From the NCBI GenBank assembly GCA_030390025.1, contig CM059432.1, positions 13,764,001-13,828,000 of the forward strand: 64,000 nt of DNA, written 5' to 3'. Below the pieces are notes generated by a model. The model was given only the letters and a program-made list of their open reading frames with translations, made no database searches and was not told where the DNA came from. Below are positions 1-64,000 of this stretch, in pieces; within the stretch, counting starts at the first letter, position 1; the number at the start of each line of letters is the position of its first letter. Position numbers and translations under genes: made by a program. This stretch comes from Squalus acanthias. Taxonomy: Eukaryota.

Positions 1-520
1 CATCAACCCTCTCTTACTTCATCAAAGCACTCAATCAAGTTTGTCAGATACAATTTGTCTTTAACAAATCTGTGCTGGCTGTTATTTATTAACCCATTTT
101 TTTCCCAAGTGACAATTAATTTTGTCCCGGATTATGGTCTCTAGAAGTTCCCCCACCACCGACATTAGACTGGGCGGCCTGTAGTTACCCCTTTCCCCCC
201 ACCCCCGCTTTTAAAAAAAAAACAGGGGTGTAACATTTGCGACCCTCTGGCACCACTCCCATATCCAACAAGGATTGAAAGATTGTGGCCAGAGCCTCCG
301 CTAGTTCCATCCGTACTTTCCTAAGCAACTTAGGATGCATCCTATCCGGACCGGGTGACTTTTCTACTTTGAGCACTACCAATCTTTTAAGTACTTCCCC
401 TTTATCTATTCTTATCCTATCTAATTTCTCTACCCCTCCTCCTTTACTGCGACATTGGCAGCATCCTCTCCTTTTGTGAAGACATATGCAACATACTCAT
501 TTAGTACCTCAGCCATGCCA
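1..520 (-). mobile_element. CR1 LINE fragment (ORF2, pre-RT/RT N-terminal region)
   Basis: Minus-strand translation contains KSPGPDRMHPKLL...LAEALATIFQSLLDMGVVPE, a typical CR1 ORF2 segment; frameshifted; runs off the window start. Confidence 0.85.
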
Positions 521-1039
521 AATATAATTTAACCGAGTACATGAAGTTCAATGAAGGATAGAGGCCAGGCCGTTAAGCCACAGGACTCCATACCATGGTT
601 GTACAATTCAAGTACAGTGAGGCTGTGCCAACAGCAGTTGGAGACAGGCTCATAACTTCACTCACACTTAGCTGTGGCTGCATGCCAATCATTTTTCACC
701 CTAGAGCTGTAGAAGCTAACTATGACCTCTGTAAAATGGAGATCTCTGAAAGATTAGGGACTGGAAAGTGCACGGCATCTCAGTGTGTTCTTGCCACACA
801 CAGATTTGTGCCAATGGACACATGCCTTGAAGCTCAATTTTAAGATTGCAAAAATAAAAAAAATGGAGTTTGGCACAGTGACGACTATCTAAAGAACGTG
901 TTAAAGATGCAGGTTAAAATCAGGACTTTTAAGGAGGCCTAGATATAGCGAGAAATTATAAAATTCATCTGGAGCCATTTCCGGTCTGAGTTCTAGAAAA
1001 ATTATTACTCTTCAAAGTAGAGATAACCTCAGCAAAATA

Positions 1040-2620
1040 CTTGCATTCACATAGCGACCTTAACATAGTAAACCGCCCCACGGCAATTCATAGGAACGTA
1101 AACAGACAAAAAATTGGCCCCGAACCAAAGAAGGAGACATTGGGACAGGCGAACAAAAGCTTGGTCTAAGAGCTCAAGTTTATGAAGGGTAGAAGATGTG
1201 TAGCCGGTCAGGAGAGTATTGGAATAGTCGAATTTGGAGGTAACAAAAGCAAGGATGAGGTAGGGTTTTAAGGAGCATCTTAAAGGAGAAAGGTGGAGAG
1301 GCGGAGAGGTTTAGGGAGGGAATTACAGGTCTTGGGGCTGAGACAGCTGAAGGCACGACCGTCAATGGTGGGCGAAGGAAGTCGGGGATGCACAAGAGGC
1401 CAGAATGGGAGGGATGCAGAGTTCTCAGAATGTGGTCAGCTGGAGGAGGTTACGGAGATAGCGAGAGGCATGGCTATGGAGGGATTTGAACACAAGAATG
1501 AGAATTTTAAATTCGAGGCATTGGTGGATCAGGAGCCATTGTAGCACAAGGGTGATGGGTGAATGGGAGTTGGTGCGAGTTAGATTAAGGGCAGCAGAGT
1601 TTTAGATGAACTCAAGTTTATGAAGGGTAGAAGATGGGTAGCCGACCAGGAGAGTATTCAAATAGTCGCGTCTGGAGGTAACAAAAGCAAGGAAGTTTCA
1701 TAGTAAATGGGTTGGGGCTGAGGCAGAGATTGGCAATATTACAGAGGCGGTCTTGGTAATGGAGCGGGTATGGGGTCCGAAGCTCAGGTCAGAGTCAAAT
1801 AGAGCGCAGGCGTTGTGAACAGTCTTGTTCAGCTTGAGACAGTGACCATGGAGGGGGATGGAATCGCTGGCTAGGGAATGGAGTTTGTGGTGTGGGGGAG
1901 GGGCAAAGACAATGGCTTTGGTGTTCCCAATGTTTAATTGGAAGAAATTTCTGCTCATCCAGTAGTGGATTTGGACAAGCAGCCTGACAACACAAAGGCA
2001 ATGGAGGGGTCAAGAGAGGTGATGGAAAGGTAGAGATGGGGGTCACCAGCATACACTTGGAACCTGACGTTGTGTTTTCAGCTGATGTTGCAGAGGGGCA
2101 GCATTTAGATGAAAAATAGGAGGGGATCAAGGATAGATCCTTGGGGGACTCCAGAGTTAAGGATGCAGGAGTGGAAAGAGAAGCCATTGCAGGAGATTCT
2201 CTGGCTACGACTGGATAGATAAGAATATTAGGAGAGGGAAGTCCCACTCAGCTAGACAACAGGAGGATAACGTGGTCAACAGTGTTGAAGGCAGTAGACA
2301 GGTCGAGAAGGAGGAGCAGGGATAGTGCACCATGATCACAGTCACGTACTATGTCAGTTATGACTGATTAAGGCCATTTCAGTGCTGTGGCAGGGGCGGA
2401 AACCTAATTGGAGAGGTTCAAACAGAGTTGCTCTATGGAAACATGAGGTGACAACACGTTCAAAGGCTTTGGACAGGAAAGGAGGTTGGAGATCGGGCGA
2501 TAGTTGGCAAGGACAGAGGGGTCAAAGGTAGGTTAATGAGGAGGGGCTTGATGATAGATTTGAAAGGGGGTGGGGAGGACAGTACCAGAGGAGAGGGAAC
2601 CGTTTCCAATATCAGCAGCA
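1040..2620 (-). mobile_element. L2 LINE 3' fragment (decayed RT C-terminus + 3' tail)
   Basis: MSRNFFQLNIGNTKAIVF...HCLKLNKTVHN; the 3' tail matches the other L2 copies at 4648, 37513 and 60353. Confidence 0.85.
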
Positions 2621-2829
2621 CAGAACCATGAGATTTTTTTAATAGCTATTTTCAAATCTGTCAGTGATCACAGGGTTAAAATAAAAATAATGGAACAAGA
2701 ATAGGCCTCAGCCAGTTAAGCAAAAGAAAATTCCCCACTCTGAAGTAGATAGAAATATCCTACTGTGAAGATCGACAGAAACATTTAGTACAAGCAACTT
2801 GCCACGTACAAGAGGGGATAAGTGTCTGC

Positions 2830-3175
2830 TCGGCTCAGTGGCATTCTCACTTCTGAGTCAGAGAGCTGTGGGTTCAAGCCCCACTCTAGGATTTGAGCAT
2901 AATCTAGGCTGACACTTCACTGCAGTACACAAGCAGTATACAATGTCTGAAGGGTCATCTTTCAGCTGTGACGATAAACTGAGTCCGTCTGCATATTCAG
3001 GTGGACATAAAAGATTGCATGGCACTTTCTCCTCGTGTCCTGGTCAATATTCACCCATAAATCAACACCACCAGCTCGCTCATCTTACTGCGGTTTGCTG
3101 TTGTCAAACTGGTTGCTGCTTTTGCCTGCAAAACAGTGACTACAGCGCAAAAGTAATTCAGTGGCTATGAAGCTA
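2830..3175 (+). mobile_element. tRNA-derived Deu-domain SINE (SacSINE1/DeuSINE-like), decayed
   Basis: GGCTCAGTGG (A box) and GGTTCAAGCCC (B box), followed by a body homologous to the copies at 32410 and 42620. Confidence 0.8.
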
Positions 3176-3189
3176 CAGTGGCAGAAGGT

Positions 3190-3450
3190 AATCTGGAATA
3201 GGAAGGGTTCCTACTTCATGATTAATACCTAGTGACCCCAGCTGGAAAGCTTACATATTTGTGTGGATATCAGGTGAAAACAGGATCGGCCTAGCTGTGA
3301 TTCTCCCAAGTCGAATAGCATGCCAACACTCATTACCGAAGCTCACACAAGAAGGTGGCGCCTTTGGTTGAGGTATCAGAGGGCCATTGTCACCTGTAGT
3401 ATTGTATCTTACCAAATAGCTCAAATCCTCAGTAGATTAAGAGGAGAATG
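3190..3450 (+). repeat. Old unclassified SINE-like repeat (copy 1 of 4)
   Basis: Shares CAGGTGA..ACAGGATC.GGC.T.GCTGTGAT...GAATAG...CTCACAC..GAA...TTGG.TGAGGTA with 18335-18625, 23215-23490 and 50510-51002. Confidence 0.55.
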
Positions 3451-3504
3451 CCAAGCAGAAGAAAACTATTAAGAAACACAAAGAACAAAAAAGGAGGGAC
3501 ATAA

Positions 3505-3770
3505 GGCTATTTTGGGGCATGCAATTCCCTTTTAAAAAGAGAACTTATAGACTCTGCTTCAACAATGTAGCAGAGAATTCCAAACACGAACCACCTACTG
3601 TGATTTTTTTTCCCAACCTCCCACTTTAATTTTTTTGTGATTAACTTAAATTTGTGCCCTTTTGTTACTGTTTCACTGACTACTGGAAGCAATCTATCAC
3701 CTTATCATAATAACGCTTCATAATCGTGAAGACATCTATTAGGTCACCCTTAATGTCCTCAGCTCTGGTG
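3505..3770 (-). mobile_element. CR1 LINE 3' end fragment, old
   Basis: TKGHKFKL...VEAESISSLFKREL, a degenerate CR1 C-terminal motif (TRGH..KL...FK.ELD). Confidence 0.7.
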
Positions 3771-4094
3771 AAAAAGCAGGTCATTGATGTGCAGGCTCTA
3801 TGCAAACATCCCTCAGCAGAAAACTGTTCTTGCATCAACAAAATGTTTTTGTTAATGATATTGATCCTTCAATCACGTGATCCAGAGTTCTGCTTTACAC
3901 TGACAACTGATGTGTATATACACTGATGCTGTGCCACCTTCACTATGGAATACAGCTTAATTCAAATAATCGACATTTTTAAGCACCAAATTCACACTTT
4001 GCTGTGATATTTATGTTGCTCAATTCAAATTATTGGATAATTCCATTTTTCTTTGAAGTGTAAGAAAGGACTTCAAATGATCAGAAATAGATTA

Positions 4095-4647
4095 TCCTCC
4101 GCTTGACCTTCAACGGCATCACCATTGACTAGAAGTTTATCTGGACCAGCCATATCAATACAGAGACTACAAGCAGGACAAAGGTTAGATACTCTGAAAT
4201 AAGTGGCTCACCTCGTGAACCTTTAAAGTCTTTCCACTATCTAGAAGGCTCAAATCAGGAGTGTGATGGAAACTCAGCACTCGCCTGGACAAATGCAGCT
4301 GGAACAACATTCAAGGTTCTCAACATCATCCAGGACAGAGCAGTCCACCTGATTGATGCTCCTGCTACTGGAATCAATATCAAACTCCTCTGTACTGTGG
4401 CTGCAGTATGTACTGTCTGCAAAATGTACTGTCTGCAAAATGTACTGCAGCAACTCACCAAGGTTACTTTGACACAGCTTCCAGCTTCTACCACTGAGAA
4501 GGATAAGAGCAGAAAAATCTTGGGAATATCACTTCCTAGTTCCCAAGTAACACGCCACCTTGACTTGGGCATATACCGCCATTCTTTCATTGTTGCTAGG
4601 TTAAAATCCTGGAATTCCCTACATAACACCATTATAAGAGCATCAAC
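4095..4647 (+). mobile_element. Fragment of the second CR1-group LINE family (3' region)
   Basis: Homologous to 47640-48230 of the long copy; contains a 16-bp tandem duplication at 4408-4439. Confidence 0.75.
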
Positions 4648-5262
4648 AACTTTCAATTATATAGCGCCTTTAACATAGTAAAATGTCCCAAGGCGCCTCA
4701 CAGAAGCATTAACAAACAAAATTTGACACCGAGCCACACAAGAAGATATTAGGACAGGACAGGGGACCAAAAGCTTGGCCAAAGAGGTAGATTTTAAGGA
4801 ATGTCTTAAAGGAGGAGTGGTAGAAGGCAGAGAGGTTTAGGGAGGCAATTCCAGAGCTTAGGGCCTAGGCAGCTGAAGGCACGGCCACCAATGCTGGAGC
4901 AATTAAAATCGGGGATGCGCAAGATGCCAGAATTGGAGGAGCGCAGAGATCTCATGGAGTTTTAGGAGATTTCAGAGATAGGGAGTGGCAAGGCCATGGA
5001 AGGATTTGAAAACAAGGATGATAATTTTAAAATCAAGGCGTTGCTGGACCGGGAGCCAATGTAGGTAAGTGAGCACAGGTGTGATGGCTGAATGGGATTT
5101 GGTGTGAGTTAGGATATGAGCAGAGAGTTTTGAATGAGCTGAAGTTTATGGAGGGTGGAAGATGGGAGGTCAGCCAAGAGAGCATTGGAATAGTCAAGTC
5201 TAGAGGTAACAAAGGCATGGATGAGCTGAGGCAGGAGCAGAGACAGGTGATGGTACGGAGGT
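4648..5262 (-). mobile_element. L2 LINE 3' fragment
   Basis: [33 protein letters not shown], a diagnostic L2 ORF2 C-terminal motif, plus the L2 tail. Confidence 0.88.
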
Positions 5263-5639
5263 AGAAACCAGCACAAGGACTGAAGTGGCTCAAGGAGAAG
5301 GCCAGTCACCACCTTCTCAGGGCAACTAGGGATAGGCAATAAATATAGCTTTCGAAGTATCGCCCATATCTTTCTGAAATTCTTCATGTACTACATGTCC
5401 CATTGGATTTCTATTAAAAAACACAATATACTGGGATACAAAAAACTATTTCCATTTGGGAAATAATGCAAATTATGAAAATACATCACTAGGATGATAA
5501 TAAATATAACTACTACTCAGTCCTAAAAAAAAAATCAGAGCAACAATCCACTGCAAGCCCATTCTTTCATTCCATCACCATAACAAACTCAAAACCAGAA
5601 ATATAGGGAGGTTTTCGGGTTCCAGAATGTGAGTTAGTG

Positions 5640-6235
5640 ATATGCCCCAGGAATGTGTGCTGGAACTGTTGTATTTTCCATTTATATAAAAGTTCATAGC
5701 ACAAGTGGTATCAAAGTTTCCTAATGATAAAATAAGGAGGCACAGTAAATGGTTAGGAAGAATATAGGAAGATAGACAGGTGGGTATACATGAAGCAGGT
5801 GCAGATAAATGTGTAATACATTTTGGAAAAAAGAAAAGTGAAAGAAAGTATGGTCTGTGTGGCAAGATTCTTAAGAGTGGAAGAACAAAGACAATCAGGA
5901 TTGCTGATATACAGGTCTTTAAAACGGTAGGAGTAGAGGTAGAAAAGGCCATAAAAAAGGCAAGTGGGATTCTGGGTTTTAGAAATAGGGACATTGAATA
6001 CACAAGCAAGGACTTTGATTTGTTACAGAAAGAATAAACAATGAAGTTAGAAGAAATTGTTCCATACAGAAGGTTATTAGAACAAGCATTGCTTTATGAC
6101 AAGTGGCTATTGAGGTAGAAAGAATAACCTCTTTTAAAAAGAACTGGATAAGCATTTGAAAAAGAATTTAAGAGGTTACAGGGAAATGGAATTAAGAGTT
6201 GACAGCTCCAGTTGAAGAGCTTACAATTGCCCAGG
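5640..6235 (+). mobile_element. CR1 LINE fragment, highly decayed
   Basis: DKCVIHFGKK...VEKAIKKASGILGFRNRDIEY. Confidence 0.75.
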
Positions 6236-6249
6236 TGCTATGCATCAAA

Positions 6250-9200
6250 TAAGAACATAAGAAATAGGAGCAGGAGTAGGCCATTCGGCCCCTCGAGCCT
6301 GCTCCGCCATTCAATAAGATCATGGCTGATCTTCTACTTCATCTCCACTTACCTGCACTATCCCCATATCCCTTGATTCCCTTAATATTTAAAAGTCTAT
6401 CGATCTCTGTCTTTAATATACTCAACGACTGAGCCTCCACAGCCCTCTGGGGGAGAGAATTCCAAAGATTCATCACCTCAGTGAAGAAATTTCTCCTCAT
6501 CTCAGTCCTAAATGGCCGACCCCTTATTCTGAGACTATGACCCCTGGTTCTAGACTCCCCAGCCAGGGGAAACATCCTCCCTGCATCTATCCTGTCAAAC
6601 CCGGTAAGAATTTTGTATGTTTCAATGAGATCACCTCATCTTTCTAAACTCCAGAGAATATAGGCCTAGTCTACTCAATCTCTCCTCAAAAGGACAATCC
6701 CCCCATTCCAAGAATCAGTCTGGTGAACCTTCATTGCACTCCCTCTATGGCAAGTATACCCTTCCTTAGGTAAGGAGACCAAAACTGTACACAATACTCC
6801 AGGGTCCTATATAATTGCAGTAAGACATCTTTACTCTTATACTCAAATCCTCTTGTAATAAAGGCCAACATACCATTTGCTTTCTTAATTGCTTGCTGTA
6901 CCTGCATGTTAACTTTCAGTGATTCGTGTACAAGGACACCCAGATCCCTCTAAACACCAACATTTCCCAATCTCTCATCATTTAAAAAATACTCTGCTTT
7001 TCTATTTTTCCAACCAAAGTGGATAACTTCACATTATATTCCATTTGCCATGTTCTTGCCCACTCACTTAGCCTATCTATATCCCCTTGAAGCCTCTTTG
7101 CATCCTCTTCACAACTTACATTCCCACCTAGCTTTGTATCATCAGCAAACTTGGATATATTACATTTGGTCCCCTCATCCAAATCATTGATATAGATTGT
7201 GAATAGCTGAGGCCCAAGCACTGATCCTTGCGGTACCCCACTAGTTACAGCCTGCCAACCTGAAAATGAACCGTTTATTCCTACTCTCTTAACTAATCCT
7301 CAATCCATGCTAGTATATTACCCCCAATCCCATGAGCCCTAATTTTGTTTAACAACCTTTTGTGTGGCACCTTATCGAATGCCTTCTGAAAATCCAAATA
7401 CTCCAGATCCACTGGTTCACCCTCATCTATTCTGCTAGTTACAACCTCAAAAAACTAACAGACTTGTCAAACATTATTTCCCTTTCATAAATCCGTGTTG
7501 ACTCTGCCCAATCCTATTATTATTTTCTAAGTGCCCTGTTACCATGTCCTTAATAATAGATTCTAGCATTTTCCCTACTACTGATGTCAGGCTAACTGGT
7601 CTGTAGTTCCCCGTTTTCTCTCTCCCTACTTTCTTAAATAGTGGGGTTACATTTGCTACCTTCCAATTCGGGGGAAGCGTTCTGGACTCAATGGAATTTT
7701 GGAAGATGACAACCAATGCATCCACTATCTCTATAGCCACCTCTTTCAAAACCTTAAGGTGAAGGCCATCAGGTCCAGGGGATTTATCGGCTTTCAGTCC
7801 CATTAATTTCTCCAGTACTATTTTTTTTTTACTAATACTAATTTCTTTCAGTTCCTCATTCTCACTAGACCCTTAGTTTTCCACTATTTCCGGGAGGTTT
7901 TTTGCGTCTTCTTCCGTGAAGACAGACACAAAGTATTTGTTTAATTTCTCTGCCATTTCCTTATTCCCCATTATAATTTCTCCTATCTCAGCCTGTAAGG
8001 GACTCACATTTACTTTTGCTAACTTTTCTTTTTACATATCTATAGAAGCTTTTACAGTCTGTTTTTTATGTCTCGCGCTAGTTTACTCTCATATTCTATT
8101 TTCCCTTTCTTTATCAAATTCTTGGTCCTCCTTTGCTGAATTCTAAAATCCTCCCAATCCTCAGGCTTACACTGCTCTTTTTGGCAACATTATAAGCCTC
8201 TTCCTTTGATCCCATACTATCTTTAACTTTTGTTAGCCACGGTTGGACCACTTTTCCCATAGGGTTTCTGTACCTTAAAGGAATGGATATTTGTTGCAAA
8301 TTATGTATTAATTCTTGTAGCTGCAGTGCATCTTGTAGATGGTACACACTGCAGCGGTGGTGCAGGGAGTGAATGTTTAAGGTGGTGGATGGAGTGCCAA
8401 TCAAGCGGGCTTTGTCCTGGATGGTGTCAAGCTTCTTAGTGTTGTTGGAGCTGCACTCATCCAGGCAAGTGGAGAGAATTAACCCTCTCATTGCACAATA
8501 CTAGATCTAAAATAGCCGGTTCCCTAGTTGGTTCCGTAACATGCTGATCTAGAAAACTATCTTGCATACATTCCATGAATTTGTCCTCCACACTATTACT
8601 GCAAATTTGATTTGCCCATTCTATATGTAAAGTCCCCCATGATTACTGTATTACCCTTGCTACATACGCCTCTAATTTCCTGATTTATACTCTGCCCTAC
8701 ATTACAACTACTGTTTGGGGGGCCTATAAACAACTCCCACCGATGTTTTCTGTCCCTTGCTGTTTCTTAGCTTCACCCAAACGGATTCTATTTCTTGATT
8801 TTCGGAACTAAGATCCTTTCTCTCTACTGTCTTTATCCCATCCTTTATCATCAGGGCTACCCCTCCTCCTTTTCCATTTTGCCTATCTCTTCTAAAAGTT
8901 AAGTATCCTGGAATATTTAGTTCCCAACCGTGGTCACTTTGCAACCACGTCTCCGTAATGGCTATTAGATCAAACCTATTCATTTCTATCTCCGCTATTA
9001 ATTCATCTATTTTTGTTGCAAATACTTCGCGTATTCAGATATAGTGCCTTTAGCTTTGACTTTTTTCTATTTTTCCCTGATGTCACCTTAGTCACTGATG
9101 CCCTATTACCTTTGTTACTATCTCTGTCCCTTCCTGACCCACTCTGCTTATTTTTACCCAAAACTCGGTTCTGCTCTAGAGCCTTAACATTTCACTTGCT

Positions 9201-9605
9201 GCTTTTAAATTTACTCTTTCCTGAATCCTCCCACCCCCCCCTTCATTAGTTTAAAGCCCCGTCTACTGCCCTAGTTATTCGATTCGCCAGGACACTAAGT
9301 GGAGCCCGACCCAACGGAACAGCTCCCTCTTTCGCCAGTACTGGTGCCATGAAGCAAAACCCCCGCCTCCCATACCACTCAGCCACGCAGTTAACCTTCT
9401 AATCTGCTTATCCCTATGCTAATTCGCGCGTGGCTCTGGTAACAATCCAGAGATGATTACCTTTGAGGTTCTGCTTTTTTAATTTGGACCCCAATTCCTC
9501 AAACTCTCAGCAGAACCTCATTTCTAGTTCTACCTATGTCGTTGGTTCCCACGACAACTGGATCCTCCCCATCCCACTCCAAGTTCTTCTCCAGCAGCGA
9601 GGAGA
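6250..9605 (-). mobile_element. CR1 LINE, long decayed copy (ORF1 esterase end, APE endonuclease, RT, 3' UTR)
   Basis: DLIAITETWL...GGGVAL...VYRPP (endonuclease); KSPGPDGLH; [13 protein letters not shown]; LGPQLFTIYINDL; KFADDTKL; TRGHSLRI; (TTCTTATG)-type tail at ~6250. A fragment of the second LINE family is embedded at ~8318-8475. Confidence 0.93.
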
Positions 9606-10299
9606 GGTTACTGTGTTGTAACTTTTATGATTCTATGAATACTGCAATGTACACACATTGAGTATTCAGTTGCTTACTGGTTTATGAAACCGTATCACTT
9701 GTTAAGAGAGTGGTTTCATGACATTTTTCTAGCGAGTAGAAAAATACTGCAGTTACTCCCATAACTTGAGTTAGCCTCCTACAAAGCTGCTGCCCTGTTA
9801 ATTACTTTGTCTATTAGAAGAAATTCTAAAGAAAAATTTGGAACAACTATCTTTGTAAATGCACAGAAATGTTTTACACTTTAATGGGAATTTCTTTTGC
9901 CTGCACTTGTGCAATGGACAAGCTAAGTAAGGAGAAAACCACGACAGCTGCATCCTTTTTAACATACACTCCATTTTGAACTTGGCAACAAAAATTTATT
10001 TATCTGGCTCTTGGACCCAGGGATTAAGTAGGTTTGGGCTAATTTAGAGGTTCAATCACTAACTATACAAAACAGGAATATTGGATTTGTACACGTTTAC
10101 ATAGCTCCGACACTTTTTGTATAGTAAATGGAATATTGATAAAGGATTAGCACGGCAAAATATAGACTCCCACCACATTACATCACGTGCCTGCCTGCTC
10201 ATGGAAGAACTGGATAATACAACATTTGAGGACTGAACATCTACTGGGTTCTGTTAACCATTTATTTTATTACTTTGCTAAGGAGCTTAAAAGAATTAA

Positions 10300-10642
10300 A
10301 GCACAAAATTCACTGAAGATAGTAGGATAAAGCTCCTTTTACTTTGCCTCAACAATGTGCTGTAGCGGTGACTTCAGATAGCACCTTTACTGTACCAATG
10401 TGACCTTTGTATTTACTCAATCATTTTGACTTCTGTCAGTAAGATTGCCAATTAATGGCAAATTAGCAGTTTATGCTGTGGGCCCATCCCCAAAGTTTGA
10501 GACTACCCAAACTAATTTTATTGGTGCAGCCAGCCTGCCAGCAGAGAGAGAAGCCTCTCATACCATCAATCAGGGTTAAATCTGAACCCTAATCTCAAGA
10601 GCTGAATGAGTGAGTTTTAACCCACTACAAAACCCAATTCCC
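10300..10642 (-). mobile_element. LF-SINE-related ancient tRNA SINE
   Basis: Minus strand has, in order, AAATTAGTTTGGGTAGTCTCA, CCCACAGCATAAAC, AATTTGCCATTAATTGGCAATCTT and GCACATTGTTGAGGCA, matching my recollection of LF-SINE core blocks; not database-verified. Confidence 0.55.
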
Positions 10643-11189
10643 AAGAACAGATTTCTTAAACCAGAAAATTAGAAATTAATACTTGTGCCAGGAGCCATAG
10701 ATCTTCATGTAAAGCAACAATGAAATAAAACAATTACTAATTTATGCTGCAATGAATAATACCAATAATATTTTTTGTGGTGTAGTCAGTCTAGTGACTA
10801 GTCCGTTGATAGGGCTGTGGAGTAATGAGGTGAAAGATGTGACAGAGACCCAACCAAAGGGAATGAATGGCCAGAGTGGGAACCAAAATAATCTTTCAAT
10901 TGTAAATACAGTCGCTACTTCCACATCCTGAACTCTGAGAAAAAACAAGAGATGCATAAGGCAATCTAAAATATTTCTGTTAAGTTATATTTAACTGTTT
11001 TTATGTAATAGGCGGCGACGGAAAACTGTGATAAGAATTTCCTCTGCTGAAATTAATTCTGTTGATTCTTATTCACATGAAAATAAGAAAATTCTATCTA
11101 GATTCCATGAAAAGTAACCAAAGTCAAAATGCTTAAATTAATTTACATGCTAATCTTTCCAAATGGTTCAAAATGTGTTTTTGTTTTAC

Positions 11190-12820
11190 ATAGTATTTAC
11201 AGTACAGAAACAGGGCATTCGGCCCTACAGGTCTATGCCGGTATTTATGCTCCACACGAGCCTTACTTCATCTCAACCTATCTTTCTATTCCCACCTCCC
11301 TCAGAAAACAGCGAGTTGTGGTAAATGGCTGTTTTTCAGACTGGAGGATGGTAGACAGTGGTGTTACCCAAGGGTCAGTGCTGGGGCCACTGCTTTTTTT
11401 GATGTATATATAAATGACCTGGATATTGGAATACAGAGTAGAATTTCTAAATTTGCCGATGACACCAAACTTGGGGGTGTGGCAAACAGTGATGATGATA
11501 TCAATCAACTGCAACAGACATAGAAAGGCTAGCAGAATGGGCAGACAAGTGGCAGATGGAATTTAATAGATAAGTGTGAGGTGATGCATTTTGGCAGAAG
11601 GAACAGGGAGAGGCAATATACACTTAATGGCCCAGTTTTAAAGAGTGTGCAGGGACAGAGGGACCTGGGAGTTAATGTGCATAGGTCCCTGAAGGTGGCA
11701 GGACATATTGAGAGAGTGATTAACAAAGCATATGGGATCTTGGGCTTCAAAAATAGAGGTATTGAGTACAAAAGTAGAGAAGTTATGCTGAACCTTTTTT
11801 CAAGCACTGGTTAGGCCACAACTGGAGTATTGCGTCCAGTTCTGGTCACCACACTTTAGGAAGGATGTGAAGGCCCTTGACAGGGTGCAGAGGAGATTTA
11901 CCAGAATGGTTCCAGGGATGGGGGGATCTTAGCTACAAGGACAGGTTGGAGAAGCTGGATTTGTTTTCATTGGAGCAAAGGAGGTTGAGGGGTGATTTGA
12001 TAGAGGTGTACAAGATTATGACGGGTTTGGATAGGCTAGATGGGGAAAAAGCTGTTCCCAGTAGTTGATGGTACAAGGACTAGGGGACACAGATTTAAGA
12101 TTTTGGGCAAGAGATACAGGGGGGATGTGAAGAAAAACTTTTTTACGCAGCGAGTGGTGATGACCTGGAATTCACTGCCGACGGAAGTGGTGGAAGCGGA
12201 GACACTCAATGTTTTCAAGGGGAGACTGGATAGGCACTTGAGGGAAATAAACTTGCAGGGCTACGGGGATAGAGCGGGGGAATGGGACTGACTGGATTGC
12301 TCTGCAGAGAGCCGGCATGGACTCGATGGGCCTCCTTCTGTGCCGTTATGACTCTCTGACTCTATGTACTTATCTAGCTTTCCCTTAAAATGCATCCATA
12401 CTATTCACCACAATTACTCCATGTGGTAGCAAGTTCCACATTCTAACCATTCTCTGAGTAAAGAAGTTTCTCCTGAATTCCTTACTGGTTTTATTAGTGA
12501 CCATCCTATATTTATGGCCCCTCGTTTTGGACTCCCCCACAAGTGGAAACATCTTCTCTACATCTACCCTATCTAACCCCTTCATAATTTTGAAGACCTC
12601 TAAGGTCACCTTTCAGTCTTCCATTTTCTAGAGAAAAGAGCCCAAGCCGCTTTAGTCTTTCCTGATAGGTTATAACCTCTCAGTTCTGGTATCATCCTTG
12701 TGAATCTTTTTTGCACCTTCTCCAGTGCCTCTATATCCTTTTTGTCATATGGAGACCAGAATTGAGCATAGTACTGTTATGGTTCTATACAAGTTTAACA
12801 TAACTTCTCCGATATTGAAC
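11190..12820 (-). mobile_element. CR1 3' fragment (11190-11295 and 12366-12820) split by a younger CR1
   Basis: The two halves join into the same 3' end seen uninterrupted at 62260-62705; SKTRGHKYRM...RRNFFTQR. Confidence 0.8.
11298..12365 (+). mobile_element. CR1 LINE 3' ~1.07 kb, young subfamily (nested)
   Basis: RKQRVVVNG...GVTQGSVLGPLLF, KFADDTKL, TRGHRFKI; near-identical to 43511-44548; TGACTCT-type tail. Confidence 0.92.
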
Positions 12821-12888
12821 TTTAATTAATTTTATGAAGTTGTACTAAATGAATGATCTGTGACCACACATTTGGACTGCACACTCAC

Positions 12889-12916
12889 TTCTCCCCAAAC
12901 AAATATCGACATAGGT
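12889..12916 (-). other. Candidate 28-nt exon of an unidentified minus-strand gene
   Basis: Minus strand: tatatcccttgcctttgaacag|ACCTATGTCGATATTTGTTTGGGGAGAA|gtgagt; consensus donor, reasonable acceptor; no protein match recognised. Confidence 0.25.
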
Positions 12917-13324
12917 CTGTTCAAAGGCAAGGGATATAGTTTCATCTACTTTAAAAGTGCAATACTCAAGAATAAAAGCCTGGAAATACCAGTAGTACTT
13001 CCTGTAATCTAAATAGCAGATGTAATTGTTTATCCACAAAAGGCATTATCTTATTTACAACAGTTTGAGAAAACTCCTAGAAAATGGGTTATTTTCAGAT
13101 GGGAGGTGCAAGATGTATTCACAAAAAAGCACATACACCAAGACCAGCAAGCTAAAAGGGACATCAGTATTCATATATTTGACCCTTTACCCCCCTCCCC
13201 CTTAGGGGTGGGGTGAGGAGTTTGTGGCATTTGGTGATTCCAATAGAAATATTGATTGAAGTAGCTGAAGAAATGAAAAGTTCTTTGTAACTGGAAACCC
13301 ATAATATTAACCAATGGAAGCAAT

Positions 13325-13540
13325 TGTGAATCTTTGGAATTCTCTACCCCAGAGGGCTGTGGAGGCTCAGTCGTTGAGTATATTCAAGACAGGGATCGAT
13401 AGATTTTTCGATATTAAGGGAATCAAGGGATATGGGGATAGCGCGGTAAGGTGGAGTTGAGGTAGATCAGCCATGATCTTATTGAATGGCAGAGAAGGCT
13501 TGAAGGACTGAATGGTCTACTCCTGCTCCTATTTCTCATG
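13325..13540 (+). mobile_element. CR1 3' terminal fragment
   Basis: GTGAATCTTTGGAATTCTCTACCCCAGAGGGCTGTGGAGGC...CTACTCCTGCTCCTATTTCT, same 3' end as the copies at 6250 and 58450. Confidence 0.88.
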
Positions 13541-14404
13541 TCTTCTCAGCTGATTACTTAAAACTGGAGGTAATCATCATGTCTTCCACCAAATTTATTT
13601 TTCATCTTAAAAATTGCTAGCAGTGTGAATTTTGTCATAAAAGATGAAAGTGTAAAAAAATGTAAGAAATGCAGGCACATTGGACTCAGACATTTAAGGT
13701 CAATGCAGAAACCGCTCTCATTTTAATAGCGCTCAAGAATTTATGATTGTGGTTGGGTCATTAAGGGAGGCAGCGACTGCAAGAAAGGCACATCTCCCAG
13801 GATATTAAAAACGCAAATTGGAAAGAAAGGAGACAGCGCTCAAGTTGTTCACAGAAAAACAGATTTAAAAAGTCTCCAGCTCACCCACTCAGCCAAGTGG
13901 GATGGAGAACAGGGGCGGGGTTATAAATTAGATTGAGGGGAAATTAAAAAAATATTTACTTCACATCCATGTTTTCAGTTTCATACTAGTTGATACACTG
14001 AAATTAATGGGAATAAGCATAAATTGAGATCAAGATTCTCTGGAATGTGCTATACTTGCATTCTATATACAGTAGTCACAGCAAATGCCAAATATATCTG
14101 ATCAAAAGGACCCATTAAGCATTCAACAACAGTTTGTCTTAACTAAAACTCAAAGTTGGACAACGTACCAATTATTTTTCTCAATTTCCCCTACAATTCT
14201 ATTTATTATTTTCAAGAGTATTACTTGAAATAGTTCCCATTTTTCCCACAAAAGATTAAAATTAAGCTAACATTTTATTATCAACCCAGGTGATTGAAAA
14301 GATCATGTTGAATAATTACCATTTTATTTAAAAAAATTTTAATTTACCTTAAGCAAGGTTTCCTTGGAGAATATTCAGCAAAACCAATACCTAGTCTGTA
14401 GTAA

Positions 14405-14712
14405 AGAAAGCAGGAACACTCTGTATTTGTATATCACCTTTCACTACCTCAGGACAGCCCAAAGTGCTTTCCAGCCAATGAAGTACTTTTGAAGTGTAGT
14501 CACTGTTGTAATGTAGGAAACATGGCAGCCAATTTGCAGACAGCAAGCTCCCACAAACAGCAAGGTGATAATGACCAGATAATTGTTTTTGTGAAGGAAT
14601 AAATATTGGCCAGGGATAACTCCCCAGCTCTTCTTCGAATCGTGCCATGGCATCTTTTATGTCCACCTGAGAGGGCAGAGGGGGGCCTCGGTTAACGTCT
14701 CATCCAAAAGGT
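14405..14712 (-). mobile_element. Deu-domain SINE, 5'-truncated
   Basis: GGATGAGACGTTAACCGAGG...AAAAGATGCCATGGCAC...GAAGAAGAGC body and tail shared with 42620-43066. Confidence 0.85.
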
Positions 14713-14789
14713 ACCGAACTATATAGTCCAGGAAGGTCCCAGATTTGATTTCTAGCATTTAGTTCGCCAAGTTAAGCCCCTCCCTTCGT

Positions 14790-14995
14790 CCCACCAGCCG
14801 CTTTGGCCCCACACTTTGGAATTCCTTGTCTGTCCCTCCGCCTCTCCACCTCCCTTAAGACCCATCTCTTTGACCAAGTTTTTGGTTACCCCATCTCCTT
14901 TAGCTTCGTGCCCATTTATTTCTCATTACACATCTGAAGTGCTTTGGGACATTTTTCTACATTAAAGGCACTACTATAAATGCAAGCTGTTGCTG
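14790..14995 (+). mobile_element. L2 3' tail fragment
   Basis: CTCTTTGACCAAGTTTTTGGTTACC...GTGCTTTGGGACATTTTTCTACATTAAAGGCACTACTATAAATGCAAG, the reverse complement of the L2 tails elsewhere. Confidence 0.75.
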
Positions 14996-16227
14996 TTGAT
15001 TAATGGAATGAAGAAAAACTTTCCAGTGTAGAGAGATAACATGGCCAAACTGCAGTCCATTCCATTTCCATCTAACTCATTATTTTCTTTTTGCAATTGG
15101 GTTTGACCATTTGAATTTCTTGGGCTTGGGGCTCGGAAGAGACTGTTCTCATTGGTAGACAAATCCTAAATTTACTAATTTGGAAGCAGCACTGAGAACA
15201 CACCAATCCAAGCTAACAGGCCTGCTAAATTCAAACAGATGAACCTAGTGGCATAAAACCCCCACAAACAGAGCAGCAAATTTAAAGCATCTCATCAAAT
15301 TCAAACAAGGTTAAAGATGCAATTTACAATTTAAATTATATTTACAGCCTCTAGTACTCTGTTGTTCTACTGCTATGTTGTTGATGCTGCAAGAACCAAG
15401 ATGCGCATCTTACAAACTTAAGATAACAAGTTGTATATTTTCACTCAATGTGATATGAGGAAATACCAACATTAATAAAAATGGAGACCATTTTCACATT
15501 CACTGTTGCTTTTTGTGAAGCAAGGATCAGTCCTGCTGAGAATACCTGCCATTTAGTTGCTTGTTCAATATTTGGTGGGCTTCTAGAAGACCCATCACAG
15601 GAATGGCTAACCTTATGGAGCTAGAGTCTGGATACACGTCAAAACCATTGAATGGGCCACAGACGATTATACAAAAATGCAAGACTCCCATTTGAAAAAA
15701 AGAGCGAGACCCACCATTGAGAAAAACTGAGGTCCCCCATACACAAAGATTCCAAGAACCTTTATACACAAAAAAATCCACATCTCCATATACAAAGAAT
15801 TCAAGTTCTTCCTTGTAAACTTCAGCTCTTCAAAGTTCCTGGGTCTTTTTTGACCAATCAGGTTGCAGCCTTTTCCAGACTTTCAGATACATCATATTTT
15901 AACAGGTGAAGTCAAAATCAGGTTTGCGCACAAACTTGAAGAAACGAACCTGCAAGAGTTTCGCAGGCCAGATCAAAACAAACTTGTGGGCTGCACTTGG
16001 CCCATAAGCTGTGCCTTCAATATTCTTGTCCTACTGTATCCACCAATGTCCTATTTAGACCTAGAAGGCAAATGGTATGTTGGCCTTCGTAGCGAGAGGG
16101 TTTGAGTACAGGAACAAGGATGTCTTGCTGCAGTTGTCATGATGCGGAGATGCCGGTGTTGGACTGGGGTGGACAAAATTGAGAGGTCGCACAACACCAG
16201 GTTATAGTCCAACAGTTTTATTTGAAA

Positions 16228-16265
16228 TCACAAGCTTTCGGAGCTATCGCTCCTTCCTCAGGTGA
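16228..16265 (-). ncRNA. Minimal type I hammerhead ribozyme (identical copy in the opposite arm)
   Basis: Exact reverse complement of 16833-16870. Confidence 0.8.
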
Positions 16266-16832
16266 AGTAAATTGGATACAGAATCGCCAGAGCATATATA
16301 GATGGAAAAAAAACATGTGTACTTTACAATTGCAGACCAATAAATTAAATCATCCTGACTATCTGCCGAGGTGTGATAAAGTTAATTAAGTCAGCCAGGA
16401 AGGTACCACATCAAAAGACATAGCAAGATACAACTGAGACAATGAGGTGTAGTCGCAGGGGTTCCAACGTGTCAAAAGCATCACGATACATGACGTGATC
16501 CGGACTCGAGTCGTCGTTAGCTTGTTCACAGATGTGATTCCCAGTAAAAAAGTAAAAATTTTCCCAGTAAAAAAGTAAATTTTTTTTTAAAGCTTTTCGT
16601 TTTACATACAGACGGCAGCTTTTGACACGTTGGAACCCCTGCGACTACACCTCATTGTCTCAGTTGTATCTTGCTATGTCTTTTGATGTGGTACCTTCCT
16701 GGCTGACTTAATTAACTTTATCACACCTCGGCAGATAGTCAGGATGATTTAATTTATTGGTCTGCAATTGTAAAGTACACATGCTTTTTTTTCCATCTAT
16801 ATATGCTCTGGCGATTCTGTATCCAATTTACT

Positions 16833-16870
16833 TCACCTGAGGAAGGAGCGATAGCTCCGAAAGCTTGTGA
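16833..16870 (+). ncRNA. Minimal type I hammerhead ribozyme (PLE-type)
   Basis: Stem I UCAC, core CUGAGGA, A, stem II GGAGC-GAUA-GCUCC, GAAA, palindromic AGCU stem III, predicted cleavage after CUU, then GUGA closing stem I. Confidence 0.8.
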
Positions 16871-17609
16871 TTTCAAATAAAACTGTTGGACTATAACCTG
16901 GTGTTGTGCGACCTCTCAATTTTGCTGCAGTTGTACAGGGCCTTGGTGAGACCACATCTTGAGTATTGTGTGCAGTTTTGGTCGTCTTATCTGAGGAAGG
17001 AGGTTCTTGCCATGGAGGGAGTGCAGCGAAGATTCACCAGGCTGATACCTGGGATGGCAGGAATGACATATGAGGAGAGATTGGGTCGATTAGGCTTATA
17101 CTCGCTGGAGTTTAGAAGAATGAGAGGGGATCTCATTGAAACTTATAAAATTCTGACAGGACTGGACAGACTAGATGCAGGAAGGATGTTCCCGATGGTC
17201 AGGGGAGTCCAGAACCAGGGGTCACAGTCTAAGGATAAGGGGTAAGCCATTTAGGACAGAAATGAGGAGGAATTTCTTCACCCAGAGAGTGGTGAACCTG
17301 TGGAATTCTCTACCACAGAAGGCAGTAGAGGCCAATTCATTAAATATATTCAAGAAGGAGTTGGATATATTTCTTAAGGCTAAAGGGATCAAGGGATATG
17401 GGGAGAAAGCAGGGACAGGGTTCTGAATTTGGATGATCAGCCACGATCGCATTGAATGGCGGAGCAGGCTAGAGGGGCCGAATGGCCTACCTATGTTTCT
17501 ACATAGGTTTTGGGCATTCATGCTTCCCTGTTTTTTGAGCTACTTAAGAACAGTCATGTTCTCCCTCTTTATCATCCCTAATCTGTACTGGAATCAGACT
17601 GCTCCCAAT

Positions 17610-18332
17610 TTATTTTTATATTTGTTCACTGGAGGTGGGCAACACTTGCAAGCCACATTGCCCATCCCTAGTTGTCCTGACAATAGTGAATCACCACATA
17701 CAATGTGGTGATGGTGCTTTTACAATAGTGTTGGGTAGGGAATTCCAGGATTATGACCCAGCAAGGACGACAAGAACAGTAGTACAAGTCAGGATGGTGT
17801 GCGACTTGGAGGGGGTGGTGTTCCAATTATGTGACTGATCTTGCCCTTCGTGGTGGTAAAGGTTGCCGGGAGGGAGGTGCGGTTGAATTAAGTTTAATGA
17901 TTTGCTGCAGTGCATCCTGTAGATAGTATACAGTGCAGCAACAGTACACCGATGGTGACAGGGTGGATACTGAGCCCAGTGGCAGAGACACTGATCAAGT
18001 GAACAACTCGGTCCTGGATGGTGGCAAGCTTCTTGTTGCAGCTACCCCCACACAAGTGCGTGCTGAGTATTCCATCACACTCCCAACTTCAACCTTGTGG
18101 AGAGGCTTTGAAGGATCTGAAGGTGAGTCAATTATTGCAGAGTACCCAGCTTCTACCCTGCTTATGTAGCCATGGTATTGATATGGTGGTCCAGTTGAGC
18201 TTCTCAAGATGTTGATGTTGGGGGACTCTGCAATCATGACAGCATTAAAAGGCAAGAGGGAATTGATTAGGCTTCCCCTTGTTGAAGATGGTCGTGACCT
18301 GACATTTATGTTGTGTGAATATTACATGCCAC
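17610..18332 (-). mobile_element. Second CR1-group LINE family, decayed 3' fragment
   Basis: Poly-T tail at ~17612 followed by a body antisense-homologous to 47590-48340 (ESPNINIL, SVMEYS). Confidence 0.75.
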
Positions 18333-18334
18333 AT

Positions 18335-18625
18335 AGTTAGTTAATCTCAGTCAGGGTGATAATAGGAGCCACTACATTTGGCATCCCCATGATAGGGAAG
18401 GCTTGGGACCATCCTCCTGATCACTCTCCACAAAGCTTGGTGGAAGTGGGTGCATTGCAAAGCAGGTGAGAACAGGATCAGGCTTGGCTGTGATGTCCAT
18501 GCAGTTGAATAGTTTGCAGGCACTTTCGTTGAAACTTACACATAAAAATGGTCAACTGGAGGCAGTACATTGGCTCTTGGCTGGGATATAGTTCCACTGA
18601 CAACGTGTTCATCGATGAGAAAAAT
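18335..18625 (+). repeat. Old unclassified SINE-like repeat (copy 2 of 4)
   Basis: AGTTAGTTAATCTCAGTCAGGGTG...CAGGTGAGAACAGGATCAGGCTTGGCTGTGATG...GAATAG, shared with the other copies. Confidence 0.55.
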
Positions 18626-18799
18626 ACAAAAAACTGGATTACAGATATTGCTTTAAGGCAAGCCCTTTAACTTGGCTTTGGCTTGTAGCACCTCCCCATG
18701 GAAATCAGGGTAATGTCTCCAAAAACATTAAAGAATTACCTGACATCTGTTGCAACATGTTAACAGTGGGAGAACGAGAACTTGGGACACAGTCGGACA

Positions 18800-20110
18800 C
18801 ATAGAAACATAGAAAATAGGTACAGGAGTAGACCATTCGGTCCTTCGAGCCTGCACCGCCATTCAATGCGTTCATGGCTGAACATGCTACCTCAGTACCC
18901 CATTCCTGCTTTCTCGCCATACCCCTTGATCCCCCTAGTTGTGAGTGTTATATCTAACTCCCTTTTGAATATATTTAGCGAACTGGCCTCAACAACCTTC
19001 TGTGGAAGAGAATTCCATAGATTCACCACTCTCTGGGTGAAGAAGTTCCTCCTCAGCTCAGTCCTAAATGGCTTCCCCTTAATCCTTAGACTGTGACCCC
19101 TGGTTCTAGTTTTCCCTACCATTGGGAACATTCTGCCCGCATCTAATTTGTCTAAACCAGTCAGGATTTTAAATGTCTCTATAAGATCCCCCCTCATTCT
19201 TCTGAACTCCAGAGGATACAAGTTCAGTTGACCCAATCTTTCTTGATAGGTCAGTCCGGCCATCCCAGGAATCAATCTAGTGAACCTTCGCTGCACTCCC
19301 TCAATAGCAAGAATGTCCTTCCTTAAGTTAGGAGACCAAAACTGCGCACAATACTCCAGGTGTGGCCTCACCAAGGCCCTGTACAACTGCAGCATCACCT
19401 CCCTACTCCTGTACTCAAATCCCCTTACTATGAAGGCCATCATTCAGTTTGCTTTCTTGACCGCCTGCTGCACTTGCATTCCCACCTTCAATGACTGATG
19501 TACCATGATGCCCAGGTCTCGTTGCACCTCCCCTTTCCCTAATCTGCCACCATTCAGGTAATAGTCCGCCTCTCTATTTTTACCACCAAAGTGGATAACC
19601 TCACATTTATCCACATTGTACTTCATCTGCCATATATTTGCCCATTCACCCAACCTGTCCAAGTCACTCTGTAGCCTCCTAGCATCCTCCTCATTGTTCA
19701 CACTGCCTCCCAATTTAGTGTCATCCGCAAATTTGGAGATATTACATTTAATCCCTTCGTCCAAATCATTAATATATAATGTAAACAGCTGGGGTCCCAG
19801 CACCGAACCCTGCGGTACCCCGCTGGTCACTGCCTGCCATTCTGAAAAGTACCCATTTACTCCTACTCTTTGTTTCCTGTGTGCCAACCAGTTCTCAATC
19901 CACGTCAACACATTACCCCCAATCCCATGTGCTTTAACTTTGCTCACCAATCTCTTGTGTGGAACCTTGTCGAAGGCCTTCTGAAAGTCCAAATACACCA
20001 CATCTACTGGTTCTCCCCTGTCCACCCTATTGGAAACATCCTCAAAAAATTCCAGAAGATTTGTCAAGCATGATTTCCCTTTCACAAATCCATGCTGACT
20101 TGGACCTATC
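18800..20110 (-). mobile_element. CR1 LINE, young 5'-truncated copy with near-intact RT
   Basis: 232-aa and 183-aa ORFs separated by one frameshift: [53 protein letters not shown]; (TTTCTATG)n tail. Confidence 0.95.
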
Positions 20111-20810
20111 ACACCTACCAAATGTTTTGGGTTTAGAAGCACAGATGCTTGATGGGTGTGGAGTCACTATACAATCTACAGAACTGACTTGTAGTAAGCA
20201 GGTCTATTCTTTTAAGTATTTTAGTGGTTTGAGGGGGGGGGGGGGCTGGTGGGGAAGAAGGGTCGATGATCTTGTACTACAATGAGATCATATAAAAACC
20301 ACAGAAAATTAGCTGTTGCTTTGAAAATTTAGCTGGTCTTGATGTCCCTATCAGTTTTATGTTTTGTCAAGCATAATTCTGTCATAATTCCTTTTCTCCT
20401 TGAATTTATTCTGTCCAATACATCCTTGTCATCTAATGGAAAATTCACGGTCAAAGATTGCATATTATTGGGTATGTTTGGCTCAATGCAACTTTAAAAA
20501 CTGCAACCCAGTTAATTTCCATGCTTTGTGTACTGTATAGCACATCTGTGAGACATTAACTTGGAATAAATCTGATGCGGTAATCTTTGAAGTCTACAGT
20601 CTGTACAAATAGGGAATAGGCAGAGGACTTTTTCAGTGAAAGAGGTTGTTTCTTGGGCTGTGGAAAGACGTGACTGTTGCTACATAAATGTTTTCCATCT
20701 TTTTTTGTTTAAGTAGAACAAATGTTGCTAAATCAGACAGAAATGTTATCCAAAGTACAAGAGAGAAAGCACATACTGACAAAATGCTCAAAGTTCAAAA
20801 CAGTACTCAC

Positions 20811-20819
20811 AAAACCTTT
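20811..20819 (-). other. Candidate 9-nt microexon (AAAGGTTTT)
   Basis: Minus strand: ...ccacctatgcttgttgcag|AAAGGTTTT|gtgagtac; 95-nt AG-free zone upstream (20822-20916); TGC at -12; frame-preserving; lies in ~1 kb of TE-free DNA. Confidence 0.55.
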
Positions 20820-21299
20820 CTGCAACAAGCATAGGTGGTTTTAGAATGTAGATTATGGCACAAATAGGTTTTAACAACGAGTATTTGTGCAAAAATGGGT
20901 TTTTGGTATTTTATTGCTCATATACATTTTTCACTCATTCAATGCTGGCAGAACACTATTTCAGACACAGAGGAGCTGTATGGTTTAACATTAGCTTAAT
21001 TAAGGCTTGTAAACTGAAGGCATTGATGGAATGCTTGCCCTTAGAACTTTCCAGCAGCAGGGTCCATTTTATCAGCAAAGTTACAAACCATGCATGGATA
21101 TTTTAAAACATAGTTCTCAGTTAGTGTGGCACTACATTCAAGAATTGGCAGAATAGCCTACTTGTTCGAAAACCTGATTACATGATCACAGGTCTGAGGA
21201 GGGAGGAGGAGGAGAGAGGGAGAGAGAAAACAGAGAAAATGAGGGAACAACTAGATATACCAACAGATATTCCACAACGTTGATAAGAGTAAGCTCCAA

Positions 21300-22630
21300 G
21301 ATAGAATAAAGGAATCTTACAGCACAGGAGGAGGCCATTCAGCCCATCATGCCTGTGCTGGCTCTTTGAAAGAGCTGTCCAATTTAGTCCCACACCCTAG
21401 TCTTTTCCCCATAACCCTGCAAATTAGTCTTCAAAGTACATGTCCAACTGCCCTTTGAAAGTTCCTCTTTCAGGCAGTGCGTTCCAGATCTTAGCAACCC
21501 TGTGCGAAGAAATTTCTCCTCATTTTCCCTCTAGTTCTTTTGCCAATTATTTTAAATCTACGACCTTTGGTTACAGACCCACTTGCCAGAGGAAAGTTTC
21601 ACCCTACTTGCTCTATCAAAACTCCTCAATGTTCAATACCTCTATTAGGTCTCCCCTTAACCTTCTCTACTTTAAGCAGAACAATCCCAGCTTCTCCAAC
21701 CTCTCCACATAATTGAAGTCCCTCATCCCTGGTATCATCCTAGTAAACCTCCTCTGTACCCTCTCCAAGGCCTTGACATCCTTCGTAAAGTGTGGTGCCC
21801 AGAATTGAACACAATACTCCAGCTGAGGCCAAGAGATTTGTAAAGTTTTAGCATGACTTCCTTGATTTTGCATTTACAAAGCCAAGCATCCCATACACCT
21901 TAACTGCCTTATCAACTTGCCTTGCCACCTTCAAAGATTTGTGAATATGCACCCCCAGGTCCCTCTGTTCTTGCACTCCCTCAAAATAGTACCATTCAGA
22001 TTATACTGCTTCTCCATGATGTTTCTCCCAAAGTGCATCACTTCACACTTACCCACATTAAATTGCATCTGCCATATGTTCACCAGTGTCCATATGTCCT
22101 CCTGAAGTCTGCTACTATCCTGCTCTCTACTTACTACGTTGACAAGTTTTGTATCATCCGCAAACTTCTAAATTGTACTCCCTACACCCAAGTTCAGGTC
22201 ATTTATATACAAGAAAAGAAATGGTCCCAATGCTGACCCTTGGGAGACCCCACTGCATACTTCTCTCCAGTCATAAAAACATCCATTCACCACTACTCTC
22301 TGCCTCCTATCCCTTAGCCAAATTACGTACCCAAGTTACCACCGTCCCTTTAATACCATGTGCTTCTATTTTCCGAATAAGTCTGTTATGTGGTACTTTA
22401 TCAAATGTCTTTTGATAAACTCTGAGTTCTTTGATGAAGTAACAGAATCAGGTTAGTCAGACATAATTTGCCTTAACAAATCCGTGCTGGCTGTCCCTTA
22501 TTAACCCATGCTTCCCCAAGTGAGAATTCATTTTGTCCTGGACAATGGTCTCTACTTGTTTTCACTCCACTGACGTAAAGGCTGATTGGCCTGTAGTTAC
22601 CAGGTTTATTCCTCTCCCCTTTTTTAAACA
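21300..22630 (-). mobile_element. CR1 LINE 3' fragment (decayed RT)
   Basis: [34 protein letters not shown]; GSALGPFLF and KFADDTKL remnants. Confidence 0.9.
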
Positions 22631-22774
22631 ACTGTTGTTATTTTGTAAGGAATTTTGCAAATTGGAAAGTGATGCAAGTTTTAGAACTATCTAGTATTAA
22701 ATGGCTGGCTATCTCATAAAAAATGTGCGATTGCGAAAATCAATCAAGTTTACAGACATTCTGACCCAATAAGG

Positions 22775-22868
22775 CAGTTCTGAGAAGGGTTCGACTCGAA
22801 ACGTTGACTCGGTTTCTCTCTCCTCGATGCTGCCTGACCTGCTGAGTGTTTCCAGCATTTGCTGCAGT
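22775..22868 (+). mobile_element. Penelope-like pLTR fragment (second family) with degenerate hammerhead
   Basis: CTGA-GAAGGGTTCGACTCGAAACGTTGAC...GATGCTGCCTGACCTGCTGAGTGTTTCCAGCATTT; homologous to the copies at 50805 and 61879. Confidence 0.75.
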
Positions 22869-23214
22869 TATTTAAGGTATTACTATTGTTTGGGAAGTTT
22901 CTCTCTATGTTAAAACTGATTGGCTTGCTTTCTGTTTTAAAAAACAATCTTTTGTTTTCCACCCAAAGATTGACACAGAAATTTGCAAAAAGACAGTGTG
23001 GCAGACAAACCGTATGCTGGATGTACAGGGATGTTTCTGAATTTACTCACTGTATTCTAGAAAAAGACCCACTGGCCAAAGAAGAAATATTTTCATGATT
23101 TTCAAGTTTAATTAGTTGGTGGTAACAGACATACCACTATAACCTAAACCCCTCTACCAGCATATCCTCTCCTAATGGCTGTTGGGAAGTGCACTGGCTA
23201 TTGTAGAACCATTC

Positions 23215-23490
23215 AGCATTTGAGTTAATCAAACTTAGCCAGAGTGGCATTTCAGGTGCTGTAATTGTCTTTGGCAACCCTGGGCTTGGGAGGAAGTGAA
23301 AAGACTAGGAAGGAGCCAACTTGGGTACCTGCTCCTGTTTGCTACCCAGTAGCTCTTCCTGAAAAGTATGGTATGGACACCGGGAGAGGACAGGATCATC
23401 AGGCTATTGAACTGAGAGCCTCAGCTATACTGACCCTCAACACACAATGTCTAGGTTCAGCCACTTAGGAAGGGTACTGGAGGATGGCAA
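23215..23490 (+). repeat. Old unclassified SINE-like repeat (copy 3 of 4)
   Basis: TGAGTTAATCAAACTTAGCCAGAGTGG...CCTGCTCCTG...GAGGACAGGATC...TGTCTAGG, shared motifs. Confidence 0.5.
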
Positions 23491-23504
23491 AGTCACTGCC
23501 TTTA

Positions 23505-24260
23505 AACAAGAGAAAGCCTAATCATTCCCCCTTGACCTTCAATTACACCATTAGCACCAAGTTTCCCACCATCAACATCTTGGGAATCACTATTGACCAG
23601 CAGCTTAACACCATGGCTGCAAGAGCAGGGCAGAGACAGGGTATTCTGCTAAGAGTGACTCACCTACTGACCTCTCAAAGACTATCCACCAACTGCAAGG
23701 CTCAAGGAGTGTGATGGAATACAAAACCACTCACCTGGATAGGTGCCGTTGCAACCAGGAGCTCAGTGCTTTGCTTGATCAGTGCCCCTGCCCTCCTCTC
23801 CACTAATGGTGCACTGTGGCTGCTGTATCTACATCAACAGGATTCATTGCATCAACTCCCTAAAGTTACTTCAACAGCACCTCCCTCTCCCAAGACCTCT
23901 ACCATCAAATGTGAGAAGTCGCACATTTGTCCACCCCAGTCCAACACCGGCATCTCCACATCATCTCTACCATCAAGAAAGACAAGAGCAGCAATGTCAT
24001 GGGAACATTACTGAACAGCAAAGCTCCCAAAGTTCTGGTGAAAAAAGTTACATACTATCTTGACTTGGACATATATTGCCATTTCTTCAGTGTCACTGGG
24101 CTAATATCCTAGAATTTCCTAACACCATTGTGGGAGCGCCATCACCACAAGGACTGCAGTGGTTCAAGGAGAAGACCAATCACCACCTTTTCAGGGCAAC
24201 TAGAGATGGGCAATAAATACAGCCTTGCTGGAAGCGGGTACATCCTAAGAACAAAACCAA
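23505..24260 (+). mobile_element. Second CR1-group LINE family, 3' fragment
   Basis: NHSPLTFN..FPTINILGITIDQ; 3' tail CACCACCTTTTCAGGGCAACTAGAGATGGGCAATAAAT. Confidence 0.8.
23909..23964 (+). mobile_element. 56-bp mini PLE insertion (collapsed hairpin + tail) with 12-bp TSD
   Basis: TSD CTCTACCATCAA at 23897-23908 and 23965-23976; tail TCCACCCCAGTCCAACACCGGCATCTCCACATCAT is the reverse complement of 16139-16173 with one mismatch; 8-bp IR CAAATGTG/CACATTTG. Confidence 0.85.
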
Positions 24261-24814
24261 AAAAGGGGGTGGTAGAAAGAAATATAATCACTTTATGTTA
24301 TAGTTCTCTGAATCTTCACATTTGGAGATCAATTTTTGAATGGACTGACTTGGATCCCTTTGCAGCAGCAACCTTGTCCTAAACTAAAAAAAATTATACA
24401 TTCATCAGACTGTCATTTGATACTATGTAGTACCAGAGACAAGTGTGTGTTCAGGTCAGAGCTGAATTGGAATCCAGCTTTAAGCTACATTTTTAAGATT
24501 TAAGAATTGGGTGGGGGGCAGTGGTGATGTGGTGTTGCAACAAGGCCATTTCCAAAAGCTTTGAAACTTTTACCATTGAATAGCAAAGCTCCCAAAGTTC
24601 TGGTGAAAAAAGTCAGCAGTGGCAGATCATGGTCAAGATGGATTTAAAAAAATACCAGGAAGCTTCAAAATAGGGGATGAGAAAAGTTGAAATGGACTGT
24701 CTTGATGTTTGGAAGCTGAGTTTTCAGCTCTGAAACCCAAGAGATTGGAAACTAACCAAAACCAAACACTTAAGCTGTAACATGATACTGATTACATACT
24801 GCACGTTAAGGCAT

Positions 24815-24920
24815 GAAAAGAAAGATATGCATTTCACCTTTCATGACCTCAGGACATCCCAAAGCACTTTACAGCCAATGAAGTACTTTTGAAGTGTAGT
24901 CGCTGTTGTAATGTAGGAAA
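24815..24920 (-). mobile_element. Deu-domain SINE 3' tail fragment
   Basis: ACAGCCAATGAAGTACTTTTGAAGTGTAGTCGCTGTTGTAATGTAGGAAA. Confidence 0.8.
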
Positions 24921-25104
24921 TTACAACAGAAAATTCTTATTTGGAAATTCATTTTAAATATATAAATACTGGCAACATTTTGCCTCAAGTCTGGAGTTTT
25001 AGTAACCTCTTTATGCTACTGTAACAGAAAATTTAAGCCAAATGCTTCAAACTGTACATTTCAAAAAACAAGCTGAAATTTTCTTGCTGCAATTGGCTAA
25101 AAAG

Positions 25105-25905
25105 AGTTTTGTTTATTATTTTCATTAATGATCTGGGGAAGGTATAGATAGTAGTCATTAAATTTGCAGATGATAAACTGTGCAGTACAGTTATGAACAT
25201 AAAAGAGGGAAATAGCAACTGGATCTGGAGAGCTTAGGGAAATAGGCCCCAAGACTGGCAAATGGCTTTAAATATAGATAAGTGCATGTTACGCACATAG
25301 GTGCGCAGAGTACACACAGTATCGCATTAGAGTGTGCACGAAAGCCAACAGTGAGCCAGAAAGACTTGGGAGTGAACACTGACCAGCCTCAAAATTCAAG
25401 TGCAATGTTGGGAGGCTGCATTACCCACCGCCCCCAAGCAAGCAGCTGTCCAGTAGAAAACTAGGGCCAAGATGAAAGGGTTATGCAAAGCATTAATGAG
25501 ACCTTACTTGGAGTACTTTGTACAATTTTAGTCACCCCACCCCCCCACCTCAAGAACATCATGGCTCTAAGGAGGGTACAATGAAGGGCAACAAGGATGA
25601 TCCCTAATCCAAGATCAATGAGCTATGAAGATAGAATTGATGCCTTCACTTTGGATTTGCTGGAGAAGAGTAGCCTTAGAAGGGATCTAATACAGGTATT
25701 TGAAGTTATTAAGAGCAGCAACAACTTGCAAGCAAACAGAGTGATTGAGTTGGTGGGGCTGGGTGATCTTGGGGCTACCCAAATAAACAGAGCAAGCAGG
25801 GAGTGAAGTTCATTGTTCCAAAGTTTTATTTTTCTTAAAAAGGGTGATCGAGCTGTGGAGAATTCCAGAGACGGTAGTGAGAACTGATTGCAGTCCTTCA
25901 AGAAG
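25105..25905 (+). mobile_element. CR1 LINE fragment, very old
   Basis: Remnants of IFINDL...KFADD, RPYLEYFVQF and SLRRDLIQVFEVIK. Confidence 0.7.
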
Positions 25906-28473
25906 GCATTAGTCGCATTTTTAAAAAAAGGATGGGACATATTATTCCAAAGACTAATTATTCCAAAAATACTGAATGAGTCTGGGGCCTCCTGGGGTTT
26001 GCTTGATCGCCTGTGAGGATCAAGAGAGGAAGTTTTGACAAAAGATTCCTGAATGGGATACAGATCGCTTGTTGGGGGGTAGGGATGGGAAGAGAAAAAA
26101 AGTCTGCAACAGGTAAGTACACGAGGAGGAGATCCAACAAAAAATGGGAGGGGGGGGGGGGGGGGGGGTGGTAATGTTAACGTATGGGCCAGATGGCCTG
26201 CTCTCAACCTACTTGGATAACATGCAACAAAGCGCATTCCAGAAATGCACAAAAAAAATTACACAGCTTAAAAAAAATTTGGTAAGAGGTGATGAGACAC
26301 ACTTCACTATAAGTTCCTAAATACTTATATCAAAAGGGACTTTCTCTGAACTTTGGAAATTTACTGTAGTGATATCACTTAAACCACTCAGGAATTTTTT
26401 TTGTTTTGTTTGTGTGCCAATGTACCAAAGAATCAGTAGGTACCAGTAAAAGGAAAAGGACTCCTTGTACACTTGGAGTAAGACACATTACAGCATAAAA
26501 CAAGAAGCACTACACCAGAAAGCAAAGTAGTTATGGTGCGGAGAGGAAACTCCAATTCCAAAGAGACCCCAAACCACAAAGCTGATAAGTGTAGGTTTAA
26601 AAGAATGCTGGCCATTAAAGCACTTAGCTGGGAAGAAGGAAAAGATAAGACTAGGTCATCCAGATTTATTTGGCATCCTTTTCACATAAATATTCTTAAA
26701 ATATATATGAAAATTATGTATAGTCTTTGTTGTCCATTTGCTTATAAAGAACTTAAGATAGTTTCATGTGCAGCGTTTTGTAGGTTTCTAAATTTGCTGC
26801 TTGTGCTGCACATAATTATTCTCTTTCCAGTTCACTAATTTTTATACTAGAGACATTTAAATGGTCCAATTTCTAATTAAAGTATTAATAAGGATTACAA
26901 TCAGCTTTTATTGCCAATTAAAATGACATTCTTCAGGTTTTATTTCTAGTTTTAAAAATGAGAGAAAGTCAATGAGGAAAAAATGGATTAAAAAACTGTA
27001 AATTTGGAGAAAATCAATTAAAAAAATTGTTTTTATTTTGAACATCGCTAAAACTCAAGAAAACAAGCAAAACATAAACGCCGAGGTAATCTGGGTCAAC
27101 TTTTGATTGATGACCTCAGTCTTCAGGGGACAACCAGTGTGGTAACTGCAACACAGCACTGCTGTCCTTGCTCCCACACCCAACTAGGAATGGAAAAAAT
27201 AACATTTACTGCATTATAAATATACAGCTGTATCTAAAAAAAAAAAATCCAGATTACACGGCCTTCACTTCATTTCCTGCTGAAAAATTCAGTATTGCAT
27301 CAGTGATGTCACCATATATGCTACAGCATGCAATATGTTGGTGTCACAAATGCGATAGGGACTGGATTTATATAAGATATCAAGGGTGAGTTGTTTCCCC
27401 CTCTTAAATTCAGAAAAAAAATGTATGAATCTGTTGGTAGAAATCGGTAAAAAAAATGATTTTAATGATTCCCAAGTATCAATGTAAGCAATGGGATTCT
27501 CCAAAATGGGGTGAATTGACAAAGGAGAGAATAATTATTTATTAATAGCTTCTCCACGTTCAGATGGCCTTTGCCTCGCAAAAATCAGATGCAAGAGATT
27601 TCAATTAAGAAATTTTGAAAACACAAGTGACAGTGAAATAATTAAAAAAAACACCTTTTGGGTGCACATTAGTCCAACAATGTTTTGGCAAGCTTTAACA
27701 TTGCTCTACAATACAGTATTATAAATCAGGAAATATTAGCACAAAGAATATTTCATGCTGCCCAAGACTGCCAGAATTTAAATACAAAATTAATTTAACC
27801 GAAAAAGTTTCTGGAAATAGCTAAATCTATGTGGCAGCAACATTTTCCCAATTTACAATCTATTATTGTGTAAAAGCAACAGGCACTTTTCCACATAAAA
27901 AAAGTCTGAGTGTTTGACAGGAGGAGGAGGTGGACACTGAGCAGCAAATTAAGTAATTTTAGGAAAAGGAGACCAAAGCAGAGAGAGAGGAAGCAAAACA
28001 AAATGCTTTTAGAAGAGAATTTGAGGGCATGAACATAGTGACTGAAAGAATGGCTTCAATGGATGAGCAGACAGGACATAGGAAACCAAGATCCAGGAAA
28101 GAGGAAGCCTAGAATCCAGTTAGAGGAAGAGAAGGCAGAGATGCTGTATATGGCTGGAGAAGTTTCCCCAAAATTGAGTTTGGAGAGGTTGTGGTGAGAC
28201 TTAAACATAATGCACAGGGAGCAAATGGAATTGGTAGAGGACAGAGTAATGAGTATGCGGGACTTTGTATATCAGAGTAATATAAGCCAGTTGAATTGAT
28301 GATGATGTATGTTGGAATCAACCAGATATATTTGAGCTTACTGAAAAAAAATTGCATTCACAGGCAAGACTGCACTCCTGATCTGAAACGTAACCGTATG
28401 CATATAGTGTCTGAGATACAGCATTGCACAATCATCCCTCTTACTGTAAACTTGCATTTGTATAATACACTAT

Positions 28474-29365
28474 GGGGTAAAAATTCAGTTGGTTGCGCCT
28501 CCCGTTAGCGCCTTAAGAGGGCGCTAATGGGGCGCAAAGCCGCTAACGCCCGGGCGCAGCGATGTTTGCGCCGCTCGGGAACTTAACTTGACATTGTGCG
28601 GCGGTGCTAAAACTTACCGCTGTGACCACCTGCGCGCGCAGATTGTGACGTCATTCCATGGTGCAACGCCCTTGTGGCGCCCCGGAGCGGAAATTGAGTG
28701 GCGCCCCCTGCCTTACCGCCTGGCGCTTCCAACGACCAGAAGACTGGAACGCTATCAATCGCTGTGGGGCTGGGGGGGCGCTATTTAAAGGGGGCCTCTT
28801 CCTGTCTTTTATTGTTGGTGGCATTTTTGAACTACGCATTCTGAGAGAGAGAGGGAGAGACTTCTGGAGAGATTCAACGTTGTGTGAAGGAGTTTTGGGT
28901 ACTGAGCAGCACTTTGCAGGTTCATTTTGATTTGCCATTCCTTGTATCGATTTAGCAGAGACTGTGGGAGCTGCACTCTGAGCTCTTTGCCTGGTACTCT
29001 CCATTGTTCTTTCCAGCACATTTGATGTGCAAGTCTCTCCAGGCCGAGATTCAAGGCTGCAATGAACAGGATGTGGATGGAAAGCAAGATTAACCATCCC
29101 CTTTAAGAACTGGCCCGTGCCATTGTGTGTGTGTTCCATTGCTGACTGACATTACATGAGCTTCGCCAGCGCTCTGAGTTAGCGCCTCACTGCTCGGTCT
29201 TTGCGCCTTAAGACAGGTGTGCAGCGCCTGCTTTAGCGCTCCACTCACCTCCCGGGGCGGTAAAAGTGAAGTTTCCAGTCAGTGCCGATAATTAGCGCCA
29301 GGCGCTAATATTTTCGTCCAGACGATATTTGCGCCCCAAATGGGGCGCGACCTAATTTCTACCCC
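28474..29365. mobile_element. Non-autonomous TIR DNA transposon (PIF/Harbinger-like MITE), 892 bp
   Basis: Termini GGGGTAAAAATT.../...AATTTCTACCCC; 3-bp TSD TAT (28471-28473, 29366-29368); subterminal regions rich in GGCGC/GCGCC motifs; CpG retained; no transposase ORF. Confidence 0.8.
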
Positions 29366-29548
29366 TATATCTCATGCCACTTCAGAAAACACATCAAATC
29401 CTTCAGAACAGACTAAACTATTAAACAGAATTATTCACAAATATAGTCGACACATCAAGCAGCACTGGCAGTCCGATACATCATAGAAGATTGGAAACAT
29501 TTCACAAAGAGTTAAACAAACTAGTCTACCCACAGAACTTGAGATGAT

Positions 29549-30267
29549 GGCCCAGAAATTAAAGACTGAGTGTTGACGCGGGGGTAAGGCTTCCCCGCGA
29601 TATCTCACTCCGCACCTTCCTTTTTCCTCCGGGCCCACACGAACTTTAGTTTCAAGGCTGCAGCTGTGCAGTGCTTGCGTGACCCAGAGACGGAGTTAGT
29701 TCGTGCGAGCTCTGGGATCACGTGATTCAGTTAGAGCCAATGGCAGCACACCATCTTTCATTCATAGTTTTGACAGGAACACCTGTCAAAGCTATGAATA
29801 ATATACCCCCCCAAAAGAACAGCTAAACCTCAATTAAATTTAAAAAAAAGCCATCACATTAATAAAATAAGTATAGTTAAATAAATTAACCACTTTAAAC
29901 AAAAAATTAAATTTTTGAAAAAATTTAAAATCTTTTTAAAAGTTATAAAAATAAACTTACCTTTCTTTAAAGTCTCTAAAAAAGATAAACCTGTTGAAAA
30001 AAATTTAAAATACTTAATTAACTACTTACCTTGTTAAAAGAGGGTCTTACGCCTCCTTTCTTTGTGTAAAATCTTCCATGCTTACCTGCGCGTTCAAAGC
30101 ACTAAGTGCACTGCGTGCACGCAGCCTGTAGCGCGCACGCGGTTCACCTAGGAACCGCCCCCTTTTGAATTCATGAAGTGCCGGTTTCCCGCGCAGTGCA
30201 TGCTGGAGACCTAAAACGCGAGAGTACACAGTGCGTACTCTCACGTATTAGGTCTAATTTTCGGGCC
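29549..30267. mobile_element. Non-autonomous TIR DNA transposon (PIF/Harbinger-like MITE), ~720 bp
   Basis: Termini GGCCCAGAAATTAAAGAC.../...GTCTAATTTTCGGGCC; GC/CpG-rich ends, AT-rich middle, internal hairpin at 29760-29799; TSD not clean. Confidence 0.65.
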
Positions 30268-30439
30268 GTTGTACTCCTCTGAAAGAAATAAACAATCTTG
30301 TTCCTCAGCAAAGAACAAACCATAACAAACCTGCACTACACTACAGAATACACATATGGCAGCCAAAGTTTTTTAAGTTCTATATAAATATAGATTTGAT
30401 AAAAATCCAGTGCAGCAATAATCTTCCCACTGCTGCAAT

Positions 30440-30600
30440 CTGGATTGCCTGGAGGATTGGATGCAGTGTGTAACCCATAGTATTCTATCACTTCTGGAAC
30501 CTGGATCTGAACTGAGCTTAAAGTAACAGATCAAAATTCTCTTTTCTGTAACGGCTGTAAAGACCCTGCATAGAATGAGCTTGTGTTACATTTTTGGGTT
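30440..30600 (+). mobile_element. LF-SINE-related 5' fragment, very decayed
   Basis: TCACTTCTGGAACCTGGATCTGAAC...ACGGCTGTAAAGACCCTGCATAGAATGAGCTTG weakly resembles the LF-SINE head and the 10300-10642 copy. Confidence 0.3.
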
Positions 30601-31849
30601 TTATACATATTTCTCATACTTAGTGGCAAGGAATATTGCCATAAACAGAGTCCTCACTTACTATGAACTGAAGTGTGACCTAATACGCACAATATCTTGT
30701 ACAATAGCACTGCCCAGCAGCCGAACAGAAACCCTTGCAAGCCTATGACAAGCCTTCACGCAACCTCCTAGACTTTGGAAAGTGGTACAATAAACATTAA
30801 GTATAAACTACAGAACAAATTTACTAAAAGTCACAGATAACCAGTAGTATGGAGAATGAAACAGATTGCAGTAGCTTACAGAACTTTACCTACACCTTCT
30901 CAAAACAAAGAGAGCAAACTACGAAACCCTTCGCTAATTAGGAATACTAGAGATGAAATCACTTTTTGTAACATAACTTTCCATGGGTCTAACAAAATCC
31001 CATGTGTGTCATCTGCACCTAAAATTGTCAATCAGACACAGAATTAGCAACACAGGAAATGTCTTCAGCTTTTATCTGCAGATTTCACCGAATAGATACC
31101 AATCCATTTGTCACTGTGCTGCAGACCTTTGACTTGATGGACCACTTGGAGAACAAAGCGAACAGTTAACCGACAAGTTTCTGGTAAAATAAATTTTATT
31201 CTAGCCATATCATCTCTGGGAGCTGATGAGCTGACATACGAAATGCAGTTTCCGAATTGGATTATTTCTTTAAGTGAATCAGATTTTCACCCCCAAAAAT
31301 ACCTAAATAAAAACATTAAGAAAAACATGGATAAAATACTCCTTTTGTTACAGTCAACACGATTCCTAGTCGTTAATGAGTCCACAGCACAAAACTGAAA
31401 CTTTTGCACAGACAGGACCACAAAGTAAGTAGAAGTGCAAAAGTTGGAGCTCTCCTGTGGTGCAGAGTTAAAGCACAATGCTGGGGCACAGCTGAGTCAA
31501 CTTCACTTCACATCTGACTAATGCTATGCCAGTGGTTAATGTTGGCTCCCATAGTGGAAGAGTATTCCATTCCGTCACCTCAACAAGCACAAAAATTCCG
31601 AACAAAAATATGCCAAGCATTCCCATTCAACTGCTTTCTGACCCTTCACTTTCGACTGCCACGGGACAGTGACACGTCATGCCCATTGGTCCAGCTAATC
31701 TAGAGACAACACCCAACTGAGTTATGGCTCCAAAACAGCAGAAGCTTTTTTTTCCCCAAAAGAAAGAATTTTCCAAGAGCTGATGGTACAATATACCTTC
31801 ATAAAAAAAGACACTCCTTCTAAAGAGGAAGACTGAAGAAACATTGTGA

Positions 31850-32265
31850 TTATAGAATAATACAGCACAGAAATAGGCCATTTGGCCCATCATACCTGCT
31901 CTTTGAAAGAGCTATCCAATTAGCCCACTCCCCTGCTCTGCCTCATAGCCCTGCAAATATTTCCTTTTCAAGTGTTTATCCAAATTCTTTTTGAAAGTTA
32001 TTATTCAATCAGCTTCCACCACCCTTTCAGGCAGTCCATTCCAGATCATAACTCGTTGTGGAAACATTTTTTCCTTCATATTGTCTCTGGTTCTTTTGCC
32101 AATTACATTAAATCGGTGTCCTCTGGTTACCGACCCTTCTGCCACTGGAAACAGTTTCTCCTTATTTACTCTATCAAATCCCTTCATGATTTTGAACACC
32201 TCTATCAAATTTCCCCTTAACCTTCTCTGCTCGAAGGAGAACAACCCCAGTTTTTCTAGTCTGCT
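31850..32265 (-). mobile_element. CR1 3' end fragment
   Basis: FSFEQRRLRGNLIEVFKIMKGFDRV...TRGHRF...WNGLPERVVEAD. Confidence 0.9.
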
Positions 32266-32409
32266 GGAGAATTATTTTTGAAGGGTCAATGATGTACAAC
32301 TTTAACTCCTCTGGCATTATGAAAAACACTGGTCTTGAGTAAACTGTTGTAACTTGACTTTGCAAGTGTAGTCAATGGAACACATCCAGAGATTAAAAGT
32401 GAATATGTT

Positions 32410-32830
32410 GTCAGCTGTGGCTCAGTGGCAGCACTCTTGTCTCTGAGTCAGAAGGTTCTGGGTTCAAGTCCCACTCCAGGGACTTGAGCACAAAAATCTA
32501 GGCTGACACTCCAGTGCGGTACTGACTTTCGGATGAGACGTTAAACCAAGGCCATCTACCCTCTCAGGTGGACGTAAAAGATCCCATGGCACTATTTCGA
32601 AGAGGAGCAGGGGTGTCCACCCTCAGTGTCCTGCCAATATATATCCCTCTACCACCATCACAAACAGATTATCTTGTCAATACTACACTGCTGTACGTGG
32701 GACCTTGCTGTGCACAAATTGGCTACCGCGTTTCCTACGTTACAACAGTCAAAAGTACTTAATTGGCTGTAAAGTGCTTTGGAATGTCCTAGGTCATGAA
32801 TGGCACTATATAAATGCAAATCTTTCTTTC
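32410..32830 (+). mobile_element. Deu-domain tRNA SINE (SacSINE1-like), near full length
   Basis: A box TGGCTCAGTGG, B box GGTTCAAGTCC, Deu core GGATGAGACGTTAAACC...AAAGATCCCATGGCACT, L2-like tail ending TATAAATGCAA(TCTT)n. Confidence 0.88.
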
Positions 32831-33529
32831 TATTTGTACCATCACTAACCTACATGCAAAACTTTATGTACAAGGTAAATTTCCAAAACTTATGACAAGT
32901 TGACTTATTTTGCAGTTTTTCATTAAAGTAGTGTACTGTTTTGCAACTAGTAATACTATATGGCCATGAAACCATCACCCCGAAGGCAGGCTGCATCCCT
33001 GGCTGGATATCCACCCACCCAGCCGCCCACATGACCCAAAACCAGCTTACAGCAATGCTATTGATGGTGTCACCAACTTCTCCAGCAGTGTTGTAAATAG
33101 GTGATTTTCCCTATCATCTTTGAAGACAACAGTGCTGCTAGTAGCAAAAGTAGAGGCTGCTATTGTTGCTGGCTGCCATTTTTTCTGTCTGAGCAATGCA
33201 GTTTCCTGATCATTAAGCCTGTATGGATCTTTCTCAGCAACTGGGAAGAAATGGCTTCCAGAAATAAAGTAGCAAATAACAATTTTAAAACAAATGCACG
33301 TACACAAGTTGTACATGCAGGACGATCTGTTGCTCCAATGCTATGGAAACTGCCCTGCAACGTAAACAGGAAGGATTCCATTTAATTGGGAAACCCAGGC
33401 ATTGCACAAGTGCTTCTTGAAGTGGTTCTGTACTATAAAAGAAGATAAAATTGATGGTGTAGAAGCAGAAAACATATGTTTAAAGTTCATAAGAAGTGAG
33501 AGTTGTAAGAAATTTCTCTTACTCCCCCT

Positions 33530-35980
33530 CCAGTAGTGGACAGACAGACGTCACTGCAAACGCCGACATGAATCCCACATGATGTGTTGCCTTCCCGGTC
33601 GGTGCCAGGGTAAATTATATCACGGAGAGGGTGCAGAAACAGCTGGAAGTCATGGTCCACATAGGAAGGAAAAGGGTTGAGGTCCTGCAGTCAGAGTTTC
33701 TGGAATTAGGGAGGAAGTTAAAAAGCAGGACCTCAAAAAGGTAGTAATCTCTGGATTGTACTCTCAGTGCCATGCGCTAATGAGTATAGGAACAGTAAGA
33801 TAATACAGGCCAATGCATGGCTGGAGAGATGGCGCAGGAGGGATGGCTTCAGATTCCTGGGGAATTGGGACTAGTTCCGGGACAGGAGGGACCTGTACAA
33901 GATGGCCGGGTTGCACCTCAACAGGGCTGGGACCAATGTTCTCGCGGGGAGGTTAAATAGTGCTGTGGGGGAGGGTATTAACTAATTTGGCAGGGGGAGG
34001 TGCACCAGGGTGAAGCATGAGAGAGGAGAAACAAGGTGCACAGAAAACGAGGTGAGACAAAGAGCATTTGAGTAAAAAATAGTTCAGAAATAGGAGAGAT
34101 CAGACGGGATAAATGCGAGGTAGTCTAAAATGGGTTTGATGTGCATATGCGTAAGTGCACGCAATGTGGTAAATTAGGTTGGTGAGCTACAGGCACAAGT
34201 CGCCACATGGGACTATGATATGGTGGCAATAACAGAGACCTGGCTCAAAGAAGGGGAGGATTGGGAACTTTATATATTCCTTGCTACAAGGTATTCAGGA
34301 AAGATAGGGAAGGAAAAAAGAGGGGTGGTGACAGTATTGATCAAAGAGACAATTACAGTACCGGAAAGGGATAATTTAGTTGAGGGGTTAAAGACAGAAT
34401 CTATTTGGTTAGAAATAAGGAACAATCGAGGAGCTATTAAGCTACTGGCTGTATACTATAGGCCAAAGTGCAAGAATGAGGAGGAGGAAATTTGCAGGCA
34501 AATTTAAGAAAGTTGCAAGAACTATAGTGTAGTGATAATGGGAGACTTTATTTTTTATTATTCGTTCCAAGGATATGGGCGTCGCTGGCAAGGCCAACAT
34601 TTATTGCCCATCCCTAATTGCACTCGAGAAGGTCCATGTGGTGAAGGTAGTATAATTATCCTAATATAGACTGGGATAGTAAGTGTAAAGTGCAAAGAGA
34701 GGGAGGAATTCCTGAAATATGTACAATAGAACTTTCTTGATCAGTATGTTTCCAGCCCAACAAGGAAGGAAGCAGTTCTGGATCTAGTTCTGTGGAATGT
34801 AGTGGGGCAAGTGGAGCATGTTTCAATGGGGGAGCATTTGGGGAACAGTGATCAAAGTATCAGGTTTAGAGTAGTTATGGAAAAGGACAAAGAACATTCA
34901 GGCATGAAAATAATTAACTGGAGGAGGGCTAACTTCAATGAGTTGAAAAGGGATCTGGCCCAGGTGAATTGGAGTTAAAGATTGGCAGGCAAAACAGTAA
35001 TTGAGCAATGGGAGGCCATCAAAGAGGAGATAGTTCAGGTACAGACTAGACACATTCCCATGAGGGGGCAAAGGAAGGGCATCCAAAGCTAGAGCTTCCT
35101 GGATGACTAAAAAGAGATATTAAAATAATACAGAAAAAAAGAGAGGCTCATGACAAATGTCACATTCATAATACAGTAGTGAATCAAGCAGAATACAGAA
35201 CATGCAGAGGAGAGCTGAAAAAGGAGAGGGGCTAAGAAAAGATTAGTGGGTAACATAAAAGGTAACACTAAAGTCTTTTATAAACATATAAAGAACAAAA
35301 GGGTAGTCAAATTTGCAGATGACATCAAACTTGGAAATTCAGTTATCAGTGAGGAGGACAGCAGCAGACCTCAGGAGGACATAGACAAGACTGGTGAAAT
35401 GGGCAGACATATGGCAAATGAAATTTAATGCAGAGTAATGTGAACTGAAGGAAGAATGAGGAGAGGCAATATAAAATAAATGGCACAATTTTAAAGGGGG
35501 TGCAGGAACAGAGACACCTGGGGGGGGGGGGGGTTCACATACACAAATCTGTCACAGTACCAGGACAAGTCAATAAGGCTGTTAATAAAGCATACGGGAT
35601 CCTGGGCTTTATAAATAGAGGCACAGAGTACAAAAGCATGGAAGTTATGCTAAAGTGCATAGGGAGAAACTGTTTCTACTGGCAGGAGGGTTGGTAACCA
35701 GAGTAGAGAGATTTAAGATAAATGGTAAAAGAACCAGGTGTAGATGAGAATTCTTTTGACACACTGAGTTATGATGATCTGGAATGCATTGCCTGAAAAG
35801 GTGGTGGAAGCAGATTCAATAGTAACTTGCAAAGGGAATTGGATATATACTTGAAAAGGAAAAATTTGCAGGGCTGCGGCAAAGAGTAGGGGAGTGGGAC
35901 TAAATGGATAGCTCTTTCCAAGAGCCAGTACATGCACGATGGGCCGAATGGCTTCCTTCTGTGCTGTAAGATTCTATGAT
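33530..35980 (+). mobile_element. CR1 LINE with ORF1 SGNH-esterase remnant, endonuclease and internally deleted RT
   Basis: ORF1 remnants CCLPG, VMVHIG, NAWLERW, GLHLNRAG; ORF2 VAITETWL...YYRP; jumps to KFADDIKL at ~35310; a tail of the second LINE family is inserted at ~34550-34650. Confidence 0.88.
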
Positions 35981-36489
35981 TGTAAGGCAGCTGTTCACAA
36001 CTAGCTTCCTTGCAACAAACAGCATTATTCAATGTAGGAAATGTCCCATTTCTTCCTTTGTTTTTCCCTCCCACATTTTATTAGACATAACTCAAGCTCT
36101 TAGCAACATTACTTTGGAAGAACTCTCAAGCATGTAGGCACAAAATATTTATTTAATTACTTCAATAAATACTTTAACTTTGCAGTTTTTACAGGAGAAT
36201 GCCCATGTGGAGAGTTGCCACACTTTTCAACCTTGCATTATAAGCACTGATGAGATGGGACTTAAAATGAACAAAAATTTTCCATTTTTATGTTCTTAAT
36301 AGATAGTTTACACAAAGACACCTTTGATCCTTATTAAAAGGCAAAGGATAATAGTACTTTCACCCACTTCATTTCAGTAAACCTCATTACACAAGACCAT
36401 TCGAAAGCTGCATGAAATACATGTGGGGAAGGGAAAAAGAGAAGGAAGAGATAGAAGTAAAAGAATAAGTTATTTGGATTAAATAGATT

Positions 36490-36675
36490 CTTAAATGCTA
36501 GAAAATAAACATTAACAAACTGTTAGAAACATACAGCAGGTCTTCAGCATTTGTAAAGAGGAAAAAAGACAGAACCTTTATCAGCATCTTCAACATCCAA
36601 AATGTTAAACTATATTTTTCTCTTTACTATCTGTTTTCTGATCCCCGTATGTCCAGCATTTTGTATTTTTATTTA
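36490..36675. mobile_element. Very decayed inverted PLE pLTR remnant
   Basis: AAATGCTAGAAAAT...TGTTAGAAACATACAGCAGGTC...CAGCAT and, inverted, GTCCAGCATTTTGTATTTTTATT; same layout as 61879-62044. Confidence 0.45.
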
Positions 36676-37512
36676 TATTACTAACAAATCTATGGGGCTG
36701 GTCATGCTTAAGCCGAATAAAACATTTTTGATAAGAGTCATGTTGTACAATCTAATGCAGAATATATTATCTACAGCTATGGTGATAAGGCCACAGTCTA
36801 TGTGCTCGAGGCTGAAGGTCACAACCCTGGCTTTTCATCTCCGACATTATACTCTAGCCCCTGCATCAAATGACTTGCCTTTTTTTTGAAGCATGACAGA
36901 AATTTGCATATGATGGAGAAATGCATGGAAAGGAAATGTATGCAAGATGTACCGTTTCATAATATTAATAGACAACTGGATCTTCTGCGTCATTGCTTAT
37001 GTGACACTGGATAAGAGACTGTTCTGTAAGAAGCATATTATATAATTTAGTGCGCAATTTATTAGTCTGCTGCTAAGGTGAATATATGTTTCTTTAATGA
37101 CACAAAGTTTAATTACTGTTAAGTAAACACAGGGTGATGTCAGAGTTTAATTGGTTTTTGGATTGCAGCTCACACAACCCTGGCTTGCTTTCTTTATATA
37201 AAAAAGTGTATAAAGTCACAGAGGTTACAGACATTGTGACTCCTGCATAAACTGACTACCTTTGTTTCTTTATACCTTTATTGAAATGTGATATAGAAAT
37301 TGAGTCTGACACTTGGCATAATGGAAAAATGAGAGAAAACTGGTACTAGACGTGTCATTTTTATATTAGTGAAGCAGCCACAAACACACACAACAGAAAC
37401 TATGTCCATTATTCCTTTCTCGTCATTGCAGCCAAAGTCAAGATTGTGAAGCCCACTAGGTTACAAAAGAGACATATTTTAAACACTAAGAGATATAGAG
37501 TTACATAAGAGA

Positions 37513-39095
37513 ACAACAACTTGTATTTATATAGCGCCTTTAATATAGTAAAACATCCCAAGGCGCTTCACAGGAGAATTATAAGACAAAAAATGTGACA
37601 TAGAGCCACATAAGGAGAAATTAGGGCAGATGACCAAAAGCTTGGTCAAAGAGGTAGGTTTTAAAGGAGCGTCTTAAAGGAGGAAAGAGGCGGAGAGGTT
37701 TAGGCAGGGAATTCCAGAGCTTAGGACCTAGGCAACAAAAGGCATGGCCACCAAAGGTTGAGCGATTATAATCAGCGATGCTCAAGAGGGCAGAATTGGA
37801 GGAGCGCAGATATCTCCGGGGGGGGGGGGTTGTGGGGCTGGAGGAGATTACAGAGATAGGGAGGGGCGAGGCCATGGAGGGATTTGAAAACAAGGATGAG
37901 AATTTTAAAATCAAGGCGTTGCTTAACCGGGAGTCAATGTAGGGGTGATGGGTGAATGGAACTTGGAGAGTTAGGACACGGGCAGCCGGGTTTTGGATGA
38001 CCTCAAGTTTACATAGGGTAGAACGTGGGAGGCCAGCCAGGAGTGCATTGGAATGGTCAAGTCTGGATGAGGGTTTCAGCAGCGGATGAGTGGAGGCAAG
38101 GGCAGAGATGGGTGATATTACGGAGGCGGAAATAGGCGGTCTTAATTATGACCTGGATGTGTGGTCGGAAGCTCATTTCAAGGTCAAATAGGACATCAAG
38201 GTTGCGAACAGTGTGGTTCAGCCTCAGACAGATGTTAGGGAAAGGGATGGAGTCAGTGGCGAGGACCGAAAACAATGGTCTTCCCAATATTTAATTGGAG
38301 AAAATTTCTGCTCATCCAGAACTGGATGCCGGACAAGCAGTCTGACAATTTTAGAGACCGTGGAGGGGTTGAGAGAAGTGGTGGTGAGGTAGAGCTGGGT
38401 GTCGTCAGCGTGCATGTGGAAACTGGCGCTGTGTTTTTAGATGATGTCGCCAAGGGGCAGCATGCAGATGAGAAATAGGAGAGGGCCAAGGATAGATCCT
38501 TGGGGACACTAGAGGTAACGATGGGGGAGCCGGAAGAGAAGCCATTGCAGGTGATTCTCTGGCTACGATTAGATAGTTAAGAATGGAACCAGGCGAGTGC
38601 AGTCCCACCCAGCTGGACGATGATGGAGAGGTCAACCGTGTCAAAGGCTGCAGACAAGTCAAGAAGGATGAGAAGGGATAGTTTACCTTTGTCACAGTCA
38701 CAAAGGATGTCATTTGTGACTTTGATGAGAGCCGTCTTGGTTATGTGGCGGGGCGGAAACCGGATTGGAGGGATTCAAACATGGAGTTGCTGGAAAGATG
38801 GGCACAGATTTGGGAGGCGACAACACGTTCAAGGACTTTGAAGAGAAAAGGGAGGTTGGAAATGGGCGGTAGTTTGCAAGGACGGAGGGGTCAAAAGGGT
38901 TGTTTTTTGAGAGGGGTGATGACGGCAGATTTGAGGGAGAGGGGGACAATGTCAGCTAACATGGGAGCCAAAAAAGGAAGTTGGGTGGTCAGCAGTTTGG
39001 TGGGAATAGGGTCGAGGGAGCAGGAGGTGGGTCTCGTGGACAAGATGAGCGCGGAGAGGTCATGAGGGGAGATCGGAGAGAAACTGGAGAAACAG
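37513..39095 (-). mobile_element. L2 LINE 3' half (decayed RT)
   Basis: TSCSLDPIPTKLL, VLANYRP, HADDTQLYL, WMSRNFLQLNIGKT, GPKLWNSLP, KTYLFDQAF; L2 tail. Confidence 0.92.
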
Positions 39096-39806
39096 GAAAA
39101 ACAAACAATAAAGGGTCCTATAATGGTAAATAATGACAATCTGTCCCTTATCCATCATTGACTGATACTCAAAGAAATAATGATGTTCATCCAGCAAGTA
39201 AAATGGTACATACCAACCAAAAAGCACCTTAATGATTGGCATAATACATCACTCAAATAACCTGCATGGCTAATCCATTATATACTCAATTCTATTCACC
39301 ACTTTCTACCAGCTGGATTTTTCTTTTGAAAGGTTGGTTGTAAGGAAAAAGCTTTCTTGTTGCAGAACCTACTCAAGGCAAACCACAAGTAGAACCTGTT
39401 ATATCCACCTCCCCAGGCCTAATATTAATGCACATATCAAAAGCCACATGTACAGCATGATCCATTATTTTAGTCACTATCTTTTAGTTTGGTTATGCAA
39501 GTTAGAATTTTATATCTTTTTCTATAACACAATGTTTCACATCGCCTTATCTGACATGGCTGCTTATGTCTCTTCTCCTTACCTGCTCGGTATGTATTGC
39601 CCAACTAGTTTCTAGTGCCGCATAGATTACGGATTATTTTTAAATTTTAAATCTACAATGTTTCTAGGTAGTGCTATTAATGGTAATAGTTCTATTTCAC
39701 CATTACTTTTTAAAGTGTGTTAAGGCTGCTAGTGCTATTGTGAACTTTGTGAATGAAAGCATAGTTACTATATATGGGAACATAGGAACAGAAGTAGGCC
39801 ATTCAG

Positions 39807-40445
39807 TTCTTTTTGTTCTTCTTTCGTATGGTAGTAGCAAAGCAAATCAAATGTCAATATCTAACTCAGATATCCAGGCCAAAGCTTCTGGTGTAACAGC
39901 CTGGATATCTTGTAGGCTGCCTGCGAATTTCCTCTGAGGGCAGTGCTCAATGATGTGTTCCAGGGTCTGACCAGGAGCTCCACAGTCGCATGATGGGGTG
40001 CTTTAATCTTCCATCTATAGAGAAGGTGGCAGGATCTACCATGACCGATTCTGAGGTGGTTGATGGTTGTCCACTGTTTGTGAGGAAGGTTTGATTCTTC
40101 AGGTTGTAGTGGGGTCCTCTAAGGAATCCATTCCGTACATCACAGTTCTTCCAAGCATTTCGCCATCGGTCATCAAGGCGGAGGGGAGATCGCTGAAGGG
40201 CTTTGGCGATGGTCCAAAATGGCCTTCTAGATTGGAGACGGGTTGGTGGTAGGTTGTTCAAGGCGGCCTGGATCAGCATGTCTTTGCTGGAGTAGCGGTT
40301 GTATTCTCTGGAGACTGCATATTCGCGACATAGGTGTGATGGTGCGATGTTTGCAAGCACAGGCAGCCAAGGTGTTGGTGTCGATAAAAGCGCACTGGTG
40401 ATAATTCTCAGTAAGATTCAGCTGGGCATCAATGGATTTGACATG
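39807..40445 (-). mobile_element. Vingi/Ingi-like (I-group) LINE 3' fragment with C-terminal CCHC finger
   Basis: Across frameshifts: STPTPWLPVLANIAP...RLQSRRPFW...NHLRIGHGR...CDCGAPGQTLEHIIEHCP...WISELDIDI*; tail CCATACGAAAGAAGAA. Clade assignment is from recalled motifs. Confidence 0.65.
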
Positions 40446-40449
40446 CCAG

Positions 40450-40890
40450 GAAAGGCTGATCTACACATCAACTCCATTTACCCACCTTTGATCCATATGC
40501 CTCGATACCCTTACCTAACAAAAATCTATTGACTTCAGTCTTGAAAATTTCAATTGACCCAGCATCCACAGCGAGTTCCAGATATCCACTACCCTTTGTG
40601 TGAAAAATTGCTTCCTGATTTCACTCCTAACTGGCCTAGCTCTAATTTTAGGATTGTACTCCCTTGTTTTGGATTCCCCCACCAGAGGAAGTAGTTTCTC
40701 TGGATCTACCCTATAGAATCCCTTTATCATTTTAAACACTTAGTAGATTACCCCTCAACCTTCTATACTCAAGGGAATACAATACCAAGTCTATGCAACC
40801 TGTCCTGGGGAACACCGCTTGCGACATCCTGCCAATCAGAGAACATGGCCTTTATCCCTACTCTCTGTTGCCTACCTCCCAACCAATTCA
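40450..40890 (-). mobile_element. CR1 3' fragment (its extreme 3' end lies at ~39770-39806, split by the Vingi-like insert)
   Basis: FKMIKGFYRVDPEKLLPLVGESKTRE...FFTQRVVDIWNSL. Confidence 0.8.
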
Positions 40891-42619
40891 GAATAACCCA
40901 AAACCAAATAAAATTTGTTACCAAGTATTAAGTTTGCTTGAAAACGAAACAGCAGAATTTATCAATATCCCCTGTATTGCAAATATTTCATCCAAGTTAT
41001 ATACAAGGTCAAACACAGTGATTATGCATTATAAAGTTTGAAATGTGAATTACTAGAAAACAAGTGCTAAAATCATTCAAAGCTTTATGAAAGTCAGCTG
41101 ATTTATTCTTTACGAAGCAGCTTGAAACTAGAAAAGTGACAAGATAGTGATTAAGGGAAGTCTACCAAAACTGCAGGAAACCGTGTCAGGGAGAGCCACA
41201 GATTCACCAGACTCATCACAATTCATGTTAATAATTTCAAGACCAATATGGTATATCATTTACAAAATCTGTTTTTGCTAAATCTAAAAATATCAAATTC
41301 AGCTTATGTGGGACAAACAAACCAACTGACCCTCAGAGAATCCAGATAAGACATATCAGCTGCTAAATGTATTCATTTGAAACTGTTCACTCCGTTATTT
41401 TGGTGGAGACATTGTCCAATTTATTTCAAATGTTCATACACTAGTACCCCATGGTATAATTTCATGGTCTGGGTTTCAATATTTACTTCTTTGCAATTCT
41501 GGCATACCCTTGTTAAAGCAATAATGCTTAATGATTGTTATGTAATTCTTCCTTATAACTGGAGCAAAACATCTTGACCTCCTATCTTTGAAAATAAACT
41601 TTAGTACCATCCATTTTTAAGCTACTGATGATTCCCAAAGTGCACATCAATTTCAGAAAAGCAGTTTTGTATTCACTTGAAGGTGATATATCTAAAATGT
41701 GGTGCATTATAAAAACAGATTTACAAATAATGACAAAATAGATTCCAGTATTACAACCCATTCAGGACAGTTTTGAATGGAGGGAGGGAGAGAGAAACTA
41801 GTTAAGGCCAAACATGACTAGCAAATGTCACTGTCTACGTTCTTGTACTAAAGATGTATGCATTTTATAATCCATGACAGTTCATGTAGATCTCTGAAGC
41901 ATCCAATCTAATTGAGGAAGAAGCGGAGAAATATTCGAAGTGAAAGGAATTCTCATTTTGTATGGAAAGGGCTGTAGATAGAACGTTTTGTATAATTTTT
42001 GCTTCATAAATGTTGTTTCGTAAATAGCAACATTTAGTAATTGACGAGTACCAGTGCTTGCCAATGCATAAGCAGCAGTAGCTTGGAGAACTTGAATGAA
42101 TAACATTTACACTGGTTATAAACTACTGAATAACTGTCCTTATTTTCATCCAGATACCAGAACAGGTTTCCAATGAAAATACATGGGGAATCTTGTCTTT
42201 TCTCCATTCATGTTAAGGATGTTGGTGAGGGGTAATGGAACACCAATTACACTTTCACCCAATGTTATTGTTGCAGTTTGGGGTTTAGCCACACCATATC
42301 TTGTCCAAATGACCTGAAGACAGTTTCCATAAATGGATTGTGAGAAGAACCAAAATAAGTATCTTTCACTTTCTGCCTCACATTCTGCCATGGATCTAAC
42401 AATAACCCTGATTGCAGGAAGATGTATTGGAATTTGCCTAGGATCCCCACTACATTTTCAGTTTCTCAGATGACAGAACATTACATTAAACCAGCTTTGG
42501 TTTAATTGAATTATTAGGTTAATAATTAAATTAACAATTGATAATTAAAACAGCAAATAAATTGGGCAAATACTATACGGCAGAATAAATAATTCTGCAT
42601 ATATGTAAGACAAGACAGA

Positions 42620-43066
42620 CAGACTTGCATTTATATAGCACCTTTCACGACCACCAGACGTCTCAAAGCCAATGAAGTCCTTCTGAAGTGGAGTCACTGT
42701 TGTAATGTGGGAAACATGGCAGCCAATTTGCGCACAGCAAGGTCCCACAAACAGCAATGTGAAAATGACCAGATAATCTGTTTTTGTTATGCTGGTTGAG
42801 GGATAAATATTGGCCAGGACACCAGGGATAACTCCCCTGCTCTTCTTCGAAATAGTGCCATGGGATCTTTTACATCCACCTGAGAGAGCAGATGGGGCCT
42901 CGGTTTAATGTCTCATCCGAAAGACGGCACCTCCGACAGTGCAGCACTCCCTCAGCACTGCACTGAAGTGACAGCCTAGCTTTATGTGCGCAAGTCCCTC
43001 GAGTGGGACTTGAACCCACAACCTTCTGACTCAGAGGCGAGTGTGCTACCAACTGAGCCACAGCTG
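42620..43066 (-). mobile_element. Deu-domain tRNA SINE (SacSINE1-like), full length
   Basis: A box TGGCTCAGTTGG, B box GGTTCAAGTCC, complete Deu core and tail; the 5'-most 14 bp are duplicated at 43073-43086. Confidence 0.92.
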
Positions 43067-43510
43067 GTACTCCTGAGCCACAGCTGTATATACACATACA
43101 CAAACAGCTGGACACCTCATGCATGGGATTCACAGGGAATACACATGCCAAATGCTCAGATTTCTTGCATCGAAACAATCTCAAGAAACTTAACATAAAG
43201 ATCCTCTGCGTTGAATCCCACTATTCTTTTGACATTAGGACTATCAAGCACAATAAATGCAATGCTACTTTGATGTGTGACAATAGCACAAAACCTGCTA
43301 TTTGTAAGATCAGATCACAAATATCATGTGAAAACCAAATGGCATGCTAATGAAAATATATATGCATACAATCTAGAATCGTAGCAGATTTTATTCTGCA
43401 GAACACAATGCATAAAATTATCAGTTTAATACAATTTAAAGTAACATAGATCAATATATTTTGTGGCCATAAGGCAGACAAAGCATCAAGAGACATTTGA
43501 GGGCATGCGC

Positions 43511-44548
43511 TGACCTGGATATTGGAATACAGAGTAGAATTTCTAAATTTGCCGATGACACCAAACTTGGGGGTGTGGCAAACAGTGATGATGATACCAA
43601 CAGGACATAGAAAGGCTAGCAGAATGGACAGACAAGTGGCAGATGGAATTTAATACAGAGAAGTGTGAGGTAATGCATTTTGGCAGAAGGAACAGGGAGA
43701 GGCAATATACACTTAATGGCACAGTTTTAAAGAGTGTGTAGGGACAGAGGGACCTGGGAGTTAATGTGCATAGGTCCCTGAAGGTGGCAGGACATATTGA
43801 GAGAGTGGTTAACAAAGCATATGGGATCTTGGGCTTCATAAATAGAGGTGTTGAGTACAAAAGTAGAGAAGTTATGCTGAACCTTTATAAAGCGCTGGTT
43901 AGGCCACAACTGGAGTATTGCGTCCAGTTCTGGTCACCACACTTTAGGAAGGATGTGAAGGCCCTTGACAGGGTGCAGAGGAGATTTACCAGAATGGTTC
44001 CGGGGATGGGGGATCTTAGCTACAAGGACAGGTTGGAGAAGCTGGATTTGTTTTCATTAGAGCAAAGGAGGTAGAGGGATGATTTGATAGAGGTGTACAA
44101 GATTATGACGGGTTTGGATAGGCTAGAAAAGAAAAGACTTGCATTTATATAGCGCCTTTCACAACCACCAGACGTCTCAAAGCGCTGTACAGCCAATTAA
44201 ATACTTTTGAAGTGTAGTCACTGTTGTAGACGGGGAAAGGCTGTTCCCACTAGTTGATGTTACAAGGACTAGGGGACACAGATTTAAGGTTTTGGGCAAG
44301 AGATACAGGGGGATGTGAGGAAAAACTTTTTTTACGCAGCGAGTGTTGATGACCTGGAATTCACTGCCGACGGAAGTGATAGAAGCGGAGACACTCAATG
44401 TTTTCAAGGGGAGACTGGATATGCACTTGAAGGAAATAAACTTGCAGGGCTACGGGGATAGAGCGGGGGAATGGGATTGACTGGATGCTCTACAGAGAGC
44501 CGGCACAGACTCGATGGGCCGAATGGCCTCCTTCTGTGCCGTTATGAC
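43511..44548 (+). mobile_element. CR1 LINE 3' fragment, young subfamily
   Basis: Near-identical to 11416-12350; [19 protein letters not shown]. Confidence 0.92.
44128..44226 (-). mobile_element. Deu-domain SINE 3' tail inserted into the young CR1
   Basis: Absent from the sister copy (GGCTAGATGGGG at ~12034); flanked by TAGA on both sides. Confidence 0.85.
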
Positions 44549-44559
44549 CAAGTAGAGCT

Positions 44560-45140
44560 GAAGGAGGCTGCAAAGCTAGGGACAGACAAAGGTAAACAAG
44601 CATCCCTAAATAAGAATGATGATCTTGAATTTAATGCATTGGGGATGGGAAGCCAATGAAAGTTGGGAAGGATAAGAACAAGGACAACAGAGGAGCCAGA
44701 CAGTGCAGGATAGGATGAGATTGAGTGTCCAGTGTGTAGGATGGAGCTCAGAAGGCCAGCAAGGAGAGTGTTGAAGAAGTTGAGCCTGCAGGCAACAAAG
44801 GCATGAATGAGTGTTATGGTGGCAATGATGTGAGGTGAGGGAGAAGCAGGTGGTGTAGCAGAGATGTAAATAGGCAGTTTTGGCAATGGTAAACAGGGCA
44901 CCAAGGTTCCACAGCTTCTGATTGAGGCAGAGTGAGCAGAGTAGAATTGAATTGAGGCTGTGATGTGGAGATTTTGATCGTAGCTGAGCAGCTTGTCTTT
45001 AGTTTTGTCCATTGGAAAAGTTTATGATCTGATATCAGTTAAGCAATTGGGGGGTGCACTGCGGTTGTGGATTTCATCAGCAAACAAATCCTATGCTTGC
45101 AGATGTGTTGCTGAAGGGCAGTATACAGATGAGGAGGTGC
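44560..45140 (-). mobile_element. L2 fragment, old
   Basis: TLIHAFVACRLNFFNTLLAGL...FHWLPI. Confidence 0.75.
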
Positions 45141-45196
45141 TTAATTCTCTTTCTCCCCATTATTTTGAGAACTTCAATTCATCATTTCACAAATAG

Positions 45197-48100
45197 TGGC
45201 AACCACGCAATGGTGGTTATGTTATGGGACTAGTAATCCAGAGGCCTGGACTAATGATCCGTTCAAATCCCACCACGACAGTTGGGAATTTAAATAAATC
45301 TGGAATAAAAAGCTAGTATCAATAATGATGACCATGAAACTACCGGCTTGTTGTAAAAACCCAACTGGTTCACTGATGTCCTTTAGGGAAGGAAACTTGC
45401 TGTCCTTACCCGGTCTGGCCTATATGTGACTCCAGACCCACAGCAATGTGGTTGACTTTAAATGCCCTCTGAATTGGCCTAGCAAGCCACTCAGTTGTAT
45501 CAAACAACTACGACAAAGTTGATTTAAGAATAACGGATGGACAACCAGGCATCGACCTAGGCATCGGACTCGGACACGACAAATGCAAACCCAGGCCAGT
45601 CAACCCTGCAAAGTCCTCCGCACTGACATCTGGGCAAAATTGGGAGAGCTGTTCCACAGACTAGTCAAGCCTGACATAGTCATACACACAGAATCATACC
45701 TTTCAGCCAACGTCCCAGACTCCCCACCATCCTTGGATATGTCCTGTCCCACCGGAAGTAGTAGCATAGTGGTATTCACTCCGGAGGGAGAGGCCCTGGA
45801 AGTCCTAACCATTGACTCCGGACCCCATGAAGTCTCATGGCATCAAGTCAAACATGAGCAAGGAAACCTGTTGAGTACCACCTACTGCCCTCCCTCAGCT
45901 GATGAATCAGTACTCTTCCATGTTGAACACCACTTGGAAGAATCACTGAAGGTAGCAAGGGCACAGAATGTACTCTGGGTGGGGGTCTTCAATGTCCATC
46001 ACCAAGAGTGGCTTGGTAGCACCACTACTGACCGAGCTGGCTGAGTATTGAAGGATACAGCTGCCAGACTGGGCCTGCAGAAGGTGGAGAGAGAACCAAC
46101 ACGAGGGAGAAACCTACTTGACCTCGTACTCACCAATCTACTGGTCGTAGATGCATCTGTCCATGACTGTACTGGTAGGAGTGACCACCGCACAGTCCTA
46201 GTGTGAAGACGGGACTTTGTCTCCACACTACCACTGTGCTAAATGAGATAGATTCAGAACAGACCTAGCAGCTCAAAACTGTGCATCCATGAGGCGCTGT
46301 GGGCAATCAGCAGCAGAATTGTATTCCACCACAATCTGTAACCTCATGGCCTGGCATATTCCTCACTCTACCATCATCATGCCAGGTGACCAAACCTGGT
46401 TCAATGAAGAGTGTAGGAAAAGCATGCCAGGAGCAGCACCAAGCGTACCTAAAAAGCTACAACACAGGCCTACATACATGCATGCTAAACAGCAGAAGCA
46501 GTATGCTATAGACAGAGCTAAGAGATCCCATAATCAAAGCTCTGCAGTCCTGCCACACCCAGTCATGAATGGTGGTGGACAAATAAACTAAAAGGGAGGA
46601 GGAGGCAACAAGAACATCCCCATCCTCAATGATGGTAGAGCCACTTGTGGGTGCAAAAGACAAGGCTGAAGCATTCACAACCATCTTCAGCCAGAAGTGC
46701 CGAGTGGAGGATCCATCTCGGCCTCCTCCTGAGGTCCCCGCCATCACAGATGCCAGTCTTCAGCCAATTCGATTTACTCCATGTGATATCAAGAAACGGC
46801 TGAGTGCACTGGACACGGCAAAGGCTATGGGCCCCGACAACATTCCGGCTGTCGTGCTGAAGACTTATGCTCCAGAACGAGCCGCACCTCTAGCTAAGCT
46901 ATTCCAGTACAGCTACAACACTGGCATCAACCTGGCAAAGAGGAAAATTGCCCAGGTATGTCCTGTCCACAAACGGCAGGACAAATCCAATCCAGCCAAT
47001 TACCGCCCCATCAGCTTACTCCCAATCATCAGCAAAGTGATGGAAGATGTCGTCGACAATGCTATCAAGCAAAGCTTACTCACCAATAACCTATTCACTG
47101 ATGCCCAGTTTGGGTTCTGTCAGGATCACTTGGCTCCAGACCTCATTGCAGCCTTGGTCCACAACATAGACAAAAGAGCTGAATTCCAGAGGTGAGGGGA
47201 GAGTGACTGCCCTTGGCATCAAGGAACCAGAGTAAAATTGAAGTCAATAGGGATCAAGGGGAAAACTCTCCACTGGCTGGAGTCATACCTAGCACAAAGG
47301 AAGATGATTGTGGTTGTTGGAGGCCAATCATCTCAGCCCCAGGACATCGCTGCAGGAGTTCCTCAGGGCAGTGACCTAGGCCCAACCATCTTCAGCTGCT
47401 TCACCAATGACCTTCTCTCCATCATAAGGTCAGAAGTGGGGATGTTTGCTGATGATTGCACAGAGCTCAGTTCCATTCGCAAATCCTCAGATAATCAAGC
47501 AGTCAGTGCTCGCATGCAGCAAGACCTGGACAACAGTCAGGCTTGGGCTGATAAGTGGCAAATAACATTCGCGCCACAAGTGGCAAATAACATTTGTGCC
47601 ACAAATGCCGGGCAATGACCAACAAGAGAGAATCTAACCACCTCCCCATGACATTCAACAGCATTACCATCATCAAATCTCCTACCATCAATATCCAGCG
47701 GGTCACCATTGCCCAAAACCTCAACTGGACCAGCCCATAAATACTATGGCTACAAGAGCAGGTCAGAGGCTGGGTATTTTACAGTGAGTGACTCACCTCC
47801 TGACTCCCCAAAGCCTTTCCACCTACGAGGCACAAGTCAGGAGTATGAGGGAATACTCTCCACTTGCCTGGACGAATGCAGCTCCAACAACACTCAAGAA
47901 GCTTGACACCATCTAGGACAAAGCAGCCCACATATTCGGCACCCCATCCACCACCTTAAACATTCACTCCCTCCACCATCAGCATAATATAGCTGCAGTG
48001 CATACCATCTACAAGATGCACTGCAGCAACTCGCTGAGGCTTCTTCGACAGTACCTACCAAACCCGCGACCTCTACCACCTAGGACAAAGGCAGCAGGCG

Positions 48101-48357
48101 CATCGGAACACCACCACCTCCAAGTCACAAACCATCCTGACTTGGAAATAGAATGCCGCTCCTTCATCGTCACTGGGTCAAAATCCTGGAACTCCCTCCC
48201 TAATGGCACTGTGGGAGTACCTTCACCACACTGAGCAGCAGCTCAAGGCGGTGGCTCACCACCACCTTCTCAAGGGCAATTAGGGATGAGCAATAAATGC
48301 TGGCCTTGCCAGTGGCACCCACATCCCATGAATTAATAAAATTAAACAAAAAAAAAT
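45197..48357 (+). mobile_element. ~3.1-kb single-ORF CR1-group LINE (APE endonuclease + RT) with tRNA-derived 5' head; decayed
   Basis: Head with anticodon-like loop CTAGTAA (45230-45236) and B box GTTCAAATCC (45261-45270); PDIVIHTESYL, NLLDLVLTN, KAMGPDNIP, NYRPISLLPIISK, QFGF, GVPQGSDLGPTIF, MFADDC; A-rich tail at ~48335-48357. Confidence 0.88.
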
Positions 48358-49479
48358 CTAATAAGCATTGCCGAAACAGTATTTTTGGGCATGCCTCCTC
48401 TTCCATCTGAATCTGGAATATGGTTCTGCTGTAAAGAATTCCAAGCTGATTGAATTTTACTTTAATAATTTATGCTCATTTCCACTTACTACACTTCTAC
48501 CATGATGCATTTAAAAACCAAGTTTCCTTTATTTTGCAAACAGGTCTGAGGCTTCCAAATTGATATTTGAGGTAATCAAGTGGCTGACATTTTATTAATT
48601 GAAAAGCTATTTAATTTTCAGATCAAACCACAAATGGAAACAGTCTAAACGTAGCAGATACTATAGTCGTAACACACACAACATAGACTTTTCCTCCTGC
48701 ATCCATCCTTCCCTGGAATTCACATCAGAACCAAACCAAAATTGTTCTATCCCAGCCCAGATGAGCCCAATCTCGGTTGCATGTGCCAATGACCCTAGAG
48801 GTTTGTTTGGGGACTGAACCAATAGGCAGGAGCCATTCTCCTTCTGTCACAAGAAGATCTCATTAACTCAGTCTTGTAACCCCAAGAGACTTCCTGTTCC
48901 CTCCCAATTTGATGGTAGATTCTCACCTTCCAAGCATTATCGAACATAGGTCTGTATTTTTGAGTACTGTCTATCCAGTGTAAGTACGCAGGTAGTTTTA
49001 TTTTGATCACCATACCAGGATTAAGAGCCTTTGTCACTAACAATGCTGACAGAATCATTCTGCACGAGCACTGTTGGGCATTAACTTCCAACAGTAATCC
49101 CAAACATATGGCTACCCATCTGCCTTGGCTAGAATATTCACCATTGTTCACCTCAACTTCTCAAAAGAGGGATATTTTAGGAAAGTGCCACAGTATGTGA
49201 AGGAATGCACCCTTTTGGGTATCATAACACCCGTGAGTAGCCCAGATTAGTCAGTCATTCATTGTGGAGAATTACAGAATCTTACATAATTAACCTCATA
49301 CATACACTAGTAGATAGTAAGTATGAGTTTGTTCAAATTGTACACCCAATTAGAGTGCGTGAATACAACTTCAAGATCCTTCTCACAGGTCATGGATTGC
49401 ACCAGCTACTAGCTGGGATGAAGTGCCCATTAAAATTTGGAGTGAACACTGGCAGGGAATGAGAACTTCCCTTTTTTTG

Positions 49480-49540
49480 ATGGCGCGCATGCGCGGGACT
49501 CCTCTGGTCCGATAACGTCACTTGCCGCGCACGTGCACTG
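49480..49540. promoter_or_regulatory. Short CpG-rich motif cluster (NRF1-like, half-CRE, E-box)
   Basis: CGCGCATGCGCG at 49484-49495, ACGTCA at 49515-49520 and GCACGTGC at 49529-49536 in CpG-poor surroundings. Confidence 0.3.
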
Positions 49541-50509
49541 CACTGAGCCATCTGAAATAGTTAATGCAGGTATGGGGAGAGGAGAGGACAGAGAGAACAT
49601 GAGCATGGAGGGAGGAGCATGGTGGTGGAGGATAAAGCGGGAACACAGCTCTTAAGTGATCATTTCTGACCCCACTTGGAAAGCACTATGGGTATAAGGA
49701 AAGGACATGATCAAGTTCAGTTGTGATGTTCCCCACAGTAAAGGTATTTGCCAACATACACTGCCATGTGAAGAATGGATAATTGGGAGGTTTTGAGGAC
49801 TGTTGGCACTAGAGGGACCACACCCACCATGAAATATTACCTTCAGGACAAGAGGGTTGAGAAATAAATTACACCTTATTAAAAAGAAAAAATATTGTGG
49901 GTTGAAGAGCACGAAAGAGGTTTTGAAATCTGTGAGGAAATGCAAGTAGAAGGTCAACTTGAATATTTGCAAAAGTTGGGTTGGTGGGAACCAACCACAG
50001 CAATTGTACATAAAGTTGGAAGGGTTGGGGTAGGGTAGAAAAGAGAAGAAATCTGATCTCGATAGGCTTAGAATATTCAAAATATTAAGGACTCTAGTGA
50101 TTACACTAGACAGCATACACAGTGTAATAACATACAGGCTCAAAGTAAGATCACAGGCTGTAGAATATAGTTATTATTAGTATGATGGGGAAAGTAAAAC
50201 AATCTTTCTGCCTATAACAGGTAGAAATACTACCAGTTATTTGTGTTGAACTGCTCCCTTTTTTTCCTCTTGGTTACTGTAATCAACAATTAGACTAAAT
50301 CAGTTATATCAAAACGATTTTAATAGAAAACTTTTTCAATTGCAATATGGAGGCTACAAATATGATCTTCTATGTGCAGTCGAAGTGTTTTCAATTTACA
50401 TATATAGCAATTAAATAATATTGCTTGATTTAAGAGATGTCCATCATTGTTTAAATTAAGTCTATATATCATGCGCTGTGGAAGAGCAACTAACCTACCA
50501 TCCATCTTA

Positions 50510-51002
50510 ATTTTCCTCCCTTCTTAGTTAGACTCATGCTCGGGTACAGATCCATGGGATAACAGCAGCAGTGGTGACCTCACCCAATTAACCATTCTTC
50601 ATTTGTAGACCTAGACAACAAATTTCAACCATGGGGGAGCATCAACGCTGAGCCAGATCGTGTCCGTGCCAACATCATACTTCACACACATTTCAGAAGG
50701 GTGAAAGGACACCAGTAAGGAGCAGGAAACCACCTGGTAATATTTCTCATTAGCCTAGAGGCCCACTCCTTCCCACAGCCCCACCAAGATAAGAATAAAT
50801 CAAAAATAACAGCAGAAAGTGCTGGAAACACTCAGCAAGTCAGGCAGCATCGAGGAGAGAGAAATAGAGTCAACATTTTGGGTCAAACCCTTCGTCAGAT
50901 TTCCAGCATCCGCAGTATTTTGCTAAAGAATAAATCAAATTTAGGACCATCCTGATTTAAATGACTCAATATCACACCAGGATATTTGTCCATTAAGCCA
51001 CC
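50510..51002 (-). repeat. Old unclassified SINE-like repeat (copy 4 of 4, includes putative head)
   Basis: Minus strand starts GGTGGCTTAATGG (A-box-like) and later has TTCCTGCTCCT...GATCTGGCTCAGC...TGTCTAGG...ATGAAGAATGG...TTGGGTGAGGT; split by a PLE. Confidence 0.5.
50805..50925 (-). mobile_element. PLE pLTR insertion with CpG-decayed hammerhead and 14-bp TSD
   Basis: TSD AAGAATAAATCAAA at 50791-50804 and 50926-50939; minus strand CTGACGAAGGGTTTGACCCAAAATGTTGAC; inverted tail TTTCCAGCATCCGCAGTATTTTGCT. Confidence 0.8.
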
Positions 51003-51372
51003 AGGAAACCAGTCTATAAAAACATAATTTAAACAGACTGCAGTGCTGTCACATTCCCAGTTGACTTTTTTTTAAAGAATAAGCTTTCTTCCTACTCAAG
51101 TTTCCACCGGTCTGCAGACTGGAGGATCCTGGAGATTGCTGGTGCACGACTCCCAGCAGTCCAGTGTTGTGTTCGAGCAGACGCTGAAATCTGAGACACA
51201 GACAGATAGTGCGAAATTGCTAAACATTCAAGGACAGAGCAAGTGAATTAAGGTCAGTGAAAGAGAGTCCAATATTTCAAAATGAAAGAGGATATCTGAC
51301 AGCACAAAATAAGAGCAATTCAGAGATCCGTAATCAGCAAGACACTTAATATGCGGTTGGGGGGGGGGTTGG

Positions 51373-51374
<2 letters not shown>

Positions 51375-51415
<41 letters not shown>
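51375..51415. repeat. (GA)n microsatellite preceded by G runs
   Basis: About 20 perfect GA units. Confidence 0.97.
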
Positions 51416-51421
<6 letters not shown>

Positions 51422-51599
51422 CAATTAAAAATTACAGGCAGCGCCAACAGCTCAATTATGACAACAAAGTAAATTATGCAGACTAGGCTTAACTTTCTAC
51501 TGAGCTTCTGAGAACCCAAATATTACACCCATAACATAATAACCTGTCTCTCTAGAACCATCCTTTTTCAAATTAATTCCCAGAGTCTTGAGGTAATAT

Positions 51600-51892
51600 A
51601 TCCGTTTTCAGACACGACATTAAATAAAAGTCCTGTCTACCCTCTTAGTTGGACATAAAAGATCCCGTGGAATTGTTTGAAGAATAGCAGGGGTGTTCTC
51701 GCAGTGTCCATGTCAACATTTATCCCTCAACCAACACCACTAAAAGGTTTTATAGGTAATTTATCTCATTGCAGTTTGTGGGATCTTGCTGTGAGCAAAT
51801 TGGATGCCACATTTCCCTGCATTATAACAGTGACTATACTTCAAAAGCACTTCATTGGCAGTGAAGCACTTTGGGATTTCCTGGCATTGTAA
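51600..51892 (+). mobile_element. Deu-domain SINE, decayed and 5'-truncated
   Basis: TAAAAGATCCCGTGG...GAAGAATAGCAGGGGTGTTC...CATTGGCAGTGAAGCACTTTGGGA. Confidence 0.78.
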
Positions 51893-52714
51893 AGACACAC
51901 ACCAGAAATTCTGTTGCACTTCTGCTTAGTTTTGGATTTTAAGTCGTAAGAAAGTCACTTTTGTAGAGAGCAACAAATACAATGGTCAATTTTTGTCACA
52001 CCATCCCTATCTGCAAACCTTATATATTCTGCTTTGCACAAAAATATATCCGGAGTGAAGACAATGCAATACTGAAGTGTGAGCTCCAGTATAAATGCTG
52101 AGATATGCAGTAATTGCCCATCCATAGCAGTCAACAGCAGCTTAAGCAGTTTAAGAACTGCAGTCAGTACAGCAATAACCATTACTGACAAAAGTAATCA
52201 GTCCCCTTAACACTTCCTTTAATAAATCATCTTGCAACTGGCAAGAATATTATTTAGGAACAAAAAGTGCAGAATATTTTTTTTTGTTGTTGCAATAGTT
52301 GATGCTCATTCTGGACTTTCAACTTCCTTTCATTATGTAGCTCAGACATTGCTGCAGATACATCTGAGCTAGTTTAGCTAAAAACATGGTAGAAGTAGGT
52401 CAAGTGGTTGATGAGTTTATGCATTAATCTCATTGCACAAAATTACAAAGAATTAAATATGGTGGTTTTATCATTGATAATAGATGCAATGTTATTATTG
52501 TGTTGCTTAAAATTCTGATTTACTAACAATCCCATAAACACACTTTCAAATCTTTTTCTGAAATCAGATTTTACTGTATTTATTTTCAAACTTGGAAACA
52601 ATTTATCTGAAGCCTTGAGGAAAAAACTATATCCAGGCAAAAAAAGCTTTACCACAGAACTAAATTTGTTCTTCAATTAAATCATTTCAACAGTGGCACA
52701 GAGTAAGAGGTGCT

Positions 52715-53010
52715 CCAGTCGATGAGATGGCAAATGGAAGGCACAAATTTAAGATCATAAAAAGAATTAAAAAGGGTTAGAAAAAATTCTTTGCATAGAA
52801 GGTGTCTATAAAGTGGAATTCTATGTCACAAACTGTTGCAGAAGCAGACCCCATAAATTCTTTAGTAAGGGAATTATACTAGTTGTTTGAAAAATATTAA
52901 AAAGGGTAAGGGGTACAAGCAAGGGAATGGGATTGAACTGAATTTGAAAAAACACTGGCATAGACTTAAGAATGCCAGTTTCTGTGCTGCACCATTCTTT
53001 GATTCTACCG
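52715..53010 (+). mobile_element. CR1 3' end remnant, old
   Basis: GGGCACAAATTTAAGATC...TGGAATTCT...GAAGCAGA...TCTGTGCTG 3' layout. Confidence 0.6.
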
Positions 53011-53783
53011 TGATTACATTTAGTCTGTTGAGAATATTTACCAGTTCAAATTATTAATTTTTGCAACCTTCAGAACCAAAAGAATAAATTTTTCAAAAAC
53101 AAATCTATTTCAGACTATTTCTCACACTGTAGAGAAAGCAGCAGCAGAGCTGCATAATCTCCCAGCACCAACAACTATAGTCAGCAGGAGAGCAGTATGG
53201 ATTATGAAGTTCAGGATTAGTAAGCAAGGATTAGTTTCTTGCTTGAGAAATCAGGATTTCCATACAGCGGGGCATGATGGCATGAAGTAATAATAAAATG
53301 CATAAAAATTTGTGTTAATGGTCTACTATAATAGTTTAATTATACACGAATAGCGTGGATGATATTGCAATGGGAAATTAGATTACATACAAAATATGCT
53401 TGTTCTTATGGCGTCTCAGTGGGAAAATTAAAACAGTTTGCTTGTTAGAAATAGAATTGGTCAGAACTCATTACAAAGATGGAAATAACATTCCAGTGGT
53501 TCAGGTAAAATTAGTTTTGTAAAATCATCCAAACCACAAGATTGTAAAGCTGTAACAGAATCATACACCAGGGTATTAGAACAGCCACCCAAAAAAGTAT
53601 TACTAGGGTTGTGTTATATTACCAACTATTATAACAGAATTTTTTGTTGTTGTTGAACAGCCACAAGCCAGGCATGAACTAAGCAACCATAAAGAAAGTG
53701 ATAAAGGAGGGTGATTGGGGAGGGGGCAGGGGGAAAGAGAGAGGAATAGCCAAGAACTGCAAAGCACAAACAGAAATACTCAC

Positions 53784-53930
53784 CAATAAGGACGGCATGA
53801 AGGGAAATAAAAAGGAGGGTACGTGGATAGGAATGAAAACCACACAAAACAACTGCATTTATTATTGAAAGGATGATAGACTCCTCCAATGGCTCAGCCA
53901 GTTAAGGCAAGGCAGCAGCTGAGCAATTGG
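53784..53930 (-). promoter_or_regulatory. Candidate internal promoter and short first exon (ATG CCG TCC TTA TTG | gtgagt; MPSLL)
   Basis: Consensus donor TTG|GTGAGT at 53784/53783 with no good acceptor upstream; ATG at 53798 (an in-frame ATG also at 53858); CCAAT boxes at 53886-53890 and 53926-53930; TE-free ~1.8-kb block. Confidence 0.4.
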
Positions 53931-55057
53931 CGGTTGCTCTTCCTGTCACCACGGTCTATCCTCCCAAGAATTGGGGGTGGGAGGGGAACTTAGTCTGATT
54001 TTACTTGAATTCTACAGTCTGTAATTAAATCAGAAAAAAATAAGGTTTTGAAAACACATTTCCCAACAACCTACTTTATTTACAGAAGATCACCATATCA
54101 CTGCCACATCAACACAAGCTCCTACCTGGTACAGGTGATCAATTTATTGAGTTTGTCCAAGTAGAAAACAAAACATAGTTTTGATCTGCTTCTCAAAAGT
54201 AACTCCCAAGACAGAGAAGTCAACAACTGAAGCAGGGACGTTGCAAAATATTTTGCAGAATGTTGTAAATACGTGCAAAAACCCCCAAAATGTCCATAGA
54301 TATAATTTAAATATTTCTATCTATTGATACTTTCCATTAAACCCATTAGGTTTAATGTATTGGTGGTACCAATAGGTTACTATAAAATTCAGACAAGCCG
54401 AAAAGCTTTAATGTTGTGCCCATATACTGCTCTTAATTTATTACCTCAAACTGCTCCCAACACTATCGCCATTGCTGACAAAGCTGTAAGGGTCATTATT
54501 TTAATTTAGTTGAATACTGTACAAAATGCTCTCTACAGATATAACCCGAATTTGAAAGGGCCAAATCTACAGAAAGATATTTTTCAAAGCTCAAGTGAAT
54601 ATAGTACAGAAATGCCATTTTCCCACAGCACATTTGCTGAAATCTAATACTGTACTTTGCTATCTAAACTGCAATTCATGAAGCCTAGCAACAATTTCTA
54701 TTTGCACTTATAGTTCTCACTCTGCTGGTTTGTCCACCCTCGATTTTACAGGCTTGGGAAGACCCATTTTCAGTGCTGCTCCCTTATTGGTGGATAAATA
54801 GCAGTATAACTCAGGGTTCAGATCGTGATCAGCCTCCCAACTTCCTGCAGTAAAAGAAAAGAACAAACTTGCATATATATAGCACCTTTCATGACTTCAG
54901 TTCAGCCACTGCATCCCCATGACATTTCAGAAACTTGATATGAGTCTTTTTAATGTTAGAAGAAAACAGATACTTCCACCTGCATTCTCCTAACATTACA
55001 AGCATATTTCAGTGAGGTGGGGTTCTGTAGATGAACACAGACATTAGATTAATTTTA

Positions 55058-55315
55058 CAGGCGCATGGGAACAACAGCACCACCTCCAAGTCACACACCA
55101 TCCTGGCTTGGAAGTATATCACCGTTCCTTCATCGTCACTGGGTCAAAATCCTGGAACTCCCTCCCTAACAGCACTGTGGGAGTACCTTCACCACAGGGA
55201 CTGCAGCGGTTCAAGGTGGTGGCTCACCACCACCTTCTCAAGGGCAACTAGGGATGGGCAATAAATGCTGGCCTTGCCAGCAACGCCCACATCCCATAAA
55301 TGAATAAAAAAAGAG
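55058..55315 (+). mobile_element. 3' terminal fragment of the second CR1-group LINE
   Basis: Matches 48095-48340, ending CCCACATCCCATAAATGAATAAAAAA. Confidence 0.88.
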
Positions 55316-55334
55316 AATTACATATAATGTACAA

Positions 55335-55695
55335 CACAGAAACAGGCAAATGTTACACCCCTGTTCAAAAAAGGAGGGATAAACCCAGGCAACCAAAGGC
55401 TAGTCAACCCAGTGTCAGTGGTGAGGAAACTTCGAGAGACAATAAAGCAGGACAAAATTAATTGGTATTTGGAAAAATATGGGTGAATAATTGAAAGCCA
55501 GCAAAGATTTGTTAAAGGCAAATTGTGTTTGACAAACTTGATTCAGTTCTTTGATGAAGTAATGGAAAGGGTTGATGAGGGTAGTGCGGTTGATGTTGTG
55601 TATATGGACTTTCAAAAGGCTTTTGATAAAGTACCACATAATAGACTTGTTAGCAAATTGAAGCCCATTGGATTAAAGGGGTAGTGGCTGCATTT
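55335..55695 (+). mobile_element. CR1 RT fragment (outer layer of a nest; a matching-type 3' end resumes at ~58848-58960)
   Basis: [41 protein letters not shown]. Confidence 0.85.
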
Positions 55696-58600
55696 TTAAA
55701 AATTTATTCATTCACGGGAAGTGGGCATTGCTGGCAACGCCAGCATTTATTGCCAATCCCCACCTCCCCTTGAGAAAGTGGAGGTGATCCACCTTCTTCA
55801 ACCGTTGCAGTCCGATGGTGAAGGTACTGAATGGTGCTGTTAGGGAGGGAGTTCAAGGATTGTGACCCAGTGGCGATGAAGGCGATATATTTCCAAGTCA
55901 GGATGGTGTGAGACTTGGAGGGGAACTTGGAGGTGGTGGCATTCCCATGTACCTGCTGGTCTAGTCCTTCTAGGTAGTAGAGGTCACTGGTTTGGGGGAC
56001 TTTAGTCTTCATATAGACTGGACAAATCAAATTGGCAAAGGTAGTCTGGGGGATGAGTTCATGGAATGCATTCGGGACAGTTTCCTAGAACAATATATCA
56101 AGGAACCAAACAGGGAACAGGCGATTTTAGATCTTGTATTGTGTAATGAGACAGGGTTAATTAGCAATCTCATAGTAAAGGATCCTCTGGGGCAGAGTGA
56201 TCATACTATGATAGAATTTTACATTAATTTTGAGAGTGACTTGCCGAAGTCTGAAACTAGAGCCTTAAACTTAAATAAAGCCAATTACATAGGTATGAGG
56301 GGTGAGTTGGCGAAGGTAGATTGGAAAAATAGATTAAAAGGTAAGGAGGTAGATAAGCAGTGGCTAGCATTTAAAGAAATATTTCATAATTCTTACCAAA
56401 AATACATTCCATTGAGAAACGAAACCTCCACGAGAAAAGTGATCTAACCGTGGCTAACTAAAGAAGTTAAGGATAGCATTAGATTGAAAGAAGAAGCTTA
56501 TAATGCAGCAAAGAATAATAGTAAGCCTGAGGATTGGGAGAGTTTCAGAAACCAGCAAAGGTTGACCAAAAAATTGATAAAAAAGGGAAAAAATAGAATG
56601 AATATAAAAACAGATAAGAGTTTCTACAAGTACGTAAAAAAGAAAAGAGTAGCAAAAGTAAACGTTGATCTCTTCGAGGCTGAGACAAGAGTAATTATTA
56701 TGGGGAATAAGGAAATGGCAGAAACGTTAAACAAATATTTTGTATCTGTCTTCACAGAAGACACAAAAAGCATACCAAAAATGGTGGGGAACCAAGGGTC
56801 TAATGAGGGTGAGGAACTTAATGTAATTAATATAAGTAGAGAAAAAGTACTAGAGAAAGTAATGGGACTAAAAGCCAACAAATCCCCTGGACCTAACGGC
56901 CTACATCCTAGGGCTCTAAAAGAGGTGGCTGAAGAGATAGTAGATGCATTGGTTTTGATCTTCCAAAATTCCCTAGATTCTAGAATGGTCCCAGCGGATT
57001 GGAAACTCGCAAATGTAACACCGCTATTCAAGAAAGGAGGGAGGGAGAGAAAAACCAGGGAACTATAGGCCAGTTAGTCTGACATCAGTTGTTGGGAAAA
57101 TGCTGGAATCCATTGTTAAGGAAGTGGTATCAAGTTCCTTAGAAAATCATAACATGATTCGGCAGAGTCAACATGGTTTTATGAAAGGGAAATCGTGTTT
57201 GACAAATTTATTAGAGTTTTTTGAGGATGTAACTAGCAGGGTAGATAAAGGGGAACCAGTGGATGTAGTATATTTGGGTTTCCAAAAGGCATTCGATAAG
57301 GTGCCACATAAAAGGTTATTACACAAGATAAGGGCTCATGGGGTTGGGAGTAATATAGTAGCATGGATAGCGGATTGGTTAACGGACAGAAAACAGAAAG
57401 TAGGGATAAACGGATCTTTTTCAGGTTGGCAGGCTGTAACTAGTGGGGTGCCGCAAGGATCAGTGTTGGGGCCTCAGCTATTTACAGTCTATATTAATGA
57501 CCTAGATGAAGGAACCGAGTGTAATGTATCCAAGTTTGCTGATGATTCAAAGCTAGGTGGGACAGTAAGCTGTGAGGAGAACACAAAGAGTCTGCAAAGG
57601 GATATAGATAGACTAAGTGAGTAGGCAGTAAAGTGGCAGATGGAGTATAATGTAGGGAAATGTGAGGTTATTCACTTTGGTAGAAAGAATAGAAAAAACA
57701 GAATATTTTTTAAATGGTGAGTAACTTTCAAATGTTGGTGTTCGGAGAGATTTGGGTGTCCTCGTGCATGAAACACAGAAAGCTAGCATGCAGGTACAGC
57801 AAGCAATAAGGAAGGCAAATGGCATGTTGGCCTTTATTGCAAGGGGTTTGGAGTATAAGAGTAAGGAAGTCTTGCTACAATTGTACAGGGCCTTGGTGAG
57901 ACCACACCTGGAGTACTGTGCACAGTTTTGGTCTCCTTATCTAAGGAAGGATATACTTGCCTTGGAGGCGGTGCAACGAAGGTTCACTAGATTGATTTCT
58001 GGGATGAGAGGGCTGTCCTATGATGAGAGATTGTGTAGAATGGGCCTATACTCTCTGGAGTTTAGAAGAATGAAAGGTGATCTCATTGAAACATACAAGA
58101 TTCTGAAGGGGATTGACAGGGTAGATGCGGAGAGGTTGTTTCCCTTTGCTGGAGTGTCAAGAACTAGGGGGCATAGTCTCAGGATAAGGGGTAGGCCATT
58201 TAAGACTGAGATGAGGAGGAATTTCTTCACTCAGGGTTGTGAATCTTTGGAATTCTCTGCCCCAGAGGGTTGTGAATGCTGAGTCTGAGTATATTCAAGG
58301 CTGAGATAGATAGATTGATTTTTGGAATCAAGGGATATGGAGTTTGGACGGGAAAGTGGAGTTGAGGTCGATCATCAGCCACGATCTTACTGAATGGCGG
58401 AGCAGGCTCGAGGGGCCGTATGGCCTACTCCTACTCTTATTTCTTATGTAAGCCTTGATGAGTTTCTGCAGTGCATCTTGTAAAAGGTACAAACTGCAGC
58501 CATGTTGCGCCACTGGTGGAGGAGGTGAACGTTTAGTGGTGGATGGGGTGTCAATTAAGCAGACTGCTTTGTTCTGGATGGTGTCGAGCTTCTTGAGTGT

Positions 58601-58848
58601 TGTTGGAGCTGCACTCATCCAGGCAAGTGGAGAGTATTCGATCACACTCCTGACTTGTGCCTTTGTAGGTGGCGGAAAGGCTTTGGGGAAGTCAGGAGGT
58701 GAGTCACTCGCCACAGAATACCCAGCCTCTGACCCGCTCTTGTTGCCACAGTATTTATGTGGCTGGTCCAGTTAAGTTTCTGGGCAATGGTGACCCCCAG
58801 AATGTTGGTGGTGGGGGATTCGGTGATGGTAATGCCATTGAATGTCAA
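55696..58848 (-). mobile_element. Second CR1-group LINE 3' fragment (55696-55995 and 58452-58848) split by a CR1
   Basis: The two halves are collinear with 47640-48340 in antisense, with only ~15 bp missing at the junction; KAQVRSVIEYSPLAWMSA. Confidence 0.85.
55996..58450 (+). mobile_element. CR1 LINE ORF2 (endonuclease end + RT + 3' UTR), 5'-truncated
   Basis: [78 protein letters not shown]; several stops and frameshifts. Confidence 0.95.
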
Positions 58849-58999
58849 GGGGGAAATTTTGCAGGGTATGGGGAAAGAGCAGGGGAGTGGGACTAATTGG
58901 ATAGCTCTTTCAAAGAGCCAGCACAGGCACAATGGACCGAATGGCCTCCTTCTATCCATGCAGATGTTTTTGAAACTGAAACAAACAAACATTTACCAC

Positions 59000-59812
59000 T
59001 TGCAGGATAAATAATAAAAAATCCAGGACAAATATAGAGAATAGTGAAAAGCTACAAAATGAGAAGACAAGAAAAGCTAAGAGGGAATATAAGAGAAAAT
59101 GAGCATAAAATGAAAACCACAATATGAAGGCGTCTGGAGGCATATTAGTAAGATGACAATCAGGTTAGGGTAGGACCTCTAAGAAATGAAAGATAAGTTT
59201 GTAGTGAACAGGGAGGGAATGGCAGAGATATTAATTGAGTAGTTAACTTCAGTTTACATAGGAGGAGGTGGTTATTGGGATTATAGAATCACCAGAATGG
59301 GAGTACAGCAGTTTCTGAAGGTCATCAGTCGAAGAGTAATGGCACTAAAGTTACTCAAACTTAAGGTAGACTAATCAGTGGGCAAATCAGTTTGCAGGTG
59401 AGGACCTGATGGGGAAGTAGGGAAGATATAGTAGAGGCTCTGAATATAATATTCCAAAATTTTGTGGGAAGAAAAATTAAGGCAGAGCACTGGAGAGTGG
59501 CAAGTATGAACACACTATTCATGCAAGATGGGGAAAAGCCAGGAAACTATATTCCAGTTAGTCTTGTATCAATTTGTGGCAAACTAGAGTCCACATTATG
59601 AGGTGAAATTACTAAGCACTTGAAATAAAATCAGTTTATCTAGGCCATTCAGGATGGATTTCCAAAAGGCTGCTTGTGTTTGACCAACTTTATTAAAGTC
59701 CTTGAAGAAGTGAGAGGATAAAGGAAATGTCAAGACATGTGGCTTATATAAATTTTCAAGAAACACCAGCACAAACTTAATGGGCCAAATGGCCTTTTTC
59801 CATGCTGTAACA
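59000..59812 (+). mobile_element. CR1 ORF2 remnant, very old
   Basis: Remnants of PGNYIPVSL and GFPKGCLCLTNFI; CR1-type 3' end at ~59765-59812. Confidence 0.65.
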
Positions 59813-60352
59813 TTCAGATGACATCAAAAGAGTGAGTGAATTCTGAGTGCTGTATCTCAAACTGTCAATATGCAGTTACATGCAAGTTAATGGAAACATT
59901 CGCTTAAACTTTAAATGTAGCCTAAAAGCCTCATGGTTGCAGTTACATGACCACGCAGACTTGTTTGGACCATTGTCCTTGTGAAAAAAGGCTAAAGTGT
60001 AGCCACACAAATAACCCATATGTTCACCATGGTGGCTTACTGAAATCCCAGCGACAACGATGCTTTCTGAAGATCAGACTGAATATCACATCTAAAACAG
60101 AATATCCTTATGTATACACATGTAGAATTTTCAGGGGCATTCAAATTGTATCCACAAAAAAAGGCAGAGGAATTGATAGGACAAGAATATAAAATAATGG
60201 AATATCCTAAACCTACTCATATAAATTTACATTTTTGCTTTAGAGATCCAAAAATCTGAAACCAACATTGAATAATAATGAGTTGCGAGCACAAGATTTA
60301 CGTAACACATGACGTGCAGAATATTCTTCTGAAATATGTACTAAGGTCTTTA

Positions 60353-60738
60353 ACAATAATTTGCAATTATACAGTGCCTTTAACATAATAAAACTCCCAA
60401 GACATTTCACAGGAGCGCAATCAGACAAAAACTAACACCAAGCCCAAGGAAGAGATATTAGAACAGGTGACTAAAAGCTTGGTAAAAGAGGTAGTTTTAT
60501 GACAGTCTTAAATGAGGAGAAAGAGGTGGAGACACAGGGAAGGGAATTCCAGAGCTTAGGGCCGAGACAGCTGAAGGCACAGTCGCCAATGGTGCGACAA
60601 AGGAAGTGGAGGATGCTCAACGGGCCAGAGTTCCCAGAATGCAGAGTTCTTGGAGGGTTGTAGGGCTGGAGGAGGTTCCAGAGATAGGGAGGAGCGAGGG
60701 CATTGAATAAGAGGATGAAAATTTTAAAATTGAGGCAC
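60353..60738 (-). mobile_element. L2 3' tail fragment
   Basis: Collinear with 37513-37920 and 4648-5040. Confidence 0.85.
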
Positions 60739-61878
60739 TTTTATGGAGTGGCAGAACATGGGTCTGAATCCATGAGTCCTCTCATGGCCACAGCTGAGCA
60801 GATTGAGGAGGGTGTCAGCTTTTTAAAATGATTTCTTGGTTTTTTGGGGGTGATGGGCAAAATAAAATCACTTTATCAAGCTCCCTTTCACTGAATTTCA
60901 CAATGAACAAGCATGAATCCTACTTTATTCAAATCATCTTATTTCAGCCAGCACTACTGACAGGATGAAACAGACCGATTCCACCTAAATCTACATAGGA
61001 TACATCACATTTTACAGGCTGACATTTCTTCACTGCACAGTAAAATATGTTTCCAAGAGCCATTTTTAAGTTTTTTTCTGAGGTAGTCATTTGAGGAATA
61101 ATAGTACATGTGGGAGATTAAAGAAACCAGGTAAATGTGCAGCAAAAAACAAACACTCGGTGCACTAAAGATATTTACTTAACAAATGGGATGTTTTCAT
61201 GTTCTACAGATAACGTAGGAAAATGTTTCTTTTGCAGAAAGCACACAGTAAAATCATCTCAGTTTTCCATGGTAAGAAGTGTTTACAGGACTCAAAAGAC
61301 AATATATAAGAAATAATACTTTATATCTACTGCCTATATATGCACTGCTGGAGAAAAACTGCAAATAAAGGAAACTACAGATAAGCATTTCCCATGACAA
61401 TACATGTACAAACAAGTTGGTGCAGAAATACCAAAGTACACAAACCCCAAGTGCCTTAGGTAAAAATGTGTTTACATTTTGTCAATTTCCACCATTTACA
61501 ATAGGTATGGAAAGCTTTACAACTGGAATTTAATGCTACAATACTGTGAAAGCAACATCCTCATGCCAAAGCTGTAATTCAAACCAGTTTTTGTAATTGC
61601 TATCTGACCTGGAGTAACAAATTGAAAATAAATGCTCCTAAGCTTCTACCAATGCCACTCATATCAGGTTTATATTGCAGAATTTGTAACACTGGCCAAA
61701 GTAATGAAATGAGTTGTTCAAAAACTGCTTGTTCAAAAGTCACAACTGCACTTAAAAGTCCAACCATGTACCTTCCCCAGTATCAGGGGCTGGCCCATGC
61801 AGTTTGATGATGCAAAACAACAATGCTAGTCTGTACAGGTAGAACAAGTTTTCAGCCATTCAGGGTCAGAAAACACCT

Positions 61879-62044
61879 TACAATAGCAAAATACTGCAGA
61901 TGCTGGAAATCTGAAACAACAGAAAATGCTGGTTTCCAACTTTACCAGTTCTGACAAAGGGTCACAGACCTGAAACGTTAACTCTGTTTCTCACTCCACG
62001 GATGCCGCTTGGCCTGCTGAGTGTTTCCAGCATTTTCTGTTATT
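61879..62044. mobile_element. PLE insertion: tail + short inverted arm + hammerhead-bearing pLTR, 13-bp TSD
   Basis: TSD TCAGAAAACACCT at 61866-61878 and 62045-62057; 23-bp IR TCTGAAACAACAGAAAATGCTGG / CCAGCATTTTCTGTTATTTCAGA; decayed core CTGACAAAGGGTCACAGACCTGAAACGTTAAC. Confidence 0.85.
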
Positions 62045-62259
62045 TCAGAAAACACCTCATTTATATTTGACTATTAACAGTGGAGTCGAGGGTACTTCTG
62101 GTGGTAATGCTGCATTTATTAAGATGGTCACTATTTTAAGAATATAGATATGCTTTAACATTATTATAATACAGAACAAAGGCAGAACAGCTAATATAAC
62201 CAAATTGGTTTAAACTGTTTGCTCGCAAATCCTATCTTTTCCCCTCAATGATGCTGATA

Positions 62260-62705
62260 ACAGAGTTACAAAGAGTCTACAGCACAGAAACAGGCCATTC
62301 GGCCCAAATGACATATGCTGGCGTTTATGCTCCACATGAGCCTCCTCCCACCCTTCCTCATCTAACCTTATCAGCATACCCTTCTATTCCTTTCTCTGTC
62401 ATGTGTTTATCTAGCTTCCCCTTAAATGCATCTATGCTATTCGCCTTAACTACTCCTTGTGGTAGTGCGTTCCACATTCTTACCACTCTTTGGGCAAAGA
62501 AGTTCCTCCTGAATTCCATATTGGATTTATTCGTGACTATCTTATATTTATGACCTCTAATTTTGGACTCCCCACAAGTGGAAATATTTCCTCCACATCT
62601 ACCCTATCAAACCCTTTTATAAGCTTAAAGATCTCCATCAGGTCACCCCTCAGTCTTCACTTATCTCAAGAAAAAAGCCCCAGGCTGTTCAGCTTTTCTT
62701 GATAT
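62260..62705 (-). mobile_element. CR1 3' end fragment
   Basis: Antisense of RLRGDLMEIFKLIKGFDRVDVEEIFPLVG...RRNFFAQRVVRMWNALP. Confidence 0.88.
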
Positions 62706-63251
62706 GTATATCTTCATGAAGAGGATGAATTTTAAGGCCGAAGACATTGTACTGTAATGATAGGCACATATAGATTATTAACTGAATAAGCTAGTTGGAC
62801 AATATTGAGCTAAATGGGTTGTTACGTTAAAACACATAGGTTTTTGATCACAGTGGGGGGGGGGGGGGGGCGGAAGTGCAAGAGAAAGAGATTACTGCAA
62901 TATAAAAAGGCCATAGGTTCTTGTTGCTATAGAGCACAACATCGAAGGTTTTCATAAAAGACTATAACTCGGGAAAAGCAATGATAGGAAGTAACGGCAT
63001 GGTGTGACAAAACGCGAGGCCCCACATTAGTCTAGCAATCTGTTCAAAGCTCCAAGGGTCATAAAACACCTAGTAGTATTAAATCCAGCAGGAACTAGAC
63101 CACAAAAGAAAATGGTATAAAAAGAGACACGTTTCACTCAGTAGAAGCTTTTGCCTACCTTCAAGACCAGGTAACGTCTTGATAAGATAAGCCATGCTCA
63201 CGATTTCCCCTAGAAGTTCCCTGCACAGATGGTTTTAAATGTAGGGCTAAA

Positions 63252-63347
63252 TAAAAGAAAGACTTGCATTTATATAACACCCTTCACGACCACCGGATGT
63301 CCCAAAGCGCTTTACAGCCAATGAAGTACTTTTTGAAGTTTAGGAAA
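63252..63347 (-). mobile_element. Deu-domain SINE 3' tail fragment
   Basis: GAAAGACTTGCATTTATATAAC...GCTTTACAGCCAATGAAGTACTTTT. Confidence 0.8.
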
Positions 63348-63589
63348 TCTGTACTATTCTGAATGTTTTGAAACAATAATAAATGAAGTTAATTCTCAGA
63401 CATAGTACTGTCTTTAGCTTTTCAAATCTGCTAAAAAGATAAGGAAGGAATTATAACTAGGAGTGATTAACTCTCCATATGAATGACAAGTGGCAACCAG
63501 GTCACTGCAGGTACAGTAATATACACTGTACTGGCCAGACAAATCATGAGAATGGTGCTAAGATGACGAAGTTAATAACACTAAAAGAA

Positions 63590-63745
63590 AAAAAGCATAG
63601 TTAAGTCAGAATCTGAAAGAGAACGTTCAACATTTCGGGTACGCCCCCTTCATTTTGTCAAAACATTAACCTGTCTTTCTCTTTCAGATTCTGACCTGTG
63701 TACTGTCAGCATTTTTTATTATTTCAAATTTCCAACATTTCTTTT
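63590..63745. mobile_element. Old inverted PLE pLTR remnant
   Basis: Perfect 18-bp IR GTCAGAATCTGAAAGAGA (63605-63622) / TCTCTTTCAGATTCTGAC (63678-63695) flanking CAACATTTCGGGT...CCCTTCA, an antisense hammerhead-like remnant. Confidence 0.6.
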
Positions 63746-64000
63746 TATTCTTTCATAAACTGTTGAGAAAGACTAATTGCCTATCACTTCTACTCAGAGA
63801 AGGTTGAAAACTGTTTAGTTTCAAACATTCAGCTTTTTGTTAATCTATTCTGATCTACACTGGGGACAAGTAGCCAGATAGCTGGAAAATCAGACAGAAG
63901 AGAAAGGAAATCTCCAAGAAATGTTGATGCTACTCATCACTGTGAGCAACTTCAGTACTGTACAAAGCCTATATCTACCCAGTAATGGAATACTCCATCC

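Follow-up and report, generated by a model that had tools for sequence, protein, structure and literature searches.

Positions 16138 to 16921 of the window, that is, of the whole 64-kb stretch of DNA analysed here, are occupied by an insert of 784 nt, a candidate Penelope-like element (PLE) that splits a LINE relic (Table 1). When the two inverted arms of the insert (306 and 307 nt) were aligned, they proved free of substitutions and differed only by a single G, an indel next to an A8 run. The arms are separated by a spacer of 138 nt that contains an exact 19-nt direct repeat, a tail of 36 nt is attached to the outer side of the left arm only, and the insert is bounded by identical copies of the 13-bp sequence TTGCTGCAGTTGT, its target-site duplication (TSD). 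The arms, spacer, direct repeat, one-sided tail and TSD had all been listed in an earlier note on this DNA and were found as described there. The note had also regarded the insert as palindromic over its full 784 nt. A palindrome is present, but it spans 751 nt (16174 to 16924), and its final 3 nt (16922 to 16924), at the outer end of the right arm, also form the beginning of the TSD. On the minus strand, the order is TSD, inverted 3' end without tail, spacer, sense 3' end, tail, and TSD.

No other copy of the spacer was found in the 64-kb window, and its composition did not discriminate between the two strands. Small palindromes lie at one spacer junction, as the self-priming model discussed below would expect. 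Three further candidate features were discarded. A match in the spacer to the D. virilis promoter motif RGACGTGY (PMC2377424) was confined to a 6-nt core, pairing of the tail with the sequence just upstream in MFE folds was no better than in shuffles (z −0.76 and −0.88), and a sigma-70 promoter scan was set aside as irrelevant for eukaryotic DNA.

Table 1. Features of the palindromic insert, its host LINE and the second insertion (positions in the window).
Feature	Position	Strand	Details
Host LINE fragment	16063..17490	+	5'-truncated, frameshifted, split by the insert; 77–82% identical to sister copies
TSD, left copy, 13 bp	16125..16137		Single-copy empty site in sister LINEs
Putative PLE tail, 36 nt	16138..16173	−	Forms the 3' terminus of the sense strand; AC-rich, with ATG as its final bases; matches the tail of the second insertion at 34 of 35 positions
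Sense copy of pLTR / 3' end, 306 nt	16174..16479	−	Continuous with the tail
AATAAA	~16217–16222	−	Downstream of the minus-strand hammerhead
Minimal type I hammerhead	16228..16265	−	C3 at 16261, predicted cut after 16232; coordinates mirrored from the plus-strand copy
Spacer, 138 nt	16480..16617		Single in the window; either extra upstream element sequence from one of the two copies, or filler
Spacer contents			6-bp hairpin 16480–16499; 10-bp palindrome 16503–16512; 19-nt direct repeat 16538–16556 / 16561–16579; CpG o/e 1.84
Inverted, tail-less pLTR copy, 307 nt	16618..16924	+	TATATA at 16798, AATAAA at 16876
Minimal type I hammerhead	16833..16870	+	C3 at 16837, predicted cut after 16866
TSD, right copy	16922..16934
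TSD of second insertion, left copy, 12 bp	23897..23908		CTCTACCATCAA
Second insertion, 56 nt	23909..23964	+	Inverted arm of ~20 nt, few sense bases, 35-nt tail
Inverted arm of second insertion	23906–23925		First 3 nt common with the TSD
Tail of second insertion, 35 nt	23930–23964
TSD of second insertion, right copy	23965..23976

Insertion site, age and coding content

The TSD was examined by aligning the two flanks of the insert separately, and each flank mapped to three sister copies of the LINE within the window. Two of these sisters have a single-copy empty site, on which the flanks overlapped by 12–13 nt, and a short deletion affects this position in the third. Among random 60 × 60-nt flank pairs 780 nt apart, a shared run of at least 13 nt occurred in 1 of 3,000 draws. 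The 13-bp duplication is a genuine TSD. The match of the host LINE, which we take to belong to the CR1 clade, to its sisters begins at about 16063, and its frame changes near 17190. The LINE reading frame runs as ...RNKDVLLQL to the left of the insert and as LLQLYRALVRPHL... to its right. Hence, the earlier statement that the insertion lies in a CR1 reading frame holds insofar as a LINE frame flanks the insert, but no intact ORF was interrupted, because the host LINE was already 5'-truncated and frame-changed. Pfam searches with a selection of 15 frames (the 40-residue frame described below and 14 others, each a long open frame or a stretch of flank) identified RVT_1 alone in the sister LINE copies.

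The insert is young relative to the host LINE. With no substitutions at 306 sites, the upper 95% bound on arm divergence is 0.97%. CpG o/e is 0.75 for the element and 1.84 for the spacer, compared with 0.31 for the window and 0.32 for the adjacent host LINE; the value of the element is reached by 7 of the 317 overlapping 784-nt windows, some of which overlap the element itself. The youth assumed in the earlier note is thus borne out by the substitution-free arms, the identical TSD copies and the little depleted CpG.

The insert was also correctly described as devoid of coding sequence, as Pfam found no families in any of the six frames of the element. Patterns for PLE-type RT and GIY-YIG motifs gave no matches in the six frames of the 64-kb window, in a scan that used PLE and LINE motifs and is less sensitive than a whole-window Pfam search. 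The absence of RT and GIY-YIG would be expected of a copy that retains just the 3' 340–480 nt of the element. An antisense frame of 40 residues (16143–16262) was searched against longer proteins and gave no match at E ≤ 0.01; in the representatives library, 8 weak multi-stretch matches (34–42% identity over 25–29 residues) to proteins of 750–2450 aa were obtained and set aside. An open frame of 68 residues across the spacer (16414–16617, minus strand) was considered as an ORF end and was rejected, with no protein matches. A tail motif and an arm motif had no exact matches in a prokaryotic genome collection, and blastn searches of plasmid and phage collections gave no match; as all of these collections are devoid of animal genomes, the negative results do not bear on copy number.

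Hammerhead ribozymes in the two arms

A descriptor for minimal hammerheads matched twice in the 64 kb, once in each arm, and did not match at all in 300 dinucleotide shuffles searched on both strands. The two ribozymes are opposed and lie about 580 bp apart. The core (C3 U4 G5 A6 N7 G8 A9 / G12 A13 A14, A15.1-U16.1, H17) is intact. In the plus-strand copy, helices I and II comprise 4 and 5 bp, respectively, helix II is capped by a loop of 4 nt, an unpaired A is located between positions 9 and 10.1, followed by the G10.1-C11.1 pair, and a palindromic AGCU and U17 are present. These results agree with the earlier note in three respects, namely an intact minimal hammerhead in each arm, its dimer type, with the palindromic AGCU in place of helix III, and the cut after 16866, which the descriptor also predicts there. 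Rfam reported nothing at the gathering threshold in the 64 kb; at a relaxed threshold, a search of 1.1 kb gave a single match, to mir-879, which was rejected as a chance hit (E 2.7, 17 bits compared with a cut-off of 90).

The published consensus of minimal PLE hammerheads (Cervera and De la Pena 2014; PMC4209133, Fig. S3) consists of a U-rich leader, CUGANGAH, a G...C helix II, GAAA, a palindrome, UH and an AU-rich trailer. The insert shares with this group CUGANGAH, the unpaired base between 9 and 10.1, the G10.1-C11.1 pair, a short helix I, the palindromic AGCU, U17 and AU-rich flanks. The nearest row of Fig. S3 is that of the turtle Chrysemys picta, which has the same G-C-U-U, then CAAAUAAA, and differs from the insert in its helix sequences; no cartilaginous fish is among the rows of Fig. 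S3 that were compared.

The full-length RNA of either strand is predicted to fold into one hairpin (−599 kcal/mol, z −50), so that read-through RNA would form a duplex of about 300 bp. According to the equilibrium prediction, the pairing probability of helices I and II is 0.000 in the full-length RNA of either strand, in line with the earlier proposal that the ribozyme is masked in read-through RNA. For five partial transcripts, the same type of prediction gave probabilities of 0.92–0.999 for helix II and just 0.002–0.33 for helix I, values that the presence of a protein could alter. In read-through RNA entering from either side, the complement would be made first and would bury the ribozyme. 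We infer that the ribozyme would be silent unless transcription started inside the insert and help were available in trans. As the hammerheads are on opposite strands, they cannot dimerise in cis. Minimal hammerheads of this kind have been described as lacking cleavage as monomers and cleaving weakly as dimers (PMC4209133), and that of the anole PLE was reported to require protein for cleavage, while insertion in vitro did not depend on hammerhead cleavage (PMC11167929). Judging from the predicted folds, the 784-nt copy most likely has no catalytic activity and is inert, and we propose that its hammerheads are passengers of the duplicated pLTR.

The label 'retrozyme-like' given to the insert in the earlier note did not survive, as there is one hammerhead per strand and there are no tandem same-strand units; none of the 6 TRF rows represents a tandem same-strand hammerhead array. 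The insert has several properties in common with the animal non-LTR retrozymes (PMC7229834; bioRxiv 10.64898/2026.07.22.740005), namely the lack of coding sequence, the type I hammerhead, low GC, a long TSD and PLE ancestry. However, retrozymes are head-to-tail tandems with at least two same-strand ribozymes that release circular RNA, and are characterised by plentiful monomer RNA in linear and circular form, whereas the insert is head-to-head with one ribozyme per strand.

Relationship to known elements and a second insertion

Very probably, the insert is a young, 5'-truncated EN+ PLE insertion, the palindrome of which was built during its own insertion event. Its presumed PLE membership rests on structure and the ribozyme, not on homology. 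The PLE-type identity advocated earlier is supported by the PLE-consensus hammerhead, the one-sided tail of 30–40 nt, the variable, inverted, truncated copy and the TSD. A typical PLE has been described as carrying an inverted 5'-truncated copy beside the 5' end and a 30–40-bp tail at one end (PMC8557442), the inverted repeats of PLEs differ in size from copy to copy (PMC2377424), and minimal hammerhead pairs on opposite strands have been reported at distances of 100–700 bp, with most scattered motifs linked to truncated PLEs (PMC4209133). Accordingly, the combination of an inverted copy, a one-sided tail and a TSD, which the earlier note had treated as unusual, is the usual form of a PLE insertion, and opposed hammerhead pairs have been published. 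The architecture of the insert is an already known PLE form, and the locus is an additional example of it. With the EN+ PLEs of the Penelope/Poseidon and Neptune clades, it shares the truncated and inverted copy, the 30–40-nt tail, the TSD, and a hammerhead and a TATA-like motif in the repeat; it differs from them in the lack of an ORF or coding remnant, and the TSDs in this window (12–13 bp) are longer than the 8–10 bp reported for Adineta PLEs (PMC3846280). A literature search for Eulor/hairpin papers retrieved none.

The description of the insert as a non-autonomous element is unproven, because a 5'-truncated autonomous PLE that kept 340–480 nt of its 3' end would also be without RT and GIY-YIG. 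The locus itself, an inactive remnant within a defunct LINE and of a previously reported form, is of little import. The insert marks a PLE family that was active recently in this genome and from which a full-length active element could be recovered.

Searches with BLASTN and nhmmer retrieved one further member of the family in the window, an insertion of 56 nt that was absent from the earlier note and sits in another LINE relic, 7 kb from the palindrome. The tails of the two insertions are identical at 34 of 35 positions. The first 20 nt of the second insertion match the start of the inverted arm at 17 of 20 positions, compared with 14 of 21 under a plain sense reading, and its variant bases occur twice, once in each orientation, within an inverted pair of 8 bp that is free of mismatches. 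The second insertion is of the same design as the first, with an inverted arm of about 20 nt instead of 307 nt. Given this difference in arm length, the palindrome is probably not a fixed unit that is copied whole, but is made anew at each insertion. Alternatively, the second insertion could be a sense copy with a small secondary inversion, the region before the tail being weakly self-complementary.

The inverted arms of both insertions start at the same base of the element, 3 nt before the tail boundary, and in both cases the missing CAA is supplied by the TSD. Both empty sites read CAA|GA on the strand of the inverted arm; on the opposite strand, the sequences around the two nicks have nothing in common. 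The chance agreement of two random window 3-mers has P 0.018, that of two 5-mers P 0.0013, and the occurrence of CAA at both of two fixed sites P 0.00047, all three values being post hoc and based on n = 2.

Origin of the inverted copy

The formation of PLE inverted repeats was described as still undefined in PMC8557442, and the two insertions provide a sharp and cheap test of it. We propose two-ended priming from both target strands, with start sites that bracket the tail, a model for which the arguments on the two sides are nearly in balance. Its molecular version, which is more tentative, comprises a dimeric PLE particle, a staggered cut, CAA:UUG pairing at the CAA|GA nick and a microhomology join. 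According to this proposal, a PLE protein acting in trans would nick both target strands 12–13 nt apart, leaving two 3' overhangs. One of the 3' ends would prime reverse transcription at the distal start site, the end of the tail, and the other, which ends in CAA, would pair with UUG at the proximal start site, the tail boundary. The CAA-primed strand would copy the same 3' region again, either from a second RNA or from a tandem copy. The two cDNAs would then converge, stop at different lengths, and be joined by a few paired bases and filled in, so that the spacer would represent the difference in cDNA length; the joining microhomology of the second insertion would be CACA. A single reaction would in this way generate the head-to-head repeat, the spacer, the one-sided tail and the TSD, and neither an antisense template nor self-priming would be needed.

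Several in vitro properties of Poseidon of Anolis carolinensis (PAc) bear on this proposal (PMC11167929). The purified anole protein was reported to cleave and extend both strands and was modelled as a dimer, and two RT start sites bracket the tail. In addition, the AC-rich tail of PAc lies between two insertion end-points downstream of the hammerhead, and the same holds true for the family described here, with end-points 58 and 94 nt after the hammerhead cut site. However, in the experiments reported for PAc, the start site was not homologous to the cut DNA, ATT was preferred, and the start sites did not differ between the strands, whereas both proximal junctions described here share CAA with the target. 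These findings count against the proposal, because the 3-nt pairing was not seen there. A further difference is that the ORF of PAc begins inside the ribozyme; here, the ribozyme is devoid of ATG, and an ATG forms the end of the tail. Should a fixed start base and pairing through CAA prove general across hundreds of copies, the activity of the anole enzyme in vitro, with its two sites and two strands, would be connected to the structure of genomic insertions. Searches of the literature available outside of subscription journals retrieved no model of PLE inversions that invokes two-ended priming.

In LINE-1 twin priming, the second strand of the target serves as a primer, which results in a 5' inversion that is joined by microhomology. 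LINE-1 inverts its sequence without duplication, whereas the present family carries its 3' region in duplicate, with a fixed base for the second start, so that two templates or a tandem RNA would be required.

Self-priming, with the same PLE origin, appears less probable, though not remote. In this case, a PLE cDNA or an antisense template would fold back at a short palindrome and copy itself, the product would be joined to the target by microhomology, and the spacer would be the fold-back loop. This mechanism has been published for PLE head-to-head repeats with junction palindromes (Arkhipova et al. 2013; PMC3846280), and a 6-bp hairpin and a 10-bp palindrome are indeed located at the left arm of the insert. 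The lack of substitutions between the arms and the small hairpin formed by the second insertion are also consistent with it. However, self-priming alone leaves unexplained why, in two of two insertions with a 15-fold difference in arm length, the inverted arm terminates at an identical base located 3 nt from the tail boundary, whereas a protein-defined start site accounts for the fixed base. Furthermore, the folding of the spacer was no better than that of shuffles (z −0.50 and 0.84), and a loop of 138 nt is a long fold-back distance.

It is quite improbable that the palindrome is a fixed master, that is, a non-autonomous MITE- or retrozyme-like family with a 784-bp palindrome that is copied whole by a PLE enzyme, which was the reading of the earlier note. 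The lack of a coding remnant in any frame would fit this view, putatively non-autonomous PLE derivatives have been described (PMC8557442), and animal retrozymes have been traced to PLE pLTRs (bioRxiv 10.64898/2026.07.22.740005). Yet the sole other family member in the 64 kb differs in arm length, the unit-length transcript would form the hairpin of −599 kcal/mol with its 3' region buried up to the tail, and the tandem same-strand ribozymes that a retrozyme requires are lacking. In a weaker form of this explanation, the template RNA may have come from a non-coding PLE derivative, and the inversion would still have been made at insertion.

Very little speaks for an old insertion in which gene conversion, or selection on the hairpin RNA as an exapted source of dsRNA or small RNAs, would have maintained the identity of the arms. 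The predicted duplex of about 300 bp in read-through RNA would suit such a role, and PLEs give rise to small RNAs in Adineta (PMC3846280), but the TSD copies are identical, the CpG o/e values of the element and the spacer are far above that of the adjacent host LINE, and conversion between the arms would leave the spacer unprotected. Lastly, although PLEs are known to be prone to misassembly at long, nearly perfect inverted repeats (PMC8557442) and the lone indel beside a homopolymer may be a read error, an assembly or sequencing fold-back artefact is hardly conceivable, as the insert has a unique spacer and a tail on one side only, the empty sites validate the TSD, the host LINE resumes exactly after it, and the layout recurs in the independent 56-bp insertion.

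Signals in the arms and the end of the tail

In both arms of the main copy, the 784-nt palindromic Penelope-like element (PLE) insert, the motif AATAAA lies 10 nt downstream of the predicted cut site of the hammerhead ribozyme, so that the locus, judged from its sequence, would carry outward-facing polyadenylation signals on both strands. Each arm also contains TATATA, about 35 nt upstream of the ribozyme core.

On the minus strand, the exact terminus of the 36-nt tail is an ATG (16138–16140). In other PLEs, the tail is placed within the start of an ORF in passages of two reports (PMC11167929, PMC3846280); by analogy, the autonomous element may use this terminal ATG as its start codon. The tail of the second insertion ends one base short of that of the main copy.

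The second insertion and its surroundings

This further PLE-like insertion (23897–23976; 56 bp, with a 12-bp TSD) belongs to the same family as the main copy, has the same tail together with a miniature inversion, and is drawn into the main argument on the PLE-like insertion. A 37-bp stretch occurs twice nearby (24012–24048 and 24577–24613; 36/37 identical, spacing 565 bp). Its first copy, about 35 nt beyond the TSD, splits the LINE relic that also hosts the second insertion; this copy may have been inserted from a local template.

Other repeats in the window

At least seven copies of a short repeat family, 73–90% identical, are scattered through the window. The family appears similar to an old vertebrate SINE core; an ARAGORN search across the 64-kb window found no tRNA.

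Arm motifs and copies of the short repeat
Feature	Position	Remark
TATATA	16798–16803	motif in arm, mirrored in left arm
AATAAA	16876–16881	motif in arm, mirrored in left arm
Short repeat copy	14422–14720	
Short repeat copy	24809–24920	
Short repeat copy	32412–32835	
Short repeat copy	42617–43066	
Short repeat copy	44120–44228	
Short repeat copy	51602–51883	
Short repeat copy	63248–63343	

The LINE RT fragments at 11415–12352 and 43511–44548 share 92–95% identity, whereas the other pairs in the window are far less similar (mostly 64–90%); the two fragments may belong to a younger subfamily or have arisen by local duplication. Two copies of a LINE 3' end in opposite orientation (55083–55308 and 55703–55921; 84% identical, about 400 bp apart) are an ordinary older inverted pair.
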